A stretch of DNA of 64,000 nt from a virus. Taxonomy: Duplodnaviria > Caudoviricetes. Of this stretch, positions 1 through 64,000 are shown in pieces. Position 1 is the stretch's first letter, and each line of letters begins with the position of its first letter. The stretch spans positions 1 through 64,000 of IMG/VR virus record IMGVR_UViG_3300033463_000079, one strand, 5' to 3'. The notes beneath the pieces were generated by a model. It was not told the DNA's origin and did no database searches. It was given only the letters and a program-made list of their open reading frames with translations. The position numbers and the translations under genes were made by a program.

Positions 1-127
1 AAGGGATTGTGCCAATATGAAGTGCAGTATCAACAAGAAGAACATCAACAAACCGAAAGACCTTGAATGGATGCCAATATCATACTCTGACTTCAAGGAC
101 TGCGATAGGTACAAGGCAGAAAGGAGA
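1..127 (+). repeat. 127-bp exact direct repeat, copy 1
   Basis: aagggattgtgcc...gcagaaaggaga matches 48343-48469; first mismatch at 128 (a) versus 48470 (g). Confidence 0.95.
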
Positions 128-132
128 AAGCC

Positions 133-693
133 ATGACAAGGGAAGAAGCAATAGCATGGTTTAAGAATAGTCCATTTTATAACGAGAATCACGAGCCATA
201 TATTATGGCAATAGAAGCACTACAAGCCGATGCACCAAGTGACCAATACCTTAAAGGCTTTGAAGACGCAAAGAGAGCATACGATATTGAGTTGTACCGC
301 AGACCGCAAGAAGAATTATTAACCCACGAACAAGCATGGGCAGAGATTGGCAGACCGCATGGGGAGTGGCTATTAGACAAAGAGAAAGACGAAACACATT
401 GTTCTGTGTGCGGTGCGAATGCTTTATTGGTAGCCGTTGGTGTAGATGTTGGTCTTGAAGAATATTCTAACTTCTGCCCAAACTGCGGTGCAGACATGAG
501 AGGCGAGCAGACCAACATAATAAAAGACACGGCAGAAAGTGTTGAACGGCTCAAGGACATGGGAATACTTGAGGACAGAAAGTTCCCATTCCACGATGAA
601 ATCATGGAGAAGTTGGATAAGTTGACACTAAAAGACGGATTCGTTGCAGACGAATGGTACAGAAAGAATTTTAAGGAGAAATACAATGATTAA
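133..693 (+). CDS. phage protein with Zn-ribbon (CSVCG...NFCPNCGADM)
   Basis: aaggag RBS upstream; two CxxC pairs typical of small phage Zn-finger proteins. Confidence 0.75.
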   Translation: MTREEAIAWFKNSPFYNENHEPYIMAIEALQADAPSDQYLKGFEDAKRAYDIELYRRPQEELLTHEQAWAEIGRPHGEWLLDKEKDETHCSVCGANALLVAVGVDVGLEEYSNFCPNCGADMRGEQTNIIKDTAESVERLKDMGILEDRKFPFHDEIMEKLDKLTLKDGFVADEWYRKNFKEKYND

Positions 694-808
694 CTATGAC
701 GGAGAGCCTATTTGCCCAAGTGGAGATTGCGGTATCTGTGGCAGACTGGAAACTGGCGAGTGCCTTTGGCAAGAAAGTGAGGACGACGATGACATTGACA
801 ACACTTGA
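686..808 (+). CDS. small Cys-rich acidic protein (40 aa, MINYDGEPICPSGDCGICG...)
   Basis: RBS aaggag at 673-678, ATG 686, TGA 806-808; overlaps both neighbours; below the ORF-track cutoff. Confidence 0.55.
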   Translation: MINYDGEPICPSGDCGICGRLETGECLWQESEDDDDIDNT

Positions 809-1271
809 AAGTGTAAGGGGAGATGAATATTTTACCCTTGAAAAAGATGCGGAAACGATAGCACAACACATCATAAGACCAATGAAAGTATGGTTGCCGT
901 TTAATGATAGAGGCGGTGCTTTTGAAAAAGTGTTGCCTGCACATGGACATAAAGTGGTATGTACCGATACAGATTTTTTTACTACTAACCCACCAGACGA
1001 TACAGAGTGCGTTATTTCCAATCCACCATTCTCGCGGAAGAAGGAAGTGGTAAAAAGGCTTGATGAACTTGGATTAAAATATGCTTTAATCGTTCCGTTT
1101 CTCTGGCTAAACGACGGAATACCATTCGACCACGCAACGCAGTTGATGATGTTCCGCAAACGCATGCACTTTACTCTCACAATGGGGGGGGTGGAACTAA
1201 ACAGACCAAGACAAAATTGCGTTGTAATCAGCAACGGCATACTGACACACGATTTTATGGTTATTCATTAA
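789..1271 (+). CDS. N6-adenine DNA methyltransferase-like protein
   Basis: DEYFT motif near the N-terminus and ISNPPFS (NPPF catalytic motif IV). Start placed at ATG 789 after gagg rather than 696. Confidence 0.75.
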   Translation: MTLTTLESVRGDEYFTLEKDAETIAQHIIRPMKVWLPFNDRGGAFEKVLPAHGHKVVCTDTDFFTTNPPDDTECVISNPPFSRKKEVVKRLDELGLKYALIVPFLWLNDGIPFDHATQLMMFRKRMHFTLTMGGVELNRPRQNCVVISNGILTHDFMVIH

Positions 1272-1334
1272 AGGAGGCAGACGATGAAAACGATGTTTGA
1301 TGTTGGCGACAAGGCTTTAGTCCTTTAAGGGGGT

Positions 1335-1517
1335 GTGAGTTTGATTAAATGTGACACGGCTATGCGCCGTTCTAAAGAGAAGTGCTATATCCGAGAGGGA
1401 GTAAGGTGGTACTGCAACGGAGACTGCGAGAATTGTCATTGTGCATTACACAAAAACTCCAACGGAACTTGGGAACACAAACACGTTGGCAACCATCATG
1501 GTGGGAAAGGAGAATAG
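1335..1517 (+). CDS. small Cys-rich hypothetical protein
   Basis: aagggg RBS; CNGDCENCHC. Confidence 0.55.
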   Translation: MSLIKCDTAMRRSKEKCYIREGVRWYCNGDCENCHCALHKNSNGTWEHKHVGNHHGGKGE

Positions 1518-1518
1518 T

Positions 1519-1716
1519 ATGTATGAGTGTTTCCATTGTGGACATAAAAGTGTTATATGGGACGCAGACTTCACATTTGAAGACTACGGATTAGATGGAG
1601 AGGGACTAATACACCATTGTCATTGTGCAAACTGCGGCGCAGAAATAGAATACTATGTCCCTATAACCGAGGAAGATATAGACGAACTAAAAGAAAGGTT
1701 TGGAGAACATGACTAA
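1519..1716 (+). CDS. small Zn-ribbon protein (CFHCG...CANCG)
   Basis: aaggag RBS, ATG 1519, two CxxC motifs. Confidence 0.7.
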   Translation: MYECFHCGHKSVIWDADFTFEDYGLDGEGLIHHCHCANCGAEIEYYVPITEEDIDELKERFGEHD

Positions 1717-2038
1717 CAGTAGAGAAAAAGGAAAGAGATACGAGCGTTACATCGCGAGTCAATTCAAGGCAGAGGGATATGACGCTCGCAGAGGGCAACA
1801 ATACTGCGGTCTGCAAGGGGACGCTGATGTAGTTGGCGTTCCCTATATCCATGTAGAGTGCAAGCACCAAGAGCGCATGCAACTGTATGATTGGGTTGCC
1901 CAAGCCAAAAGAGACGCACGAGAGGGCGAACTCCCTGTCGTTATCCATAAGAAAAACCATTGTAATGATTTAGTAACGATGGAGTTCCGCGATTGGATAG
2001 AACTCTATCGGGAATGGGAGGCAGGGCATGAGGCTTGA
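1709..2038 (+). CDS. Holliday junction resolvase-like PD-(D/E)xK nuclease
   Basis: NSREKGKRYER...GDADV...HVECK motif pattern. Confidence 0.75.
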   Translation: MTNSREKGKRYERYIASQFKAEGYDARRGQQYCGLQGDADVVGVPYIHVECKHQERMQLYDWVAQAKRDAREGELPVVIHKKNHCNDLVTMEFRDWIELYREWEAGHEA

Positions 2039-2465
2039 ATCTTGCAACCACTTTGATACCGAAAGGTTCATTAAAAATCTAAAATTGTGGAAAAAAGAAA
2101 AAGAAAGGTTAAAAGAAGAGTTAGAGTCAATCCCAATTCTTCCGTCTGCGCGGAATGATAGCGGTGTCCATAGCACGGAAGTCTCCGAGCCGACCGCACG
2201 GATTGCTCTTAAAAGATTGGAAATAATAGAACAAATAGAAGATATAGAAAGGTGTGAAAGAACGTACGAAATTGCAAAGGGGTATTTAACCCCCGCAGAA
2301 CTTGAGATATTCACCATATTCTTCGAGCCGAAAGAGCCGATTTGGAAAGGGATAGATAGATATGCGCATGGGAACTATACTTGCAGAATGAATGTCTATC
2401 GCGAGAGACGCAGAATCCTTGAAAAGTTGGACAGGCTTATTGCAAACGACGAAGAACTATGGTAA
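2028..2465 (+). CDS. ArpU/RinA-like late transcriptional regulator
   Basis: Size, N-terminal coiled coil, C-terminal HTH-like segment, and position as last gene of the rightward early operon. Confidence 0.55.
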   Translation: MRLESCNHFDTERFIKNLKLWKKEKERLKEELESIPILPSARNDSGVHSTEVSEPTARIALKRLEIIEQIEDIERCERTYEIAKGYLTPAELEIFTIFFEPKEPIWKGIDRYAHGNYTCRMNVYRERRRILEKLDRLIANDEELW

Positions 2466-2509
2466 TATATATATGTCCTTTCATGGACGATGGTACTTAA
2501 TAGGACAAT

Positions 2510-2541
2510 AAAAAAAGAGCAGGGCGACCAACCCTGCTCTT
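2510..2541 (-). terminator. intrinsic terminator between convergent operons
   Basis: AAGAGCAGGG-cgaccaa-CCCTGCTCTT 10-bp stem; A-run at 2510-2516 gives a U-tail on the minus strand. Confidence 0.85.
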
Positions 2542-2544
2542 GTC

Positions 2545-2742
2545 CTACTTATTCGCGAGGTCATATAACTCTCGCAACCATTCACGCTTGTTGACTCCGT
2601 AATCTTTAGCCTCTTCAAGAGAGTCCAAGATGTCCTTGTCATCATCACGGCGAAGATAGAACATCACTTTTTTATAGGTCTTGCTAACGTATCTATTATT
2701 CGCCTCGTACTGCGCCTGCGTGAGACCTGTATACTTGCTCAT
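2545..2742 (-). CDS. small ribbon-helix-helix-like DNA-binding protein (65 aa)
   Basis: AQYEANNRY...KKVMFYLRRDDDKDILDSL...KREWLRELY pattern of small Firmicutes RHH-type regulators; has its own promoter. Confidence 0.55.
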   Translation of the reverse strand: MSKYTGLTQAQYEANNRYVSKTYKKVMFYLRRDDDKDILDSLEEAKDYGVNKREWLRELYDLANK

Positions 2743-2765
2743 TAAACCACCTGCCTTTCGTCACT

Positions 2766-2794
2766 ATTGTAGTATATAGGTCTTGGTATGTCAA
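2766..2794 (-). promoter_or_regulatory. sigma-A promoter TTGACA-17-TACAAT
   Basis: tgtcaa 2789-2794, attgta 2766-2771, 17-bp spacer. Confidence 0.8.
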
Positions 2795-3039
2795 CTTCTA
2801 ACTGATTCGTTGTCCTTGCCAAACATGACTTCACACAGTCTGTTTGCGTACATTTCTTCATCATCATCGTTATCCGCGTACGCAAACCTGCCGAGCAGAC
2901 CGACAATCTCGTCGGCTCTTTCTTCGCCACACTTATCAGTAAGCACCTGCCGAAGTCCCTTTGTGATGTTCACAAAGTCCTGCATGAGTTCAACACCGCT
3001 ACCTGCGATTACAACCTTATCGCCATCGCACTTAATCAT
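2791..3039 (-). CDS. hypothetical protein
   Basis: ORF track; overlap-coupled within the leftward operon. Confidence 0.7.
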   Translation of the reverse strand: MIKCDGDKVVIAGSGVELMQDFVNITKGLRQVLTDKCGEERADEIVGLLGRFAYADNDDDEEMYANRLCEVMFGKDNESVRS

Positions 3040-3430
3040 CTACATCACCCCCAATCTCCATAACAGGATATAAACTGACAGGACTGCCCTCAACAAATGG
3101 GTCGTGGCACATCATCATGTGTTCGCACATGCTCCACACAACTCTTTCGTCCTCTTCCGTGAGACTGGTCGTCTCTCCCTCTCCGTCGTGCGAGGCGAAG
3201 AACACATCGCCCTGTATAGTGTCAACTAACTCTCCCTTGTGGGAAATCAGCATGTTTAGCGGAAGACCAATCAACTTTCCCTCTTCGTTCAGCCACATGT
3301 CCACTCTGTCATTGATGGACAAACACTCAATGTACCCACCAACGAGTTCCTGCATGTCGGCAAGGGTAAGATTCTCTCGTTCTTCAATGCGAGGCGCATG
3401 CCCAACCTCTTTAATCATTATCCGCATCAA
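3032..3430 (-). CDS. DUF3846-like protein
   Basis: LADMQELVGGYIE...MWLNEEGKLIGLPLN motif. Confidence 0.7.
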   Translation of the reverse strand: MMRIMIKEVGHAPRIEERENLTLADMQELVGGYIECLSINDRVDMWLNEEGKLIGLPLNMLISHKGELVDTIQGDVFFASHDGEGETTSLTEEDERVVWSMCEHMMMCHDPFVEGSPVSLYPVMEIGGDVDD

Positions 3431-3629
3431 TATCCACCCCCTTAATAAGCGTGTCTCTGCTATTGCGGAACTCTATCCGCACAATCTTTACGTCTTTCTC
3501 GTAGTGAGACAGACAGTAATCAATATCGTCCTGCGTGAACGTGTCCGTGTTCATCACGTTCCGCTTTGTGCCGTCTGCGTAAATGACGTACACCCAATTA
3601 CTTGGCAAATCAAAATAACCCATAATCAA
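3411..3629 (-). CDS. hypothetical protein
   Basis: ORF track, aggagg RBS, operon coupling. Confidence 0.65.
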   Translation of the reverse strand: MIMGYFDLPSNWVYVIYADGTKRNVMNTDTFTQDDIDYCLSHYEKDVKIVRIEFRNSRDTLIKGVDIDADND

Positions 3630-3874
3630 TCCTCCTTTACATATACGTTTCTGTCATCGTCTACACCAAGTTTTCTATTAAGAGCATGTTCCGCAAAAGC
3701 GACCATGTTCATAAACACAATCTTCGTGTCATAGACACCAAATCCTGCAGATTCAAATGCGTCTATCATACTTAACTGTGTTGTTAGGTAATCACACACC
3801 CTTGTTTCAATAAGCATGCGCTCGTCCGCCATCGCTCTCTCCGCGATGTCCCATTCATGTCCTACATACATCAT
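3626..3874 (-). CDS. hypothetical protein
   Basis: ORF track, RBS, coupling. Confidence 0.65.
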   Translation of the reverse strand: MMYVGHEWDIAERAMADERMLIETRVCDYLTTQLSMIDAFESAGFGVYDTKIVFMNMVAFAEHALNRKLGVDDDRNVYVKED

Positions 3875-4080
3875 TACACTTCCTCCATTTCCATATAAGG
3901 ATATTTCTCCTGCAACATCGCCATGATTTCATGGTAGGTTGCGAAGTAATCGTCCTCGTCCAAGTAACCATAACTAAACATAAACTCTTCCATATTCAGC
4001 GTCATAAAGTCATGCATCTTGTTCATGTCATCTGCAAAACTCCAACCTGCAATATCTCTCATGCTTACACCTCCTCCCAA
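3874..4080 (-). CDS. acidic hypothetical protein (start probably 4062)
   Basis: ORF track; ggaggt RBS before ATG 4062. Confidence 0.6.
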   Translation of the reverse strand: MGGGVSMRDIAGWSFADDMNKMHDFMTLNMEEFMFSYGYLDEDDYFATYHEIMAMLQEKYPYMEMEEV

Positions 4081-4283
4081 TTACATGGTAAGTACATACT
4101 CGCAGGAATGTCGCCAACGTATCTCGCCTTTACGAAATGATGTTCGTCGGGAGTAAACCCCTCGTATATATCATTAACACGCAAATCTTCCGACACCTGC
4201 TCTGCCTCAAACTTTGAGTCGCAGATTGCTCTAATTTCATCGTCTTCATCTAAAACCAACCACTTTGTCATCATATCAATCAC
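4065..4283 (-). CDS. hypothetical protein
   Basis: ORF track, aaggag RBS. Confidence 0.65.
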   Translation of the reverse strand: MIDMMTKWLVLDEDDEIRAICDSKFEAEQVSEDLRVNDIYEGFTPDEHHFVKARYVGDIPASMYLPCNWEEV

Positions 4284-4534
4284 TCCTTTACAGTTTCATA
4301 AATCTTTGTTCCCATGAGTTTCAGCACCCACTCTAATGCGCTAACATAACCCTCGTCATAATACTGTTCCTCAAGAGGCAAATCCCAACCATTGTCTTCA
4401 TATTCCTCATGTTCTTCATATATCTGCGTCCTGTTTTCTCTAATTTTCAGTTCTAATTCTTTCATTGTCATATTCATCACTCCTTTATAATTTCGTGGCA
4501 GGGGAGGGAAAACTATTAAAAAACTCCCCTGCAC
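4280..4534 (-). CDS. acidic hypothetical protein (true start near 4479)
   Basis: ORF track; aaggag RBS before MNMTMKELE. Confidence 0.6.
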   Translation of the reverse strand: MQGSFLIVFPPLPRNYKGVMNMTMKELELKIRENRTQIYEEHEEYEDNGWDLPLEEQYYDEGYVSALEWVLKLMGTKIYETVKE

Positions 4535-4613
4535 ACGCTGTCAGTCACCTGTAAAATAAAACATCAATATTGTTGCAATAACTATTGTTAAAAACTGTCC
4601 AAGTAAACCCATG

Positions 4614-4823
4614 TCAATCAACCTCTTCCATCAATATCACAACTCCTGCTCGCACTCCCCACTTTTTAGGACGCGTAATGAAATCGGCAAATAGCATAGC
4701 CTCATGCCATTCAGTCAGCGTGTCAGCGTCTCTGTATTCCTGCACATAATTGTGCTTTTCCTGCAAGTACCAACGTATGTCCTCTTCCAAGATGGAGAGG
4801 GTATTCACTTTAACGTATTTCAT
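4614..4823 (-). CDS. hypothetical protein
   Basis: ORF track, gaggt RBS. Confidence 0.65.
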   Translation of the reverse strand: MKYVKVNTLSILEEDIRWYLQEKHNYVQEYRDADTLTEWHEAMLFADFITRPKKWGVRAGVVILMEEVD

Positions 4824-4825
4824 AT

Positions 4826-5317
4826 TTACACCTCAATTCCGTACATTTCAGCAAAGGTTTCAACTAATCCTGCGCACCGCTCAATGCAGTCGCGCAGTCT
4901 GTTCATTTCATCGTCTGTCAGTTCGTAAAACTCTTCTCTGTCATAGATTTCTTCTGCCCAAGAGGTCATATCTCTATGCAGGTCGTGCATACACTCCTCA
5001 AACTGTCTTCTGTCGTAGTTACCAAGAACTCCCCAAAACTCTACAGTCTTGAACAAGTATCTTTCGTATGGAAGTCTACGTTCTTTCGCATAATCCTTTG
5101 GGACGTATGTGATATGCTCAACACCATCGTATTTGTCATAATCGGTTATGACACATGTGTCAATAAACCGACGCACATACTGCGGAATGTCGTTTTCCCC
5201 ATAAACCGCGCAGTCAAAACCGAGAGGATTCTCTTTTGAGCGTTCTCCATAAGCAACAACCTTAAAGGCTTTTCCGTTGTCAGCCTCTACGCATACATGT
5301 CTAATGTTCTTTAACAT
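4826..5317 (-). CDS. hypothetical protein
   Basis: ORF track, aggggg RBS. Confidence 0.7.
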   Translation of the reverse strand: MLKNIRHVCVEADNGKAFKVVAYGERSKENPLGFDCAVYGENDIPQYVRRFIDTCVITDYDKYDGVEHITYVPKDYAKERRLPYERYLFKTVEFWGVLGNYDRRQFEECMHDLHRDMTSWAEEIYDREEFYELTDDEMNRLRDCIERCAGLVETFAEMYGIEV

Positions 5318-5331
5318 ATATCATTCCCCCT

Positions 5332-5688
5332 TTACCAAGCATAGATATAAAACGGCTTTTCATTGTGATAATCAATGAATATCTTGCGCATTAAGCCGAG
5401 GTCTCCAAGACACTCAAGTATAAGTCTGCGCTTTTCGCCAATTTCGTCACTAACAAGTGTTCCGCTACCCCATGAGAACTTATGGTTGCCATCGTATACT
5501 ATCGTAATCGTATCGCTTTCGTCTTTTGCCACGCGAATCATTTTCTCGTCTCCGCTAAAGCAACCGAGGCGGAACAAGTCCATGTCGTGCCCGTCCTCAA
5601 TTTCAAGGATTACGCAATGCTCGTTGTTTTCCTTTATTGTTACCATGTCTTTTAGTTTAATCATGTTATCAACTCCTTTATAAAACAA
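5332..5688 (-). CDS. hypothetical protein (start probably 5664)
   Basis: ORF track; aaggag RBS before MIKLKD. Confidence 0.65.
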   Translation of the reverse strand: MFYKGVDNMIKLKDMVTIKENNEHCVILEIEDGHDMDLFRLGCFSGDEKMIRVAKDESDTITIVYDGNHKFSWGSGTLVSDEIGEKRRLILECLGDLGLMRKIFIDYHNEKPFYIYAW

Positions 5689-5890
5689 TTTCCAATACGT
5701 TATCGTCTCGCATTGTTACCCTGCAAAAGATTCTATCGTCCAATGTTTTGGATAATTCATTCTTATATCCACGCTCAATAGGTAGCAGGGCAACTGCACC
5801 TGCGATAGAAACCTCAACCATAACGTCATCATCAATTCTGTCAAGCATTTCCCTTACTGTTGTCTCTCCACATACAAAGTTTGTATTCAT
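5678..5890 (-). CDS. hypothetical protein
   Basis: ORF track; aaaggag RBS just downstream of a promoter. Confidence 0.7.
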   Translation of the reverse strand: MNTNFVCGETTVREMLDRIDDDVMVEVSIAGAVALLPIERGYKNELSKTLDDRIFCRVTMRDDNVLEIVL

Positions 5891-5907
5891 ATCTGTTCTC
5901 CTTTCTT

Positions 5908-5936
5908 ATTATACTATAGTAGTATAGATTTGTCAA
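5908..5936 (-). promoter_or_regulatory. consensus sigma-A promoter TTGACA-17-TATAAT with TACTATAGTA palindrome
   Basis: tgtcaa 5931-5936, attata 5908-5913. Confidence 0.9.
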
Positions 5937-6014
5937 GTAACTATTTTCCTAAACCTGCCCAAATTACAACCATTAGGAAGAGGGCAGGGACTAACCAACC
6001 CATACTCATAACTA

Positions 6015-6275
6015 TCACCACTCAATCGTGAAGTTAATGGTAGGGCGACGTTCAACCCAAAAGTCCCATATACCATCAACGTACTGATAATTCTCATACA
6101 GATATTCTTCCATAGAGGAATCAACCTCTGCGTTATATCCATTTGCGAGTTCTCGCAGACCGCCATTGATTACTGCGTACTCGTCATAGCCGTCGCCAAC
6201 TTCAACGATTCCAATGAAACTTTCATCTTCGCACATGTCTTCAAACATTACTCTGTATCTTCTCATGTTCATCAC
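6015..6275 (-). CDS. acidic hypothetical protein
   Basis: ORF track, gaggag RBS. Confidence 0.65.
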   Translation of the reverse strand: MMNMRRYRVMFEDMCEDESFIGIVEVGDGYDEYAVINGGLRELANGYNAEVDSSMEEYLYENYQYVDGIWDFWVERRPTINFTIEW

Positions 6276-6457
6276 TCCTCTCTAATTGCATACTCGCACA
6301 TATATGAGTCAGTACCCATCTGCACCGCAAAGTCAATATCATCGGCTACTAATTTATCTATATGCTTTTGAGCCTCTTCGCGAGTAGGGTATGAGCCAAG
6401 GTCAACCCATTTTGTGCAACCATAAAACTTCGGTCTTGTCATTATTACATACTTCAT
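6272..6457 (-). CDS. hypothetical protein
   Basis: ORF track, gaggc RBS downstream of a promoter. Confidence 0.65.
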   Translation of the reverse strand: MKYVIMTRPKFYGCTKWVDLGSYPTREEAQKHIDKLVADDIDFAVQMGTDSYMCEYAIREE

Positions 6458-6481
6458 ATTTACGCCTCGCTTTCTGTCTCT

Positions 6482-6510
6482 ATTATACTACAGTAGTATA
6501 GATTTGTCAA
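6482..6510 (-). promoter_or_regulatory. consensus sigma-A promoter TTGACA-17-TATAAT
   Basis: tgtcaa 6505-6510, attata 6482-6487; spacer nearly identical to that of 5908-5936. Confidence 0.9.
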
Positions 6511-6519
6511 GTAACTTTT

Positions 6520-7359
6520 TTATACAACTGCACCAATTACATATAACTGGTCTTCACTCCAACACCATGTGTTGTGCTTACATTCTATACATTCAAGCAC
6601 AGGCTCGTCATAATCCCAATGTTTGCACTCTGTAGGACGCTTGTTCTCCTTGCACTCATTATACCATTCGTCATACGATGTCCAATAATCGTCATCGTCC
6701 CATGCAGTAGGTGAACCATAGCACTTATAGGTGTAGGTGTCCTTTTTAGGTGTGTACTTCACATATCCAAGATACTTTGAAGTCCACGGCATATACGTTG
6801 TGTTAGAGTACCATACTCCGTCTTCATGTGACCAACCACTTCCAACGATTTCCCCATGTCCATCATTGGATAACACGAGCATTTTACTCTTGATAATCTC
6901 TCCCAATAACTTCCCTGCATTTGCGTTATAGTACCATGTAGGACTTGTGATAATGCAGTCTGCGTACTTGCGGATAAACTCCATTGTATCGCTTATTTTC
7001 GTCGCGTATGAAGTCAATGAGATTATCCCATTATGCGCAATTCCCACATTACAGTCAAAGTCCAACTCCTTTAACTCTCCCACATTCTCACTCAATGGGA
7101 ATGGGTGACAGTTCTGCGGACTTGTCGCGCCATTTGTCGTGATTCTAAAGTGCATGACAATAGGCAAGTCCGTCCTATTCTTGTACGGCTTGAACGCGGT
7201 CTTGAATTTTCTCCAAGACATGAACCCCTTGTGAATATGTACTGCATTGTTTTCTGCATACATGAACCCACAACCATCGGGGTTATTCTCAAAACAAGTT
7301 TTAAGTGTTTTCCATGATGGGTTACACTCTCCCATAGGTTTATATACGATAATGCACAT
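6520..7359 (-). CDS. class II (Ntn) glutamine amidotransferase
   Basis: N-terminal nucleophile MC-, HFRITTNG, NCHPF, IAHNGII, SDT motifs. Confidence 0.9.
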   Translation of the reverse strand: MCIIVYKPMGECNPSWKTLKTCFENNPDGCGFMYAENNAVHIHKGFMSWRKFKTAFKPYKNRTDLPIVMHFRITTNGATSPQNCHPFPLSENVGELKELDFDCNVGIAHNGIISLTSYATKISDTMEFIRKYADCIITSPTWYYNANAGKLLGEIIKSKMLVLSNDGHGEIVGSGWSHEDGVWYSNTTYMPWTSKYLGYVKYTPKKDTYTYKCYGSPTAWDDDDYWTSYDEWYNECKENKRPTECKHWDYDEPVLECIECKHNTWCWSEDQLYVIGAVV

Positions 7360-7373
7360 TCTATCAACCTCCT

Positions 7374-8711
7374 TTACATATATCCAAGAGCAACGCGTGT
7401 CTGTACGTCAGCATTGCACAGTACAGTCAGCATTGTATTGTAGTCCATGCGTGAGCAACCACGCGCGGTCAACTGTTCATTCATTTTGTCCATCAATGAC
7501 ATCATCATGTCGCGGTAGTCTTCTGTAGTAACGACTTTAGGCTCTTCCCAAATCACTCCGCGCGATTCCATGTACTGCTTTAATGAATCGTCAGCGTCAG
7601 CGAACCATACATAGAAATTGTTAGCGTCTTCCATGTCAATGGTCTTGCACTTGTCCACTAACATCTTGATAATCTTTACCCATGCGATAAAGTTATCATA
7701 GTTGACAGTTCCTGCACCAAGTCTAAACTCTACAGTCGCACTATTCCCACAGTTTATTGCTACTCCGTGGTCGTTGTCGTAGTATTCAACATACCGCTTT
7801 GCGTGGTCTATTGTGTCTGTTTTTGTGTTGCCTTTTCTAATCGGTCTTGCCCATCTTGTTGCGTAGTCTGTCCGTCTTGACAGTTTTTTCAGCATTTCAT
7901 ACGAATATCCCTCTGTGTGCAACATGACTATTTTCGCGATGTTTTCATTCTGTTCTTCTTCTGTTTCGCCAAACGCAGTCCGTGATACATGAATATGCAG
8001 TCCCGCGTCTTCATCTTCATCGCGGAAATTGTCCGCGGCATAGTCAAAGGCGCGCTTGATTTCTCCACTTTCTATGATTGCCTCATATGAATGAGGCATG
8101 AAAATGCACTCAACGTCAACAGTACAGTCATCTTCATACACCGCGCGGTCTCCGAGTATGTTATACAGTTTTTCCGCGTGATATTCCGCGTCATGTCCGC
8201 ATAACTCCCACTCAACACCCATATACCAAGTTGGAGACGGCTTGATTCCTGCCTTTTCCATCGCGGACTTGAAGAACTTTAACATCTGTCCCTTGTGGTA
8301 GTGGTATGGCTTGATGATACACGCACTTGCGCACCTGTCGCACATGTCACGGTCAAAATCAAATTCATCTGTATGCACATATTCGTCGCAGTTGTAGCAA
8401 TACGCATAGTAGTCATACAGACAGTCGGGACATACACCGCCATCGCGCGTGTTCTCCGTCTTGCTATTTGGGACAAGATTTCCGCAACATGCGCACTCCG
8501 TGTAGTCATACGCGCAGTCATCGCAAATCCATCTGCCGTCATACGTGTACTGCATGTCAACGTGATACGGGTAATACTCTCCGCAATCGTCGCACTCGCG
8601 GTAGTCTGTTGAACAGTCCGCGCACACATAGTTACCATACGCGTCAACAATAAACGCGTCTGACTCCGTGTTGATAACACAACCGCAGTCGTTGCAAATT
8701 GCCTTTGACAT
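7374..8711 (-). CDS. amidoligase (COOH-NH2 ligase type 2) with N-terminal Zn-ribbon repeats
   Basis: MGVEWE, EDDCTV, GLHIHVS and TVEFR motifs; eight CxxC in the N-terminal ~150 aa; aaaggag RBS before ATG 8711. Confidence 0.85.
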   Translation of the reverse strand: MSKAICNDCGCVINTESDAFIVDAYGNYVCADCSTDYRECDDCGEYYPYHVDMQYTYDGRWICDDCAYDYTECACCGNLVPNSKTENTRDGGVCPDCLYDYYAYCYNCDEYVHTDEFDFDRDMCDRCASACIIKPYHYHKGQMLKFFKSAMEKAGIKPSPTWYMGVEWELCGHDAEYHAEKLYNILGDRAVYEDDCTVDVECIFMPHSYEAIIESGEIKRAFDYAADNFRDEDEDAGLHIHVSRTAFGETEEEQNENIAKIVMLHTEGYSYEMLKKLSRRTDYATRWARPIRKGNTKTDTIDHAKRYVEYYDNDHGVAINCGNSATVEFRLGAGTVNYDNFIAWVKIIKMLVDKCKTIDMEDANNFYVWFADADDSLKQYMESRGVIWEEPKVVTTEDYRDMMMSLMDKMNEQLTARGCSRMDYNTMLTVLCNADVQTRVALGYM

Positions 8712-8794
8712 AGTTTTTTCTCCTTTCATGTCAACGTGATACTTAATAGGGGACTCGCGGAATTGCACCACGACCATGCTAATATCCCCACGAT

Positions 8795-8812
8795 ATTATA
8801 CTATAGTAGTAT
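8795..8812 (-). promoter_or_regulatory. TATAAT plus conserved TACTATAGTAGTAT motif, without a good -35
   Basis: attatactatagtagtat identical to the core at 5908 and 9103. Confidence 0.6.
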
Positions 8813-9102
8813 GTTAGCATTTAATCACACTCGCGAGCCAGTTATCCTACAAATACCCAAGATTTACTGATACGTGGCACTCCGTCTCACACGCTCGCAT
8901 ACTCCTACGGGACAGGTGTATGGTCTCCGCGTGATAATATCACACTCGCGTTGCTTTATTCACTACTGCTTTCGGTTTTCTACTCGTACACACGCGCCTT
9001 GCGAGCGGTTCGTGCAGTCCGTGTTGCCTACTTGCTGATGTCACAATTTACCTTTTCGATATTGTACCGCCTTTCGTTTACCTTGCTTTATCTTACGTCT
9101 AC

Positions 9103-9131
9103 ATTATACTATAGTAGTATATGTTTGTCAA
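9103..9131 (-). promoter_or_regulatory. consensus sigma-A promoter TTGACA-17-TATAAT
   Basis: tgtcaa 9126-9131, attata 9103-9108, same spacer motif. Confidence 0.9.
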
Positions 9132-9223
9132 GTGATAACTTATGTTTTTTTATGTTTTTTTGTGATAACTTACGATGTCATTGAACCGCGCCGCCAAGCG
9201 TCTTATGTTCTTTTGACACTAAC

Positions 9224-9251
9224 ATTATACCATACTATGACAGTATGTCAA
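9224..9251 (-). promoter_or_regulatory. sigma-A promoter TTGACA-16-TATAAT
   Basis: tgtcaa 9246-9251, attata 9224-9229. Confidence 0.7.
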
Positions 9252-9307
9252 GCGTAAAAATGCAAATAATTATGTTTTTCTTATGTTCTTTGTATACACG
9301 GCAAGGG

Positions 9308-9374
9308 TAAACACCTGTTCTCCTATATGGTAAACATATGTTCTAATACAGTAACCATTGTAAACGCATGTTCG
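9308..9374 (-). promoter_or_regulatory. three tandem Firmicutes LexA (SOS) box-like sites
   Basis: Minus strand AGAACAGGTGTTTA (9308-9321), AGAACATATGTTTA (9331-9344) and CGAACATGCGTTTA (9361-9374) all fit GAAC-RNRY-GTTY. Confidence 0.6.
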
Positions 9375-9521
9375 CAGTCAGCACCGATTCATTTATGAAT
9401 CAAGACAGACGTCATTCTGACCGCTTGTCTCACGCATGCAAGCGATTCAAAACTGAATCACCATACACACCATCAACATAGGAGAGGAGAGTCATGGAAA
9501 TAAATGGAAGTAGGTGGGTTG

Positions 9522-9537
9522 GTGAACACACGTTCAC
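9522..9537. promoter_or_regulatory. fourth LexA box-like site GTGAAC-ACAC-GTTCAC
   Basis: Perfect GAAC-N4-GTTC with 6-bp inverted arms. Confidence 0.6.
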
Positions 9538-9685
9538 ATTTTAGGCAAACAAAAGAACAGACGTTCCCCCAACCGACCGCCCGCGCGCAGAGAGAGGGGG
9601 TGGGGCGGGTATCTTGCGCAGACACTCTCTTAAAATATTTTTCTATAAAAGGGTTCCAAGTTGGTATTTTCTCACGACAAAAGTG

Positions 9686-9694
9686 TGCTATAAT
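9686..9694 (+). promoter_or_regulatory. extended -10 promoter (TGCTATAAT) upstream of terS
   Basis: TGnTATAAT about 57 bp before ATG 9751. Confidence 0.6.
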
Positions 9695-9750
9695 GCTATC
9701 GAGGAATTTTGCAAGTGCGCAAAATTTTTTTGTTATAAAAAGGACTTTTC

Positions 9751-10317
9751 ATGGGAACATATAACGCCGATTACAAAGCAATAGCGGCAGAGCGGAAGAA
9801 GATAACGGAGTCTGCGAGGGCATTGGCGATAGCGAACAGGAACAAATCCCCGTATACGCCAGAGACGCAGGTCACATTCATCGAGAAACTCTCAAACTAT
9901 GTAGAGGAACAGGACAGAAAGGGCAAACCCTTGACTGTAGCGGGGTTCGTGTTGGCTTCTGGAGTCCCAGAGCGTTCATGGTATGCGATGAAAGACGGGA
10001 CGTTTGACGCAGGCATCGAAGAGTACAAACTCACCCACGACATTCCGTTAGACGCAGAAGAATACATCACGGAAGACGGCGAGGTCTTATCACTTCTGCC
10101 GTGGTCGGAGATAGTGAATCGGTGTTATCTCTTACTGCAACAGGAACGCGAGACCAACTGTGTAGCAGGCAAGGCAGGCAACGTCGTCGGCAACATATTC
10201 CTGTTGAAATCCCAACATGGCTTGTCGGATATGCCGCAACAGATAGCGTCGCAGACGAATATCCAGATAGTAGCGAACTCCGATACTGCCATGAAAGCGT
10301 TGGAAATGCTTAAATAA
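9751..10317 (+). CDS. terminase small subunit (P22 gp3-like)
   Basis: KPLTVAGFVLASG...GNIFLLKSQHG pattern; position before terL. Confidence 0.7.
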   Translation: MGTYNADYKAIAAERKKITESARALAIANRNKSPYTPETQVTFIEKLSNYVEEQDRKGKPLTVAGFVLASGVPERSWYAMKDGTFDAGIEEYKLTHDIPLDAEEYITEDGEVLSLLPWSEIVNRCYLLLQQERETNCVAGKAGNVVGNIFLLKSQHGLSDMPQQIASQTNIQIVANSDTAMKALEMLK

Positions 10318-10408
10318 GGGCGGTAGTGTTAGTAGAAACCCAATGCGATTTAGTTAGCACCGCATCTCGTTTTCGCGCATTGAGTCGGTGCAAGTCCGAC
10401 ACCGCCCC
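10318..10408 (+). ncRNA. tRNA-like RNA with an enlarged anticodon arm
   Basis: Acceptor GGGCGGT/ACCGCCC, T-arm GTCGG-TGCAAGT-CCGAC, weak D-arm, stem CAATGCG/CGCATTG enclosing 28 nt; no CCA and no assignable anticodon. Confidence 0.55.
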
Positions 10409-10410
10409 CT

Positions 10411-10471
10411 TGGTATACCAAGTGGTATACCAACGGTAAACCCAGTATAGTATAGATAAGTATAGTATAGG
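10411..10471 (+). repeat. orphan copy of replication-origin iteron segment
   Basis: TGGTATACCA palindrome at 10411 and 10423 (period 12), then agtatag repeats, as at 45441-45515 inside the initiator gene. Confidence 0.7.
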
Positions 10472-10479
10472 TTATATAT

Positions 10480-10553
10480 AGGAGACTCGTTCAAGGGTAG
10501 GACATAGGACTTTGATTCCTACAATCGTGGTTCGACTCCACGGTCTTCTGCCA
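10480..10553 (+). tRNA. tRNA-Gln (TTG)
   Basis: Acceptor AGGAGAC/GTCTTCT, anticodon stem TAGGA/TCCTA with loop CTTTGAT, T-arm CGTGG-TTCGACT-CCACG, encoded G-CCA. Confidence 0.93.
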
Positions 10554-10657
10554 AACACCCAGAGGGATTGGCATTTGGCGTTTAACATTTATTAAATCAC
10601 GAAGAACTACAGAAAGGAGAGTATCACTATACTCTTGACCCTCTGGGGAGAATATAC

Positions 10658-12196
10658 ATGGCTTATTACGGCAACCAGAAACGCGGCAGACCGATGAAAC
10701 CAGAAAAAGCCTACTTACAGGCAGTACAGGGAATCTTTAAGGCTTTCTGCTTTCACGCACACAATCTTTCATACATAAACAATCCTCAACCAAACGAAAA
10801 GGACATAAAGTGGATTCCGTCAAGGTTTCATAAGGACTTATGTGAGAGGGTGCAGGATTTTCTGGAAAAGCCGACAGATAAGGCATATGAGATAATGATT
10901 ATCTCCACGCCGCCGCAACACGGCAAGTCCACTACGCTCACCGAGACTCTATGCGCGTGGTATTTAATGAGAAACCCAGACCATTGTGTCATACAGGTTT
11001 CATATGGAGACGACCTTGCAGAGCGGTTTGGCAAGAGAAACCTTGAGAAAGTAAAGGAGTTCGGCTATATATTCGGAGTTGAAGTCGACCCTAAAAAGGC
11101 TACCTCAAGGGAATTCCAAATCAAAGACCATAAAGGGCGTATGATTTCAAAGGGAATCGGCTCTGGTCTTACGGGACACTCTGGACATTTGATTGTCATA
11201 GACGACCCTATCAAGAATAGGGAGCAAGCAGACTCCGAAAGGACTCGCGAATCAATCTGGGACGAGTTTGAACACTCTATTCTTTCAAGAACGCAGGCTG
11301 GCTCGAAGATTATTCTTATTATGACGCGTTGGCATGAAGACGATTTGGCAGGCAGAATCCTTGAAAATATGCCAGAAGTCACCACGTACGTCAACTACGA
11401 GTGCGAATGTGAATCGGAGAACGACCCTCTTGGCAGAAATATAGGCGAACCGCTTTGCCCAGAGATAGGCAAGGGCGAGAAGTGGCTTGAATCTTTCAAG
11501 AAGACCTATACCAACGAGTCTGGCATGAGAGCATGGGAGGCTCTGTTTCAAGGACACCCGACCATCGCCGAGGGCAACATTCTCAAGAAAGAATGGTGGA
11601 ATTACTACGACCCTGCTAAAGAGCCGAAATACGACCAGATGGTAATGTCGGTAGACGCGACCTTTAAGGACGGCGAGAGAAACGACTTTGTTGCTATTTC
11701 GGTGTGGGGAAAGAAAGAGAACAAGATATACCTCGTCAAAATGATAAACGAGCATCTTAATTTCACGGCAACCCTGCATAAAATTAGGTTATTAAAGGCA
11801 CATTATCCGAGAATAGGTGCGATATATGTGGAAGACGCGGCTAACGGACAGGCAATTATACAGACTCTTTCTCACGAGATACTTGGTATCATCGCAGTTC
11901 CGCCAGATAAATCAAAGGAGGCGAGGGTCAACGCGGTTTCTTTCGTCATAGAGGCAGGCAACGTATATCTGCCAGAGGGCGACCCGATGACCTATAAGTT
12001 CGTGGAACAATGCGCAAAGTTCCCGAATGATAAACACGATGATATGGTCGATAGTATGTCAATGGCTTTATATAAATTGGCATATTCAAGGAGAGGTAGG
12101 GCGATACCTGCTATGAAAGAGAAACTCGACTGGGTATTTCCTTATCAAAAGCCTAAAAAGAGAGTCGATGTAGGAGGTTTAATAAGAACGATATGA
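10658..12196 (+). CDS. terL: terminase large subunit
   Basis: PPQHGKS Walker A, LIVIDDPIK Walker B, MTRWHEDDL, SVDATFK and HDDMVDSMS nuclease motifs. Confidence 0.95.
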   Translation: MAYYGNQKRGRPMKPEKAYLQAVQGIFKAFCFHAHNLSYINNPQPNEKDIKWIPSRFHKDLCERVQDFLEKPTDKAYEIMIISTPPQHGKSTTLTETLCAWYLMRNPDHCVIQVSYGDDLAERFGKRNLEKVKEFGYIFGVEVDPKKATSREFQIKDHKGRMISKGIGSGLTGHSGHLIVIDDPIKNREQADSERTRESIWDEFEHSILSRTQAGSKIILIMTRWHEDDLAGRILENMPEVTTYVNYECECESENDPLGRNIGEPLCPEIGKGEKWLESFKKTYTNESGMRAWEALFQGHPTIAEGNILKKEWWNYYDPAKEPKYDQMVMSVDATFKDGERNDFVAISVWGKKENKIYLVKMINEHLNFTATLHKIRLLKAHYPRIGAIYVEDAANGQAIIQTLSHEILGIIAVPPDKSKEARVNAVSFVIEAGNVYLPEGDPMTYKFVEQCAKFPNDKHDDMVDSMSMALYKLAYSRRGRAIPAMKEKLDWVFPYQKPKKRVDVGGLIRTI

Positions 12197-12459
12197 CAGT
12201 TTATTATATTTTGTTCTTGGCGTTTGCGGCGTACTGTTTGGTATCGCCGTTTTTGCTTGCAAAAGCAGTAATGTTCGGCGCAAAACTGGCAAATAAGCCA
12301 GAAAAAGTCGAGGAATGGAGAGTATTTGACATTCCAAAACCTAAAAAGAAGCCGAAAATGACGGCAGAAGAAGACAGAATGACTCAAATCCTGCGGAATA
12401 TCGACAATTACAACGGCACTCCGCAAGGACAAGTAAAGGTAGAAGTAAAACATGACTAA
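12193..12459 (+). CDS. small membrane protein
   Basis: Hydrophobic N-terminus; coupled between terL and portal. Confidence 0.7.
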   Translation: MTVYYILFLAFAAYCLVSPFLLAKAVMFGAKLANKPEKVEEWRVFDIPKPKKKPKMTAEEDRMTQILRNIDNYNGTPQGQVKVEVKHD

Positions 12460-14245
12460 TGAACCATCAACTTCGACAAAATTCTGGCGAAGATATGAAA
12501 AAGGTCTTGATTATTTAGATAATAAAGACTTACTGAACCGTTCCAACAAGTGTTGGAACTTTTTTGTCGGCAAACAATGGGAGGGTGTAGAGGCAGACGG
12601 CGAGGATTTGCCGTTTATGAACTTCATACACCCGAACATTTTGCGTAAAGTAACCACCATTTACACCAATAGAATGGCGGTAACGTACTCTGACATGGAG
12701 GGTAGGTCGGAACTGCAACCGATTTACGAGGCATTGTCCTCAATGTTCTCGGCAAAATGGGAAAAGGCAAATGAAGATACTTTATGCAGACGCACCATTA
12801 AACATGGTGGAATCGTGGGAGACGGATTCCAATACTTCCCGACAGGAAACGTCGAAGACGTACAAATCATCTACAACACCGACATACTGTTCGGCAACGA
12901 AAGTGAGCCGAATATCCAAAGACAACCATACGTCATCATTCAAGAGAGACGTTCTGTTGAAGAAGTTAAGGAACTTGCTCGACAGAATGGAATCCCAGAA
13001 GATGAAGTTGCACTTATAAGACCAGACCGCGAGACAGACCACACTCTCGGCAACACGGACGAAGTAGAGAACGCGGATTCATCGGACACCATGAAAGTCA
13101 CGATGATTACTCACTTTGAGAAGAAGAAAGAACCTGTTACCGAGGCGGTATGGGAAGACGCGGAAGACGGAACAAGGATAGGAACGCAAATCGAGGTAGG
13201 CGAAAGAGAAGTCGTCTATGTGGCTAAATGCACGAAATACTGCATGGTCGAGAATGAACGTCCTATCAAAGGCGAACCATCAAAGGTACAGATGATGAAT
13301 GGAAGACAGGGCAGAGCCTTGTCAATGTACCCTATCCTAAAGTTCTCTTGGGAAGAAGTGCCTAACGATGCTCGTGGAGTATCGCAGGTCGAGGGTCTTA
13401 TTCCTAACCAAATCCTAATCAATAAGACTCTGGCTCGTCGTTCTGTCGTTACGCAGAACACCGCATATTCAAGAATGGCGTATGACGAGACGATGATTTC
13501 AAACCCAGAGGATTTGATGAAAGTCGGTATGCCTATCGCGGTCAATTCTGGCGGCGCACAGTCAGTCAATCAAGCAGTAGCATATTTGAACCCTGCAACG
13601 CACTCTCCAGAACCAAAGCAACTGACAGACGACCTGCTTGAGATAACTCAAGAGTTATCGGGTTCTGGCGATACCACGATGGGTAATATCGACCTGCAAA
13701 GAGTAGCCGCGTCCGCAATCGTGGCGGTAAACGACCAAGCACAGTCCATGCACGACGACACGGTTGCTAACCTGCAACAGTTCGTCGAAGACATGGCTAA
13801 CCTGTGGGTGGAACTCTGGCAGGTATTCAGCCCTAATGGGTTGTCTGTGGTAATGAAACAACAGGTAGAACAACCTGTAATCGACCCGATGACAGGGCAA
13901 CCTGCTATCGACCCGATGACGGGTATGCCGCAGACTGAAATGAAAGAGGTCGAAATGCCAGTCGAAATCACGGCAGAGCAACTCGACCAAATCAAGCCTC
14001 TTACGAGGATTGACGTAACAAAAGATAACTCGTTCACTCGCGAAGCACAACAACAGGTAATCGACGGTCTTCTTGAGAAAGGCTTAATCGACCTGTCCGA
14101 GTGGACGGAACTTGCAACAGATACTTCACCTGTACCGAAACACGGTCTGGAAGTTATCTTGGAAAGAAGAAAATTACAGGCGCAAATGCAACCACCTATG
14201 CAGATGAATCCACAACCATCGGCAGGGCAACCGCCTATGATGTAG
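12452..14245 (+). CDS. portal protein (P22/podovirus type)
   Basis: 597 aa directly after terL; FFVGKQW, YPILKFSWE...GVSQVEGLIPNQ pattern. Confidence 0.88.
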   Translation: MTNEPSTSTKFWRRYEKGLDYLDNKDLLNRSNKCWNFFVGKQWEGVEADGEDLPFMNFIHPNILRKVTTIYTNRMAVTYSDMEGRSELQPIYEALSSMFSAKWEKANEDTLCRRTIKHGGIVGDGFQYFPTGNVEDVQIIYNTDILFGNESEPNIQRQPYVIIQERRSVEEVKELARQNGIPEDEVALIRPDRETDHTLGNTDEVENADSSDTMKVTMITHFEKKKEPVTEAVWEDAEDGTRIGTQIEVGEREVVYVAKCTKYCMVENERPIKGEPSKVQMMNGRQGRALSMYPILKFSWEEVPNDARGVSQVEGLIPNQILINKTLARRSVVTQNTAYSRMAYDETMISNPEDLMKVGMPIAVNSGGAQSVNQAVAYLNPATHSPEPKQLTDDLLEITQELSGSGDTTMGNIDLQRVAASAIVAVNDQAQSMHDDTVANLQQFVEDMANLWVELWQVFSPNGLSVVMKQQVEQPVIDPMTGQPAIDPMTGMPQTEMKEVEMPVEITAEQLDQIKPLTRIDVTKDNSFTREAQQQVIDGLLEKGLIDLSEWTELATDTSPVPKHGLEVILERRKLQAQMQPPMQMNPQPSAGQPPMM

Positions 14246-14363
14246 AAATACTACACTCTCAATACATTTCATTCTTATGGGGCGGGAAACCGCCCCTACC
14301 TCCGATAATAAAGTAGCCGTTAATTGAAACGGCACTTTTTTATAGGGTGCGAAAACGCACCTT
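14241..14363 (+). promoter_or_regulatory. four consecutive hairpins in the scaffold leader
   Basis: TGTAG/CTACA; GGGGCGG-GAAA-CCGCCCC; AAAGT-A-GCCGT/ACGGC-ACTTT plus T-run; GGTGCG-AAAA-CGCACC. Confidence 0.7.
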
Positions 14364-14394
14364 GAAAACTTAATAAAAGAAAGGACGTAACACA

Positions 14395-15150
14395 ATGGCT
14401 GATTACGAAAGCACAAGCGTAGAAACGTCGGAAGTCGCTGACCCGACAGAAGAAGTTACAGGCGTAGAAGAGCAGGAAACCGCCGAACCTGTGTCCGAAG
14501 AAACCGTCGAAGAAGAACCTAAAAAGACGGAAGAAGACGCGGCATGGGCGCGTATGAGACGCGAATCCGAGCAGGCTCGCAAGGATTTAGAAGCCGCGCA
14601 AAAGGAACTTGCCGCATTAAAGGCAAAGGAAGAAGCACGAGAATCCACATATTCTCGTCTTACTGGCTCGGATAACGGCGATATTGCCGCTATCGCAGAA
14701 GCCACAGGAATGTCGGAAGACGAGGTTCTGGCAGAAATCGAAGCCGCGCAGGAATCCGCGCAGAAAGACCTCTTAATCGAACAACTGCAAGAGCAGATAA
14801 CTTCGATTGAGGCAGAAAGGCTGATGCAGGCTGACCTTGAAGCAATTAGAAAGGTAGACCCATCACTTAAAAGTCTTGAAGACTTGGGCGAGGAATACGC
14901 CAGATATATTAGCGCGACAGACCCGATAACTGGCAAACCAATAATGACGCCAGTTGACGCATATTGGGCAATCAAGGCGAAAGAACAGGCTAACAAAGCC
15001 ACTCCGCCAAAGGAGATTGGCAAGGTAGAAACCTCTGCCGCCGAAAAAGATTATTTATCCGAGGCTGAAATTGATGCTATGTCTTCCGAACAACTAACGA
15101 AAAACTGGAAAAAAGTAATGGCATCGTGGGACAGGAACGCCAATAGGTAA
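14395..15150 (+). CDS. scaffolding protein
   Basis: Acidic coiled-coil protein between portal and capsid, with C-terminal SEAEIDAMS helix. Confidence 0.8.
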   Translation: MADYESTSVETSEVADPTEEVTGVEEQETAEPVSEETVEEEPKKTEEDAAWARMRRESEQARKDLEAAQKELAALKAKEEARESTYSRLTGSDNGDIAAIAEATGMSEDEVLAEIEAAQESAQKDLLIEQLQEQITSIEAERLMQADLEAIRKVDPSLKSLEDLGEEYARYISATDPITGKPIMTPVDAYWAIKAKEQANKATPPKEIGKVETSAAEKDYLSEAEIDAMSSEQLTKNWKKVMASWDRNANR

Positions 15151-15184
15151 TCCTGTCTGCGGTGCAGAATAGGAGACACACACT

Positions 15185-16048
15185 ATGGCATTTCAGAAAT
15201 TCAAGCCAGAAGTATGGTCACAGAAGTTCATGGAAGACCTCGACAAGACTCTGGTCTTCAAGGAAGACTGTAACCATTCTTATGAGGGCGACGCAAAAAA
15301 ACCTGGTGACGCCATTAGAATCTTCGGTCTGGGCGACGTGAATATCGGCAGATGGCATCACGGCAAACTGGAGAAACTGGACGACGCACAGGAAGTTACA
15401 GGGCATTCAATCCTTATGCCAATCAACGAATTGGCAACATTCAACTTTGAGGTTGGAGACGACCTTGACAAGGCACAGGCTATGGGCGGTTCTGGACTCA
15501 TGGGCAAGTTCACTACAAAGGCAAAGGACAATGTTGCCGATGTAATCGACCAGTTCATCGCAAAACTGCACGTTGGTAACTGCGACAAGGGTCTGGCGGC
15601 AGGCAACACCGCGATTACCAAGAACAACATTCTGGACGCAATCGACGAGGCATACCTCAAGTTACTGGAGAACAATGTTTCCAGAAGCACAAAGGTAACG
15701 CTGACTGCGCCACCGTGGTTCATTATGACCCTCAAGAGAGCCTATGTCGAACTCGACACCGATAATTCTGCCATGCTGAAGAACGGCAGAGTCGGCAGAT
15801 ACGGCGGCATCATTCTCAAGGAGTCCAACAACGTATATCACGAAACTATCGACGTTAGTGGAACAGACAAGGAACTGTACCACATTCAGTTGAAGACGGA
15901 CGAGGCAATCGCGTTTGTAAACCCTTACACTCACATGGAAGGTTATCGTCCAGACCTCACATTCATTGATTGTGTAAAGGGCTACACTCTGTTCGACGGC
16001 ATGGTAGTTGCACCGAAGCAGGTCGTTGACCTCACGGTTTATAAGTAA
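15185..16048 (+). CDS. major capsid protein (P22 coat-like)
   Basis: FKPEVWSQKF, GDAIRIFG, GRVGRYGGIILKESNN motifs. Confidence 0.88.
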   Translation: MAFQKFKPEVWSQKFMEDLDKTLVFKEDCNHSYEGDAKKPGDAIRIFGLGDVNIGRWHHGKLEKLDDAQEVTGHSILMPINELATFNFEVGDDLDKAQAMGGSGLMGKFTTKAKDNVADVIDQFIAKLHVGNCDKGLAAGNTAITKNNILDAIDEAYLKLLENNVSRSTKVTLTAPPWFIMTLKRAYVELDTDNSAMLKNGRVGRYGGIILKESNNVYHETIDVSGTDKELYHIQLKTDEAIAFVNPYTHMEGYRPDLTFIDCVKGYTLFDGMVVAPKQVVDLTVYK

Positions 16049-16061
16049 GGGGGTGTAATTC

Positions 16062-16508
16062 ATGGCAGCAGTAAATATTCCAATTTACAGACAGGACTAT
16101 GCTCTTTCTGGTGAATCACCATCACATCAGTACGCAGGCATCGAGCCAAACGTATTCTCTCCATCACTTTCTGGCGTTGCGCTGACATCTTCAACGGACG
16201 CTAACTGGATTGGTGGACAGGACAACCCAACATACGGTGGAAGTGCTGACGCACCGCTTTATGGCGCGGACGACTTCAAAGACCACAAGACTCTGTTCAT
16301 CTTCCAGAACACAGGCGTTGCCGCGAGCGTAACATTCGCGGCAGGGAACACCTATGCAGGCAGGGAAGTTAAGGACATGGTTATCGGCGCAGGAGAAACT
16401 TGCGCAATCTGGCTCGACTCATCGAAGTTCGCTGACAAGACCGACGGCGTTATCAAGGTAACGGTAAACACGGCAAGTGTTAAGGCTTACGGCGTAGAAA
16501 TGAGATAG
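16062..16508 (+). CDS. putative capsid decoration protein
   Basis: Beta-rich 148 aa directly after the capsid gene and before a terminator. Confidence 0.55.
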   Translation: MAAVNIPIYRQDYALSGESPSHQYAGIEPNVFSPSLSGVALTSSTDANWIGGQDNPTYGGSADAPLYGADDFKDHKTLFIFQNTGVAASVTFAAGNTYAGREVKDMVIGAGETCAIWLDSSKFADKTDGVIKVTVNTASVKAYGVEMR

Positions 16509-16512
16509 TCTA

Positions 16513-16548
16513 TCGGGGCAGGCTTACGGGTCTGCCCCTATTTTTTCT
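16513..16548 (+). terminator. intrinsic terminator
   Basis: ggggcaggc-ttacgg-gtctgcccc followed by tattttttct. Confidence 0.85.
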
Positions 16549-16551
16549 ATT

Positions 16552-17595
16552 ATGAAACTACAAATACTAATACCACAATACAAAGAAACAGACGAAGTGG
16601 CAAAGCCACTTCTGGACAGTATCGCGATTCAGCAGGGCGTGGACTTTAGTGATATTGGAGTCCTCATCTGCAACGACGGCTCGGACGTATATCTGTCTAA
16701 CGACCTGTTGGGGTCTTATAAGTTCCACATAGAATACTGGCGTAACGAGCATAAAGGCGTGTCTGGCACAAGGAACGCACTTATGGACATGGCAACCGCA
16801 GATTATATCATGTTCTGCGATGCAGATGATATGTTCGTTAGTGCCTGCGGTCTGTACCAAATCATGCTCGACATAGGGCAGGGATTCGATGCACTCAATT
16901 CTGTGTTCATTGAAGAAGCCTGCCAAAAGGACGGCAAGATGGTTTACATCACGCACGACAACGACTCAACTTTTGTTCACGGCAAGGTGTATCGCAGACA
17001 GTATCTAATCGACAATAACATTAGGTGGAACGATGCTTTAACGATACATGAGGACTCGTTCTTCAACGTCATCGCACTTAATATGACCGACAAAGTTAGG
17101 ATTTGCAAGAATCCGTTTTATCTTTGGAAATATCGCGAATCGTCCGTGTGCAGGCACGACTCAAAGTATATGCTCAAGACTTTCGACAAGTTCCTTGATT
17201 CCAACGATGCTCTGGTAGATGAAATGATTAAACGGGGCGCGATGGACAAGGCGATGTACTTCTGCACCCACATGGTATTTGACACTTACTACACGATGAA
17301 CAAGCCCGAATGGGTCAATCAAGAGAACCAAGAACACCGCGAGAGAGTGGAAAGACGGTTTGCCGAGTATTTTGCAAAGCACAGAGCATTGTGGGACGCA
17401 GTTCCTATGGCAGACAAGACTAATGTTTCCGCGACTGCAAGAGAGAAGAACTTGAAACAGGGTATGCTCCTTGAGGCGGTCACGGTGTTTGACTGGTTGA
17501 AAAGTGTAATGAACAAACGATTAAATTCAAACCTTATAGACTTGAGAATCACAGGAGAAGAACAATGTCTACAAGAAGACAAAGAGAAAGAATGA
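16552..17595 (+). CDS. glycosyltransferase, GT2-like (GT-A fold)
   Basis: ILIPQY, ICNDGSD, NALMD, YIMFCDADD (DxD), HEDSFF motifs. Confidence 0.9.
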   Translation: MKLQILIPQYKETDEVAKPLLDSIAIQQGVDFSDIGVLICNDGSDVYLSNDLLGSYKFHIEYWRNEHKGVSGTRNALMDMATADYIMFCDADDMFVSACGLYQIMLDIGQGFDALNSVFIEEACQKDGKMVYITHDNDSTFVHGKVYRRQYLIDNNIRWNDALTIHEDSFFNVIALNMTDKVRICKNPFYLWKYRESSVCRHDSKYMLKTFDKFLDSNDALVDEMIKRGAMDKAMYFCTHMVFDTYYTMNKPEWVNQENQEHRERVERRFAEYFAKHRALWDAVPMADKTNVSATAREKNLKQGMLLEAVTVFDWLKSVMNKRLNSNLIDLRITGEEQCLQEDKEKE

Positions 17596-17744
17596 GGCTT
17601 GAACGCATGGCGTTTGACGATGCCGTTGAAGCCGAAAGAAATCGCCGTGAGAGCGATTTAACGGAGCAGGAAAAGAAAGACCTTACTCCGAAGAAAAAAC
17701 CCGCCAAATCGAAGAAATCAGCCCCACAGAGGGATAAGAAATGA
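17565..17744 (+). CDS. small basic protein (59 aa)
   Basis: aggag RBS, ATG 17565, TGA overlapping the next ATG; Lys/Arg-rich. Confidence 0.6.
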   Translation: MSTRRQRERMRLERMAFDDAVEAERNRRESDLTEQEKKDLTPKKKPAKSKKSAPQRDKK

Positions 17745-18385
17745 ACTACGGACAAATAAAGCAAAACTTAATCAGTCTGGGCTTTGCCGAAGAATCGGAT
17801 TATGAAGAATTTGAAGAACTCGGCTATACCTATGACGCTATCAATAGAGCAATCAGTCAAATCGGCAATCAGTTTCCGTACATCGCAAAGTACGAGTTTG
17901 AGATAGACGACTCCGACACAGGAATCCTATATGTCGATATGACGGACAGAGCAGGATTTTTGGCACTCGCGCAGGAGACGCCTGTAGTGTTCGAGGCTAA
18001 CGGCGATGAAGTGTTTAGGAAGTTTGGCGACTACCAAATCGAAATGGAACACACAATCGTAATGAAAGCCGACGACTACGCAGGCTCTTTTAGAGTGTAT
18101 TACGACAAGGCGTGTACGACCATCACATCGGCAACGCCAGACTCTTTCGTGCCAGAACTGCCGACAAAGGTGCATCATTTGATTCCACTTCTGGCGGCGT
18201 ACTATCTGTGGCTCGATGACGACGAGAGAAAAGCCGTCCAATACTACAATATGTACGAGACAGAACTTGCTCTGGTATTGCAGAAACAGAACGCACCGAG
18301 AATGAGAGTCGTTACCGAGTGGGGCAATAACTGGCAAGGCACGAACCTTAACGTAAGCAAAGAAGAATGGGCGAGGTGGCACTAA
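17741..18385 (+). CDS. head-tail adaptor (T7 gp11 / P22 gp4-like slot)
   Basis: MNYGQIKQNLISL...YDAINRAI and PELPTKVHHLIPLLAAYY pattern; position. Confidence 0.7.
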   Translation: MNYGQIKQNLISLGFAEESDYEEFEELGYTYDAINRAISQIGNQFPYIAKYEFEIDDSDTGILYVDMTDRAGFLALAQETPVVFEANGDEVFRKFGDYQIEMEHTIVMKADDYAGSFRVYYDKACTTITSATPDSFVPELPTKVHHLIPLLAAYYLWLDDDERKAVQYYNMYETELALVLQKQNAPRMRVVTEWGNNWQGTNLNVSKEEWARWH

Positions 18386-19680
18386 TGGCTATTGAATTAC
18401 CTGCCTCTCCAAAGGTCTATACAACCAAATATACAAACTTCAAGGGCGTAGACTTTACCAATGACCCTACGAATGTATGGTACAGAAGAAGTCCGTCTGG
18501 CGTGAATATGCTACCAGACGCAAGTGGCAGACCGTTCAAAAGACACGGTTGGAGTATTCTTTTATCAAACAACGATTTGTGCGATGCTCTTTCCCTTTTC
18601 GGTTATGAAGAAGTGACATTAACGGAAGACGAATTTAACGCAGACAAGACAAGGTATTTTGTTCTCGTCAGCACGGAGTATGTTCGTTGTACCGATGCGA
18701 GTGTTTATGACGATGAAGAAACCTACTATATCCGTATCTATCCGCAGGGTGGCGATGACCCTTTGGGTGAACCGCCAATCATCACAAAATGTTCGTACTT
18801 TGAATTAGCAGGAGTAGACCATATCGTGATATTCACGGATAAAGGCGTTATCTTCTACAACGGCGAAGTAACGGCGGTAAACACGGACTACGATTGCTAC
18901 ACGGGATATGATAGGTCGTTCTTCTTTGAGGGCGATGGCACAAGTGCGTTTTATATATACGGCAACTTTAAGGTTTGGAGATACGAAAGTGATTTTATTC
19001 TCCATGATGCATCTTCGCAGGTCACCGTTCCAACTGTTTTGATTGGGGCAGAAGCAAACTGCGTTGGAACGATGCACGAGGGTTACAATCTTCTCGGCAC
19101 GAGAGCAAGTGTAGAATATTGTGACAAGGATTTGTTTGCCTTTTGGGGAACGGATAAATTGTCGTTTGAGGTAGATAAAACCACATTCACAACCGCACAC
19201 GCCAAAAACTACTCGATGACATACACATATAAAACCGTGGGTGGAACGACAACGTGGTACGACACATCAAATACTGCGGTAACTTTATCAACGCATGGCA
19301 TCACGGTCTATACCGCGCCGAAAGTAGGCGACCAGATTTTCGTTGTCAATGCTCACGGCGTTTTATTTCCAAACAATGTTTCCATCGCACAGTACGAAGA
19401 AGTGTCTATTTTCGGGACGAAGACAGACAAACAGTTTGGCTATGAAATGGAAACAATAAACACAGGAACGCCGTCAGTCGGTCAATGCCTGCTACACCCA
19501 GACACCATCACAGACAACAGAGAAAGACAGCAGGCATGGGTAGAGTTTAGTCCAAGTGAGTCGTTTACTTCGGTTGACGGCGAGGACTACATCAAGGCGA
19601 TATTCCCGACAGTTACAGTAACAATCACGCCGTATGTGAATGAATCATACACAAGTTCGGCGAGTCTGGTAGGTGCATGA
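18385..19680 (+). CDS. tail nozzle/stabilisation protein, N-terminal part
   Basis: YTNFKGVDFTN...RRSPSGVNM...PFKRHGW opening typical of P22 gp10-like proteins. Confidence 0.7.
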   Translation: MAIELPASPKVYTTKYTNFKGVDFTNDPTNVWYRRSPSGVNMLPDASGRPFKRHGWSILLSNNDLCDALSLFGYEEVTLTEDEFNADKTRYFVLVSTEYVRCTDASVYDDEETYYIRIYPQGGDDPLGEPPIITKCSYFELAGVDHIVIFTDKGVIFYNGEVTAVNTDYDCYTGYDRSFFFEGDGTSAFYIYGNFKVWRYESDFILHDASSQVTVPTVLIGAEANCVGTMHEGYNLLGTRASVEYCDKDLFAFWGTDKLSFEVDKTTFTTAHAKNYSMTYTYKTVGGTTTWYDTSNTAVTLSTHGITVYTAPKVGDQIFVVNAHGVLFPNNVSIAQYEEVSIFGTKTDKQFGYEMETINTGTPSVGQCLLHPDTITDNRERQQAWVEFSPSESFTSVDGEDYIKAIFPTVTVTITPYVNESYTSSASLVGA

Positions 19681-22183
19681 TATGGCAACAAGAGTATACG
19701 GCGGTACAGTAAAAGGGTATTGGCGAGTCTATTTAGACTACAATTGGTATCCTAATCATAGTGCCACACAAGCAAGAATAGAATGGTGGTACGGCATTGA
19801 GTTCGTCAAAGCACCAAAAGGGAACGGCGATACCAACGGCAACTACCAATCCGAATATGACAGACCTACCTATGTGGCGTGTACGTCACAGACACAACAG
19901 AACAAATACCCAACCGCCAAGTTCACTACAACATGGTGGAATAATGGTGGTAGGCGGTATCAGTATGGGTCTGGCAACTTCTATTACACAAAGACAACTT
20001 CAACAAAGGCGGTAACATTAACTGCATACATAGCACATACCACAAGTTCAACTACTTATTCTGGTGCGTCAAGCAAATCAGTAGGGTTTACCGTTCCTAC
20101 ACTTGCATCGTACACGGTTTCATATAACGCAAATGGTGGAAGTGGGCAACCTTCCAACCAAACGAAATGGTACGGGCAAACGCTGACGCTTTCTCCCACC
20201 AAGCCTACACGGACGGGATTCAATTTCAAGAATTGGAACACGGCATCTGGTGGCACGGGAACGGCATATAATTCTGGTGCGTCTTACACAACTAACGCAG
20301 GGGCAACACTATATGCACAATGGACTCCTACAAACCCACCGACTTGTGATATTGGGAATTTGGAACTGTCCGTCAATGGCACTCCGCAATCTTCAAGCGA
20401 CATTATAAGAGGTTTTACGGACATATCGTGTAGCATTTCCAATATCGTTGTTCCAATAACGGGGAGAACACTTGACTCTATCAAAATGTCAATCGCAGGG
20501 GTAACGGCAAATGCAGTTATCTCGGACGATTCTGGCACGATAACGATGGACAACACACAGTTCAATTCATCGCATCAAGGAACATGGGCGGTAACGGTAA
20601 CTACAAAAGATAGTGCAGGGGCAGAGAAAACATACAACCTCGGCAACATCAATATTGTCGCGCCTACATGGGAAGAAACCGTAACTATAAGCCAACCCGT
20701 TCCTGCGAAGGACTCAAACGGCTATGCGATGCTTGACTCGTTACAAATAGCAAGAACTCCCGTTGATATATCCGACCCAGACAATCTTGTGTGGGACACG
20801 GTTTCAAAAGACGGAATTTCTTTCATAGATAATGGCGATAATACATGGACGTTCACTTATGTGTTTGACGAGAACCATGTAAGTGATTCCACCTCGTTGA
20901 CTCCAGATACGGCAATACGGGCATCATATAAACACTATGATTCCAATGCCTCATTAGGCGGTCAATCGTTCTACACAACATCAAGAAACCAGAACTATTC
21001 CAACGGAATATACAATGTGATGTTCGTGGGCGGAGTGGATAACAAGAACTTCCCAGAATACACATCACGGGTATGGTGGTGCAAGATAAACAATCCTCTT
21101 TACTTCCCAGACACTTCGTATATAGAAGTCGGTTCTAACGATACGGCGGTGCAGGGATTAACGAAAGTAGGGGATTACCTTGCGGTTGTAAAGCAATCAA
21201 AGACCACAGACACGGCGATATTCCTCTTATATCCAACATCGTTTGAGGAAGAAACGACCTATGCGGTCAAGCAGGGCGTACAAGGCGTTGGTGCGTTGGC
21301 AAGATATTCATTCAATATTCTTGGCGATGAAACATTGTTCCTCTCACCAAAGGGGGTCATGGCAATCGTTCCAACGCAGGACGAAGAACACAAGGTACAG
21401 AACAGGTCGTATTTTGTTGACAAAAAACTTCTTGCAGAAGACGCAAAGGATTCCTATTCATTCGTACATGACGGCAAGTATTATCTGGCAATCGGCAACG
21501 GACATTGTTATGTGCTTGACGGAAACCAGAGAAATTCATGGGGGAATGATAAGACCAACCTCGTTTATGAGTGTTACTATCTTGAGAATGTTCCTGCGAA
21601 GTGCTTTGTGAAATACCAAGACTCATTGGTATTCTCGGATAACGACAATGTTTGCATTTTCTCTGGTGGTTATGTAGATGCCTATGACGATGACGGCAAC
21701 GAAAATGTGCCTGTCAAGGCAGAGTGGTCAACCATATTTGATGATGACGGCTCTCTGCATTACTACAAGACGATGCAAAAGAAAGGCAACCTCGTATCGG
21801 TTCTTCCGATAGAGAACGAGCGTCCATACGAAGAAGTTGCGATAGACGAGGACACATTCAACGATGACAAAGAACGGTACTTCATATTGGAAGACGGCAA
21901 GTTCGTACAATGCACGGAAAGTGATGTGTATGACCCAACGCAGACTTACTACATAGAGAACCGTCCTAACACAAGAATCTTCGTAAAGAAAGACAACAAC
22001 GAACCCGTAGAGATACAGAGGAAGTTCGGTCTTTCCTCGGACATTCCAAGTGAAATGTTCCTCAATAAGAAGTTCAAGAAATACAAAAGGTTACAGTTCA
22101 TTCTCACAAACGATGCAGAAGAAGACTTCGGCGTTGACGAGATAGTGAAGAATTATACCGTAGGGAATTACGCAAAGAAATGA
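19673..22183 (+). CDS. fusion: beta-rich/InlB B-repeat module plus C-terminal part of the tail nozzle
   Basis: YTVSYNANGGSG...PTRTGFNFKNWNT B-repeat; from about residue 450, FVGG...VWWCKINNPLYFPD...YNYTVGNYAK nozzle-type C-terminus. Confidence 0.7.
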   Translation: MHDMATRVYGGTVKGYWRVYLDYNWYPNHSATQARIEWWYGIEFVKAPKGNGDTNGNYQSEYDRPTYVACTSQTQQNKYPTAKFTTTWWNNGGRRYQYGSGNFYYTKTTSTKAVTLTAYIAHTTSSTTYSGASSKSVGFTVPTLASYTVSYNANGGSGQPSNQTKWYGQTLTLSPTKPTRTGFNFKNWNTASGGTGTAYNSGASYTTNAGATLYAQWTPTNPPTCDIGNLELSVNGTPQSSSDIIRGFTDISCSISNIVVPITGRTLDSIKMSIAGVTANAVISDDSGTITMDNTQFNSSHQGTWAVTVTTKDSAGAEKTYNLGNINIVAPTWEETVTISQPVPAKDSNGYAMLDSLQIARTPVDISDPDNLVWDTVSKDGISFIDNGDNTWTFTYVFDENHVSDSTSLTPDTAIRASYKHYDSNASLGGQSFYTTSRNQNYSNGIYNVMFVGGVDNKNFPEYTSRVWWCKINNPLYFPDTSYIEVGSNDTAVQGLTKVGDYLAVVKQSKTTDTAIFLLYPTSFEEETTYAVKQGVQGVGALARYSFNILGDETLFLSPKGVMAIVPTQDEEHKVQNRSYFVDKKLLAEDAKDSYSFVHDGKYYLAIGNGHCYVLDGNQRNSWGNDKTNLVYECYYLENVPAKCFVKYQDSLVFSDNDNVCIFSGGYVDAYDDDGNENVPVKAEWSTIFDDDGSLHYYKTMQKKGNLVSVLPIENERPYEEVAIDEDTFNDDKERYFILEDGKFVQCTESDVYDPTQTYYIENRPNTRIFVKKDNNEPVEIQRKFGLSSDIPSEMFLNKKFKKYKRLQFILTNDAEEDFGVDEIVKNYTVGNYAKK

Positions 22184-22611
22184 CGAGATATAACAGAGAA
22201 GACCCAAGAACGGTTCTACCACAACTTGAGAAAGAGTTTAACAACAAACTTGAGAAACCGTTGACCGTCGTTGACTCTCTTTTTTCTGTCCAAAAGGACG
22301 GGAGTGTAACTCTCAATGTCAAAGAAATCCCATTAACGGGGAGTCAATGCACTATTGGTGGCTACAACTGTGCGTACCAAATCGGCAACATTGTATTCCT
22401 CTCTTTTAATTTCAACATTACAACGGCTACATCAAGTTACGATTACATTTCTGGGTTGCCGAAACCAATCCATAATTGGGCGTGTAGTGGTACAACTACG
22501 GGGTCTGCTAATCAAACAAGATGGTATGTTTCAAAAGATGGAACTTTGAGGGCTGATGGGGCAACCATAACGGGTTGGCAGAACGGTTCTGTAGTATATA
22601 TCTGCGAATAA
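22180..22611 (+). CDS. small tail-associated protein
   Basis: YQIGNIVFLSF...SGLPKP beta module typical of tail-fibre tips. Confidence 0.55.
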   Translation: MTRYNREDPRTVLPQLEKEFNNKLEKPLTVVDSLFSVQKDGSVTLNVKEIPLTGSQCTIGGYNCAYQIGNIVFLSFNFNITTATSSYDYISGLPKPIHNWACSGTTTGSANQTRWYVSKDGTLRADGATITGWQNGSVVYICE

Positions 22612-22621
22612 GGAGAAATAA

Positions 22622-23014
22622 ATGTTAAAGATAGACACAGAAAAAATGATGATATGCCTTACAAGGGGCGATACGGCAAATATCGTGTTTAGTGCGATAC
22701 AAGATGACGGCACAACATACCACGCACAACCGAATGATGTTCTGCGTTTCGCCGTGGCAAAAAAGGTAGGCGCAGACCCAGTTTTTGAGCCAGAGCCAAA
22801 CATCATGGGGAATGACCCAAGTGAAGAAGATGATTTTTGGACGGTCACGATTCAGCCTGCACACACAAATTCTCTCAAGTTTGGGGATTATGTATTTGAT
22901 GTGCAACTGACTCGTTATAACAATGGCGACCCTCAAGTAGACACAATCATCGGCACAACTGACGAGGTTCAGCCAATCTTTAGGGTATGGGGCGAAGTAT
23001 CGCCAGAGGACTAA
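22622..23014 (+). CDS. BppU N-terminal-like domain protein
   Basis: ICLTRGDT...GDYVFDVQL pattern. Confidence 0.6.
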   Translation: MLKIDTEKMMICLTRGDTANIVFSAIQDDGTTYHAQPNDVLRFAVAKKVGADPVFEPEPNIMGNDPSEEDDFWTVTIQPAHTNSLKFGDYVFDVQLTRYNNGDPQVDTIIGTTDEVQPIFRVWGEVSPED

Positions 23015-23015
23015 C

Positions 23016-25310
23016 ATGGATATTCTCATTGGACAAATCGCCTCGGCGGTACAACTTCAAGGCTCTATATCTGGCGAGGAACAGTTAAAAGGTTCTTTTG
23101 ATTTATTCAAGTTGCCAGAGCATCAGTACGAGGGTTCATACACGGTAACACCTACTGAATCCGAACAAGTCCTGCCGACTTCTGGCAGAACGCCTTTATC
23201 CAACATTACAGTTTCGCCGATACCAAGTGAATATATCATTCCGTCTGGCACGGTCACAATCACGCAAAGTAGTGGTGCTGATGTGACACAATACGCATCA
23301 GCCGATGTGCAGAGTGCTTCAATCCAAAAGAGTTACGAGGAAGAATTTTACACAAACGCAGGTGGCAATTATATGTTCCATCTTCAGCCTCATGTAGAAG
23401 TCCAATCGGCAGGTTGGACGGACACGGGAGAAAAGTACGGTTGGAATCATATCTACCGTGCTATGCCTTTTGGAGTAACGGTTACTCCAAGTGAGTCGGT
23501 ACAGTATGTTGGATATAGCAACACCAACACGATGTTAGAGGGCAGAGTGACCGTAGACGCAATCCCTTCGGATTATGTTGGAACATCAATCCCAAGACAC
23601 GATTCTTCGGATATTTACCCAGATGCAGGGTACACGGTAGTTACGCCAAGTGGGTATTACGAATCCGATGGCGTGTTCCAAGTTCCTTACGAAACGCACA
23701 CCGCACCAAGCATATCTTACGATTCAAGTGGGCTAATCACGGCTATACATTATCAAGAATCCGAAAAACTCTGTATTGGGAGTGACCTCACATCAAATAC
23801 ACTACAACTCCCAAGTGCATCTGTTAGTTCGTACTTCTCATACGGTTATAGTACTATAGGCGGTTCAAAGGCATGGACTATTGAGTGTGGCGAAAGCATT
23901 ACTGACGGTTGGATTGGTGCTTCATCGTATTCCGATAGTTATTGGTTTGGCGTTGTTCCGTCTGGCACGGTCATCACTCCAACGGAGTCTTCGCAGACCG
24001 CAGGTCATGCTGATTACATGATGGAAGATGCAATAACAGTATCGCCAATACCATCGGAGTATGTCATTCCAAGTGGAACGATAGAGATAGAAAACGGTGG
24101 CGATACCGATGTAGCGGGCTATGAAACGGCAGATGTTCCGTATGGAAGTCTTTACGCAGGGTATGACAGCAGTTATGTGACCTCAAGTGGTGTTAAAAAA
24201 TGGCGTGTTCGTGGAAACGCAACGGCGGTATCTGGTTGGCTTGATGGGCAACACGCATACGGAGAATACGATTACTACGATGTTGTTCCGTCTGGCACAA
24301 CTGTAACACCAAGCACATCGTCACAGACAATCGGTGGAACAAACTACATGATGCAGAGTGCGGTTACTGTATCGCCAATCCCATCACAGTATATAGTGCC
24401 AAGTGGAACAATATCCATTTCTTCAAATGGCACGGTTGATGTAACGCAATACGCATCGGCAAGTATAAGTGTTCCGTCTTCCGCACCGAATTTGCAGAAC
24501 AAGACATTTACAGTATCGGCATACGGCACGGCAAGTGTGTCGGCAGATGCAGGGTATGACGGACTATCAAAGGTAACAATCACAACGCCAAGTGGTACGG
24601 CGAAAGCACCAACCTCAATCAGCCAAACGGGTGCAACGATAACAACGGGAACAAACTCACTCATACTGACGAAGAACAATGTTTCCGTAACACCGTCTGT
24701 ATCGGCAGGATATATCTCAAGTGGAACGGCAACGAATGTAAGTATAACCTTGTCGGCTACCACAACAATTCAAGGTGCGTCAACATATTATCCGTCCACG
24801 GCAGACCAGACTATTTCATCGTCAAGATACCTCACGGGTACGCAGACATTTAAGGGAGTAACTACTTCCAACCTCACGGCAGGCAACATAAAGTCTGGCG
24901 TAGTGGTGCAAGTTGGCGATTCCGCAGACTCCGACAGAATCCTATCCGTAACGGGAACTTACTCTGGCGGTGGCGGTGGCGATAAAAATGTTCAAATAGC
25001 ACAAAGCACAACGAGAGCAACCTCGTCAACCTATGTAAAGTGTTGCGGAGATATTACCGTAGCAACGACTGGAACATACGATGTGTATTGGACTTATTTT
25101 AGGTCATCAACTTCTGGCACATGGGGTTCGCAACTTTACATCAACGATGTATCGCAAGGAACAACATATTCAACATTCACGAACCATGTATGTAATGTCC
25201 ATATATCCAATGTGTCGCTCACGGCAAATCAAAAGGTTTCCGTATATGCTCGGTCAAGAGGTTCTAACTACTACGGGTATATCGGACAGTTAGTAATAAT
25301 AGAGAGTTAA
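23016..25310 (+). CDS. tail fibre/spike protein with internal repeats
   Basis: S/T-rich; repeated TVSPIPS(E/Q)Y(I/V)(I/V)PSGT units. Confidence 0.7.
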   Translation: MDILIGQIASAVQLQGSISGEEQLKGSFDLFKLPEHQYEGSYTVTPTESEQVLPTSGRTPLSNITVSPIPSEYIIPSGTVTITQSSGADVTQYASADVQSASIQKSYEEEFYTNAGGNYMFHLQPHVEVQSAGWTDTGEKYGWNHIYRAMPFGVTVTPSESVQYVGYSNTNTMLEGRVTVDAIPSDYVGTSIPRHDSSDIYPDAGYTVVTPSGYYESDGVFQVPYETHTAPSISYDSSGLITAIHYQESEKLCIGSDLTSNTLQLPSASVSSYFSYGYSTIGGSKAWTIECGESITDGWIGASSYSDSYWFGVVPSGTVITPTESSQTAGHADYMMEDAITVSPIPSEYVIPSGTIEIENGGDTDVAGYETADVPYGSLYAGYDSSYVTSSGVKKWRVRGNATAVSGWLDGQHAYGEYDYYDVVPSGTTVTPSTSSQTIGGTNYMMQSAVTVSPIPSQYIVPSGTISISSNGTVDVTQYASASISVPSSAPNLQNKTFTVSAYGTASVSADAGYDGLSKVTITTPSGTAKAPTSISQTGATITTGTNSLILTKNNVSVTPSVSAGYISSGTATNVSITLSATTTIQGASTYYPSTADQTISSSRYLTGTQTFKGVTTSNLTAGNIKSGVVVQVGDSADSDRILSVTGTYSGGGGGDKNVQIAQSTTRATSSTYVKCCGDITVATTGTYDVYWTYFRSSTSGTWGSQLYINDVSQGTTYSTFTNHVCNVHISNVSLTANQKVSVYARSRGSNYYGYIGQLVIIES

Positions 25311-25312
25311 TC

Positions 25313-25561
25313 ATGGCTTATTACGGAACGATAGTCGGCAAGAAAAGCACAACTGAAAACATGACGGGGAGAATCCACACTTGCCATGTTCATTACGAAC
25401 CTTACCCAGAATACACGGGTACTTATGTGGCAACTCCGACTTCAAGTAAACAGTCTTTTCCTACCGCCGACAAAAAAATGAACGAAAACTTTAGAGTCAA
25501 TGCGACTCCAATAAAGAAAGCATCAAATTCAGCAGGCGGTTACACAGTAACCATACTATAG
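25313..25561 (+). CDS. small tail-associated protein
   Basis: YTGTYVATPT...NSAGGYTVTIL. Confidence 0.65.
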   Translation: MAYYGTIVGKKSTTENMTGRIHTCHVHYEPYPEYTGTYVATPTSSKQSFPTADKKMNENFRVNATPIKKASNSAGGYTVTIL

Positions 25562-25570
25562 GAGAATATC

Positions 25571-26134
25571 ATGGCAGGAAATAATAAAATTGTTTATGAC
25601 GGCAGTACACTAATCGACCTTACTGGCGATACTGTAGTACAGAGTGCGGTTTTGAGTGGATATACGTTCCACTACAAAGACGGCTCAATCAAGACTGGCT
25701 CATGTTCCTATGACGCATATACGGGCGATGCTACGGCGACGCAGGGCGAGATACTTGCCACGAAGACTGCGTATGTCAACGGCTCAAAAGTCACGGGTTC
25801 AATGACGAATCAAGGCGGTATCTCTGGCACTATCACTTCACTTTCTCCGTACATCGTACCGAGTGGTTATCACGATGGAAGTGGGCAGGTCGCAGTAGAC
25901 TCTACAAATATCGCCGCAGGGAACATCAAAAGTGGAGTCGTTATCTTGGGCATTGAGGGAACTTACACGGGTTCTTCAATCGTTACGCAGACTGTAACGG
26001 TTACTCCTACCTCAAGTCAGCAGGTCATCACGGCGAGTGCAGGCTACGACTACTTGGCGCAGGTAACAGTACAGTCCGTACCGTACACTTCTGTTCTCAA
26101 TAGTGCAGGCGGTTATACCGTTACGATTCTGTAG
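25571..26134 (+). CDS. tail-associated protein
   Basis: NKIVYDGSTLIDLT N-terminus, GNIKSGVVILG, NSAGGYTVTIL C-terminus. Confidence 0.7.
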   Translation: MAGNNKIVYDGSTLIDLTGDTVVQSAVLSGYTFHYKDGSIKTGSCSYDAYTGDATATQGEILATKTAYVNGSKVTGSMTNQGGISGTITSLSPYIVPSGYHDGSGQVAVDSTNIAAGNIKSGVVILGIEGTYTGSSIVTQTVTVTPTSSQQVITASAGYDYLAQVTVQSVPYTSVLNSAGGYTVTIL

Positions 26135-26142
26135 GTAAAGAC

Positions 26143-26898
26143 ATGACTGAAAACAATAAAGTCGTTTATGACGGACAAACCTTAATAGATTTAACGCAGG
26201 ACGATGTCACGGCAAGTGATGTGCGTAACGGAGTATATTTCCATTCCGCAGACGGCGTAAGGGGGCAAGGAACATTGACTTCAACATCAATACCAACGGC
26301 AGACACGATAGCAGAATGGGATTCAGACGCCCACATGAACTCGGAAGATATGAGTTCGGCAGATGTAACGAGTTTTGTTAATGGTCTTGCATTTAATGGT
26401 CTTGCAAGTTTGATTGACATTTTTTATCCCGTTGGTAGTTACTATGAAACTTCCGATGCATCATTTGACCCAAATGTTGCGTGGGGTGGAACTTGGTCAT
26501 TAGAAGCATCTGGCAAAGTCCATGTGTCATCTGGTGGGGCATATTCTATCGGTGCAACGGGTGGTTCGGAAACTCATGTGCATACCACGGGCGGTCATAC
26601 ATTGACCACTTCGGAAATCCCTGCACATAACCATGTTCCTGCATCACCAAGTAACACAGATGCACATTTTGTTGCCTACAGAATTATAAGTGGCTCTTCT
26701 GGTAAATATTTTATTGGTTCAAGTTCAAGTGGTGCATCAAGATACACCTACGCATCATCAAGTTCGTATGACCACATTGGAAATTCAAGAGCAACGGCTA
26801 ACACGGGTGGTGGTGGCTCACATAGCCACGGCAACACGGGTAGCACATCAAATATGCAACCGTATGTTGTTGTAAATCGTTGGCACAGAACGGCATAG
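26143..26898 (+). CDS. tail collar/baseplate gp10-like C-terminal domain protein
   Basis: FYPVGSYYE...WGGTW...GGSETH...MQPYVVVNRWHRTA. Confidence 0.75.
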   Translation: MTENNKVVYDGQTLIDLTQDDVTASDVRNGVYFHSADGVRGQGTLTSTSIPTADTIAEWDSDAHMNSEDMSSADVTSFVNGLAFNGLASLIDIFYPVGSYYETSDASFDPNVAWGGTWSLEASGKVHVSSGGAYSIGATGGSETHVHTTGGHTLTTSEIPAHNHVPASPSNTDAHFVAYRIISGSSGKYFIGSSSSGASRYTYASSSSYDHIGNSRATANTGGGGSHSHGNTGSTSNMQPYVVVNRWHRTA

Positions 26899-26907
26899 GA
26901 GAAATAA

Positions 26908-27303
26908 ATGAGTAGTGAAACAATAACAAGAAATGACCTCACGAACATACTTGACGAAATCGTGGCAATAGACGGCACGGATATGTCGGCGCAAGATATA
27001 CAAGACTTTTGCGATTCTCTTAATATAAGTGGGGCGATGTACCCAAAGATTCAAGTCGGAGAAACTGCCGTAATAACCGTGTCGGCTAATAGTTACTACG
27101 ATGAAAATGTTACTTTTGACAGTTCGTATTCTTCGTATCCTGCGGTAGTCGCATCTTTCGTAACATCATCAACCGCAGGGGAATTTGGCAAATGTTGTGT
27201 TGCCGTACATACCAGAACCACTACGGGGTTTACTATTAGAGTGTTTAATGGCGATGCGACTACTCGTGCGCCCGTTATTCAATGGATAGCAATAGGAGTG
27301 TAA
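26908..27303 (+). CDS. tail protein with H-type-lectin/gp53-like domain
   Basis: VTFDSSYSSYPAVVAS...TTTGFTIR...IQWIAIG pattern. Confidence 0.55.
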   Translation: MSSETITRNDLTNILDEIVAIDGTDMSAQDIQDFCDSLNISGAMYPKIQVGETAVITVSANSYYDENVTFDSSYSSYPAVVASFVTSSTAGEFGKCCVAVHTRTTTGFTIRVFNGDATTRAPVIQWIAIGV

Positions 27304-27304
27304 C

Positions 27305-27733
27305 ATGAGCAAACTTATAACCGAAAACGATTTAAGAGGAATACTTGACAAGGCACTACCGTTTGGAACAACTACAAAGGTGCTATGGTCTGGTGTGTTG
27401 TATATGTTTAGTGGGCAGACCGCCCCATTGTCCGAAAATGTTTCCGACCAGAAAAACGGCATTGTATTGGTCTGGAGTGCGTATTCAAGTGGTCAAGCAC
27501 AGAACTACGATTGGAACTATCAATTTGTTCACAAAAACCATGTTGCCGTTGCGAGCGGTGCAGGCATTTGTCATGTCATGTCAAATGCTAACTTTGCAAA
27601 GGTTGGGGCGAAATATGTTTATGTAAACAATGACAATATTGCAGGCAACGATTACAACGATGATACGGGAACGGCATCTGGCGTAACCTATGCTAATAAT
27701 TATTGGGTACTACGATATGTACTCGGTGTATAA
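27305..27733 (+). CDS. putative receptor-binding module
   Basis: LWSG..YM...GIVLVWSAY...WVLRYVLGV, resembling phage tail-fibre C-termini. Confidence 0.5.
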   Translation: MSKLITENDLRGILDKALPFGTTTKVLWSGVLYMFSGQTAPLSENVSDQKNGIVLVWSAYSSGQAQNYDWNYQFVHKNHVAVASGAGICHVMSNANFAKVGAKYVYVNNDNIAGNDYNDDTGTASGVTYANNYWVLRYVLGV

Positions 27734-27747
27734 AAAGGAGATAACAA

Positions 27748-28047
27748 ATGAATTTTGGAACAAAAGTAAGAACAATCTTGGCGATTGCAACATCGCTAAA
27801 CACGGCACTTCTTGCCACAGACATTACGGGTTTCAACAACGGAACGCTTGACTTGATTTACAAGATTTTCTCCGTTGCTTTGAACTTCGTCATCGTTGCG
27901 TGTTGTACTTGGTACAACAATGACTACACTCCAGAAGCCTGCGAAGCAACGGGCGAAATGAGAGCAAGGAAAGACGAAATCAAAAAAAAAGTCAATGGCG
28001 AGTGCTTTTATGATTACGAGGAGGTAGAGGACGATGACATTCAGTAA
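27748..28047 (+). CDS. holin (SPP1 family-like)
   Basis: GTKVRT, two hydrophobic segments, WYNNDYT; overlaps the endolysin. Confidence 0.8.
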   Translation: MNFGTKVRTILAIATSLNTALLATDITGFNNGTLDLIYKIFSVALNFVIVACCTWYNNDYTPEACEATGEMRARKDEIKKKVNGECFYDYEEVEDDDIQ

Positions 28048-28852
28048 CCCAAAAATCTACAGACAAGCAGACTCCAGATGGGGTTCTCTGCCTTATCCAA
28101 CAAAGGCTTACAAGTTCGGCTCTAACGGTTGCGGTTGTTGTTCTTGCCTGCACAACATCATTGAGATAGACAAGTACAAGAACTGGACACCGAAAGACCT
28201 GCGACCTTACATGGTAGGGCAGGGATTCGCCACAAAGGGTCACGGCACTACATGGAACGGAATCACGAAGACACTTCAGCACTACGGATTCACGGTATCG
28301 CACCCAAGCATTTCAAAGTCTATGACTCCTGCATGGAATGTACTCAACAAGAAAGATGCCCCAAAGCAGGGCGTTCTTTTGTTTAGAGCAGGGGTCAGAA
28401 ACGGATGCAGATGGACGAGTGGGGGTCACTATGTAGCCTTTTTGGACTACAAGGTTGTCAACGGAAAGCACTATTTCTACACAAAGGATTCTGGGGGCAG
28501 GAAACATGACGGTTGGTATTGCTATGAAACCTACATGAAAGGACTTCTGCCACAAATCTGGATTGTGACGAAGAAACCAAACACTCCTGCACCTAAACCA
28601 ACGCCGACTCCTGCGAAGAAGTATTCTGGCACTATCCCTGCACCGACAATCAAGAAAGGTTCAAAGGGAGATAAGGTAAGAAGTTTGCAAAAGTTCCTTA
28701 ATTGGTACGGCAACTACGGACTCAAGGTAGACGGCGTATGCGGAAACAAGACAGTAGAAGCACTCAAGAAGTTCCAGAAAGCAAACGGACTCACGGCAGA
28801 CGGCATCTACGGTGCAAAGACACAAGCAAAGGCAAAGACATACAAGGGATAA
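28034..28852 (+). CDS. endolysin: C39-like peptidase plus peptidoglycan-binding domain
   Basis: YRQADSRW...NGCG...GGHY...KD catalytic pattern; P-rich linker; LQKFLN...VDG..G..T...LKKFQ...ADGIYG. Confidence 0.85.
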   Translation: MTFSNPKIYRQADSRWGSLPYPTKAYKFGSNGCGCCSCLHNIIEIDKYKNWTPKDLRPYMVGQGFATKGHGTTWNGITKTLQHYGFTVSHPSISKSMTPAWNVLNKKDAPKQGVLLFRAGVRNGCRWTSGGHYVAFLDYKVVNGKHYFYTKDSGGRKHDGWYCYETYMKGLLPQIWIVTKKPNTPAPKPTPTPAKKYSGTIPAPTIKKGSKGDKVRSLQKFLNWYGNYGLKVDGVCGNKTVEALKKFQKANGLTADGIYGAKTQAKAKTYKG

Positions 28853-28856
28853 GACA

Positions 28857-29087
28857 ATGACAGAAGCAATTATTATCGCGTTCATCACGGGCGGTCTGGC
28901 AATCATCAGCAATCTCGTAATCGCGGCGACCAACAACTCAAAGACGATTTACCGTATTGAGCAACTCGAAAAGAAGATGGAAAAGCACAACCAACTGATT
29001 GAGAGAGTCGCGTTACTGGAGCATGACGAGCAGACCCAATGGAAACGCATCGACGAATTACGGGAAGAAATAAATAATGGAAGATGA
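28857..29087 (+). CDS. small membrane/coiled-coil protein of the lysis module
   Basis: N-terminal TM segment, then YRIEQLEKKMEKHN. Confidence 0.7.
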   Translation: MTEAIIIAFITGGLAIISNLVIAATNNSKTIYRIEQLEKKMEKHNQLIERVALLEHDEQTQWKRIDELREEINNGR

Positions 29088-29340
29088 AAAAGCCTTGATT
29101 GAACTACTCAAGGATATGCTAAAACAGAAGCAGAAAGAGGCGAGGTATCTCTTTATCTCACTCGTTGTCATTGTTGTAATGAACGTATGCACTATTGGAG
29201 CATTTCTTTGGTACGAAAGTCAAATGGAAACCGTCACGACAACAACCACGACCACTACAACGCAAGAAGTAGACGGCGAGAACAACGATATTGTCAACGG
29301 CGACCAATACAACGACGAGTCACAGAACAGGAGTAACTAA
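29077..29340 (+). CDS. membrane protein with poly-Thr tract
   Basis: Central TM segment, then ETVTTTTTTTTTQEV. Confidence 0.7.
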   Translation: MEDEKALIELLKDMLKQKQKEARYLFISLVVIVVMNVCTIGAFLWYESQMETVTTTTTTTTTQEVDGENNDIVNGDQYNDESQNRSN

Positions 29341-29498
29341 TGTCAGCAAAACAAACAACAACGACTACTACCACGACTACGACTCGGAAGAAGAAAGAAA
29401 AGAAAAAGTCGGGCAAGACAGTCAAGGACGCATACACCGCAAAGGTCAAGAAGTCCAAAGAGAGAAAGGTCTGTCCGACTTGTGGGCGACCACTATGA
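29340..29498 (+). CDS. 52-aa basic protein with 10 consecutive Thr and a C-terminal CPTCG
   Basis: ATG 29340 overlaps the previous stop; TGA overlaps ATG 29495; below the ORF-track cutoff. Confidence 0.6.
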   Translation: MSAKQTTTTTTTTTTRKKKEKKKSGKTVKDAYTAKVKKSKERKVCPTCGRPL

Positions 29499-29725
29499 GT
29501 GAACACATCGAAACGAGGAAGAAGTTAAAGGAAATAGCGAGCGTGTCCTCTTTTACCTCCTTAATTAACTCGGCAACTCTCTCGCATACAGATAAGCAGA
29601 TTCTCGTTCTTCATTACATAGATGGAAAAGACTTTAGATACATCGGGGACACGCTTGGCTATTCCGAATCGACAATTAAGAAACGGCATAAAAAGGCTCT
29701 AAAGAAATTGAGCCAACTCTTTTAA
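29495..29725 (+). CDS. sigma-70 region 4-like HTH protein (76 aa)
   Basis: LSHTDKQILVLHYIDGKDFRYIGDTLGYSESTIKKRHKKALKKL. Confidence 0.75.
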   Translation: MSEHIETRKKLKEIASVSSFTSLINSATLSHTDKQILVLHYIDGKDFRYIGDTLGYSESTIKKRHKKALKKLSQLF

Positions 29726-29749
29726 GGTACTTCCGTTCACTTTCGGCGG

Positions 29750-29784
29750 TGCTTACGATAGAAAGTCTCTTGCTATCATAAGCA
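29750..29784 (+). promoter_or_regulatory. inverted repeat overlapping an extended -10 (TGCTATCAT)
   Basis: TGCTTAcGATAG-N11-CTATCaTAAGCA; TGnTATCAT at 29771-29779. Confidence 0.55.
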
Positions 29785-29802
29785 TGGAAAGGAAGTGAGC
29801 GT

Positions 29803-30015
29803 ATGAATTACAATAATGCAAAGGCTATGGTAGACATGATGCGCGGGGCGAGGAATCCGCAGGCTCTCCTACGGGAGTATGCAAGGACTAACCAAAACGT
29901 CCGCGAGGTCATGGACTACATGGACAAATGCGGCGACCCAAGAACCGCGTTTTATCAAATGGCGAGCGCAAAAGGCGTTGACCCAGAGGCTATCCTTTCG
30001 ATGATTAGAAAGTAA
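29803..30015 (+). CDS. conserved small phage protein
   Basis: RNPQALLRE...DPRTAFYQMA..KGVDP; aaagga RBS. Confidence 0.7.
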   Translation: MNYNNAKAMVDMMRGARNPQALLREYARTNQNVREVMDYMDKCGDPRTAFYQMASAKGVDPEAILSMIRK

Positions 30016-30054
30016 TTGCAATTACATAAAAATCTTTAGAAAGGAGAACTGAAT

Positions 30055-30693
30055 ATGGAAAACGGACTTTCTGCGAGCGATGTCGCATTGATGAACCGCG
30101 ACACAGGCTTTGGCGGTGAGGCGTTCATGTGGATTTTCGCACTTCTGATTCTGGCAGGCGGTGGCTTCGGCGGTCTTGGCTATGGCGGTAACGCCGTGAC
30201 ACAGGACGCGATGCAGAACGGATTTAACTTCAACGACCTGCAAGACCAGAACCGTGACATTATGAACGCTATCACAGGCGGTACTGCACAGTCTGTAGCG
30301 ACGACCAACCAGACATTCCACGATTCTCTGTTTGCCCTCAACGATAAGTATTCGGAACTGGCAAGAGATATTAGTGGCGTGAATATGCAACTGCAACAGG
30401 TTCTGTCAAACCAGAATGAATGTTGTTGCTCGACCAAAATGGAAATCGCCAACAACAGATATGAGGCGGCACTCAATACTGCCAAAATCAATGAAACGAC
30501 TGTAGCACAGAGCCAGAAGATTCTGGACGCTCTGGCACAGAACAAAATCGAAGCATTACAGGCACAGGTAAACGCTCTTGAACTGCAAAACGCCGTGGCA
30601 GGGGTGGTAAGATACCCTAACTCATGGGTGTATGACGCAGGCAAAGCACCTTTCTGTACTTGTACCACAACTACGCCGACAACAGGCGCATAA
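30055..30693 (+). CDS. conserved Clostridia-phage protein (Gly-rich TM, coiled coil, CCC motif)
   Basis: aaaggag RBS; WIFALLILAGGGFGG, NECCCSTK, GVVRYP. Confidence 0.75.
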   Translation: MENGLSASDVALMNRDTGFGGEAFMWIFALLILAGGGFGGLGYGGNAVTQDAMQNGFNFNDLQDQNRDIMNAITGGTAQSVATTNQTFHDSLFALNDKYSELARDISGVNMQLQQVLSNQNECCCSTKMEIANNRYEAALNTAKINETTVAQSQKILDALAQNKIEALQAQVNALELQNAVAGVVRYPNSWVYDAGKAPFCTCTTTTPTTGA

Positions 30694-30702
30694 GGAGAGA
30701 CA

Positions 30703-31173
30703 ATGGAAGTTAGTGAAATTTTCGCGAGACTCAAGGCACACATGTTAGAGGGCATGGTATTCCATGACGGAATGGTACGCTACTACGGATTCCTTAATTG
30801 CGATGAATGGAAAAACGAGCATGAATGGCATTACGCCGAGGAAACCGATGGCTACCGTCAATTATGCGACTACTACATGAACCACTACAATGCGTTGATT
30901 CCAGTTGAACCGATGAACCGTCCAGACGTTATACCAGACTCTTGGTATCGTTACACAAGAGGCGACGTAGACGACGGGACGAGAAAGAACGGCAAGGAAA
31001 TCGGCATAAAAAAATGGGCTGAATGGGAACGCGAAACAAAAGATTTGTATCAAGATATGTGGAAAGAACTCGTAGCAATCAACGAAATCGCCGCCGCACA
31101 ATTTATCTCTCGGTACATTCGTGCGGTTGACGAAGAACTGAAATGCGCGGAGAAGTACACTCTTGGTCTATAA
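30703..31173 (+). CDS. four-helix/ferritin-like protein
   Basis: HMLEGMVFH, EHEWHYAEE, WERETKDLY, VDEEL pattern. Confidence 0.5.
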   Translation: MEVSEIFARLKAHMLEGMVFHDGMVRYYGFLNCDEWKNEHEWHYAEETDGYRQLCDYYMNHYNALIPVEPMNRPDVIPDSWYRYTRGDVDDGTRKNGKEIGIKKWAEWERETKDLYQDMWKELVAINEIAAAQFISRYIRAVDEELKCAEKYTLGL

Positions 31174-31178
31174 GATTT

Positions 31179-31204
31179 AGCCACCTCGAAAGGGGTGGCT
31201 TTTT
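31179..31204 (+). terminator. intrinsic terminator
   Basis: AGCCACC-tcgaaag-GGGTGGCT then TTTT. Confidence 0.85.
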
Positions 31205-31226
31205 CGTGGATTAAAAGGAGACACAA

Positions 31227-31877
31227 ATGGCAGTTACATACACCGCCCCTGCGTATGATGAAAAGAAATATCGGCAAGGAATAGACACTTCTTTTTACCA
31301 GAACGCAATCAACAATTACACGGCACAAGCAAACAAAGAGAGACAGACACAACTCGGAGAAGCCCAGAAAACGCAACAGTCCGCATTAAAGCAGGCGTAC
31401 ATTCAAAGGGCGCAGAATCAGCAGAAACTCCAGAATAACCTCGCTCAAGCAGGTATTCGTGGTGGCATGACAGAAACCGCCAACCTTAATTTAGCCAATC
31501 AGTACGGGCAGGCGAGAGCCGCGGCGAACACCGACTACGCCAATTCTGTGAACCAAATCAATCAGTCAACTGACAGAAACATCTTCGACTATACGGCAGA
31601 TATGCAGTCAAGGGCAGAAGAATACAAGCAGAACATGGCGCAGGCAAAGTGGCAGGCGGCGAGAGAGGATTCATTGAATCAGTACAACTCCGCACAGGAA
31701 TATTGGAATAATTATTATCTTGATTACTACTCTGGCTACTCCAAGAAGAACGTCCAAAAGGCATTAAAGACGGCGGAAAAGAACTTGAAGAACGCCAAGA
31801 CAGACGCGGAGAGAATTAGGATTCAGCAACAGATTAGAGGAATCCAAAACAGACTCGGAGTTATCGCCAATAAGTAA
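31227..31877 (+). CDS. putative internal virion (ejection) protein
   Basis: Q/A/N-rich helical protein with AQAGIRGG motif, directly before the giant gene. Confidence 0.65.
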   Translation: MAVTYTAPAYDEKKYRQGIDTSFYQNAINNYTAQANKERQTQLGEAQKTQQSALKQAYIQRAQNQQKLQNNLAQAGIRGGMTETANLNLANQYGQARAAANTDYANSVNQINQSTDRNIFDYTADMQSRAEEYKQNMAQAKWQAAREDSLNQYNSAQEYWNNYYLDYYSGYSKKNVQKALKTAEKNLKNAKTDAERIRIQQQIRGIQNRLGVIANK

Positions 31878-31888
31878 GGGAGTTACTA

Positions 31889-34800
31889 ATGGCTGAACAT
31901 AAAATTAGACAAAAGACAACAACGCCAAAAAAGAAGAAGCCAGAAGAAGACAGGTTCGGCAAAAAAGGAAAGCAACAGGCGAAAAAAGCAAAGGCTGAAA
32001 AGACTGGGGCAAGCAAACTGAACAAGACTGGCAATTCTCGTGCAGATGAAAGACGAGAGGGAGCGGTAAGGGCGAGGGAAAACCCTGTCAACAAGACTCG
32101 TGGCGGTGCGCAGAACTATATCATCAAGGATAAGGTTCAACCAATTTTAACTGCACCAACAAAGACTGTATCTGGCGCATTGAAGAACGCACAGAACACG
32201 GCAGGGCAGGCTCGCAACCAGCACAGAGGCGGTCATGTAACTAACGTAGTAGACAAAACCAACAGGTCGAAAACCCACGGTGCAAGCACGACTGTTGTCA
32301 CTACTCCACAGACAAAAAGAAACGACAGGCTTACCGCTAAAGGACAGGTAGAACGCGACAAAGCAATAAAGGCAAACGACCAGAAGATACAAACGGTTGC
32401 CGACACAAAAGCAAAGAACGACAAAAACGGATATGCCTATGGTGGTAAGTTAATAAAGACTCTCGACAAGTATAATGAGAAAGTTGATAAGGCACTTGAA
32501 GAGGGCAAGAAGAAAGACCTCGAATATGCCGCAGAGTCTTTCTCCGACAAGAAAGTTGATATTCCGTTCTATACAAAGTATGCAAAAGGCAAAGCAGAAG
32601 CAGAGGCTAAAAAGGCATTAAAAGAGGGCGGAGTAACCCAGAAAAAAGGCAAAGAAAACGTCGACAATTGGATTACAGAGACAGAATCGAATTGGGATAA
32701 AAGTGGGTTCAAGGTAACCGACGATACAGTTGTAACCGAAGACGGCAAAACTTGGGGGCAGATAAAGCAAGAGGCATACGACCAAGAGGCGGCTCGCATT
32801 AGATTTGAACGCAGTAAGTACATAAACCAATCCACTAACGGAGTTGGTCAACTGTCTGCGCAGGATATAGTCAAGGGCGGTATTGAAATGGGGTCGGAGT
32901 TCATTGACTACGGCGTTCCTTACATGGCTACCGCTAAAGGCTCTATCAAGGTTGCGGAAAAACTCATGGCGAAAGCCGCGAAAGCAGGCAAAACAGGCGC
33001 AAAAGTTGCACCAAAAACCGAAGCGGCTATCGGCAGGCTCGTGGCAGACGGCAAACTGACTCCGCAGGCGGCGAAGAAACTCAACACGCAGATTGCCATT
33101 AAGTCTGGCGCAAAGAGTTTCTCAAAGGAACTTGTTGCTAATGCTCTCCAAGATGCGACTATCGGTACGGCTATCGACCTCGGCAAAGGCATTGAACAGG
33201 GTTTACAGGGCAAAGACCTTGAAAAGTACATGAAAGACAATGCTATTGCTAACCTCGCACTCGGTATTCCTATGAGTGGAATCGCGGGAAGAGCAGGTGC
33301 GAAAGAGGCTAAACAGGCTCTCGCAGAGGACATAGCAGGTAGCGTCAACAAGTTCACCAACCTCACAAGAGAAGAGGGATTTGAACTCGACAACCTTATC
33401 AAGAAATCCAATGACAAGAACGCCACGCTCGGCAACTTCGAGGCGCAGAGACTGTCGGAACTGCAAGACAAGGCTCTTGGTGGAGATTCTGCCGTTGTCA
33501 ATTCCAAAGGGAAAATCGAAGTAAACAAAGCGGAAACCACGGTAGAGGGATTGAGCCGTGAAGACGCTAAAGAATATATAAAGTTAAGGGCGAAAGCGGC
33601 GAGTGGACAAATACAACCGCACGAACTCGGCAACCTCGCGGGTCTTCAAAAGAAAGTCGAACAGGCTTATAAGCAGACAGAGGCTAAAGCGCAGAAGACT
33701 ATCAACATTTCCAACAAGAGAATCACGAGCGCGATGCAAGAAGACGCTGAAATGGCAGTCCGTTTCTTTGAGCGAACTGGAGACAAGGCAAGACTCAAGC
33801 AGGCGAATGACGTTCTGGAAAGAGCAAAGAAAGCCACGGCAGAAAAGAACGCGGCTCTTGAAACCAACATCGACAAGATGAAAGACATCACCAAAGGCAA
33901 CTACCGTTGGGTTGATTCAAAGGAAATGGAGGCTCTTACAGGAGACGGAAGAATCGGTGGCTATTACGATGAGGCTACAGGAGAAATCGTAGTCAACAGG
34001 GATTCTCCGCAGGCTTATCAGACTATCATCGGTCACGAGACAATGCACATGTTGAAAGCGGCGAACCGAGAGGGATATGACAAACTTGCCAACATGCTCG
34101 CTGATTATGTTAAAGAACTCGATGAATACGACTCTCTCGTTGCAGAAGTAAAACAAGCATATCCAGAACTCGTTGCCAAAGGAGACGCTGACGCTCTTGA
34201 CGAAGAGTTGGTTTCTGAAATGCTCGGTCGGTATGTGTTTGGTGAAGACGACACGTTTATTAAAAAGTTGGCAGGCGAAGACCCTACAACTCTCCAAAAA
34301 ATAATCAACTACATTAAAAAGTTGTTTGCAAATAACGACAACGCCGAATTAAGGGAACAATTTGCCAAATTAGAGCAAACCGCATTGGAACAAATACGCG
34401 ATGCGCACCCAGAGGTTATCGCAAGAGAAAACGCGAGAAAGAAGTGGTCAAGAATTGTAGATAGTTCTGGCGAGCGAGTAGATGTGGCAGACAGGCAAAT
34501 ATCGGCACGGGTTATAGACCAATGCTATCTTGACGCAGTAAAGTGCGGAGACCTTGACCTTGCGCAGAGGATAGTTGACCAACACTTGCTCTCTCAAGGG
34601 TTTGGAATCCCTGCGTTCCACGGGACTACGAGATTTGGGTTCACAACTGTTGACATGGGTAAACTCGACGATGGAGCGTCAATATTTGCCGCACGGTCGC
34701 CTGCCGTGGCACATACATATACTGGGTCGTATCGTAGTTCAAGACCAAACGTCAAGAAGATTGGGAATCCAAAAGAACCGTTAAAAAATAAAATTCAACA

Positions 34801-37800
34801 CAAAACCAAATGGGATATAGACCATCTAAACGGTGTATCAAAAGAGTATCTCGGAATAGATTTAGAGATAGATAAATATCTCGACGATTTAACGGGCGTT
34901 GAAGCAACGATTAATGGTGAATTTGGCAGACCTCGTGACTTTTCCATTGATGATTATATGGAATGGGACAACCCAGTAACAGGCAAACATAATGATAGTA
35001 CGCCGATTGAACTGTTTGACTACGCAACAGGAGACGAAAGGGGTGACTTCGTAAAAGACTACTCCTTATATAACAAAATCAAGAATCACATAAGGGACGA
35101 GTACAGATATGATAAATCTCTCGATGCGTATACAAAGAGAGATAACGAGTTTGAACTTCTTGACATTGACGAAAGGGACGAACTTCTTGAACTCGCGAGA
35201 GATATAGACAACGAAGTTGTAAAAAGATTAACCGAATATTTTGGAACTGCGCGTTATGGCGAGAATGGCATTTACCAAGTCAGACTGAAAATGAATAACC
35301 CTCTTATCGTGGACTGCGGCGGTAGTTGGTGGAACGACATAGATGGGTCTGCTTTCAAATATTCTGTCGAGGACAAAATCGCGATAGAAAACTTCCATGC
35401 GTTTGAAGAAGAGTATAAGGAGTATGTTGAAGACGTTATAGAGGACAATATCACAGACGCGGACAATGTTTCCCTCAATGCGCTGTTGGACGACGGGAAG
35501 TACGAAGAATATTATGAATTCAAAAACGATTTAGAAGATTACCTCATGGAAATTGGACAAATTGTTGATGAAGACGAGTTTGTCGGTAGAGGAATGTCAA
35601 AAGTCTTCAAGACAAACGATGAGTATGACGACGCATACGATGTATTTATTGAAAAGGGCAGAGCCGTTGACAATGATGACAAAACGTACAATACGAGATA
35701 TGTGTCACAGTACGCTCGCAACAATGGCTATGATGGCGTAATATTTAAGGACATTGTTGATACTGGAAACGGCAGATACATTGAAGACGATGTATATATT
35801 GTTTTTAGCAACGAGCAGATGAAGTCAGCCGACCCCGTGACGTATGATGATAACGGAAATATAATCCCGCCGTCCCGTAGAGGACTTGGAGACAAGGTAG
35901 AGGCTGAAAAGTCACGCTCGTTTGAGAAAAAAGCCCTTGAAAACCACGTAGAAGTACAGTCGGACGGCGCGCTTATGGACGTTGATACTGGCGTAGTTCT
36001 GTATGACCCAAGAGACGGGTGGAAAGACTCTGACTTTGATTGGGAAAAAACGCACGGCATTAGCGAGAAAGAGTATGAAAATTGGCTCTCTTATAACAAT
36101 CCACGAAGCAAAAGAGACATGCGCTATTCCAAGTTCGGCGTAAAAGGCGCGACTGGCGAACAAAAGGCTCTTGGCGAACAAGCCGAGCAGATGTTCAAAG
36201 ACGGCGTACCTGTAGACGAAATTTATTACAATACAGGTGGTTGGGTTGTGGATTCCGATGGAAAGGCGAAGATGCGCTTTTCCGACAAGGACATGAAACT
36301 CAACATCAAAATGAAAAGTCTCAAACCTGCAAAATCCGTGTCGGATATTCAAAAAGCATCTGACGCGTGGGAGGCGGCAGAGGACGCATTTGACAAGGCA
36401 GTTGCAAGAAATGCAGACGATGCGGAACTCGGCAGGCTTCTCGGTAATATTCAAAAGGCAGAAGAGGCTCTCGACATCGCGCAGAATGGCGTAAAGGAGA
36501 TTCCGCTCGGTGAACTTATTGAACATAATGAATTGTTCAAGAGATACCCAAAGTTCAAGGACGACATTACAGTCAAATTCACAACAAAATCGTATATTGG
36601 CGGCGAGGGAATGTTGGTCGATACTGGCGGTGGAACATTCACCATATATGTAAGGCGGAACGGTTTAACGAAAGAAAAACTAAAAGAAACATTGGTGCAT
36701 GAAGTCCAACACGCTATACAGGACACGGAAGGATTCGCTCGTGGAACAAGCCCAGAAGAGTGGCAACGAATTACGAAAAAAATACTCTCCGAAATGGACG
36801 ATGTAGAAAACAGTCTCCCATCTGGATTCACGTTTGAAAAGGACGGTAGCAACTGGGTTATTAAGAATAGCAAAACTGGCTCGACGGCATCTGCATCGAA
36901 ACCAGAAAATGTACGATTTGACTTTTTCAAAGGAATTGACGCAAGAGAACTCCGCGCGAAGTTTAACGAATGGGTTGACCTAAAAAATGACCTCGACGCT
37001 ATGACAACACAAATATCAAACGCTCCAGATAACGTGAGAAGAGAAGTTGCAAAACAAGGCAAGTTCCAATACTCGAACACAAAGGGAGAGTTTGAATCGC
37101 GTAACGCCGAATACGAAATGAATGAGCCTTTAAGCAACATGCGAGGCTATGACGAAGTTGAGGCAAGAGAACGCACAAAAATGAATCGTGGTCAAAAACC
37201 AGATTCAGACGCGTTTGTAAACGAACACGAACTCAAAGTAGAAGACTACGAGAAAAAATACGGCGGCAAGAAAGCCTCCAAGTTCGCCAAAGAGACTCAA
37301 AACGCCAAGACTTCTCGCGAGACTGTAAACGCCACAAAGAAAGAAAAAAAGGCTCTCGAACAAAAACTCTCTGGCAAACTTTCAAAGGACAAGAGGGCAG
37401 AGGTCGAAGACCAACTTGTTAAACTCGAAGAGCGTCTCGAAAAAGAGACTGCGTTTATGCACCAGTCCAACACCCCTATATACAAAAAACGTATAGAGGA
37501 GAACCGAAAGGCTATCAAGGAACTTGAGAAAGAACTCAAGAAGACGAAAGACGCTGACGAGATTAAGAAAATCCAAAAGCAGATAACCAACAAGGAGCGG
37601 TGGATTACCACAAACGAAAACTGGATTAACTGGAAACCAAAGCAGGTGGTTAGCGACGTTCCTGTCAAGGAACTCTCCGATGGCGAGTTGTCTAAAGAGT
37701 ACAATTCAATCAACAAGGAACTCAAGAAAGAGCAGGAGTCTATAAGAACAAAGAGACTCCTCGAAGAACGTCGTGACGCTCTCTCAAAAGAGGCAGAGAA

Positions 37801-40800
37801 GAGAGACCTCGACCTGCGTGGCAACCTTGAGAAAGCCGATGAACTTATCAAGGAAAAGAGATTTGGCTATGAAGAAGCCGAAGAACTCACCAAGAAGATA
37901 AGGGAAATCGACGAGCAGGTTGCGGAACTCGATGCCAAGAAAAAGACAACGGCACGAGTCCACAAAATTGACAGTCTTGAAGCAGAGAGAAAAAAACTGA
38001 ATACAAGACTCTCTAACGTCATTGAGAACTCAAAGTCTGTTGTTCCAGAGGGCAAGACTGCGAAAGAAACATTCAACAAAGTCGTTGGCGGAAATACCCT
38101 AAAGGCAAAAGGCGAGGGTAAGATGCTCAACAAGTTCTCCGTACGGAAACTGCTTGACGAAAACGATGGCAGTAAGTGGGGAGCAACGAAAGACCTCGGC
38201 AGAGCGTTCCGCCGTAAGACTGAATCGTCTCTTATCGAGTATGAGTCCACAGGCAAACAACTTATCAAGGACGGTCACAAGGAACTCGGACAGGCTCTAT
38301 TAGACCAAGCAAACAACGTCACCGTTTACAAGAATAAGGCGGCGGCGGCGGTCGAGTCTGCGAGAGCAAGTGCTGACGGGACTAAAATAGGCAAGTCCCT
38401 CAATGATGTCTTCAAGGTAGAGGACAAGAACGGCAAAATCGTCGACCTCTTGTTAGAAGAAAATGCAGAAATGAGACAAGACCTCTCAAACTATTTATTC
38501 TGCAAACACTCTTTTGCAAGAGAAGAGCAAGGGAAGAAAGTCTTTGGTGTCATCGACGAAGACGGAAAGCCGAAGTGGACAAACGCAAGTACCGAGCAGT
38601 ACATGAAAGAGATAGAAAAAGAATACGGAAAGAAAACCGTCAAGGCATTTGAACGGGAAATCCGCGATTTCATAGACTATCTCAACGAGTACAGGCTCGA
38701 TACGGGCTTAATGAGCAAGGAACTCCTTGACAAATTAAACGACATCTATCCTTATTATATTCCTACCAACAGGGCGGTCGTGAATAAGCCTCCAAAGGAA
38801 TACGAACTCCCGAAGAATGTCGCGGAAGTAGAAAACGGAATCAAGAGAGCCGTCGGCGGGGACGCTCCGTTGGAAGACCTCTATACACAGTTAGTCAAGA
38901 TGACGATGGCAACTATCCGTTCTGGTGAGCAGAACAAACTGTTAGCCATGTACGCAAAGGCGCACAACATAGAACCGACAAGACTTCCAAAGGACACTAC
39001 GGCAGATGATGTGCTTGAGAGTTCTGTAGAAGCGTTTGATTCCGACCATAGAGGCAATTATAAAATACGTTTCTATGACAACGGAGAAGCAGTCACGATT
39101 CCTGTCAACAAGCATGCGGCAAAGGGAATCCGAGAGTTCAACGGACAGGACTACGCGACGCTTATTGAAGTGTCCGCGAAACTTGGAAAACTCCTGCACA
39201 TGCGTGAGTATAAAGGACTCATTACAGACTGGAACTTGGTGTTCGGTGTTCGTAACGGAATGAGAGACGCTCAACAGGCTCTCGTAAACTCTAAAGATTC
39301 TCGTTACTTCACGGCATCAATCCCTCGCGCGAGGGCGGCGGTCGCAAACGAGAACAATGCCTTTAGAGTTCTCTACGACGCAAACGGCGGAAGATACTCA
39401 ACTCTGCAACAAATAAACAGGCTCGATGAAATCGGTGCGCTCAATAAAAAGGGTGGCACGGTCGCCAAAGGACTTGAAAAAATCGAGGACATCAACGGCG
39501 CAATCGAAATGATGCCTCGTATGTGCGAGTTCATCGGCACTATCCAAAAAGAGGCTGACAATATCCTCGGAAGTAAAGGTATCAAGGAACTCAAGCGTGA
39601 AATCGAGGCAGAGGCTTCGGCTATCCCAGAGGCAGAGCGGACTGCGTGGATTGAAAATGAGTACGCGCAGAGAATCGTTGACCTTATTAAAAAGGAAAAG
39701 CCAGACATCATCGCAACTGCGATTAGAAACTCTGCTGACGTAACTGTAAACTTCTCAAGAAGTGGCGTTGTGACAAAGGCGTTCAACGCAGGCTTTGTCC
39801 CTTACCTCAATCCATCGGTACAGGGTCTTTCAAAGATGATGCGTATGTTCACGGAGTCAAAGGCTCAAGGATTCGGCAAACTCGCATGTTTCGGCGCAAA
39901 GTTAAGTGTTCTCACGATTGCCCCTGCGATGCTCAACGAGATTCTGTGTAAGGATAATGAGGCTTACCAGAGCATCAATTCAAGAGACAAAGACAATGCG
40001 TTCTTTATCCCGATGTCCCTGTTTGGTGGTGAACCAGACAAGTTCATCAAGATTCCAAAGCCAAGAGAAAACGCGGTATTGGCAGAGCCGTTTGAATATG
40101 GTTTGAGATACTTCATGGACAAGGCGCAGTACGGAACTCTTGACGAATTCAAGCAGATGTTTCTTTCTGCAGAGGCTAATGTCGGTATCGTGAATGTGTG
40201 GGAAGACAATATCGCGTCTCCAATTCTTAATACCATGATGAATAAGACATGGTACGGCGGCGACATTCTTTCCAAACAGGAACTCAAGAACGTAGAAAAT
40301 GACGAGGCTTGGAAGAATTACGACGAGACGACATCTTGGTTCGCGAAAAAGATGGGCAAACTTGCCAACATTTCCCCAAAGAAAGTGGACAACATTTTAG
40401 ATTCGTATACAGGTCTCATTTATGACTTCGGAATCTCGCAGACCTCACAAAAGAATCTAAACGACGTATATTCATCGCCAAAGAACTTCGTCAAGAACAA
40501 TCCGTTTGTTCAGCAATTTATGAAAGACGCGGTGTTCTCAAATAAATATGCTACGAAATTCTGGGATAAGGCTGACGAACTCAATGAGGGGCATAATGGC
40601 GACAAAGACACGATAGAATACCGTGAGTACATGGCTAAATATGGCTACGATACATTCACCTACGATTCTGCGATAGCAGGAGTAGATAACGACAAGAATA
40701 TTCCAAAGGAAGAAAAAGTCGAAATCAAACGCGAACTTCGCAAGTGCAAGAACCAACTTCTGCAACGCGCATTAAATGGCGAGGAAGTCAAGTATGACCC

Positions 40801-41860
40801 GATGCAGAGGATAATCAATATCTATAAGCGTCACGGAATCGAAAACGCAACAGATATATGTCTTTCATCGTATGCAGAGGGCGACCATGCGGACGCGTAT
40901 AAACACCTTAAACAGTCAAAGGAATACAGGGACGCGACAGACGCAGAAAAGTTAGAACTGCAACGGAAGTTCCTCAAGACCTATAAGGGCGTAAAGAGAA
41001 TCGCGAGATTCACAGGAGATAGCGACAAGTTCGTCAATTACTCTACAGTTGAATATGTGTGCGCGAAGAACGGCTATACAGGCGGTCTTATTGCCAACAT
41101 GTACGCGTGGAAGTCTAAAGAGTATGCGGTCGAAAAAGGCTTGAAAGACATGAAGAGGTATATCGACGCGGGATATACTGAAAAGAACTTCAAGGTCACA
41201 ATGAGAGCCATGAATCGCGGTGCTGAAAAGTTGGGAGACCCCGACAAGCCTTATGCTTCTAAACTTGAAGATTATAATAAGGCGATGATTAACGCAGAGA
41301 ATGGCTATCGTGACGGTGCATATCTCGTTGCTTCTCCGTACATAAAAGACTCGCAAATGAACGCGGCTCGTTGTCTAACAGAGGGACACTCTGGCGAAGA
41401 CTTCAAGTGGACTAATAAGCGTGTAAACAAGTTCTGCAAGAAATACGAAATATACGCTGATAAGAACTACAAGTATGACAACGAACAAGTTGCAAATGCC
41501 GTCAAGAAAGAATACGGAGATAAAACGCCAGAAGAACAGGCGGCGGTCTACGTGCTTATAACAGGCGACACAGAGGGTAATCCGTTCGGAGAAATCGGCG
41601 ATTATTCCCACAAGAATGATTCTGGACTTCTTGAAGACGAAGAGAAGAAAGGAAAAGGCGGTCGCGGAAGAGGAAGAGGTCGTCGCGGAGGCGGTGGCGG
41701 AGGCAAAGGCTCAAAAGGAACTATGCCGTCAACATCGTCTGGCGCAATCAACGGCAAAGTAACCGACGTATTCGCAGGCTCTAACGGTTCAAAGGCATCG
41801 ACACTCAATGATGCATATAGAAAAAAGGTTAGGAAACTGCGCGAACAAATGTATAAATAA
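31889..41860 (+). CDS. giant polyvalent/ejected protein (3323 aa): two HExxH zincin-like peptidases, ART-like domain, LPD23-like and LPD38-like domains
   Basis: GHETMH at ~34034; FHGT...YQVRLKMNNPL...GYDGVIF...KSADPVTYDDNG at 34613-35870; TGGWVVDSDGKAKM at ~36230; HEVQHAIQ..EGF...GEFESR at 36698-37100; LPD38-like IKIPKP at ~40030. Confidence 0.8.
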   Translation: MAEHKIRQKTTTPKKKKPEEDRFGKKGKQQAKKAKAEKTGASKLNKTGNSRADERREGAVRARENPVNKTRGGAQNYIIKDKVQPILTAPTKTVSGALKNAQNTAGQARNQHRGGHVTNVVDKTNRSKTHGASTTVVTTPQTKRNDRLTAKGQVERDKAIKANDQKIQTVADTKAKNDKNGYAYGGKLIKTLDKYNEKVDKALEEGKKKDLEYAAESFSDKKVDIPFYTKYAKGKAEAEAKKALKEGGVTQKKGKENVDNWITETESNWDKSGFKVTDDTVVTEDGKTWGQIKQEAYDQEAARIRFERSKYINQSTNGVGQLSAQDIVKGGIEMGSEFIDYGVPYMATAKGSIKVAEKLMAKAAKAGKTGAKVAPKTEAAIGRLVADGKLTPQAAKKLNTQIAIKSGAKSFSKELVANALQDATIGTAIDLGKGIEQGLQGKDLEKYMKDNAIANLALGIPMSGIAGRAGAKEAKQALAEDIAGSVNKFTNLTREEGFELDNLIKKSNDKNATLGNFEAQRLSELQDKALGGDSAVVNSKGKIEVNKAETTVEGLSREDAKEYIKLRAKAASGQIQPHELGNLAGLQKKVEQAYKQTEAKAQKTINISNKRITSAMQEDAEMAVRFFERTGDKARLKQANDVLERAKKATAEKNAALETNIDKMKDITKGNYRWVDSKEMEALTGDGRIGGYYDEATGEIVVNRDSPQAYQTIIGHETMHMLKAANREGYDKLANMLADYVKELDEYDSLVAEVKQAYPELVAKGDADALDEELVSEMLGRYVFGEDDTFIKKLAGEDPTTLQKIINYIKKLFANNDNAELREQFAKLEQTALEQIRDAHPEVIARENARKKWSRIVDSSGERVDVADRQISARVIDQCYLDAVKCGDLDLAQRIVDQHLLSQGFGIPAFHGTTRFGFTTVDMGKLDDGASIFAARSPAVAHTYTGSYRSSRPNVKKIGNPKEPLKNKIQHKTKWDIDHLNGVSKEYLGIDLEIDKYLDDLTGVEATINGEFGRPRDFSIDDYMEWDNPVTGKHNDSTPIELFDYATGDERGDFVKDYSLYNKIKNHIRDEYRYDKSLDAYTKRDNEFELLDIDERDELLELARDIDNEVVKRLTEYFGTARYGENGIYQVRLKMNNPLIVDCGGSWWNDIDGSAFKYSVEDKIAIENFHAFEEEYKEYVEDVIEDNITDADNVSLNALLDDGKYEEYYEFKNDLEDYLMEIGQIVDEDEFVGRGMSKVFKTNDEYDDAYDVFIEKGRAVDNDDKTYNTRYVSQYARNNGYDGVIFKDIVDTGNGRYIEDDVYIVFSNEQMKSADPVTYDDNGNIIPPSRRGLGDKVEAEKSRSFEKKALENHVEVQSDGALMDVDTGVVLYDPRDGWKDSDFDWEKTHGISEKEYENWLSYNNPRSKRDMRYSKFGVKGATGEQKALGEQAEQMFKDGVPVDEIYYNTGGWVVDSDGKAKMRFSDKDMKLNIKMKSLKPAKSVSDIQKASDAWEAAEDAFDKAVARNADDAELGRLLGNIQKAEEALDIAQNGVKEIPLGELIEHNELFKRYPKFKDDITVKFTTKSYIGGEGMLVDTGGGTFTIYVRRNGLTKEKLKETLVHEVQHAIQDTEGFARGTSPEEWQRITKKILSEMDDVENSLPSGFTFEKDGSNWVIKNSKTGSTASASKPENVRFDFFKGIDARELRAKFNEWVDLKNDLDAMTTQISNAPDNVRREVAKQGKFQYSNTKGEFESRNAEYEMNEPLSNMRGYDEVEARERTKMNRGQKPDSDAFVNEHELKVEDYEKKYGGKKASKFAKETQNAKTSRETVNATKKEKKALEQKLSGKLSKDKRAEVEDQLVKLEERLEKETAFMHQSNTPIYKKRIEENRKAIKELEKELKKTKDADEIKKIQKQITNKERWITTNENWINWKPKQVVSDVPVKELSDGELSKEYNSINKELKKEQESIRTKRLLEERRDALSKEAEKRDLDLRGNLEKADELIKEKRFGYEEAEELTKKIREIDEQVAELDAKKKTTARVHKIDSLEAERKKLNTRLSNVIENSKSVVPEGKTAKETFNKVVGGNTLKAKGEGKMLNKFSVRKLLDENDGSKWGATKDLGRAFRRKTESSLIEYESTGKQLIKDGHKELGQALLDQANNVTVYKNKAAAAVESARASADGTKIGKSLNDVFKVEDKNGKIVDLLLEENAEMRQDLSNYLFCKHSFAREEQGKKVFGVIDEDGKPKWTNASTEQYMKEIEKEYGKKTVKAFEREIRDFIDYLNEYRLDTGLMSKELLDKLNDIYPYYIPTNRAVVNKPPKEYELPKNVAEVENGIKRAVGGDAPLEDLYTQLVKMTMATIRSGEQNKLLAMYAKAHNIEPTRLPKDTTADDVLESSVEAFDSDHRGNYKIRFYDNGEAVTIPVNKHAAKGIREFNGQDYATLIEVSAKLGKLLHMREYKGLITDWNLVFGVRNGMRDAQQALVNSKDSRYFTASIPRARAAVANENNAFRVLYDANGGRYSTLQQINRLDEIGALNKKGGTVAKGLEKIEDINGAIEMMPRMCEFIGTIQKEADNILGSKGIKELKREIEAEASAIPEAERTAWIENEYAQRIVDLIKKEKPDIIATAIRNSADVTVNFSRSGVVTKAFNAGFVPYLNPSVQGLSKMMRMFTESKAQGFGKLACFGAKLSVLTIAPAMLNEILCKDNEAYQSINSRDKDNAFFIPMSLFGGEPDKFIKIPKPRENAVLAEPFEYGLRYFMDKAQYGTLDEFKQMFLSAEANVGIVNVWEDNIASPILNTMMNKTWYGGDILSKQELKNVENDEAWKNYDETTSWFAKKMGKLANISPKKVDNILDSYTGLIYDFGISQTSQKNLNDVYSSPKNFVKNNPFVQQFMKDAVFSNKYATKFWDKADELNEGHNGDKDTIEYREYMAKYGYDTFTYDSAIAGVDNDKNIPKEEKVEIKRELRKCKNQLLQRALNGEEVKYDPMQRIINIYKRHGIENATDICLSSYAEGDHADAYKHLKQSKEYRDATDAEKLELQRKFLKTYKGVKRIARFTGDSDKFVNYSTVEYVCAKNGYTGGLIANMYAWKSKEYAVEKGLKDMKRYIDAGYTEKNFKVTMRAMNRGAEKLGDPDKPYASKLEDYNKAMINAENGYRDGAYLVASPYIKDSQMNAARCLTEGHSGEDFKWTNKRVNKFCKKYEIYADKNYKYDNEQVANAVKKEYGDKTPEEQAAVYVLITGDTEGNPFGEIGDYSHKNDSGLLEDEEKKGKGGRGRGRGRRGGGGGGKGSKGTMPSTSSGAINGKVTDVFAGSNGSKASTLNDAYRKKVRKLREQMYK

Positions 41861-41864
41861 TATG

Positions 41865-41903
41865 TAAGAACCCTCGGCTTCGGTCGGGGGTTCTTATTTT
41901 TTT
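41865..41903 (+). terminator. strong intrinsic terminator with UUCG loop
   Basis: TAAGAACCCTCGGC-TTCG-GTCGGGGGTTCTTA plus T-run. Confidence 0.9.
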
Positions 41904-41924
41904 GAAAAAAATTAAATTTAGGGG

Positions 41925-41953
41925 TTGCATTGTATGCAATTGTGTGTTATAAT
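41925..41953 (+). promoter_or_regulatory. sigma-A promoter TTGCAT-17-TATAAT with a palindrome over the -35
   Basis: TTGCAT 41925-41930, TG-n-TATAAT 41945-41953; TTGCAT-tgt-ATGCAA inverted repeat. Confidence 0.85.
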
Positions 41954-41976
41954 GAGTTCGCAAAGGAGGTGAGGAT

Positions 41977-42114
41977 ATGACAAAAGAACGGCTTGCCGTA
42001 ACGATTGACAAAGAACTTTACCGAAGAATCGTCGAGCAGGCAAAAGCGGAGAACAGGAATTTATCCAACTACGTAGAGACGCTTTTATACCAAGTTCTCG
42101 GCAAAGAAAAATAG
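41977..42114 (+). CDS. ribbon-helix-helix (Arc/CopG-like) regulator, 45 aa
   Basis: MTKERLAVTIDKELYRRIVEQAKAENRNLSNYVETLL; aaggaggt RBS. Confidence 0.85.
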   Translation: MTKERLAVTIDKELYRRIVEQAKAENRNLSNYVETLLYQVLGKEK

Positions 42115-42163
42115 GTGGGTTTACGGGTAATTATTCCGATAATCATAATTTTGGAATAACCGC

Positions 42164-42195
42164 AAACACCACCAAAAGAAAGGGTGGTGTTTTTT
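42164..42195 (+). terminator. terminator/attenuator hairpin overlapping the next RBS
   Basis: AAACACCACC-N9-GGTGGTGTTT followed by TTT. Confidence 0.7.
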
Positions 42196-42196
42196 A

Positions 42197-42484
42197 TTGA
42201 GAGTGAAAATCGTTGTAGGTACTGATTACGCAGACTTACAAAACCAGTTGAACGATTACCTTGAAAAATTAGACAGAACCCCTGCAACGGTTAGATACGA
42301 ATTGGACAAACTAATCGCAATAGTAGAACACGAAGAGAAGAAGATTGTAAGCAGATGTTGCGATTGCCAGTTCTACGACGCGGGCGGAGACTCGCGGGGA
42401 GCGTGGGGACTGTGCCACAGAAAGGGCATAAGGACAAAGTTCAACAAAGAGAAGTGTGAATTATTTATGGACATTAGAGTTTAA
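42197..42484 (+). CDS. hypothetical protein with CCDCQFY...CH motif
   Basis: ORF track. Confidence 0.65.
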   Translation: MRVKIVVGTDYADLQNQLNDYLEKLDRTPATVRYELDKLIAIVEHEEKKIVSRCCDCQFYDAGGDSRGAWGLCHRKGIRTKFNKEKCELFMDIRV

Positions 42485-42490
42485 GGAGGA

Positions 42491-42742
42491 ATGAGAATGA
42501 AGATTTTGAAGAACGTAGAAATGCCAACTAACATCGGAAGAAACAGACTCGGAGAATCATCGCTTGCGTTGATGGACTTCTACGAGAACGGAGACAAGAA
42601 CATCAAGTTCGAGTGCGAGTCAAAGAAAGAGGCTAACGCAGTTTACTCCACGATATTCGGCACGGCGAAGAGATACGGACTCGATGTAAAAATCGTAAGA
42701 AGTATGAACGACATCTATGTAGTTCGCAAGGAGAGCGAGTAA
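42491..42742 (+). CDS. hypothetical protein
   Basis: aaggagg RBS. Confidence 0.7.
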   Translation: MRMKILKNVEMPTNIGRNRLGESSLALMDFYENGDKNIKFECESKKEANAVYSTIFGTAKRYGLDVKIVRSMNDIYVVRKESE

Positions 42743-42939
42743 TGCTCTCGGCATGGCAGAAAAAGGTCAAGTGCGAAATGATAATGAGAGACATGGAGTG
42801 TGAAGACCTTGCCAAAGCGGTAGGGAGCAAAAGCGGATATATAAGACAGTTGCTTTGCGCAACGTACGCAGATATTCCGCAGAGCAATCCCACCAAGAAG
42901 AGAATCAGTAAGTTTTTAGGATTGGAGGCGATAGAATGA
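42742..42939 (+). CDS. XRE/Cro-like HTH protein
   Basis: EDLAKAVGSKSGYIRQLL...KKRISKFLG. Confidence 0.7.
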   Translation: MLSAWQKKVKCEMIMRDMECEDLAKAVGSKSGYIRQLLCATYADIPQSNPTKKRISKFLGLEAIE

Positions 42940-43493
42940 ACTATTTTGAGAAACTGAACTCAATCAACGTAAATGACCACGTTGAAAAAAAGAACGGTCT
43001 CACCTATCTGTCGTGGGCATGGGCATGGTCGGAAGTAAAGAAAGCATATCCGACCGCCAACTACACAGTCTACGAGAACGCAGACGGTTGGTGCTATCAC
43101 ACAGACGGAAAGACCGCTTGGGTAAAGACTGGCGTAACCATTGAGGGAATCGAACACATTGAAATGCTCCCTGTGATGGACTACAGAAACAAGTCTATCC
43201 CTGTAGATAATATCACAAGTTTCGACGTAAATAAAGCGATTCAGCGCAGTCTTACAAAGGCGTGTGCAAGGCACGGACTCGGACTTTATATCTACGCAGG
43301 GGAAGACCTGCCAGAAGATGCAACGGCTAACGTAGAGTTCACAAGAAAGGAACTCTTGGATAAGGTCGATGCGTTAATGGAAGTTAAAGGTGTTAGTTAT
43401 GACGAGGTTCTTGAACTCGGCAACGCGAACAGTCTCGGAGACTTTGACGATGCGAGACTCAAGAAACTGATTGAATGGTTGGAGGGCAAGTAA
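42936..43493 (+). CDS. sak: Sak/Rad52-like single-strand annealing protein (DUF1071)
   Basis: EKKNGLTYLSWAWAW...FDVNKAIQRSLTKACARHGLGLYIYAGEDLP. Confidence 0.92.
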   Translation: MNYFEKLNSINVNDHVEKKNGLTYLSWAWAWSEVKKAYPTANYTVYENADGWCYHTDGKTAWVKTGVTIEGIEHIEMLPVMDYRNKSIPVDNITSFDVNKAIQRSLTKACARHGLGLYIYAGEDLPEDATANVEFTRKELLDKVDALMEVKGVSYDEVLELGNANSLGDFDDARLKKLIEWLEGK

Positions 43494-43717
43494 TGTGCAG
43501 AGATTGTGAATATGGAAACTACAGAGATTTCGATAACCCCGAAACTGCATACGAAATCATAGACAACGCCATGAGCCGTAAGGACATAAGAGACTCCATC
43601 AAAGAGGGGTACAGACAATGGCTCGAAGATACGGCGAGAGAATATTTCTGCGATGTCGGAGATTGGAACGATGAGTGGAAAGACGCTTGGCGAGAAGTGG
43701 TGTGGGAAATCATATGA
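43493..43717 (+). CDS. hypothetical protein
   Basis: ORF track (ATG at 43493). Confidence 0.6.
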   Translation: MCRDCEYGNYRDFDNPETAYEIIDNAMSRKDIRDSIKEGYRQWLEDTAREYFCDVGDWNDEWKDAWREVVWEII

Positions 43718-44565
43718 TTTCTAATACAGACAGAGCGTATTGGTTCGGGGCGAGTGATTCATACAAAGTCATAAACCCCAACCACAACACGCAGACTTGG
43801 CAAAAGTGGTGGAGAGTCAAATGCGGAACAGAAGCCCCCGACTTTACAGGGAACATCTATACAGAGGCAGGGACGAAGTTTGAACACCCAATCCTTGAAG
43901 CATTTGACAAAGACATCAATATGGACAGGCAGTTGGTTATAGAGGATTTGAGACTGCGCGTCAACTACGACGGAGACAAGGACGGAATGATATTTGAGGT
44001 CAAGACTCACAAAGCGGATAAGCCGTTTGAAATTACTCCGTACATCGAGGCGCAGGTGCAGACCGAAATGTATGTTTGGCAGGAGTGCCGAGACGACTTC
44101 AAGGGATTATATATCCTGTCTTATGGACTCACAGAGCATGACTATCTAACAGACGAACCTGTGGTAGACAAAAGCCGAATCAAAGTCCACAAAGTCAAGT
44201 ATAAGAAAGGCGAAGTAAAGAAGTTCCTAAAGTGCCTCAAACCTTTAGTAGAGGAGTTAGACAGTATGAGGAAACCATCAATAATGCAGGACGAGAAGAA
44301 GTGCTATCTCACAGGATATGAGGGAGACGGACTTGATTGTCACCACATATACTTCGGGACGGCAAACAGACGAGTCAGCGACGAGAATGGATTTTGGTGT
44401 TGGCTACGGCATGATATGCACATAGAAAATTCGCCAAACGCAACACCACATAACGACAAAGAGGTAGACCTCTACTTGAAACAGGAGTGTCAAAAGAAGT
44501 TTGAGGAGACACATTCAAGGGAACGATTCATGGAGTTGATAGGGAGAAATTATTTAGATGATTGA
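43714..44565 (+). CDS. YqaJ-like exonuclease with an in-frame C-terminal HNH-like module
   Basis: GASD, GTKFE, VNYDG, FEVKT motifs; then CYLTG...DCHHIYFG...CWLRHDMH; internal RBS and ATG at 44266. Confidence 0.8.
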   Translation: MISNTDRAYWFGASDSYKVINPNHNTQTWQKWWRVKCGTEAPDFTGNIYTEAGTKFEHPILEAFDKDINMDRQLVIEDLRLRVNYDGDKDGMIFEVKTHKADKPFEITPYIEAQVQTEMYVWQECRDDFKGLYILSYGLTEHDYLTDEPVVDKSRIKVHKVKYKKGEVKKFLKCLKPLVEELDSMRKPSIMQDEKKCYLTGYEGDGLDCHHIYFGTANRRVSDENGFWCWLRHDMHIENSPNATPHNDKEVDLYLKQECQKKFEETHSRERFMELIGRNYLDD

Positions 44566-45094
44566 GGTAGGAGTTAAAAAGTGTTGGGTTAAGTTTAAAC
44601 CACCTGCGCCTCCATTGGTAGGGTTTCAAGTTGACCGCGAGGCTCTTGATGAGTTCAAAGACGTTCTCGGCAAAGACCTTAATGGATATGTAATAACCCT
44701 CAAGAAACCAAAGCAGAAGTCAAGAGATATGCACAACTATATGTGGGCATTGTGCGATGCAATCGCAAAGAAAAGGCATGGTTTCATGTCGCTCACAAAG
44801 GAAGACATATACAGACTTGCAGTTAGGGACGTTGGGTTGTGGAATGATGTCAAAGTTCCAAATGAAAGCACAAAGGAACTAATAGAAGACTGGCAGAGAA
44901 ATGGAATTGGTTGGTTTGCGGAGACAGTATTCCGTGGAGACGAAGAAACAACCATAAGGCTTTACAGAGGCGCAAGCGTGTACGATGCAGAGCAATTATA
45001 TAGACTCACAAATTACGTCGTACAGATGGCAAATGATGTTGGAATAAACACAATAACTAAAAGTGAAATGGAACAGTTAAAGGAGAAATGGTAA
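44558..45094 (+). CDS. NinB/YbcN-like recombination protein
   Basis: KSRDMHNYMWALCDAIA...GASVYDAEQLYRLTNYVVQMA. Confidence 0.7.
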   Translation: MIEVGVKKCWVKFKPPAPPLVGFQVDREALDEFKDVLGKDLNGYVITLKKPKQKSRDMHNYMWALCDAIAKKRHGFMSLTKEDIYRLAVRDVGLWNDVKVPNESTKELIEDWQRNGIGWFAETVFRGDEETTIRLYRGASVYDAEQLYRLTNYVVQMANDVGINTITKSEMEQLKEKW

Positions 45095-45834
45095 TGGCAG
45101 AACGGAGAATGTTTGCAAAGACAATAGTAACGAGCGACGCGTTTCTCGACATGCCAATGAGTGCAAGGTGTCTGTACTTTACGCTCGGCATGTTCGCGGA
45201 CGACGATGGGTTTGTCAATTCCCCGAAGTCTATTATGAGGCAGGTCGGTGCTACACAGGACGACATGCAGATTCTAATAGCAAAGAAGTTCGTTCTCCTG
45301 TTCGATAGTGGAGTAATAGTAATCAAGCATTGGCGGATAAACAATTATCTCCGCTCCGACAGATATAAGGAGACAACTTACATCGAGGAAAAGGCGGAGT
45401 TGACGGTAGAAGACAATGGTGCTTACACGAAAAATAATGATGGTATACCAACTGGTATACCAATGGTAGACCATTGTGAAACCCATAATAGTATAGGTAA
45501 GGATAGTATAGATAAGAATATATACGGCGAGTTCAAGAACGTGAGACTCAAAGAAGAAGAGTTCACCAAACTCAAGGAGAAGTTCCCAAAGGACTACAAA
45601 GACAGGATAGAGGCTCTGTCGGTATATATGCGGTCAAAGGGTAAGACCTACAAAGACCACTACGCGACCATACTATCGTGGGCAAGGAAAGAAGAGCGCG
45701 AGAAACCAAAGGTCATAGAGCCTAAAAAGTATAAAGAGTTCGTTAAAGAGGATTATGAGAGGGACGATTTCAAGGCAGAGCAGATGCCACAGGAATTGAG
45801 AGAAAGGTTAGGAGGTATGTTCAATGCAGGTTAG
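45088..45834 (+). CDS. replication initiator (replisome organiser) containing ori iterons
   Basis: MAERRMFAKTIV.SDAFLDMP.SARCLYF...DDDGFV; GIPTGIP iteron linker; YKDHYATILSW. Confidence 0.9.
   Translation: MVMAERRMFAKTIVTSDAFLDMPMSARCLYFTLGMFADDDGFVNSPKSIMRQVGATQDDMQILIAKKFVLLFDSGVIVIKHWRINNYLRSDRYKETTYIEEKAELTVEDNGAYTKNNDGIPTGIPMVDHCETHNSIGKDSIDKNIYGEFKNVRLKEEEFTKLKEKFPKDYKDRIEALSVYMRSKGKTYKDHYATILSWARKEEREKPKVIEPKKYKEFVKEDYERDDFKAEQMPQELRERLGGMFNAG
45441..45515 (+). repeat. putative replication origin: TGGTATACCA iterons plus AT-rich repeats
   Basis: Palindromes at 45441 and 45453, variant tggtagacca at 45464, then agtatag repeats. Confidence 0.7.
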
Positions 45835-46150
45835 TGGACAGGCAACAGTATTCCGCAACGAGCATGACGGAATGAATGGTAAGTGGTATTCATACGCAGT
45901 CGGCGTATCAAGCAAAAAGCAGGACGGAACGTGGGTAAGTTCATACTTACCTACAAAGTTCCGCAAGGGTATCGAGGTAGACAACAAGGCGAGAATCGAC
46001 ATTAAAGATGGGTTCTTGACTGCGAGAGAATACGAGTCCAACGGAGAAAAAAAGAAAGTCATCGAATTGATGGTTCTTGAGTTCTACATGATAGATGAGA
46101 AGAACGACACAGGATTCACGGCTCTTACGGACGATGACGTTCCGTTTTAA
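45824..46150 (+). CDS. ssb: single-stranded DNA-binding protein
   Basis: OB-fold-sized; acidic C-terminal DDDVPF. Confidence 0.85.
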   Translation: MQVSGQATVFRNEHDGMNGKWYSYAVGVSSKKQDGTWVSSYLPTKFRKGIEVDNKARIDIKDGFLTAREYESNGEKKKVIELMVLEFYMIDEKNDTGFTALTDDDVPF

Positions 46151-46152
46151 GA

Positions 46153-46509
46153 ATGATTAGGGATTGGGCAGAGAAAGAACTTAATATGGATTACTCCAAC
46201 ATCGGAGTCGTGTGTAGTGACATAGACTTGTTCCACGTTACTCCCGCAGGGTTCTTGATTCTCGGTGAGATAAAGAATCTCAAAGGTGAGTTTAAGCAGG
46301 GGCAGAAAGCACTTTTATCCAAGATTGTCGATGCGCACAAATACGGCGGTACAGTCTTATTCATTACACACGACAAAGATGTCCATTCGGGAGACAAGGT
46401 TGTAGATGTGGCGGATTGCCTCGTTGAAGAATACTACTGGAATGGAGAGTGGATAACCCCATATAGGTTTATAACAGTTAAAGATGCTATGAGAAAGTTA
46501 GAGAGGTAA
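46153..46509 (+). CDS. PD-(D/E)xK-like hypothetical protein
   Basis: SDID...LILGEIK. Confidence 0.5.
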   Translation: MIRDWAEKELNMDYSNIGVVCSDIDLFHVTPAGFLILGEIKNLKGEFKQGQKALLSKIVDAHKYGGTVLFITHDKDVHSGDKVVDVADCLVEEYYWNGEWITPYRFITVKDAMRKLER

Positions 46510-46514
46510 AGAGA

Positions 46515-47288
46515 ATGAAAGAGACTGGTTACAACATTTATGAGACAACCAACTACTCTATGTTCAAGAGCATGGAGGGCAACAGAGCCGTTACAGACGG
46601 CAGAGTAAGCAAAATCGTTGAGTCCATCAACAAGGTTGGATATGTCCTGTCGCCGATTCTCGTCAACGAGAAGATGGAAGTCATTGACGGACAGGGCAGA
46701 CTGTCGGCATTAGAGAGACTGCGCCTACCTGTGCATTATATGATACAGGACGGCATAGGAATCAACGAGTGTATTCAGATGAATATTCATCAGAGCAATT
46801 GGGGTCTCACAGACTTCGTAAAATCCTACGCGATACGAGGCAACGAGAACTACCAGAGACTGCAGAGTCTATTGGATATTTACAAAGAGTTACCGACAGG
46901 CACAGTAATCATGTGCGCTACAGGAAACAACTACACGCATAGTGGGTGGTTGAACGCGAGACTAAAGAATGGAAAGGTGGAAGTCTCGGAGAAAGATTAT
47001 GAACGCGCAAGATGGGAACTTGACTACTGCCTAAAGACACGGCAGGCGGCGAAGACCATCGGTGGGAAGAAAGAGCCGTTCTACGGCGCGGTGGTATACG
47101 CATATAGAAATCTCTCTTCCGAGGGCAGAAACAGAATGGAAGACATAATAAGACAGCATGCTTATGACTTTCCAAGCCTTACGAAACCTGTGGAATACCT
47201 CAAGAGGTTTGATGGTTTCTACAACGCAGGAGTGACAAAGGCAAAGAGAATCAAACTCGCGGTACAATGGGAAATTGACACGATGTAA
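46515..47288 (+). CDS. ParB-like N-terminal domain protein
   Basis: GNRAV...SI..VGY.LSPILVNE..EVIDGQGRL. Confidence 0.75.
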   Translation: MKETGYNIYETTNYSMFKSMEGNRAVTDGRVSKIVESINKVGYVLSPILVNEKMEVIDGQGRLSALERLRLPVHYMIQDGIGINECIQMNIHQSNWGLTDFVKSYAIRGNENYQRLQSLLDIYKELPTGTVIMCATGNNYTHSGWLNARLKNGKVEVSEKDYERARWELDYCLKTRQAAKTIGGKKEPFYGAVVYAYRNLSSEGRNRMEDIIRQHAYDFPSLTKPVEYLKRFDGFYNAGVTKAKRIKLAVQWEIDTM

Positions 47289-47349
47289 CTAATTGTGAGG
47301 GGTTGTATGAAAAACCATATAACCCCTCGAAAGAAAAGGAGAAAAGAAA

Positions 47350-47570
47350 TGAATTGGAGAGAATATTTGAAGAAGATAATAAACGAGGCGGTAGACAGTC
47401 AGTATGACAAAGGATATATCGCGGGGTACAATGCCCACAAGATAGAAGACAAGAATGAGCGTGACCACAACCTGTTAGACCTTTACAGAAGAGGGTATCA
47501 GCAGGGCTACGCAGACGCGCAGGCAGAGATTGGCGAGATAACCATTGATGATTTGGGGGCGATGGAGTGA
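47350..47570 (+). CDS. hypothetical protein (YDKGY...YQQGY repeats)
   Basis: ORF track; aaggag RBS before MNWREY. Confidence 0.6.
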
Positions 47571-47890
47571 CAGACTTAATATCAAGAGCCGATGCGATAG
47601 AGGCGGTGTGCCGTGAAATATGCGATACAAGGCGTGATAAATGTGAAACAATGGCAGACGGAAATTGCGGAATTATACAACGATTAGAGGCACTACCATC
47701 AGCCGATGCCGTACATGGTGAGTGGGAACATTGGGGAAGTCCGTTCAGCGATGAGAGCGAAGTCATAGACACCATTGTGTGTTCAGTATGTGGAGCAAGA
47801 TTCATTGAGCCGAAAGACGAGCCAAAAGGGGAGTACAACTATTGTCCATCGTGCGGAGCGAGAATGTACAAAGGCGGTGATGATGAATGA
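47567..47890 (+). CDS. Zn-ribbon phage protein
   Basis: DLISRADAI...CSVCG...YNYCPSCGARM; paralogous motifs to 133-693. Confidence 0.75.
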   Translation: MTDLISRADAIEAVCREICDTRRDKCETMADGNCGIIQRLEALPSADAVHGEWEHWGSPFSDESEVIDTIVCSVCGARFIEPKDEPKGEYNYCPSCGARMYKGGDDE

Positions 47891-48099
47891 TTGTTGTTTG
47901 CCACGAAGATGATTATTTTGAGAAAACACCAATAGAAAAGCAAAGAGTGTGTTGCAACTGTCGCAACCGCAAAACAAGCGAAATAGTAAGCAAGTGTATG
48001 ATAGACGGACACTACATTGGATATGTTCAATGCTTCACTAATTGGTGCAGACATTGGGCAACGGACGAATTGAAATGGATAGGCGGTGATTCAGAATGA
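47887..48099 (+). CDS. small Cys-rich protein
   Basis: ORF track. Confidence 0.6.
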   Translation: MIVVCHEDDYFEKTPIEKQRVCCNCRNRKTSEIVSKCMIDGHYIGYVQCFTNWCRHWATDELKWIGGDSE

Positions 48100-48314
48100 G
48101 ATTACCACAAGATAGGATACTACATATAGATACAGAACTTGCTGGAGATGAAGTGCGAGTTGTGGCAGAGTGTCAAGGCGAATTGGTGCGGTGTAAGGAT
48201 TGCCGACACTATCTTATAGATGAATTTACTGCTACAACGGGGTGGTGTTATGAGATAAAGAATAGCGTAAATGAAGACGATTTCTGTTCATACGGAGAAA
48301 GGAGAAAGCCATGA
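48096..48314 (+). CDS. small protein of the ELVRCKDC...DDFCSYGERR family
   Basis: Characteristic motif. Confidence 0.75.
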   Translation: MRLPQDRILHIDTELAGDEVRVVAECQGELVRCKDCRHYLIDEFTATTGWCYEIKNSVNEDDFCSYGERRKP

Positions 48315-48478
48315 TTTGCTACCAAGATAAAACATTCTGCATAAGGGATTGTGCCAATATGAAGTGCAGTATCAACAAGAAGAACATCAACAAACCGAAA
48401 GACCTTGAATGGATGCCAATATCATACTCTGACTTCAAGGACTGCGATAGGTACAAGGCAGAAAGGAGAGAGCCATGA
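48311..48478 (+). CDS. small Cys-rich protein (55 aa) spanning the 127-bp repeat
   Basis: MICYQDKTFCIRDCANMKC...; TGA overlaps the next ATG in both continuations. Confidence 0.7.
   Translation: MICYQDKTFCIRDCANMKCSINKKNINKPKDLEWMPISYSDFKDCDRYKAERREP
48343..48469 (+). repeat. 127-bp exact direct repeat, copy 2 (junction of phage A and phage B)
   Basis: Identical to 1-127. Confidence 0.95.
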
Positions 48479-48681
48479 CAATAGCATTAGCATTGTGGTG
48501 CATTGCAATATGTGAAGCAATAAGACTTTTACAGAATACGTTGCAGCTCATCATGTCCCAGAAAGACCTTAATGCAAGGTTATTATCCAACAGACGTTAT
48601 ATCGACGGACTTAATGAGCTTGATAAGATGTTGAATGAAATAAGGGAGAATGAGGATCATGAAACTATTAATCACAATTGA
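48475..48681 (+). CDS. small membrane-anchored hypothetical protein
   Basis: ORF track. Confidence 0.6.
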   Translation: MTIALALWCIAICEAIRLLQNTLQLIMSQKDLNARLLSNRRYIDGLNELDKMLNEIRENEDHETINHN

Positions 48682-48832
48682 CGGAGAACCAAAAGAAGTA
48701 GCACAGTTTCTGAAGGAAATTGGTAAGGAAGAGAAGAGAGTCACAAACATTTCCACAGGAACGGAAGGAAAACATCCTGGTGCATCGACTTCATACACAT
48801 ACCTGCAAGGCGCAGGAGAACCGAGATATTAA
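48650..48832 (+). CDS. hypothetical protein
   Basis: ORF track. Confidence 0.5.
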   Translation: MRIMKLLITIDGEPKEVAQFLKEIGKEEKRVTNISTGTEGKHPGASTSYTYLQGAGEPRY

Positions 48833-48867
48833 GTGTGGGAGAAAAAGAGAGTCTCCTTTGTTATCGT
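48831..48867 (+). promoter_or_regulatory. putative late-promoter motif AAGTGTGGGAGAAA...TATCGT
   Basis: 14-bp motif repeated at 52979 with a -10-like hexamer at the same +31 offset. Confidence 0.6.
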
Positions 48868-48892
48868 AAAAGGTGCAAAGGAGATTTTTATT

Positions 48893-49420
48893 GTGGCGAG
48901 GAAAGGAAGAGAACAATACGACTGGGAAGCAATACGGCACGAGTATGTTTCATCCGAGATGACTACGAAGGAACTGGCGGAGAAACACGGCATTCGTGTG
49001 CGTACTGTAGAGGACAGATGTGCGAAGGAAGGATGGGTTCAGCAGCGTAAGGACTTCGTCGCAAGGGTGGCGGAAAGGACGACCATTAAGGCGACGGAAA
49101 AAATCGCAGAGAGTCAGTCCGAGGTTTTAGCAAAGGTTCTGACGTGTGTGGATGTTGGAGCAGACAAGGCGCTGCAGCTCCTGGAAGGCGACGTCAGTGC
49201 AGCAGCATTGGAGCACATCATCAATTCACTTCAGGGTATCGAGAACATGGCACGGAGCATCCAGAGGATCCTCACGTTGCAGCAGGAACACAAGATGTAT
49301 ATCGAGAACGAGCGACTGAAGATGGATCAGCAGAGAGCGGAAGCATTTAATCCGGACAGCGAGATCGTGATCCGGATAGAAGGTGCGAAAGCATCCGACG
49401 TTGAGGAGTGGGCAAAGTGA
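48893..49420 (+). CDS. terminase small subunit (N-terminal HTH)
   Basis: YDWEAIRHEYV...KELAEKHGI..RTV..RCAKEGW; GTG 48893 after aaggag. Confidence 0.8.
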   Translation: MARKGREQYDWEAIRHEYVSSEMTTKELAEKHGIRVRTVEDRCAKEGWVQQRKDFVARVAERTTIKATEKIAESQSEVLAKVLTCVDVGADKALQLLEGDVSAAALEHIINSLQGIENMARSIQRILTLQQEHKMYIENERLKMDQQRAEAFNPDSEIVIRIEGAKASDVEEWAK

Positions 49421-50820
49421 TCAAGACCATTCCGAAACCAAATCCGAAGCAGGTGCAGTTTCTACAGGCACATCAGAAGTACGTGGGATACGGTGGTGCG
49501 AGAGGAGGCGGCAAGTCCTGGGCAGTCAGAACGAAGGCCATGCTGCTCGCAGCAAACTATCCTGGGATCAAGATGCTCATCGTGAGAAGGACTTATCCGG
49601 AGCTTGAAGGTAACCACATCGCAATACTGCGGAGTCTTACGGTCGGCATAGCACACTACAATTCAACGAACAAGGAACTGCGATTCGTGAATGGATCCAC
49701 CATCAAGTTCATGTACTGTGCGAAGGATGCGGATCTGGACAAGCTGCAAGGACTTGAGTACGACGTGATCTTCATCGATGAAGCGACGCATCTGTCCGAG
49801 TATCAGATGAAGGCCATCACTGCATGCTGCAGAGGAGTCAACAACTTTCCGAAGAGGATCTACTACACGACCAATCCAGGCGGACAAGGTCATGCGTACA
49901 TGAAGCGGATCTTCGTGGATCGACGGTTCAATGCGAGAGAGAATCCGGACGACTACATCTTCATCCAGGCGCTCGTAGATGACAACACGGCACTGATGAC
50001 ATATCAGCCGGAGTACGTCGAGCAGCTCGAAGCATTGCCGGAGAAGCTGCGGAAGGCATGGCGAGAAGGCCGGTGGGATGTCTTTGAAGGGCAGGTGTTT
50101 GGAGAGTTCCGAGACGAAGAGAGCGGATACAAGAACCAGAGATGGTCGCACGTGATAGATCCGTTTCCTATTCCGGAGTCCTGGCAGATCTACAGAGGAT
50201 TCGACTGGGGATATGCGAAGCCGTTCTCTGTCGGATGGTATGCATGCAGCCACAAGGGAGTCCTCTATAGGATCCGTGAACTGTACGGATGCACAGGCGA
50301 GGCCGACGTAGGTGTGGAATGGACTGCAGCGGAAGTCGGGCAGAAGATCTACGAGATCGAGCACACGGATCAGCAGCTCATCGGAAGGAATATACACGGC
50401 ATAGCAGATCCTGCCATATTCGCAGCGGATGGTGGCGAGAGTATCGCAGAGTCTTTGGAGAAGTGCCAGGTGTACTTCGACAAGGGAGATCATCAGAGGC
50501 TGCCGGGCAAGATGCAGTGCCACTATAGACTCGCATTTGATGAGAAGGGAAAGTCGATGTTCTACGTGTTCAAGACGTGTCCGAACTTTATCCGGACGAT
50601 ACCGGCACTCATCTATTCAGAGACAGATCCGGAAGACGTGGACACGCACATGGAAGATCACATCTACGACGAGTGGAGATACGTGTGCATGTCACGGCCT
50701 ATAGCTCCGAGGAAGAAGATCATCAAGAACGTACCGAGACCAGGCAGCGTGGAAGATCCACTGAACATGGTCAAGGACGAGTGGGAGAAAGAGAACTATT
50801 TCAACATAGAATTGTTTTAA
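49408..50820 (+). CDS. terL: terminase large subunit (PBSX-like)
   Basis: GGARGGGKS, FIDEATH, TTNPGG, RGFDWGY, EDHIYDEWRY. Confidence 0.95.
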   Translation: MGKVIKTIPKPNPKQVQFLQAHQKYVGYGGARGGGKSWAVRTKAMLLAANYPGIKMLIVRRTYPELEGNHIAILRSLTVGIAHYNSTNKELRFVNGSTIKFMYCAKDADLDKLQGLEYDVIFIDEATHLSEYQMKAITACCRGVNNFPKRIYYTTNPGGQGHAYMKRIFVDRRFNARENPDDYIFIQALVDDNTALMTYQPEYVEQLEALPEKLRKAWREGRWDVFEGQVFGEFRDEESGYKNQRWSHVIDPFPIPESWQIYRGFDWGYAKPFSVGWYACSHKGVLYRIRELYGCTGEADVGVEWTAAEVGQKIYEIEHTDQQLIGRNIHGIADPAIFAADGGESIAESLEKCQVYFDKGDHQRLPGKMQCHYRLAFDEKGKSMFYVFKTCPNFIRTIPALIYSETDPEDVDTHMEDHIYDEWRYVCMSRPIAPRKKIIKNVPRPGSVEDPLNMVKDEWEKENYFNIELF

Positions 50821-50831
50821 GGAGATAGCAA

Positions 50832-52694
50832 ATGGATTTAGAAAAGACGACAGTGATCGGCAGAGACGAGATTCTTGAGGCCGATGAGATCCTGAAGAAG
50901 TACAAGTCAGGCAAGGAGAGCATCGATGCCAAGGTCACAGAGAACCAGGAGTGGTGGCGGCAGCGACACTGGGAACAGATCAAGAAGGGCGACACGACGG
51001 TAAGGGATGAGTCGAGGCCTGTATCCGCCTGGATGTTCAACAGTATCATCAACAAGCATGCGGACATCATGGACAACTATCCGAAGCCGAACATCCTTCC
51101 GAGATCAGAAGAGGACGCAGAGTATGCGGAGAGACTGACGGACATCATTCCGGTCACGCTGACGAGATGCCACTACAAACAGGTATACTCGAAGGCCGGT
51201 TACGACATCCAGATCGAAGGCGGACGTGCGACCGGTGTGTTCTGGGATCAGACTCTGGACAATGGCATGGGCGGCAACGTGGTCAAGAACTGCGACGTGC
51301 ATAACCTATTCTGGGAGCCAGGTGTCGAGGATATCCAGGACTCTGCGAACTTCTTCAACGTGACGCTGATGGACGTTGACGACATGAAGGTCATGTATCC
51401 GGAACATGCGGAAGAGCTGAAGCCGCTCGATGCAGGAACCGTCGCCAAGTACGTACATGACGACAACATTGATACGACAAATAGCTGCGAGGTAGTGGAC
51501 TGGTATTACAAGAAGGTAGTCATGGTGGAAGGCATCACGGACGAGATGGGCAGAAGTCTGTACACGTCTCCGAAGACCGTGCTGCATTACGTCAAATACT
51601 GCGGCGACGTGGTTCTATATGCATCAGAGGACGATCCGGCATGTGCGGAAGGTTACTACCATCACGGACTGTATCCATTCGTCATCAAGCCGCTGTTCCC
51701 GGTCAAGGATACTCCTTGGGGATTCGGTTACGTTGACGTCATGAAGAGTCCGCAGAAGTACATCGACGTGGTAGACGAAGCCATCCTGAAGAATGCCAGG
51801 ATGAAGACGACTCCGAGATACTTCGTGAAGAAGTCGGCGGAGATAGATCTCAACACGTTTGCGGACTGGTCAAAGCTCATCATCCCGGTATCCGGATCGG
51901 ATCTGGACGACGTGCTGAAACCGGTGGACGTGGACTCGATACCACATGCGGTAATGGCATATCAGCAGAACAAGATCGACGAACTGAAGGAGACGTCCGG
52001 AAACAGAGATTTCTCACAGGGATCCACAGCAGCAGGAGTCACGGCAGCATCCGCAATCGCATCACTGCAGGAAGCCGGATCCAAGTTAGCACGAGATCTG
52101 AATGCGATCCTCTATGATGCACATCAGGAAGAAGTCTACATGATGGTCGAGAACCTTCGTCAGTTTGCTGACAGGCCGCAGTCGTATCGTGTGGACGACG
52201 GTGCAGGCGGATTCAGATTCGTGGAGCTTGACACATCTCTGATCCAGGATTCAGTGTTCGACGTTGAGATCGTGGCGGAGAAGCAGAGTCCGTTCTCAAG
52301 AGCAGCGCAGAACGAGACTGCAAAGGAGATGTACTCGATGGGTATGTTTGCTCCGGAGAATGCGCTCGCTACACTGGCATGCCTGGACATGATGCAGTTT
52401 GAAGGGATTGAGGAAGTGAAGCAGAACGTAATGCAGAATTCAGAGTTCCTTCAGCAGTTCCAACAGATGCAGGCGCTCATACTTGAAGCGGATGCGTATC
52501 TTCCTGGACTTGCTATGCAGGCAGGACTCATTGATCCGCAGCAGGTACAGATGGCAGCGCAGGAAGAACAGGAACGTGGGATGCTTGGCAAGAACGGCAT
52601 GACAGCAAATGAGAGAGCTGCCAGGACGGACACTGACACGACACTTATGGCAAAGGCGAGAGTGAAGGCCGCAAATCAGGCCTCGATAGGATAA
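50832..52694 (+). CDS. portal protein
   Basis: 620 aa after terL; NSIINKHADIMDNYP, LKETSGNRDFSQG...TAASAIASLQEAG. Confidence 0.9.
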   Translation: MDLEKTTVIGRDEILEADEILKKYKSGKESIDAKVTENQEWWRQRHWEQIKKGDTTVRDESRPVSAWMFNSIINKHADIMDNYPKPNILPRSEEDAEYAERLTDIIPVTLTRCHYKQVYSKAGYDIQIEGGRATGVFWDQTLDNGMGGNVVKNCDVHNLFWEPGVEDIQDSANFFNVTLMDVDDMKVMYPEHAEELKPLDAGTVAKYVHDDNIDTTNSCEVVDWYYKKVVMVEGITDEMGRSLYTSPKTVLHYVKYCGDVVLYASEDDPACAEGYYHHGLYPFVIKPLFPVKDTPWGFGYVDVMKSPQKYIDVVDEAILKNARMKTTPRYFVKKSAEIDLNTFADWSKLIIPVSGSDLDDVLKPVDVDSIPHAVMAYQQNKIDELKETSGNRDFSQGSTAAGVTAASAIASLQEAGSKLARDLNAILYDAHQEEVYMMVENLRQFADRPQSYRVDDGAGGFRFVELDTSLIQDSVFDVEIVAEKQSPFSRAAQNETAKEMYSMGMFAPENALATLACLDMMQFEGIEEVKQNVMQNSEFLQQFQQMQALILEADAYLPGLAMQAGLIDPQQVQMAAQEEQERGMLGKNGMTANERAARTDTDTTLMAKARVKAANQASIG

Positions 52695-52978
52695 TGACAA
52701 AGATAATCATCAGCGCCGGAGACGACGGTGGATCCTTCTTCTTCGACTGCGAGAACCATTCCGGAGATCACGACGTCTGCACGATAGCATCGACGCTGTG
52801 CAATGTAGTGGTACAGAGATGCATGGACATGGGGTTCGAGATCGACACATACGAACCTGGACACGTGCGGATCTGCGGAGACAAATGCGACGAAGGAACG
52901 AACGTCGTTCTGCGTACAGTTCTCAAGGTATTCGAGGAGATGGAGCGTCAGAATCCGGACAACGTGAAAGTTTATTAA
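52694..52978 (+). CDS. prp: Prp-like cysteine protease (ribosomal-protein L27 / capsid processing)
   Basis: NHSGDHDVCTIAS retains the His and Cys of the GH...D.VC motif; slot between portal and scaffold. Confidence 0.7.
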   Translation: MTKIIISAGDDGGSFFFDCENHSGDHDVCTIASTLCNVVVQRCMDMGFEIDTYEPGHVRICGDKCDEGTNVVLRTVLKVFEEMERQNPDNVKVY

Positions 52979-53015
52979 AAGTGTGGGAGAAATCCGCTTC
53001 ACTTTTGATTATATT
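52979..53015 (+). promoter_or_regulatory. putative late-promoter motif AAGTGTGGGAGAAA...TATATT
   Basis: Second copy of the 48831 motif. Confidence 0.6.
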
Positions 53016-53069
53016 AGACTCATCAATTCAGAGGTCGCATCTCTATAAAAATGCAGAGAGGAGAATTGA

Positions 53070-53996
53070 ATGAATAATTTAAGAATGCGTTTCGATCTGT
53101 TCGACGATGGCGGAGACGGAATCGGAACGGCAGCCAGTGAATTCGCATCATCCTTGGGGATCGATGTGAGTGATCTTACTTCGCAGCCAGACGATACTGC
53201 ACCACAGGTGGTATATGGCAAGGACGGAGAAGATAGTCCAGTCGGCTCGGACGAACCGGAACAGGAACCGGCATCAAATCCTGAAGAAGAGTTCGCTAAA
53301 CTGATAGGCAAAGGCGGAAAGTACGAAGAGGCATATGCCAACCGTGTGCAGGAGACGATCCAGAATCGTTTCAAGAATGCGACAGACTGGGAAGGTGTGA
53401 CGAGTGCATACGAGCAGGCGACAGCTCCATTGTACATGAAGTACGGCCTGGAAGTAGGCGACGTGGAAGGACTGCAGAAGGCAATCGAGACGGACGACGA
53501 TCTGTACGCAAGACTTGCCGAGCAGGACGGTGTAACGACAGACAAATACAGAGAGAACGTCAAGCTGCGGCTCGATGCACAACGTGGCAGAGAAATGCAG
53601 GAAGAGTTCGCAAAAGAGAGACAGAGACGTCAGATGTACGAGAAGTGGGATGCTGAAGCGGAAGAGCTGAAAGAGGCATTCCCGAACTTTGATCTCATGG
53701 CAGAACTACAGAATCCGCAGTTCGCAGCGCTCCTGGATACCGGCAACTTCGGTGTGAAGGATGCGTTCATGGCATGTCACGTCAACGACATTCTCGAAGG
53801 TAACCAGGAGTACACCAGGAAGCAGACAAGGGAAGACGTAGCACAGAAGCTCGCATCGAATGCCAGAAGGCCGGTGGAGAATGCGATGTCGCACAATCCT
53901 GCGGTCGTAAGGAAAGCAGATCCATCCAAACTAACCGATGAAGACATGGACAAGATCTTCGAGATCGTCCGGAACGGCGGCACGGTTTCGTTCTAA
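53070..53996 (+). CDS. scaffolding protein
   Basis: MRFDLFD N-terminus, acidic coiled coil, FPNFDLMAEL, RPVENA. Confidence 0.85.
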   Translation: MNNLRMRFDLFDDGGDGIGTAASEFASSLGIDVSDLTSQPDDTAPQVVYGKDGEDSPVGSDEPEQEPASNPEEEFAKLIGKGGKYEEAYANRVQETIQNRFKNATDWEGVTSAYEQATAPLYMKYGLEVGDVEGLQKAIETDDDLYARLAEQDGVTTDKYRENVKLRLDAQRGREMQEEFAKERQRRQMYEKWDAEAEELKEAFPNFDLMAELQNPQFAALLDTGNFGVKDAFMACHVNDILEGNQEYTRKQTREDVAQKLASNARRPVENAMSHNPAVVRKADPSKLTDEDMDKIFEIVRNGGTVSF

Positions 53997-54031
53997 AGCT
54001 CTCTTGTCCATAGGATGAAGGGAGAATAGAC

Positions 54032-55099
54032 ATGAATGATTTCATCATGAATTTCCATCTGTTTGACGACGATGGCAGAGGCACAAGTCCTCTCAATGTA
54101 AACTGGACAGGTCAGACAGGCGCAGGCCAGGATCTGTCTCCGGAAATGAAGACGTTCTATGACAGAGCGCTTCTGAAATGTGCAGAACCAAACCTGATCC
54201 ATGATCAGTTTGGACAGAAGAGGCCAATCCCAAAGGGAAGCGGCAAGACGATTGAGTTCCGTAAGTTCTCATCACTGCCGAAGGCTCTCACTCCACTGAC
54301 TGAAGGTGTAACTCCGATCGGTCAGAAATACAGCGTAACAGCCATCACTGCCACTGTACAGCAGTATGGTGCTTACATCGCAGTATCCGACATGCTGCAG
54401 CTCACTGCATTCGATAACAACATGGCAGAGATCACAAGAATCCTTGGATCCCAGGCCGGCAGAACTTCCGACACTATCACGAGAGAAGTCCTGGCAGCAG
54501 GAACCAATGTATTCTACATCGGCACGAGTGCAGACGAACCATCAGACATCGGAGCTAACGACGTACTGACTGTGGACGCTATCAAGAAGGCCGTCACTTT
54601 CCTGAAGAGAAACAATGCGACTCCGATCCAGGGCGGCGACTTCGTTGCAATCGTACATCCTGATACCGTATACGATCTGTGGAACGATCAGAAGTGGGAA
54701 GAAGCATCCAAGTATGCCGGATCCACACAGATCTTCAACGGCGAGGTAGGCAGACTGTACGGATGCAGATTTGTTGAAACCACTGAAGCCAAGATCTGGC
54801 CTGCCAATGATGCACACGGCAACACTGTTGACGACTACGGCACACTGGTACTGGCGGCAGACGCATTCGGTGTAACATCCATCAACAACGGCGGAATCGA
54901 GACCATCACGAAGCAGCTTGGCAGTGGCGGTACAGCAGATCCGCTCAACCAGAGAGCTACCATCGGATGGAAACTGAACAAGGTAGCAAAGATCCTTGCC
55001 AATGAGTTCATGGTAAGAATCGAGCACACGACCAAGTTCGCAAGTCCGATCGAAGAGGAAGGCGGATCATCCGGCGGATCCTCAAGCTCAAGCTCATAG
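54032..55099 (+). CDS. major capsid protein (N4-gp56 family) with C-terminal GGSSGGSSSSSS tail
   Basis: EMKTFYDRALL...HDQFGQKRPIPKGSGKTIEFRKF...DPLNQRATIGWK. Confidence 0.92.
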   Translation: MNDFIMNFHLFDDDGRGTSPLNVNWTGQTGAGQDLSPEMKTFYDRALLKCAEPNLIHDQFGQKRPIPKGSGKTIEFRKFSSLPKALTPLTEGVTPIGQKYSVTAITATVQQYGAYIAVSDMLQLTAFDNNMAEITRILGSQAGRTSDTITREVLAAGTNVFYIGTSADEPSDIGANDVLTVDAIKKAVTFLKRNNATPIQGGDFVAIVHPDTVYDLWNDQKWEEASKYAGSTQIFNGEVGRLYGCRFVETTEAKIWPANDAHGNTVDDYGTLVLAADAFGVTSINNGGIETITKQLGSGGTADPLNQRATIGWKLNKVAKILANEFMVRIEHTTKFASPIEEEGGSSGGSSSSSS

Positions 55100-55104
55100 T
55101 TCAT

Positions 55105-55704
55105 ATGAAAATACTGATTGCAGTTCCAACTTTTGAAAACATCCAACCGGAAGTGTTCAAAGCAATTTATGACCAGGACAAGTGTGGTCATGATGTGGAC
55201 TTTGATTTCATGAAGGGGTACGACGTCGCATGGGCGAGGAGCAAGATTGCGAAGAAAGCGGTGGAGTGCGGATACGACTACGTTATGATGGTCGATTCCG
55301 ACACAGTGATACCGGCAGACACGTTGACGAACTTCCTCGATCCAGAGGCCGACATCGTGCTTGGATGTTGTCCGAGGAAGAACAGCAAGACCAGAATGTC
55401 CGCACTGTGTACACTGAAGGACAATCCTACAGGCACAGGCTATCACGTCAGTTTGAGCTATGATGCGCTGCAAGGCGAGGAGCGGATCAAACTGGTGGTA
55501 GGCGGATTCGCATGTGCATTGATCGACACGGACGTGTTCCGGAACATGAAGTATCCGTATTTCAGGTACGTGCAGTACGGAAACGGCTCGATACTTTCAG
55601 AGGACTTCTACTTCTGTGAGCAGGCAGGACTGGCAGGATACGATGTGTGGGCGGATCCGAGAGTCAAGTGCGGACATCTGGCACGGTATTATCAGTATGA
55701 GTAA
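55105..55704 (+). CDS. glycosyltransferase (GT-A fold)
   Basis: ILIAVP, DYVMMVDSD (DxD), GFACALID, SEDFYFC, VKCGH. Confidence 0.85.
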   Translation: MKILIAVPTFENIQPEVFKAIYDQDKCGHDVDFDFMKGYDVAWARSKIAKKAVECGYDYVMMVDSDTVIPADTLTNFLDPEADIVLGCCPRKNSKTRMSALCTLKDNPTGTGYHVSLSYDALQGEERIKLVVGGFACALIDTDVFRNMKYPYFRYVQYGNGSILSEDFYFCEQAGLAGYDVWADPRVKCGHLARYYQYE

Positions 55705-55710
55705 AGGAGA

Positions 55711-55962
55711 ATGAACATGGCAACAAAAAAGAAGGCTGCGAAGAAGCCACAAAAGAAGACAGTGACGGTGTACATTCCGTTCGTAGAAGGCGAGGAAGAC
55801 GAGCTGACGATCGGGATCAACGGAGTAATGTACAAAGTGAAACGAGGCGAGGAAGTAGAAGTTCCGAGAGCGGTGGCAGTCGTCATCCGGAATTCAAACC
55901 TTCAGGCCAAGGTCGCAAAGGAATACTGTGAATCCGTCAGAAACGTGGCTATTGCAGAGTAA
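55711..55962 (+). CDS. small head-associated protein
   Basis: IGINGVMYKVKRGEEVEVP motif, common after N4-gp56-type capsid genes. Confidence 0.7.
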   Translation: MNMATKKKAAKKPQKKTVTVYIPFVEGEEDELTIGINGVMYKVKRGEEVEVPRAVAVVIRNSNLQAKVAKEYCESVRNVAIAE

Positions 55963-56019
55963 CAAAGAATGCGGAAGGTGGTGGACACACTGTCTTCCGC
56001 AGTTTTTAAGAGGAATGAA

Positions 56020-56421
56020 ATGACACTGCTTGAACTAATAAACAAAGTGAATACGGAGAAACCGAATTCCTTCTCAAACGCATATCTGATGAACCTGGTC
56101 AACGAGGTCGAGGCACAAGTCTACGACTATCTGGAAACACCAGACAACATGAGAATCTACCATGTGCTGTCAGAGATCGAGACTGTAGAAGATCCGGAAG
56201 ATACCGGCCTGGATGGAGAGCTTCTCATACCGGATCCATATTCCACAGCGTATGAGTCCTATCTCCGTGCAAGGCTTGACTATGCAAACGAAGAGTTCGA
56301 TCTGTACGCAAACGACACGGAACAGTTCAATTCGGATATGGAGTCATGGAAGGCATACGCAATGCGGCATGGACAAGTAGACACGTCTGATCTTCCGACC
56401 AAGATTACGAACTGGTGGTGA
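56020..56421 (+). CDS. head-tail adaptor
   Basis: MTLLELINKV..EKPN...ELLIPDPY...YL.ARLDYAN. Confidence 0.75.
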   Translation: MTLLELINKVNTEKPNSFSNAYLMNLVNEVEAQVYDYLETPDNMRIYHVLSEIETVEDPEDTGLDGELLIPDPYSTAYESYLRARLDYANEEFDLYANDTEQFNSDMESWKAYAMRHGQVDTSDLPTKITNWW

Positions 56422-56425
56422 TCAT

Positions 56426-59152
56426 ATGTTAGTAACACCAGTAAGAAGAGTGACTCCGCAGGAAGAGAGAGTCATCGAATTCAAAGGGATCAACAGACGT
56501 CCTATGATCGAGGACGGAGAGATGCGGCAGGCATACAATCTCGGCACGGAAGACTATCCGAACCTGTCACAGAGACGATCGAGAGAGGACTTCAATTCAA
56601 ACTACGTCGAACCGGTGCAGATGCTCGTGAAGGACGAGAAGCTCGCTGTGATCGACAGAGTCAGTCCGAGCCGGTACGTGTTCTACTACAACGGAGAGCT
56701 GTGCGACTCGCTGTCCTGGGCAAGTGAACCAAAGATGGTGGCAATCGGCAGTAAGATCTGTTTCTTCTGCGGAGAGCAGCACAATTGGTATCAGGTCAAG
56801 ACTGCAGACGGTGTGACGCAGGGAACGACAGGTGCGCTCGGTGTGGATATCGACATCACGTCGGCGCTCGGTGTCTGGATCGGAGAGGACGAGCTTGAGA
56901 TCTCATCCGGCAAACAGTACATGTACGAGTATCTGTCATCCGTAAAGGAATCCACTACGGAAGGCATGGGTGCTATCGTTAGCCAACTTACTGCTGTTGA
57001 CGGATCTTCGACTCTTGACGTGTACGTCGGACAGAGAACGGACGACACAACACAGGTCAAGGTAAAAGTCGAAGGTACGTATACGGACATCAAGTTCGTG
57101 ACGTTTGAGGTCGGAGCGCAGCCAATCACTGCCGGCACTTACGAATGGAGATATGCCGGGTACACTGTGCCAGGCGGCGGAGCATTGTTTGCGACAGACT
57201 ATATCGATCTTCGTGGCTACGTCTACGAGAACGGCATCAGCATCAGAGTGAGATGTTTCTCTGAAACCGGCAACGTGTACACGAAGACGGTGGACATGGA
57301 CGACTACGGATGGACGGACGACACGTTCGCATTGCTCAATGCAGTTCCGAGGCTTGAGGATCTGTTCAAGGTAGACGACGTTGTAGACATCAAAGGCAAG
57401 GAGACATCCGAAGAGTACGTCGGAGACATGACTGAAGCGGAGTACAACATACTTGCAGCAAAGCTCGACGTGTCGACAGGAACCGGCACGGTGGATATGT
57501 CTATCACTCCGGCAGAGTATAACGAACTTGCTGCGATGCTCGGCCTGGATACAGAAGTATCTACAGAAGTGGACACTACCATCACGGCAAAGGAGTCCAC
57601 CAAGCTCGCACGGACAATCGGCCTTTCTGTGGCTCGTGAGGATGCCGAGGTGGGAGATATGGACACGTCGTCTGTGATCGCAATCGTGACAGAAAACGAT
57701 ATCGTGTTTGCGGACAAGCCGTTTTTAATGGCAGACAGTTCCGCTGCAACGGACGAACCGATCACTTCAGACAGCAGCTCAAAGGTGGTCAACGTGTCGC
57801 CTCTGGACTTCCCGAAGCCGACGCTGTGGTACGCACTCCGGTCAAAGGATAACGAAGGCAAGGTCACTGTGCTGTGGACGGTAGAGTGTGCGACTGCGAT
57901 CTCCGGTACGAGAGACGGCACGACATATCTGATCCAGGCGCAGGAAGACGGTACGGACGAACCTTGGCAGACGGTGCTGACAATGAACAGCACAAAGGGA
58001 AACCTTCCGAGCGTCGTGGCAAACGGAAAGAGCTTCTTTGCGATGGACGTGCAGGTGCCGTCAATGAGTACGGTGTACAACTTCCGTGTGATCGCAACGA
58101 ATGCGACAGCCAGGACGACCGGAACGGCTATGTCAGGAACACCATCGTCCGGTTATCCGCAGTGCATGGGAAAACATTCAGTGTATACGACGCTTGGTTC
58201 ACTCAAACTTGAGAGAAACTGTCCTGATCTGGACTTTGTCTGTGAGTATAACAACAGACTGTGGGGATGCAACAGCACGACGAACGAGATCCTGGCATGT
58301 AAGCTCGGAGATCCGACGAACTGGCATTATTTCCAGGCGACGTCTATGGACTCGTTTGCAGCGTCTCAAGGCACGGACGGAAAGTGGACAGGATGCGGAG
58401 TCTACTCGAACCATCTGCTGTTCTTTAAAGAAGAGTGCATCCACAAGGTGTACGGATCTTCTCCATCAACGTATCAGATCCAGGCGCAGAAGGCCAATGG
58501 TGTGAAGGAAGGATCGGACAGATCCGTCGTGATCATAGACGATCTGGTCATCTACCATTCAAAGATCGGATGGATGGCCTATACCGGCGGCACTCCGGAA
58601 CTGATGTCATCAAAGCTCGGAGAAGTCAATTATTCCGATGTGGCAGCAGGTGCTGACGGAAAGAAATATTACTGCAGCGCATACAACACACAGACAGGAC
58701 TCTACGATGTTCTCGTCTTCGACACGGAAACCGGCTACTGGCTCCAGGAAGACAACGTCCACATGCTTGATCTGTGCGTGTATGAAGGACTGCTGATGTA
58801 TATAGATGCCGACAATGCAAAGATCGTGAAGATCGGTGCAGGCGACGAGCAAGACATCGAATGGTATGCGGTGTTTGGCGAGTTCGACGAAGTGATCGAG
58901 GATAAGAAGGTCATTTCAAAACTGAAGATGCGACTGACGATGACGGAAGGTGCGACACTGGATGTCTACGTGAAGATCGACAGCGGAGAATGGGAACCTG
59001 TCACTCACTTCCCACATGACACAGAACGTGCGGTAGTAGTGCCGATCGTGCCGAGAAGGTGCGACAGATACTCCGTCAAGCTCGCAGGAACCGGGAGATG
59101 CCGGATCGAGTCAATGCTGCGTATGTATAGACAGACTACAGGGAGACTGTGA
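56426..59152 (+). CDS. tail nozzle/stabilisation protein (P22 gp10-like) with large insertion
   Basis: IEFKGIN...YPNLSQR N-terminus; CPDLDFVCEYNNRLWG...KLGDPTNW...GTDGKWTG C-terminus. Confidence 0.85.
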   Translation: MLVTPVRRVTPQEERVIEFKGINRRPMIEDGEMRQAYNLGTEDYPNLSQRRSREDFNSNYVEPVQMLVKDEKLAVIDRVSPSRYVFYYNGELCDSLSWASEPKMVAIGSKICFFCGEQHNWYQVKTADGVTQGTTGALGVDIDITSALGVWIGEDELEISSGKQYMYEYLSSVKESTTEGMGAIVSQLTAVDGSSTLDVYVGQRTDDTTQVKVKVEGTYTDIKFVTFEVGAQPITAGTYEWRYAGYTVPGGGALFATDYIDLRGYVYENGISIRVRCFSETGNVYTKTVDMDDYGWTDDTFALLNAVPRLEDLFKVDDVVDIKGKETSEEYVGDMTEAEYNILAAKLDVSTGTGTVDMSITPAEYNELAAMLGLDTEVSTEVDTTITAKESTKLARTIGLSVAREDAEVGDMDTSSVIAIVTENDIVFADKPFLMADSSAATDEPITSDSSSKVVNVSPLDFPKPTLWYALRSKDNEGKVTVLWTVECATAISGTRDGTTYLIQAQEDGTDEPWQTVLTMNSTKGNLPSVVANGKSFFAMDVQVPSMSTVYNFRVIATNATARTTGTAMSGTPSSGYPQCMGKHSVYTTLGSLKLERNCPDLDFVCEYNNRLWGCNSTTNEILACKLGDPTNWHYFQATSMDSFAASQGTDGKWTGCGVYSNHLLFFKEECIHKVYGSSPSTYQIQAQKANGVKEGSDRSVVIIDDLVIYHSKIGWMAYTGGTPELMSSKLGEVNYSDVAAGADGKKYYCSAYNTQTGLYDVLVFDTETGYWLQEDNVHMLDLCVYEGLLMYIDADNAKIVKIGAGDEQDIEWYAVFGEFDEVIEDKKVISKLKMRLTMTEGATLDVYVKIDSGEWEPVTHFPHDTERAVVVPIVPRRCDRYSVKLAGTGRCRIESMLRMYRQTTGRL

Positions 59153-60939
59153 TGATCGTTGATTACAACAGAAGTCCAAACATAACAGAAGAAGAGAGAC
59201 TGGCATCCTTGCAGGAGTCGGTGCAGAGAGCACTGGACGAACTGATGCAGATGGTATCAGGGATCGAGACTCCGGAGAAGAGCGGACTTGTTGAGAAGGT
59301 CGAGGTCGTCACACAGAAGACTGCCAGTACGAGGCAGAGAGCTGTCCATGCCCAGGGACTTGCAGAAGAAGCGCAGACAATGGCGGACGAGGCAGGAAAG
59401 GCTGCACAGACGGCATGGGAATACGCAGACGATGCAAAGGACGCAGCGGACGCAGCACAGGATTCTGCGGATGCAGCACAAGGTTCTGCTAATACTGCGA
59501 ACAGAGCTGCGAATGCAGCGCTCGATCAACTTGGTGTGGTTCAGGATGTCGTTGGTGTTCTTGACTGGGCATCGTCACACGGAACATTTGAACTGACGTC
59601 CGACGTGACCGTCCAGGAAGGAAAGGTATATTTCGTTTACGACTCCGTCACAGGGGATTATTCTCCGGTGGTGGATCCAAAGGACGAGGAGCTGTCGACG
59701 TATTATGAGCTGTCCATGACAGAGGCCATGCAGACATTCATCATGGCACATCTGGCAGTGACGCAGAGAGGACTCTGGGTTCTTCCGAGTGGTGTAGGAA
59801 GCGGCACGACTCCGGCACAGGGAGAGACGCAGGCAGACTCCGACGCAAGGCAAGGCAGCAACTACAAGGCGCTTCTGTCGAACAGCGGCCTTCTGATATA
59901 CGACGGAAACGGACAGCTCGTCAGCACGTTTGGAGAATCTATCGTATTCAGTTCGTCCAGGCAGCAAGTGATCGGCGGACAGAGCAACTACATTCTGTTT
60001 GATCCGACGGACGGCAGCATCCTTATAAACGGAAACGACGTTCGGATAGGGGATACCGGCAAGAAGCTCGACGAAGTCCTCACGGACATCGACATCTCTA
60101 CGGAGCAGACAGCGACCGGTGCGGAGATCACGATTGCCGGGCAGACTGTTGAACTGTTAAATGGACAAGACGGACAAGACGGACAAGATGGGCAAGATGG
60201 ACAAGACGGTGCTCCAGGATATACACCATACATTCAAAGTGGATACTGGTACATCAATGGAACGTCAACAGGTGTCAAAGCACAGGGCGAGGATGGAACG
60301 ACGACGCTATGGTATTACGGCGACACAATCACAGGAACATCTACAACACCAACCGTTTTCGTTGACAGTGACGTCACAAACGCAGTGATCGGAGATATCT
60401 ATCTCAACACGGATACAGCGTATGTTTACCAGTGTACACTTGGCGGAGCTGCATCTGTGGCGGAATGGGTTTATGCCGGGAGCATCGCAGACGGTGTGAT
60501 GGAAAACCTTGACGTGTACACCAAGGACGAGATCGACGAGATAAACATAACAACAGGAGAAACGATTGACTCGATAAATGAAGGCATATCAGAATTGGCG
60601 GATGCGATTGCAGATCAGGGCGACGACGTTGAAGGACTAAAGGTCGACGTGGCAGACAGCGCAGAGGCCATCTCAAATCTCGGTACGTTTGTAGATGAGT
60701 ATCTTGGAACGGACGGATACATAAAAATCAACAACGGCACGTTGGAGCTTGGGAAGGGATCGTTCAAGACGGTCATCACTTCGACGGAACTGGGATTCTA
60801 TGACGGAAATCAAAAGGTCGCATACGTATCTAATGAAGAACTGGTCATCAGTAGGACGAAGGTAAGCCAGGAGATGCGTATGGGCAATTTCGTCTGGACT
60901 GTAAAGGAAGACGGAAAACTAATTCTGAAGCACATATAG
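59149..60939 (+). CDS. tail fibre-like protein with coiled coil and collagen-like segment
   Basis: A/Q-rich coiled coil, (GQD)5, GYWYING, C-terminal KVAYVSNEEL. Confidence 0.7.
   Translation: MMIVDYNRSPNITEEERLASLQESVQRALDELMQMVSGIETPEKSGLVEKVEVVTQKTASTRQRAVHAQGLAEEAQTMADEAGKAAQTAWEYADDAKDAADAAQDSADAAQGSANTANRAANAALDQLGVVQDVVGVLDWASSHGTFELTSDVTVQEGKVYFVYDSVTGDYSPVVDPKDEELSTYYELSMTEAMQTFIMAHLAVTQRGLWVLPSGVGSGTTPAQGETQADSDARQGSNYKALLSNSGLLIYDGNGQLVSTFGESIVFSSSRQQVIGGQSNYILFDPTDGSILINGNDVRIGDTGKKLDEVLTDIDISTEQTATGAEITIAGQTVELLNGQDGQDGQDGQDGQDGAPGYTPYIQSGYWYINGTSTGVKAQGEDGTTTLWYYGDTITGTSTTPTVFVDSDVTNAVIGDIYLNTDTAYVYQCTLGGAASVAEWVYAGSIADGVMENLDVYTKDEIDEINITTGETIDSINEGISELADAIADQGDDVEGLKVDVADSAEAISNLGTFVDEYLGTDGYIKINNGTLELGKGSFKTVITSTELGFYDGNQKVAYVSNEELVISRTKVSQEMRMGNFVWTVKEDGKLILKHI
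60163..60207 (+). repeat. 9-bp tandem repeat x5 encoding (GQD)5
   Basis: ggacaagac ggacaagac ggacaagat gggcaagat ggacaagac. Confidence 0.9.
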
Positions 60940-60948
60940 GAGCGGACA

Positions 60949-62139
60949 ATGGCGACAACAGTTTACGGTGCATGGCAAGGTGCAGCCGCTACAGGAAAGG
61001 TAACGCACAGAGCTTATCTGACATATACGGTAACAGTCAACAGCGCAGACACGTACACAATAAATGTGTCTGCGTCCGGTATTGATCCGTGGAACAGCAC
61101 GTGGAGCGGTGTAACAGTAGACTATACGTGGGGTGCAACAGGTGTTACCACAGGAACCGGACAGAGATCTGTTACGGTTTCATCAAGTGATCCGTATGCG
61201 CTCGTCGGCTCACGTAATTACACGTATTCTAAAACACATGCGGCACAGTCAAAGACCGTCTTTGCAACCACAACACTGAATCACGTTGTATCATCGGCAG
61301 GCGGCTCATCTGTAAACGGAAAGACAAGTACGGCGAGCGTGACGTTCAGTGTGCCTGCAAGGACAAGCTATTCCGTAACCTTCAATGCAAACGGTGGATC
61401 CGGTGCTCCGGGAGCGCAGACAAAATGGTACAACGAAGCGCTCGCACTATCATCGACAAGGCCTACACGAGCAAATTACACGTTCAAAGGATGGGCGACG
61501 TCAGAGGCAAGAGCTACATCTAAATATGTTGATTATGCGGCAGGCGGAACAGTAGCTGCAGGGACGAACAGTGCGCTGTCTCTGTGGGCAGTATGGGATG
61601 AAATATACGTACCGGCAAGTGTTACAAACCTTGTTGCATTTAGAACAGCGGACGAAACAACGACTCCTGCAGAAGAGGACGACGAAGGAACGTATCTGTA
61701 CGTCGGTTTTGACTACATATGCGGACACTACCAGGGAGATACGTTGCCGGAACCTGCTACGACATGCACGATAACACTTGACGGAACGACGCTTGACACG
61801 CTGCAGTTCAGCGACTCGGATTCCTTTGACAACGAAAGCAGCAGATACTCTGTTTCCGCATTTAGCACAGGGATATCACATTCTCTCATCGTTACACTGT
61901 CGAACAGTGTTGGAACGGTCACGTATACATACACAGTGCCGTCGACGAAGTATCCGATCGAGATCGAGGCCGATGCGTCTATTATGGCGCTTGGCACTCC
62001 AATAAGACTCAAAAGAGACATGTATATGGATATCGACGAGGCTGCAGCGTCAGGCATGGATTATCAAATGAGAACCGCACTGACTGCCCTTGGATGGTGG
62101 AAGCCGATATCACAGGGCGGAGTGTTAATGGACGAGTAA
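60949..62139 (+). CDS. tail-associated protein with InlB B-repeat
   Basis: YSVTFNANGGSGAP..QTKWY...PTRANYTFKGWAT; homologous to the N-terminal half of 19673-22183. Confidence 0.75.
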   Translation: MATTVYGAWQGAAATGKVTHRAYLTYTVTVNSADTYTINVSASGIDPWNSTWSGVTVDYTWGATGVTTGTGQRSVTVSSSDPYALVGSRNYTYSKTHAAQSKTVFATTTLNHVVSSAGGSSVNGKTSTASVTFSVPARTSYSVTFNANGGSGAPGAQTKWYNEALALSSTRPTRANYTFKGWATSEARATSKYVDYAAGGTVAAGTNSALSLWAVWDEIYVPASVTNLVAFRTADETTTPAEEDDEGTYLYVGFDYICGHYQGDTLPEPATTCTITLDGTTLDTLQFSDSDSFDNESSRYSVSAFSTGISHSLIVTLSNSVGTVTYTYTVPSTKYPIEIEADASIMALGTPIRLKRDMYMDIDEAAASGMDYQMRTALTALGWWKPISQGGVLMDE

Positions 62140-62151
62140 AGGAGAAACGAC

Positions 62152-62367
62152 ATGTATATTATTTTGGAATTACAGACAAACGACGGAGCGGCTACAGTAG
62201 TCACTCCGATCCAGACGGCACAGACATTAAACGAAGCAATGAGTAGGTATCACGGCATTCTGGCAGCCGCTGCGATAAGCTCGGTCGAGTGCCACAGTGC
62301 GATCATGCTCAATGAACGAGGAGACTACGTCGCAAAAGAATCTTATGAACATCCGAAAGAGGACTAA
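62152..62367 (+). CDS. small conserved phage protein
   Basis: YIILELQTN...SRYHGILAAAAIS....HSAIML. Confidence 0.7.
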   Translation: MYIILELQTNDGAATVVTPIQTAQTLNEAMSRYHGILAAAAISSVECHSAIMLNERGDYVAKESYEHPKED

Positions 62368-62370
62368 CAA

Positions 62371-62739
62371 ATGAAAGAGATCAGCTTGAGAGCGCTGCTG
62401 AACAAAATGCTCTTCCGTGAATCGTATGAGATTTGGGTGGGAGACTATACAGCCAGAGCGCAACAAATTAACTCGTCACTGACGTCGAGCAGCGGAACGG
62501 ACGCATGGATGACTGCCGTGCTCAAGGCAATCTGTGCAGATTATCCAGACAATGCCCATAAGATATTTAGAGGGAAATTCACTCCGAATTCTGTGGTTTT
62601 CTTCGAGGTAATGATTTACAACACGAGTACAGTAAGCAATGGACTGCCACAGTATTGTTTTGGCACTCTTCGTCAGTGGCAGAGCTTGTTCTGGATCATA
62701 TCAACGAACAACTATAGTTTTTCATATACTGCAAAATAA
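62371..62739 (+). CDS. hypothetical tail-region protein
   Basis: ORF track, gagga RBS. Confidence 0.6.
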   Translation: MKEISLRALLNKMLFRESYEIWVGDYTARAQQINSSLTSSSGTDAWMTAVLKAICADYPDNAHKIFRGKFTPNSVVFFEVMIYNTSTVSNGLPQYCFGTLRQWQSLFWIISTNNYSFSYTAK

Positions 62740-62749
62740 GGAGAACATC

Positions 62750-63004
62750 ATGAATACATTCTGGAAGGCAACAGGGATCAGATGTATCAGAACATTTCTG
62801 ACGACCATCCTGGGAGTGTGGACAGCAGGTACGTTGATTACCGACGTAGACTGGAAAACCACACTGATCAGTGCGGTATCGGCAACGGTGTACATTTTCA
62901 TCGTGTGTGTCGTTGGCGGACTGCCGGAAGTGAAATACAAGAACCATCTGTATCAGTATTACGACGAACCTGCAGACAGTGAGGTAACAGAAGATGATGA
63001 ATAA
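62750..63004 (+). CDS. holin (r1t family-like)
   Basis: ATGIRCIRTF...DWKTTLISA...GLPEV; RBS aaggag before ATG 62750. Confidence 0.8.
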   Translation: MNTFWKATGIRCIRTFLTTILGVWTAGTLITDVDWKTTLISAVSATVYIFIVCVVGGLPEVKYKNHLYQYYDEPADSEVTEDDE

Positions 63005-64000
63005 CAGAGAACTACTTGCTGTAGCTATTAGTCAGCTCGGCAACACAGGCGGAAAGTATCGGTCATACGTGGGAGAACCGGGATCCTGGTGCGACATGTT
63101 CGTGTACTGGCTCTTTCATGCGAACGGATGCGGAGAGCTTCTGAACTGGACGACGAAGGCAGAGAAGATAGGATGTCCGTCCTCGATCAAGTGGTGCGAG
63201 AAAAACCTGGCAGAGATTCCGCCGTATTTGGCTATGGCCTGTGATCTGGTGTACTACGACTGGGATAAGAACCGTGTGCCGAACCATATCGGTATCGTGG
63301 AAAGCCACTGGACGAACGACAAAATCCATGCGATCGAAGGCAACACGTCCGGCGGCAAGGTGGACAGGAAAGACCGGCAGAAATACATCCAGGCAGTGTT
63401 CCGGCCTCACTTTGCACCTACCAATCTGAAGAAGGACACAAAGCTCGCAGAGGACAGCATTTGCGGATACAACACTATCGCAGCTATGGAGAAGTGGCTT
63501 GGCCTTCCGCAGACTGGCATCCTCACGAGAGAGGTCGTCATCGCGCTCCAGAAGAAGGTGGGAGCGGATCCGGATGCGGCATGGGGGAAACAGACCAGTA
63601 AAAAGCTGCAGAAGGTCATCGGTGCCAGTCAGGACGGCGACTTCTATAAAAACTCCGTGTTGAAACTGCAGCAGTATCTGAACAAGACTCTCGGCTATAC
63701 GAAGGCAGCGCCAAAGAAGGCGGAGACAAAGCAACCGACGAAACATTCCTACAGGATCGAGGTCGATCTTACGAACCAGATCACGACAGTATACGACAAT
63801 GGCAAGGCAGTCATGAGTGAGTTCGTTTCAACAGCTCGAAAGGGCAAAACGACTCCGGTCGGCAGCTTCAAGATCCAGGGTGCAAAGAACCTGAAGGCAA
63901 AATACAGAACAGCCAAGCTGTCCGGCGGCAAGTCTTACGCAGAGTTCCTTGTACGGTTCAAGGGTGCTAAATGTATGCACACTGTTCCATACAGCAAAAG
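62994..64000 (+). CDS. endolysin, truncated by the window end: CHAP + PG-binding-like + L,D-transpeptidase (YkuD)-like domain
   Basis: Translated by hand from ATG 62994, open to the end: SWCDMFV...NHIGIVE...IEGNT (CHAP); DAAWG..T.KKLQ; IEVDLTNQITTVY...VSTARKGKTTPVGSFKI...HTVPY. Confidence 0.8.
   Translation, partial: MMNNRELLAVAISQLGNTGGKYRSYVGEPGSWCDMFVYWLFHANGCGELLNWTTKAEKIGCPSSIKWCEKNLAEIPPYLAMACDLVYYDWDKNRVPNHIGIVESHWTNDKIHAIEGNTSGGKVDRKDRQKYIQAVFRPHFAPTNLKKDTKLAEDSICGYNTIAAMEKWLGLPQTGILTREVVIALQKKVGADPDAAWGKQTSKKLQKVIGASQDGDFYKNSVLKLQQYLNKTLGYTKAAPKKAETKQPTKHSYRIEVDLTNQITTVYDNGKAVMSEFVSTARKGKTTPVGSFKIQGAKNLKAKYRTAKLSGGKSYAEFLVRFKGAKCMHTVPYSK

Follow-up and report, generated by a model that had tools for sequence, protein, structure and literature searches.

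The major capsid protein encoded in this phage DNA ends in a Ser/Gly-rich tail that, on comparative sequence evidence, is probably O-glycosylated by the product of the adjacent glycosyltransferase (GT) gene. Together, the capsid and GT genes would constitute a "tag plus transferase" module for virion O-glycosylation, located in one late transcription unit.

The window, by which we mean the whole 64,000-nt stretch of DNA analyzed, is part of a 79,490-nt IMG/VR record. From about 48.8 kb onward it carries a podophage-type morphogenesis module with the following features.

48833 (start position): small terminase
49408 (start position): large terminase
50832 (start position): portal
52694-52978: Prp-like peptidase
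53070..53996, + strand: 308-aa gene 5' of the capsid gene; PHROG 13908 (E 2.6e-54), no function assigned
54032..55099, + strand: major capsid protein, 355 aa, HK97-like fold (PHROG 1357, Pfam, AlphaFold)
55049..55096, + strand: predicted disordered C-terminal candidate acceptor tail, residues 340-355, PIEEE-GGSSGGSSSSSS
55100..55104: 5-nt gap separating the capsid stop codon from the GT start codon (sequence)
55105..55704, + strand: GT of predicted GT-A fold, 199 aa, soluble, PHROG 1574 (AlphaFold, Foldseek, motifs)
55711..55962, + strand: 83-aa lysine-rich protein; PHROG 15239 (E 3.4e-9), function unknown
55970..56011, + strand: terminator-like hairpin and T-run, 14-bp stem with 7 GC pairs

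Among isolated phages, the closest are Bacillus Page-like and Paenibacillus podophages (36-39% identity), relatives that point to a Firmicutes host for the window phage. No tail-tube gene was found in the examined part of the window, and the nearest isolated relatives are podophages. The 308-aa gene, whose product is probably the scaffolding protein judging from its position, is the first gene of a unit that closes at the hairpin at 55970. The 83-aa gene has a strong AAGGAG ribosome-binding site and is the last gene ahead of the terminator; a 150-aa gene and then a 908-aa virion protein gene lie 3' of it. There are no terminator-like sites between the capsid and GT genes, and the first strong hairpin is the one at 55970-56011, so the scaffold, capsid, GT, and 83-aa genes apparently form one late unit. 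Adjacency and the absence of a terminator thus suggest that the capsid and GT genes are co-transcribed. Because no Shine-Dalgarno sequence is evident in the 5-nt spacer, translational coupling between capsid and GT is likely as well. Downstream of the unit, the PHROG 12105 match to the ORF after the hairpin begins at ORF residue 18, and the true start is therefore probably an ATG downstream of the hairpin.

The capsid ORF matched PHROG 1357 (E 3.8e-83) and the Pfam families Phage_capsid_4 (E 1e-11) and Phage_capsid_3, with a PF25209 score of 46 bits against a cut-off of 27. Its AlphaFold model (pLDDT 75.7) contained a spine helix at residues 124-155 and a P-domain sheet. By profile match and predicted structure, the window capsid is an HK97-fold major capsid protein. 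It ends in ...EEEGGSSGGSSSSSS (more fully, ...HTTKFASPIEEEGGSSGGSSSSSS), with 8 Ser among the last 12 residues, and the twelve Gly/Ser codons occupy 55061-55096, exactly where the preliminary description had placed them. These codons read GGC GGA TCA TCC GGC GGA TCC TCA AGC TCA AGC TCA, and (CTCAAG) x 2.7, in the final 16 nt, was the sole repeat that Tandem Repeats Finder detected; the earlier view that the tail is written in mixed codons and is not a simple slippage array was thus essentially right. In the model, the last strand spans residues 327-333 and residues 340-355 have pLDDT below 50, and the tail is accordingly predicted to be disordered. A candidate Ser acceptor at the extreme capsid C-terminus, GGSSGGSSSSSS, is therefore present as a sequence feature within a predicted disordered segment. 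C-terminal processing by the Prp-like protease was considered and set aside, since such proteases cut N-terminal propeptides.

Comparison with relatives confirmed that the tail is an extension past the end of the protein family. Among the 120 best capsid homologues in a large protein collection, 118 end about 13 residues sooner, mostly at a conserved ...AN, and the only tailed members are the window protein and a protein with 92% identity to it (P0122), whose tail, GGGSGGSGGSSGSSS, differs from that of the window. All of the 80 closest IMG/VR capsid relatives (50-75% identity) stop near query residue 340, again mostly at ...AN. Within the window itself, a G/S/T tail was found on only one of the 58 + strand gene products, the capsid.

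The AlphaFold model of the GT, built on an alignment of 28 homologues, was of high confidence (pLDDT 91, pTM 0.89). It matched 339 PDB structures at E <= 1e-3, and the top matches listed are mostly GT-A enzymes; the Foldseek PDB matches include COLGALT1, STIV A197, LH3, Mimivirus R699, Mnn9, and TarP, with E values from 5e-9 to 1e-5. The best matches in BFVD were GT-A domains of larger phage proteins (TM 0.86-0.88), one of them with an FkbM methyltransferase fusion. The DSD motif corresponds to D64-S65-D66 (55294-55302) and is placed after the strand at residues 59-63 of the model, which is the DxD position after the fourth strand; the SED motif is S165-E166-D167 (55597-55605), and a further motif, CGH, is C189-G190-H191 (55669-55677). 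All three motifs are invariant in the alignment of 28 homologues (58-89% identity), implying selection for activity.

Sequence profiles recognized this protein less readily. Pfam GT families scored below their gathering cut-offs (Nucleotid_trans, 19.1 bits against 22; Glyco_trans_2_3, 17.5 against 27), and a profile search of PDB sequences with the GT detected no relative. Some of its homologues have precomputed PF00535, PF13641, or PF03452 matches. PHROG 1574, the family of this GT, has no function assigned in PHROG. We found 523 GT homologues of 193-200 aa, the closest of which (P0001-P0004) share 79-89% identity with the window protein, and viral sequences make up 82-100% of the family's ESM Atlas clusters. 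By predicted fold and motifs, the 199-aa gene encodes a phage-specific minimal GT-A glycosyltransferase. The preliminary description of a GT-A enzyme with DSD and SED motifs starting 5 nt past the capsid stop therefore holds for fold and motifs, though the protein is sub-threshold in Pfam.

Phage GTs are classically DNA-modifying enzymes, and this one could in principle glycosylate DNA bases as a defense against restriction. We regard this as extremely improbable: the gene is part of a late structural operon, not of a module for DNA metabolism; next to it we saw no gene for a hydroxymethylase or the like; and a role on DNA would leave the association with tails, described below, unexplained.

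Within the window's capsid family, tails and the GT occur together. The 80 closest IMG/VR capsid loci have no tail and no GT homologue within 4 kb. The tailed capsid P0122 and its cluster-mate P0243 are encoded on ENA contigs 4113 and 4302 nt long, and P0002, a GT with 84% identity to the window enzyme, and its cluster-mate P0255 on ENA contigs 4302 and 4113 nt long; judging from these matching sizes, the P0122 capsid and the P0002 GT appear to be on the same contigs. The pairing of tail and GT in this capsid family is a single evolutionary event. Co-occurrence of tails with adjacent GT genes among homologues had been singled out beforehand as the telling comparison, and the two do not assort independently, either here (the window and P0122 versus 80 GT-less relatives) or in the census of GT loci presented below.

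A related podophage locus, L224, has a PHROG 1357-type capsid and a GT with 65% identity to that of the window. Its capsid is untagged, and a GET-type tail is found instead on a 97-aa protein encoded directly upstream of the GT. Comparing L224 with the window, the location of the tag shifts while adjacency to the GT is kept. This bears on whether the GT acts on a virion or assembly protein other than the capsid, for example the 83-aa or 908-aa protein or the fibers, with the capsid tail serving another role. In its favor are L224 and L232, where the tailed neighbor of the GT is a small protein of 97-108 aa and not the capsid, and the existence of GT-positive phages without tails. In the window, however, the capsid is the sole tailed product and the 83-aa protein ends untagged in ...RNVAIAE, and we consider it quite unlikely that the enzyme bypasses the capsid.

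We surveyed the genomic contexts of this GT family more broadly. A single-sequence GT scan of IMG/VR returned one distant locus; alignment-based scans of IMG/VR, GTDB genomes, and metagenomes yielded 222 loci, 195 of them non-redundant. Most of the GTDB genome matches were in MAGs of Clostridia-type bacteria and Methanobrevibacter from the guts of ruminants and horses. Tails were called by a fixed criterion supplemented by a second one, at least two tandem G-x-[ST] units, which catches tags such as GAGGATGATGA. An upstream gene was defined as one on the same strand with a gap of 0-20 nt, and full flanks as at least 2.5 kb on both sides. The control loci came largely from the same metagenome series as the GT loci.

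The proteins encoded immediately upstream of the GT fall into many unrelated clusters and are capsid-type in 67 of the 195 loci. The upstream protein is tailed in 42 of 131 non-archaeal GT loci; SGGSSSSSSAS, PGGQTGQTG, (GAT)n, (GET)n, and (GQS)n are examples of the low-complexity tails. Of the 72 non-archaeal GT loci with full flanks, 48 encode one or more tailed proteins, versus none of 80 control loci (Fisher 8e-22). Background rates of tailing were correspondingly low: none of 442 genes was tailed in the 80 loci of the window's capsid family that lack the GT, and 4 of 589 were in the 52 loci of an HK97 family that lack it. The remaining 24 of the 72 full-flank loci have no tail by the criterion used, and in the Methanobrevibacter clade tails were found in only 1 of 21 loci; other acceptors must therefore exist for this GT family, or else minimal tags that the criterion does not recognize. 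A tailed tail-tube protein also occurs without a nearby GT of the PHROG 1574 family in one locus (L309), and a second (L331) is similar.

When the 75 non-redundant tailed proteins were compared with PHROGs, about 69 were major capsid or major tail-tube proteins. Approximately 46 of the 75 belong to major head families (PHROG 10, 909, 544, 422, 29, 212, 2006, 267, and 3270) and approximately 23, in siphophage loci, to major tail (tube) families (PHROG 117/476, 885, 88, 2645, and 2634); tailed representatives were confirmed with Pfam Phage_capsid, Phage_cap_E, and Phage_TTP_17. Thus, the tags sit on the two abundant proteins that form the virion surface.

These data also bear on whether the arrangement arose by chance, through insertion of a moron GT after the capsid gene together with neutral low-complexity expansion of the capsid C-terminus. 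The position after a capsid gene is a common insertion point, and the tails evolve fast, as the difference between the P0122 and window tails illustrates. Nevertheless, no fewer than 14 structural-protein families show the pairing, against a near-zero background, and the invariance of the GT motifs implies selection for activity; coincidence is very unlikely as an explanation.

A similar association was seen within a single capsid family. In the HK97 family found most frequently ahead of the GT, represented by 66 loci, tails and GT were both present in 7, GT without tail in 7, tail without GT in 1, and neither in 51 (Fisher 3e-5). GT state changes only about 4 times on the HK97 capsid tree, which leaves only 3 independent pairs, an underpowered sample; the tail changes in the same direction as the GT in 1-2 of these and in the opposite direction in none. 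Given the small number of pairs, independence is argued from the number of unrelated tagged families found beside the GT.

The GT tree (189 rows) relates tail type to enzyme lineage. The window GT falls in a starred clade of 11. Context is available for 10 of these members, and in every one the upstream protein is tailed; six of the tails are Ser-type, on PHROG 10 capsids, and three are GET-type, on 97-108-aa proteins. A starred clade of 56 members carries (G-A-T)-type tails in 52 of 53 labeled rows, a middle clade is mixed in tail type, and a Methanobrevibacter clade of 35 is without tails. Tail chemistry tracks GT clade across different structural-protein families, and sorting of Ser-type and Thr-type tails by GT clade is what would be expected from pairing of enzyme with acceptor. 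We also considered whether the (G-A-T)n tails have a collagen-like structural role and judged this unlikely, as they have only 2-7 repeats and the window tail is not periodic.

It could also be that the GT modifies a host envelope polymer, such as teichoic acid, capsule, or an S-layer glycan, for superinfection exclusion or release, the tail being an unrelated flexible spacer or anti-aggregation bristle. The fold neighbors of the GT include the wall-teichoic-acid enzymes TarP and RmlT, the GT adjoins Glyphos_transf (TagB/F-like) or GT8 genes in many loci, and tails are missing in a third of GT loci. However, the window enzyme is a soluble 199-aa protein without a membrane or polymer-binding extension, and its gene is inside a capsid operon and not in a lysogenic-conversion module. 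Action on a host polymer would moreover leave unexplained both the near-restriction of G/S/T tails to loci with the GT and the linkage of tail type to GT clade. We therefore consider a host polymer an unlikely substrate and favor glycosylation of the capsid tail.

Outside actinophages, there is reportedly little evidence of virion glycosylation. The mycobacteriophages Che8 (GTs gp108-110), Corndog (gp38), and Myrna are reported to carry glycans at capsid and tail-tube C-termini (Freeman et al. 2023, Cell Host Microbe 31:1216, as summarized in PMC12619734 and PMC12363180). The module described here resembles the Che8 type in its phage-encoded GT and in candidate C-terminal acceptor sites on high-copy surface proteins, the capsid in the window and, in siphophage loci with GT homologues, also the tail tube. 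The Che8 capsid gp6 ends in ...NKTGS and its tail-tube protein gp11 in ...YSDGS, Gly/Ser ends like those of the tags found here. In contrast to Che8, whose three GTs (108-110) lie approximately 50 kb away at the far genome end, the window has a single small GT gene immediately following that of the capsid, and the tags of this family are much longer, repetitive G/S/T tails. The hosts also differ, being apparently gut or rumen Firmicutes-type bacteria here and Actinobacteria for the Che8 type, and the window phage, unlike Che8, is probably a podovirus without a tail tube.

Homology to the Che8 enzymes gp109 and gp110 was rejected. The window GT has no detectable similarity to Che8 gp110 or gp109 (BLASTP E 28 and 0.08), and neither actinophages nor mycobacteriophages were among the 105 tblastn matches in a phage collection, which comprised one Methanobacteriales virus and many weak cyanophage matches. 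By analogy, the module would work like the Che8 system, but it is not a member of that system.

Two further resemblances are structural. STIV A197 (PDB 2c0n; 191 aa) is, like the window GT and its relatives of about 190-200 aa, a bare GT-A core with a DxD motif, and the two match over the whole length (Foldseek E 7e-9, TM 0.65-0.68). A197 differs in sequence (16% identity), belongs to an archaeal virus, and has no known link to a tagged capsid. The best structural matches overall were COLGALT1/GLT25D1 (9evk), the GT domain of LH3 (6fxm), and Mimivirus R699 (E 5e-9 to 1e-6). Collagen GTs are GT-A enzymes that O-glycosylate protein on Gly-X-Y repeats, and many tags of the present GT family are (G-A-T)n or (G-E-T)n. 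They differ, however, in sequence (10-14% identity) and in acceptor, which is hydroxylysine and not Ser/Thr, and the window tail lacks Gly-X-Y periodicity. The resemblance to collagen GTs may thus be general GT-A similarity.

In the literature searched, we found no description of such a module in Firmicutes, gut, or rumen phages, and glycoprotein staining of ten phages, some of them with Firmicutes hosts, gave a negative result in one survey (PMC12894461). The preliminary description had known of no account of such a module in Firmicutes podoviruses. That part stands, and the module is far more widespread than was supposed. Its proposal that a Firmicutes phage decorates its capsid with glycans on the Ser tail is supported by the comparative evidence, with the host assigned from relatives only.

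In the mechanism we propose, the GT, through its DxD metal and nucleotide-sugar site, would take a host nucleotide sugar and attach the sugar to serines of the disordered 12-15-residue C-terminal tail of the capsid protein. The C-termini of HK97-fold capsid proteins are exposed on the outside in known cases, including T7 10B display, the phi29 BIG2 domain, and the Che8 glycans; by analogy, hundreds of tails per head would bear a glycan coat. In the gut or rumen, such a coat might shield the particle against antibodies, proteases, or decoy binding, or alter its adhesion, although these benefits are speculative. Repeatedly, and in unrelated protein families, the same GT family would have come to be paired with a portable G/S/T tail on a capsid, small capsid-associated, or tail-tube protein.

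We lean slightly toward a more general reading of the family. The phage-specific GT-A enzymes of PHROG 1574 may act with portable, disordered C-terminal G/S/T tags that were added in independent events to the capsids of at least nine families and the tail-tube proteins of five in gut and rumen phages, with tag chemistry co-evolving with GT clade and with TagB/F-like glycerophosphotransferases or GT8 enzymes extending the modification in some of them. On this reading, sugar-coated and possibly teichoic-acid-like virions would be common in animal gut viromes and not a peculiarity of actinophages.

To our knowledge, experimental support for phage virion glycosylation comes from actinobacteriophages only. 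The tag-enzyme pair is small, comprising a tail of approximately 15 residues and a 199-aa enzyme encoded in one operon, and it is therefore directly testable by co-expression; tag and enzyme could also become a compact means of O-glycosylating proteins at chosen sites. Viromes can be searched for candidate glycosylated virions by a simple rule, namely a PHROG 1574 gene together with a capsid or tail-tube protein that ends in a G/S/T tail. If the tags do serve as acceptors, glycan coats would be borne by a large fraction of gut and ruminant phages, and such coats could alter antibody recognition, protease resistance, adhesion to mucus or fiber, and particle stability.

The tag and the predicted GT-A glycosyltransferase (GT) that follows the capsid gene in the window were compared with homologous loci elsewhere. 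In a related podophage (L224:904-3429), the PHROG 1357-type capsid protein (414 aa) has no tag; the tag is instead borne by a 97-aa protein ending ...ESGESGETGTTGETGETESGTS, directly upstream of a GT 65% identical to that of the window. This phage carries the tag on another protein, with its adjacency to the GT unchanged. Tag chemistry also varies. Strongly acidic Thr/Glu-repeat tags were found at L165:2544-3488 (ETEETEETEETEQTE), L232:273-596 (GETETGETETGETA) and L281:1-570 (ATTEGATTEGD); these are unlike the Gly-rich tags, and a Gly-based rule would miss them.

In the window's capsid family (homologues P0126-P0240), almost every member has a conserved C-terminus, ...A-N or N-N, which is replaced by the tail in the window capsid (55049-55096) and in its relative P0122. 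In several relatives of this family, a group I intron interrupts the capsid gene between ...ADPL and NQR..., as in L028 at 4938-5151 (Rfam RF00028, 75.5 bits, E 3e-19). Capsid matches are also split in L024, L027, L029 and L030, and the homologues P0131 and P0223 look like truncated first exons of intron-split genes.

Ser/Gly tails also occur on the tail-tube proteins of two further loci, L309 (RAASSGSGGS) and L331 (GSSGGSSGGSSGGSGGEG), where no GT of the window's family was found within several kb of flanking sequence. These proteins may be served by another GT family or by a distant GT gene. A separate clade of GT homologues (39–45% identity) comprises sequences from Methanobrevibacter contigs (MAGs, L177-L219) and from one Methanobacteriales virus:

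BK063679.1 7390-7962, GT homologue of the Methanobacteriales virus (phage record)

Each homologue in this clade follows a coiled-coil-like protein of 85-98 aa (...YEYRCEREDKINLDELE...), and no G/S/T tails were found near it. In BFVD, the GT is structurally closest to A0A6J5M7M7 (788 aa) and A0A6J5T3W3 (1119 aa), with TM scores of 0.86-0.88 at 31-33% identity; the matching regions are domains within large multi-domain phage proteins, one of which has an annotation as a fusion with an FkbM methyltransferase.

GC content along the window (1-64000) is 0.41-0.48 before ~50 kb and 0.49-0.53 thereafter, a shift compatible with a record in which the genomes of two different podophages are joined, perhaps through chimeric assembly.

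In many loci, one of two further transferase genes separates the GT homologue from a tailed capsid gene:

L115:2554-3501 (also L155, L167, L169), Glyphos_transf, TagB/F-like CDP-glycerol glycerophosphotransferase (PF04464, E 3e-28)
L120:2818-3501 (also L171, L175, L178), GT8 enzyme (PF01501, E 1e-14)

These intervening genes hint that virion decoration is multi-step, possibly teichoic-acid-like.
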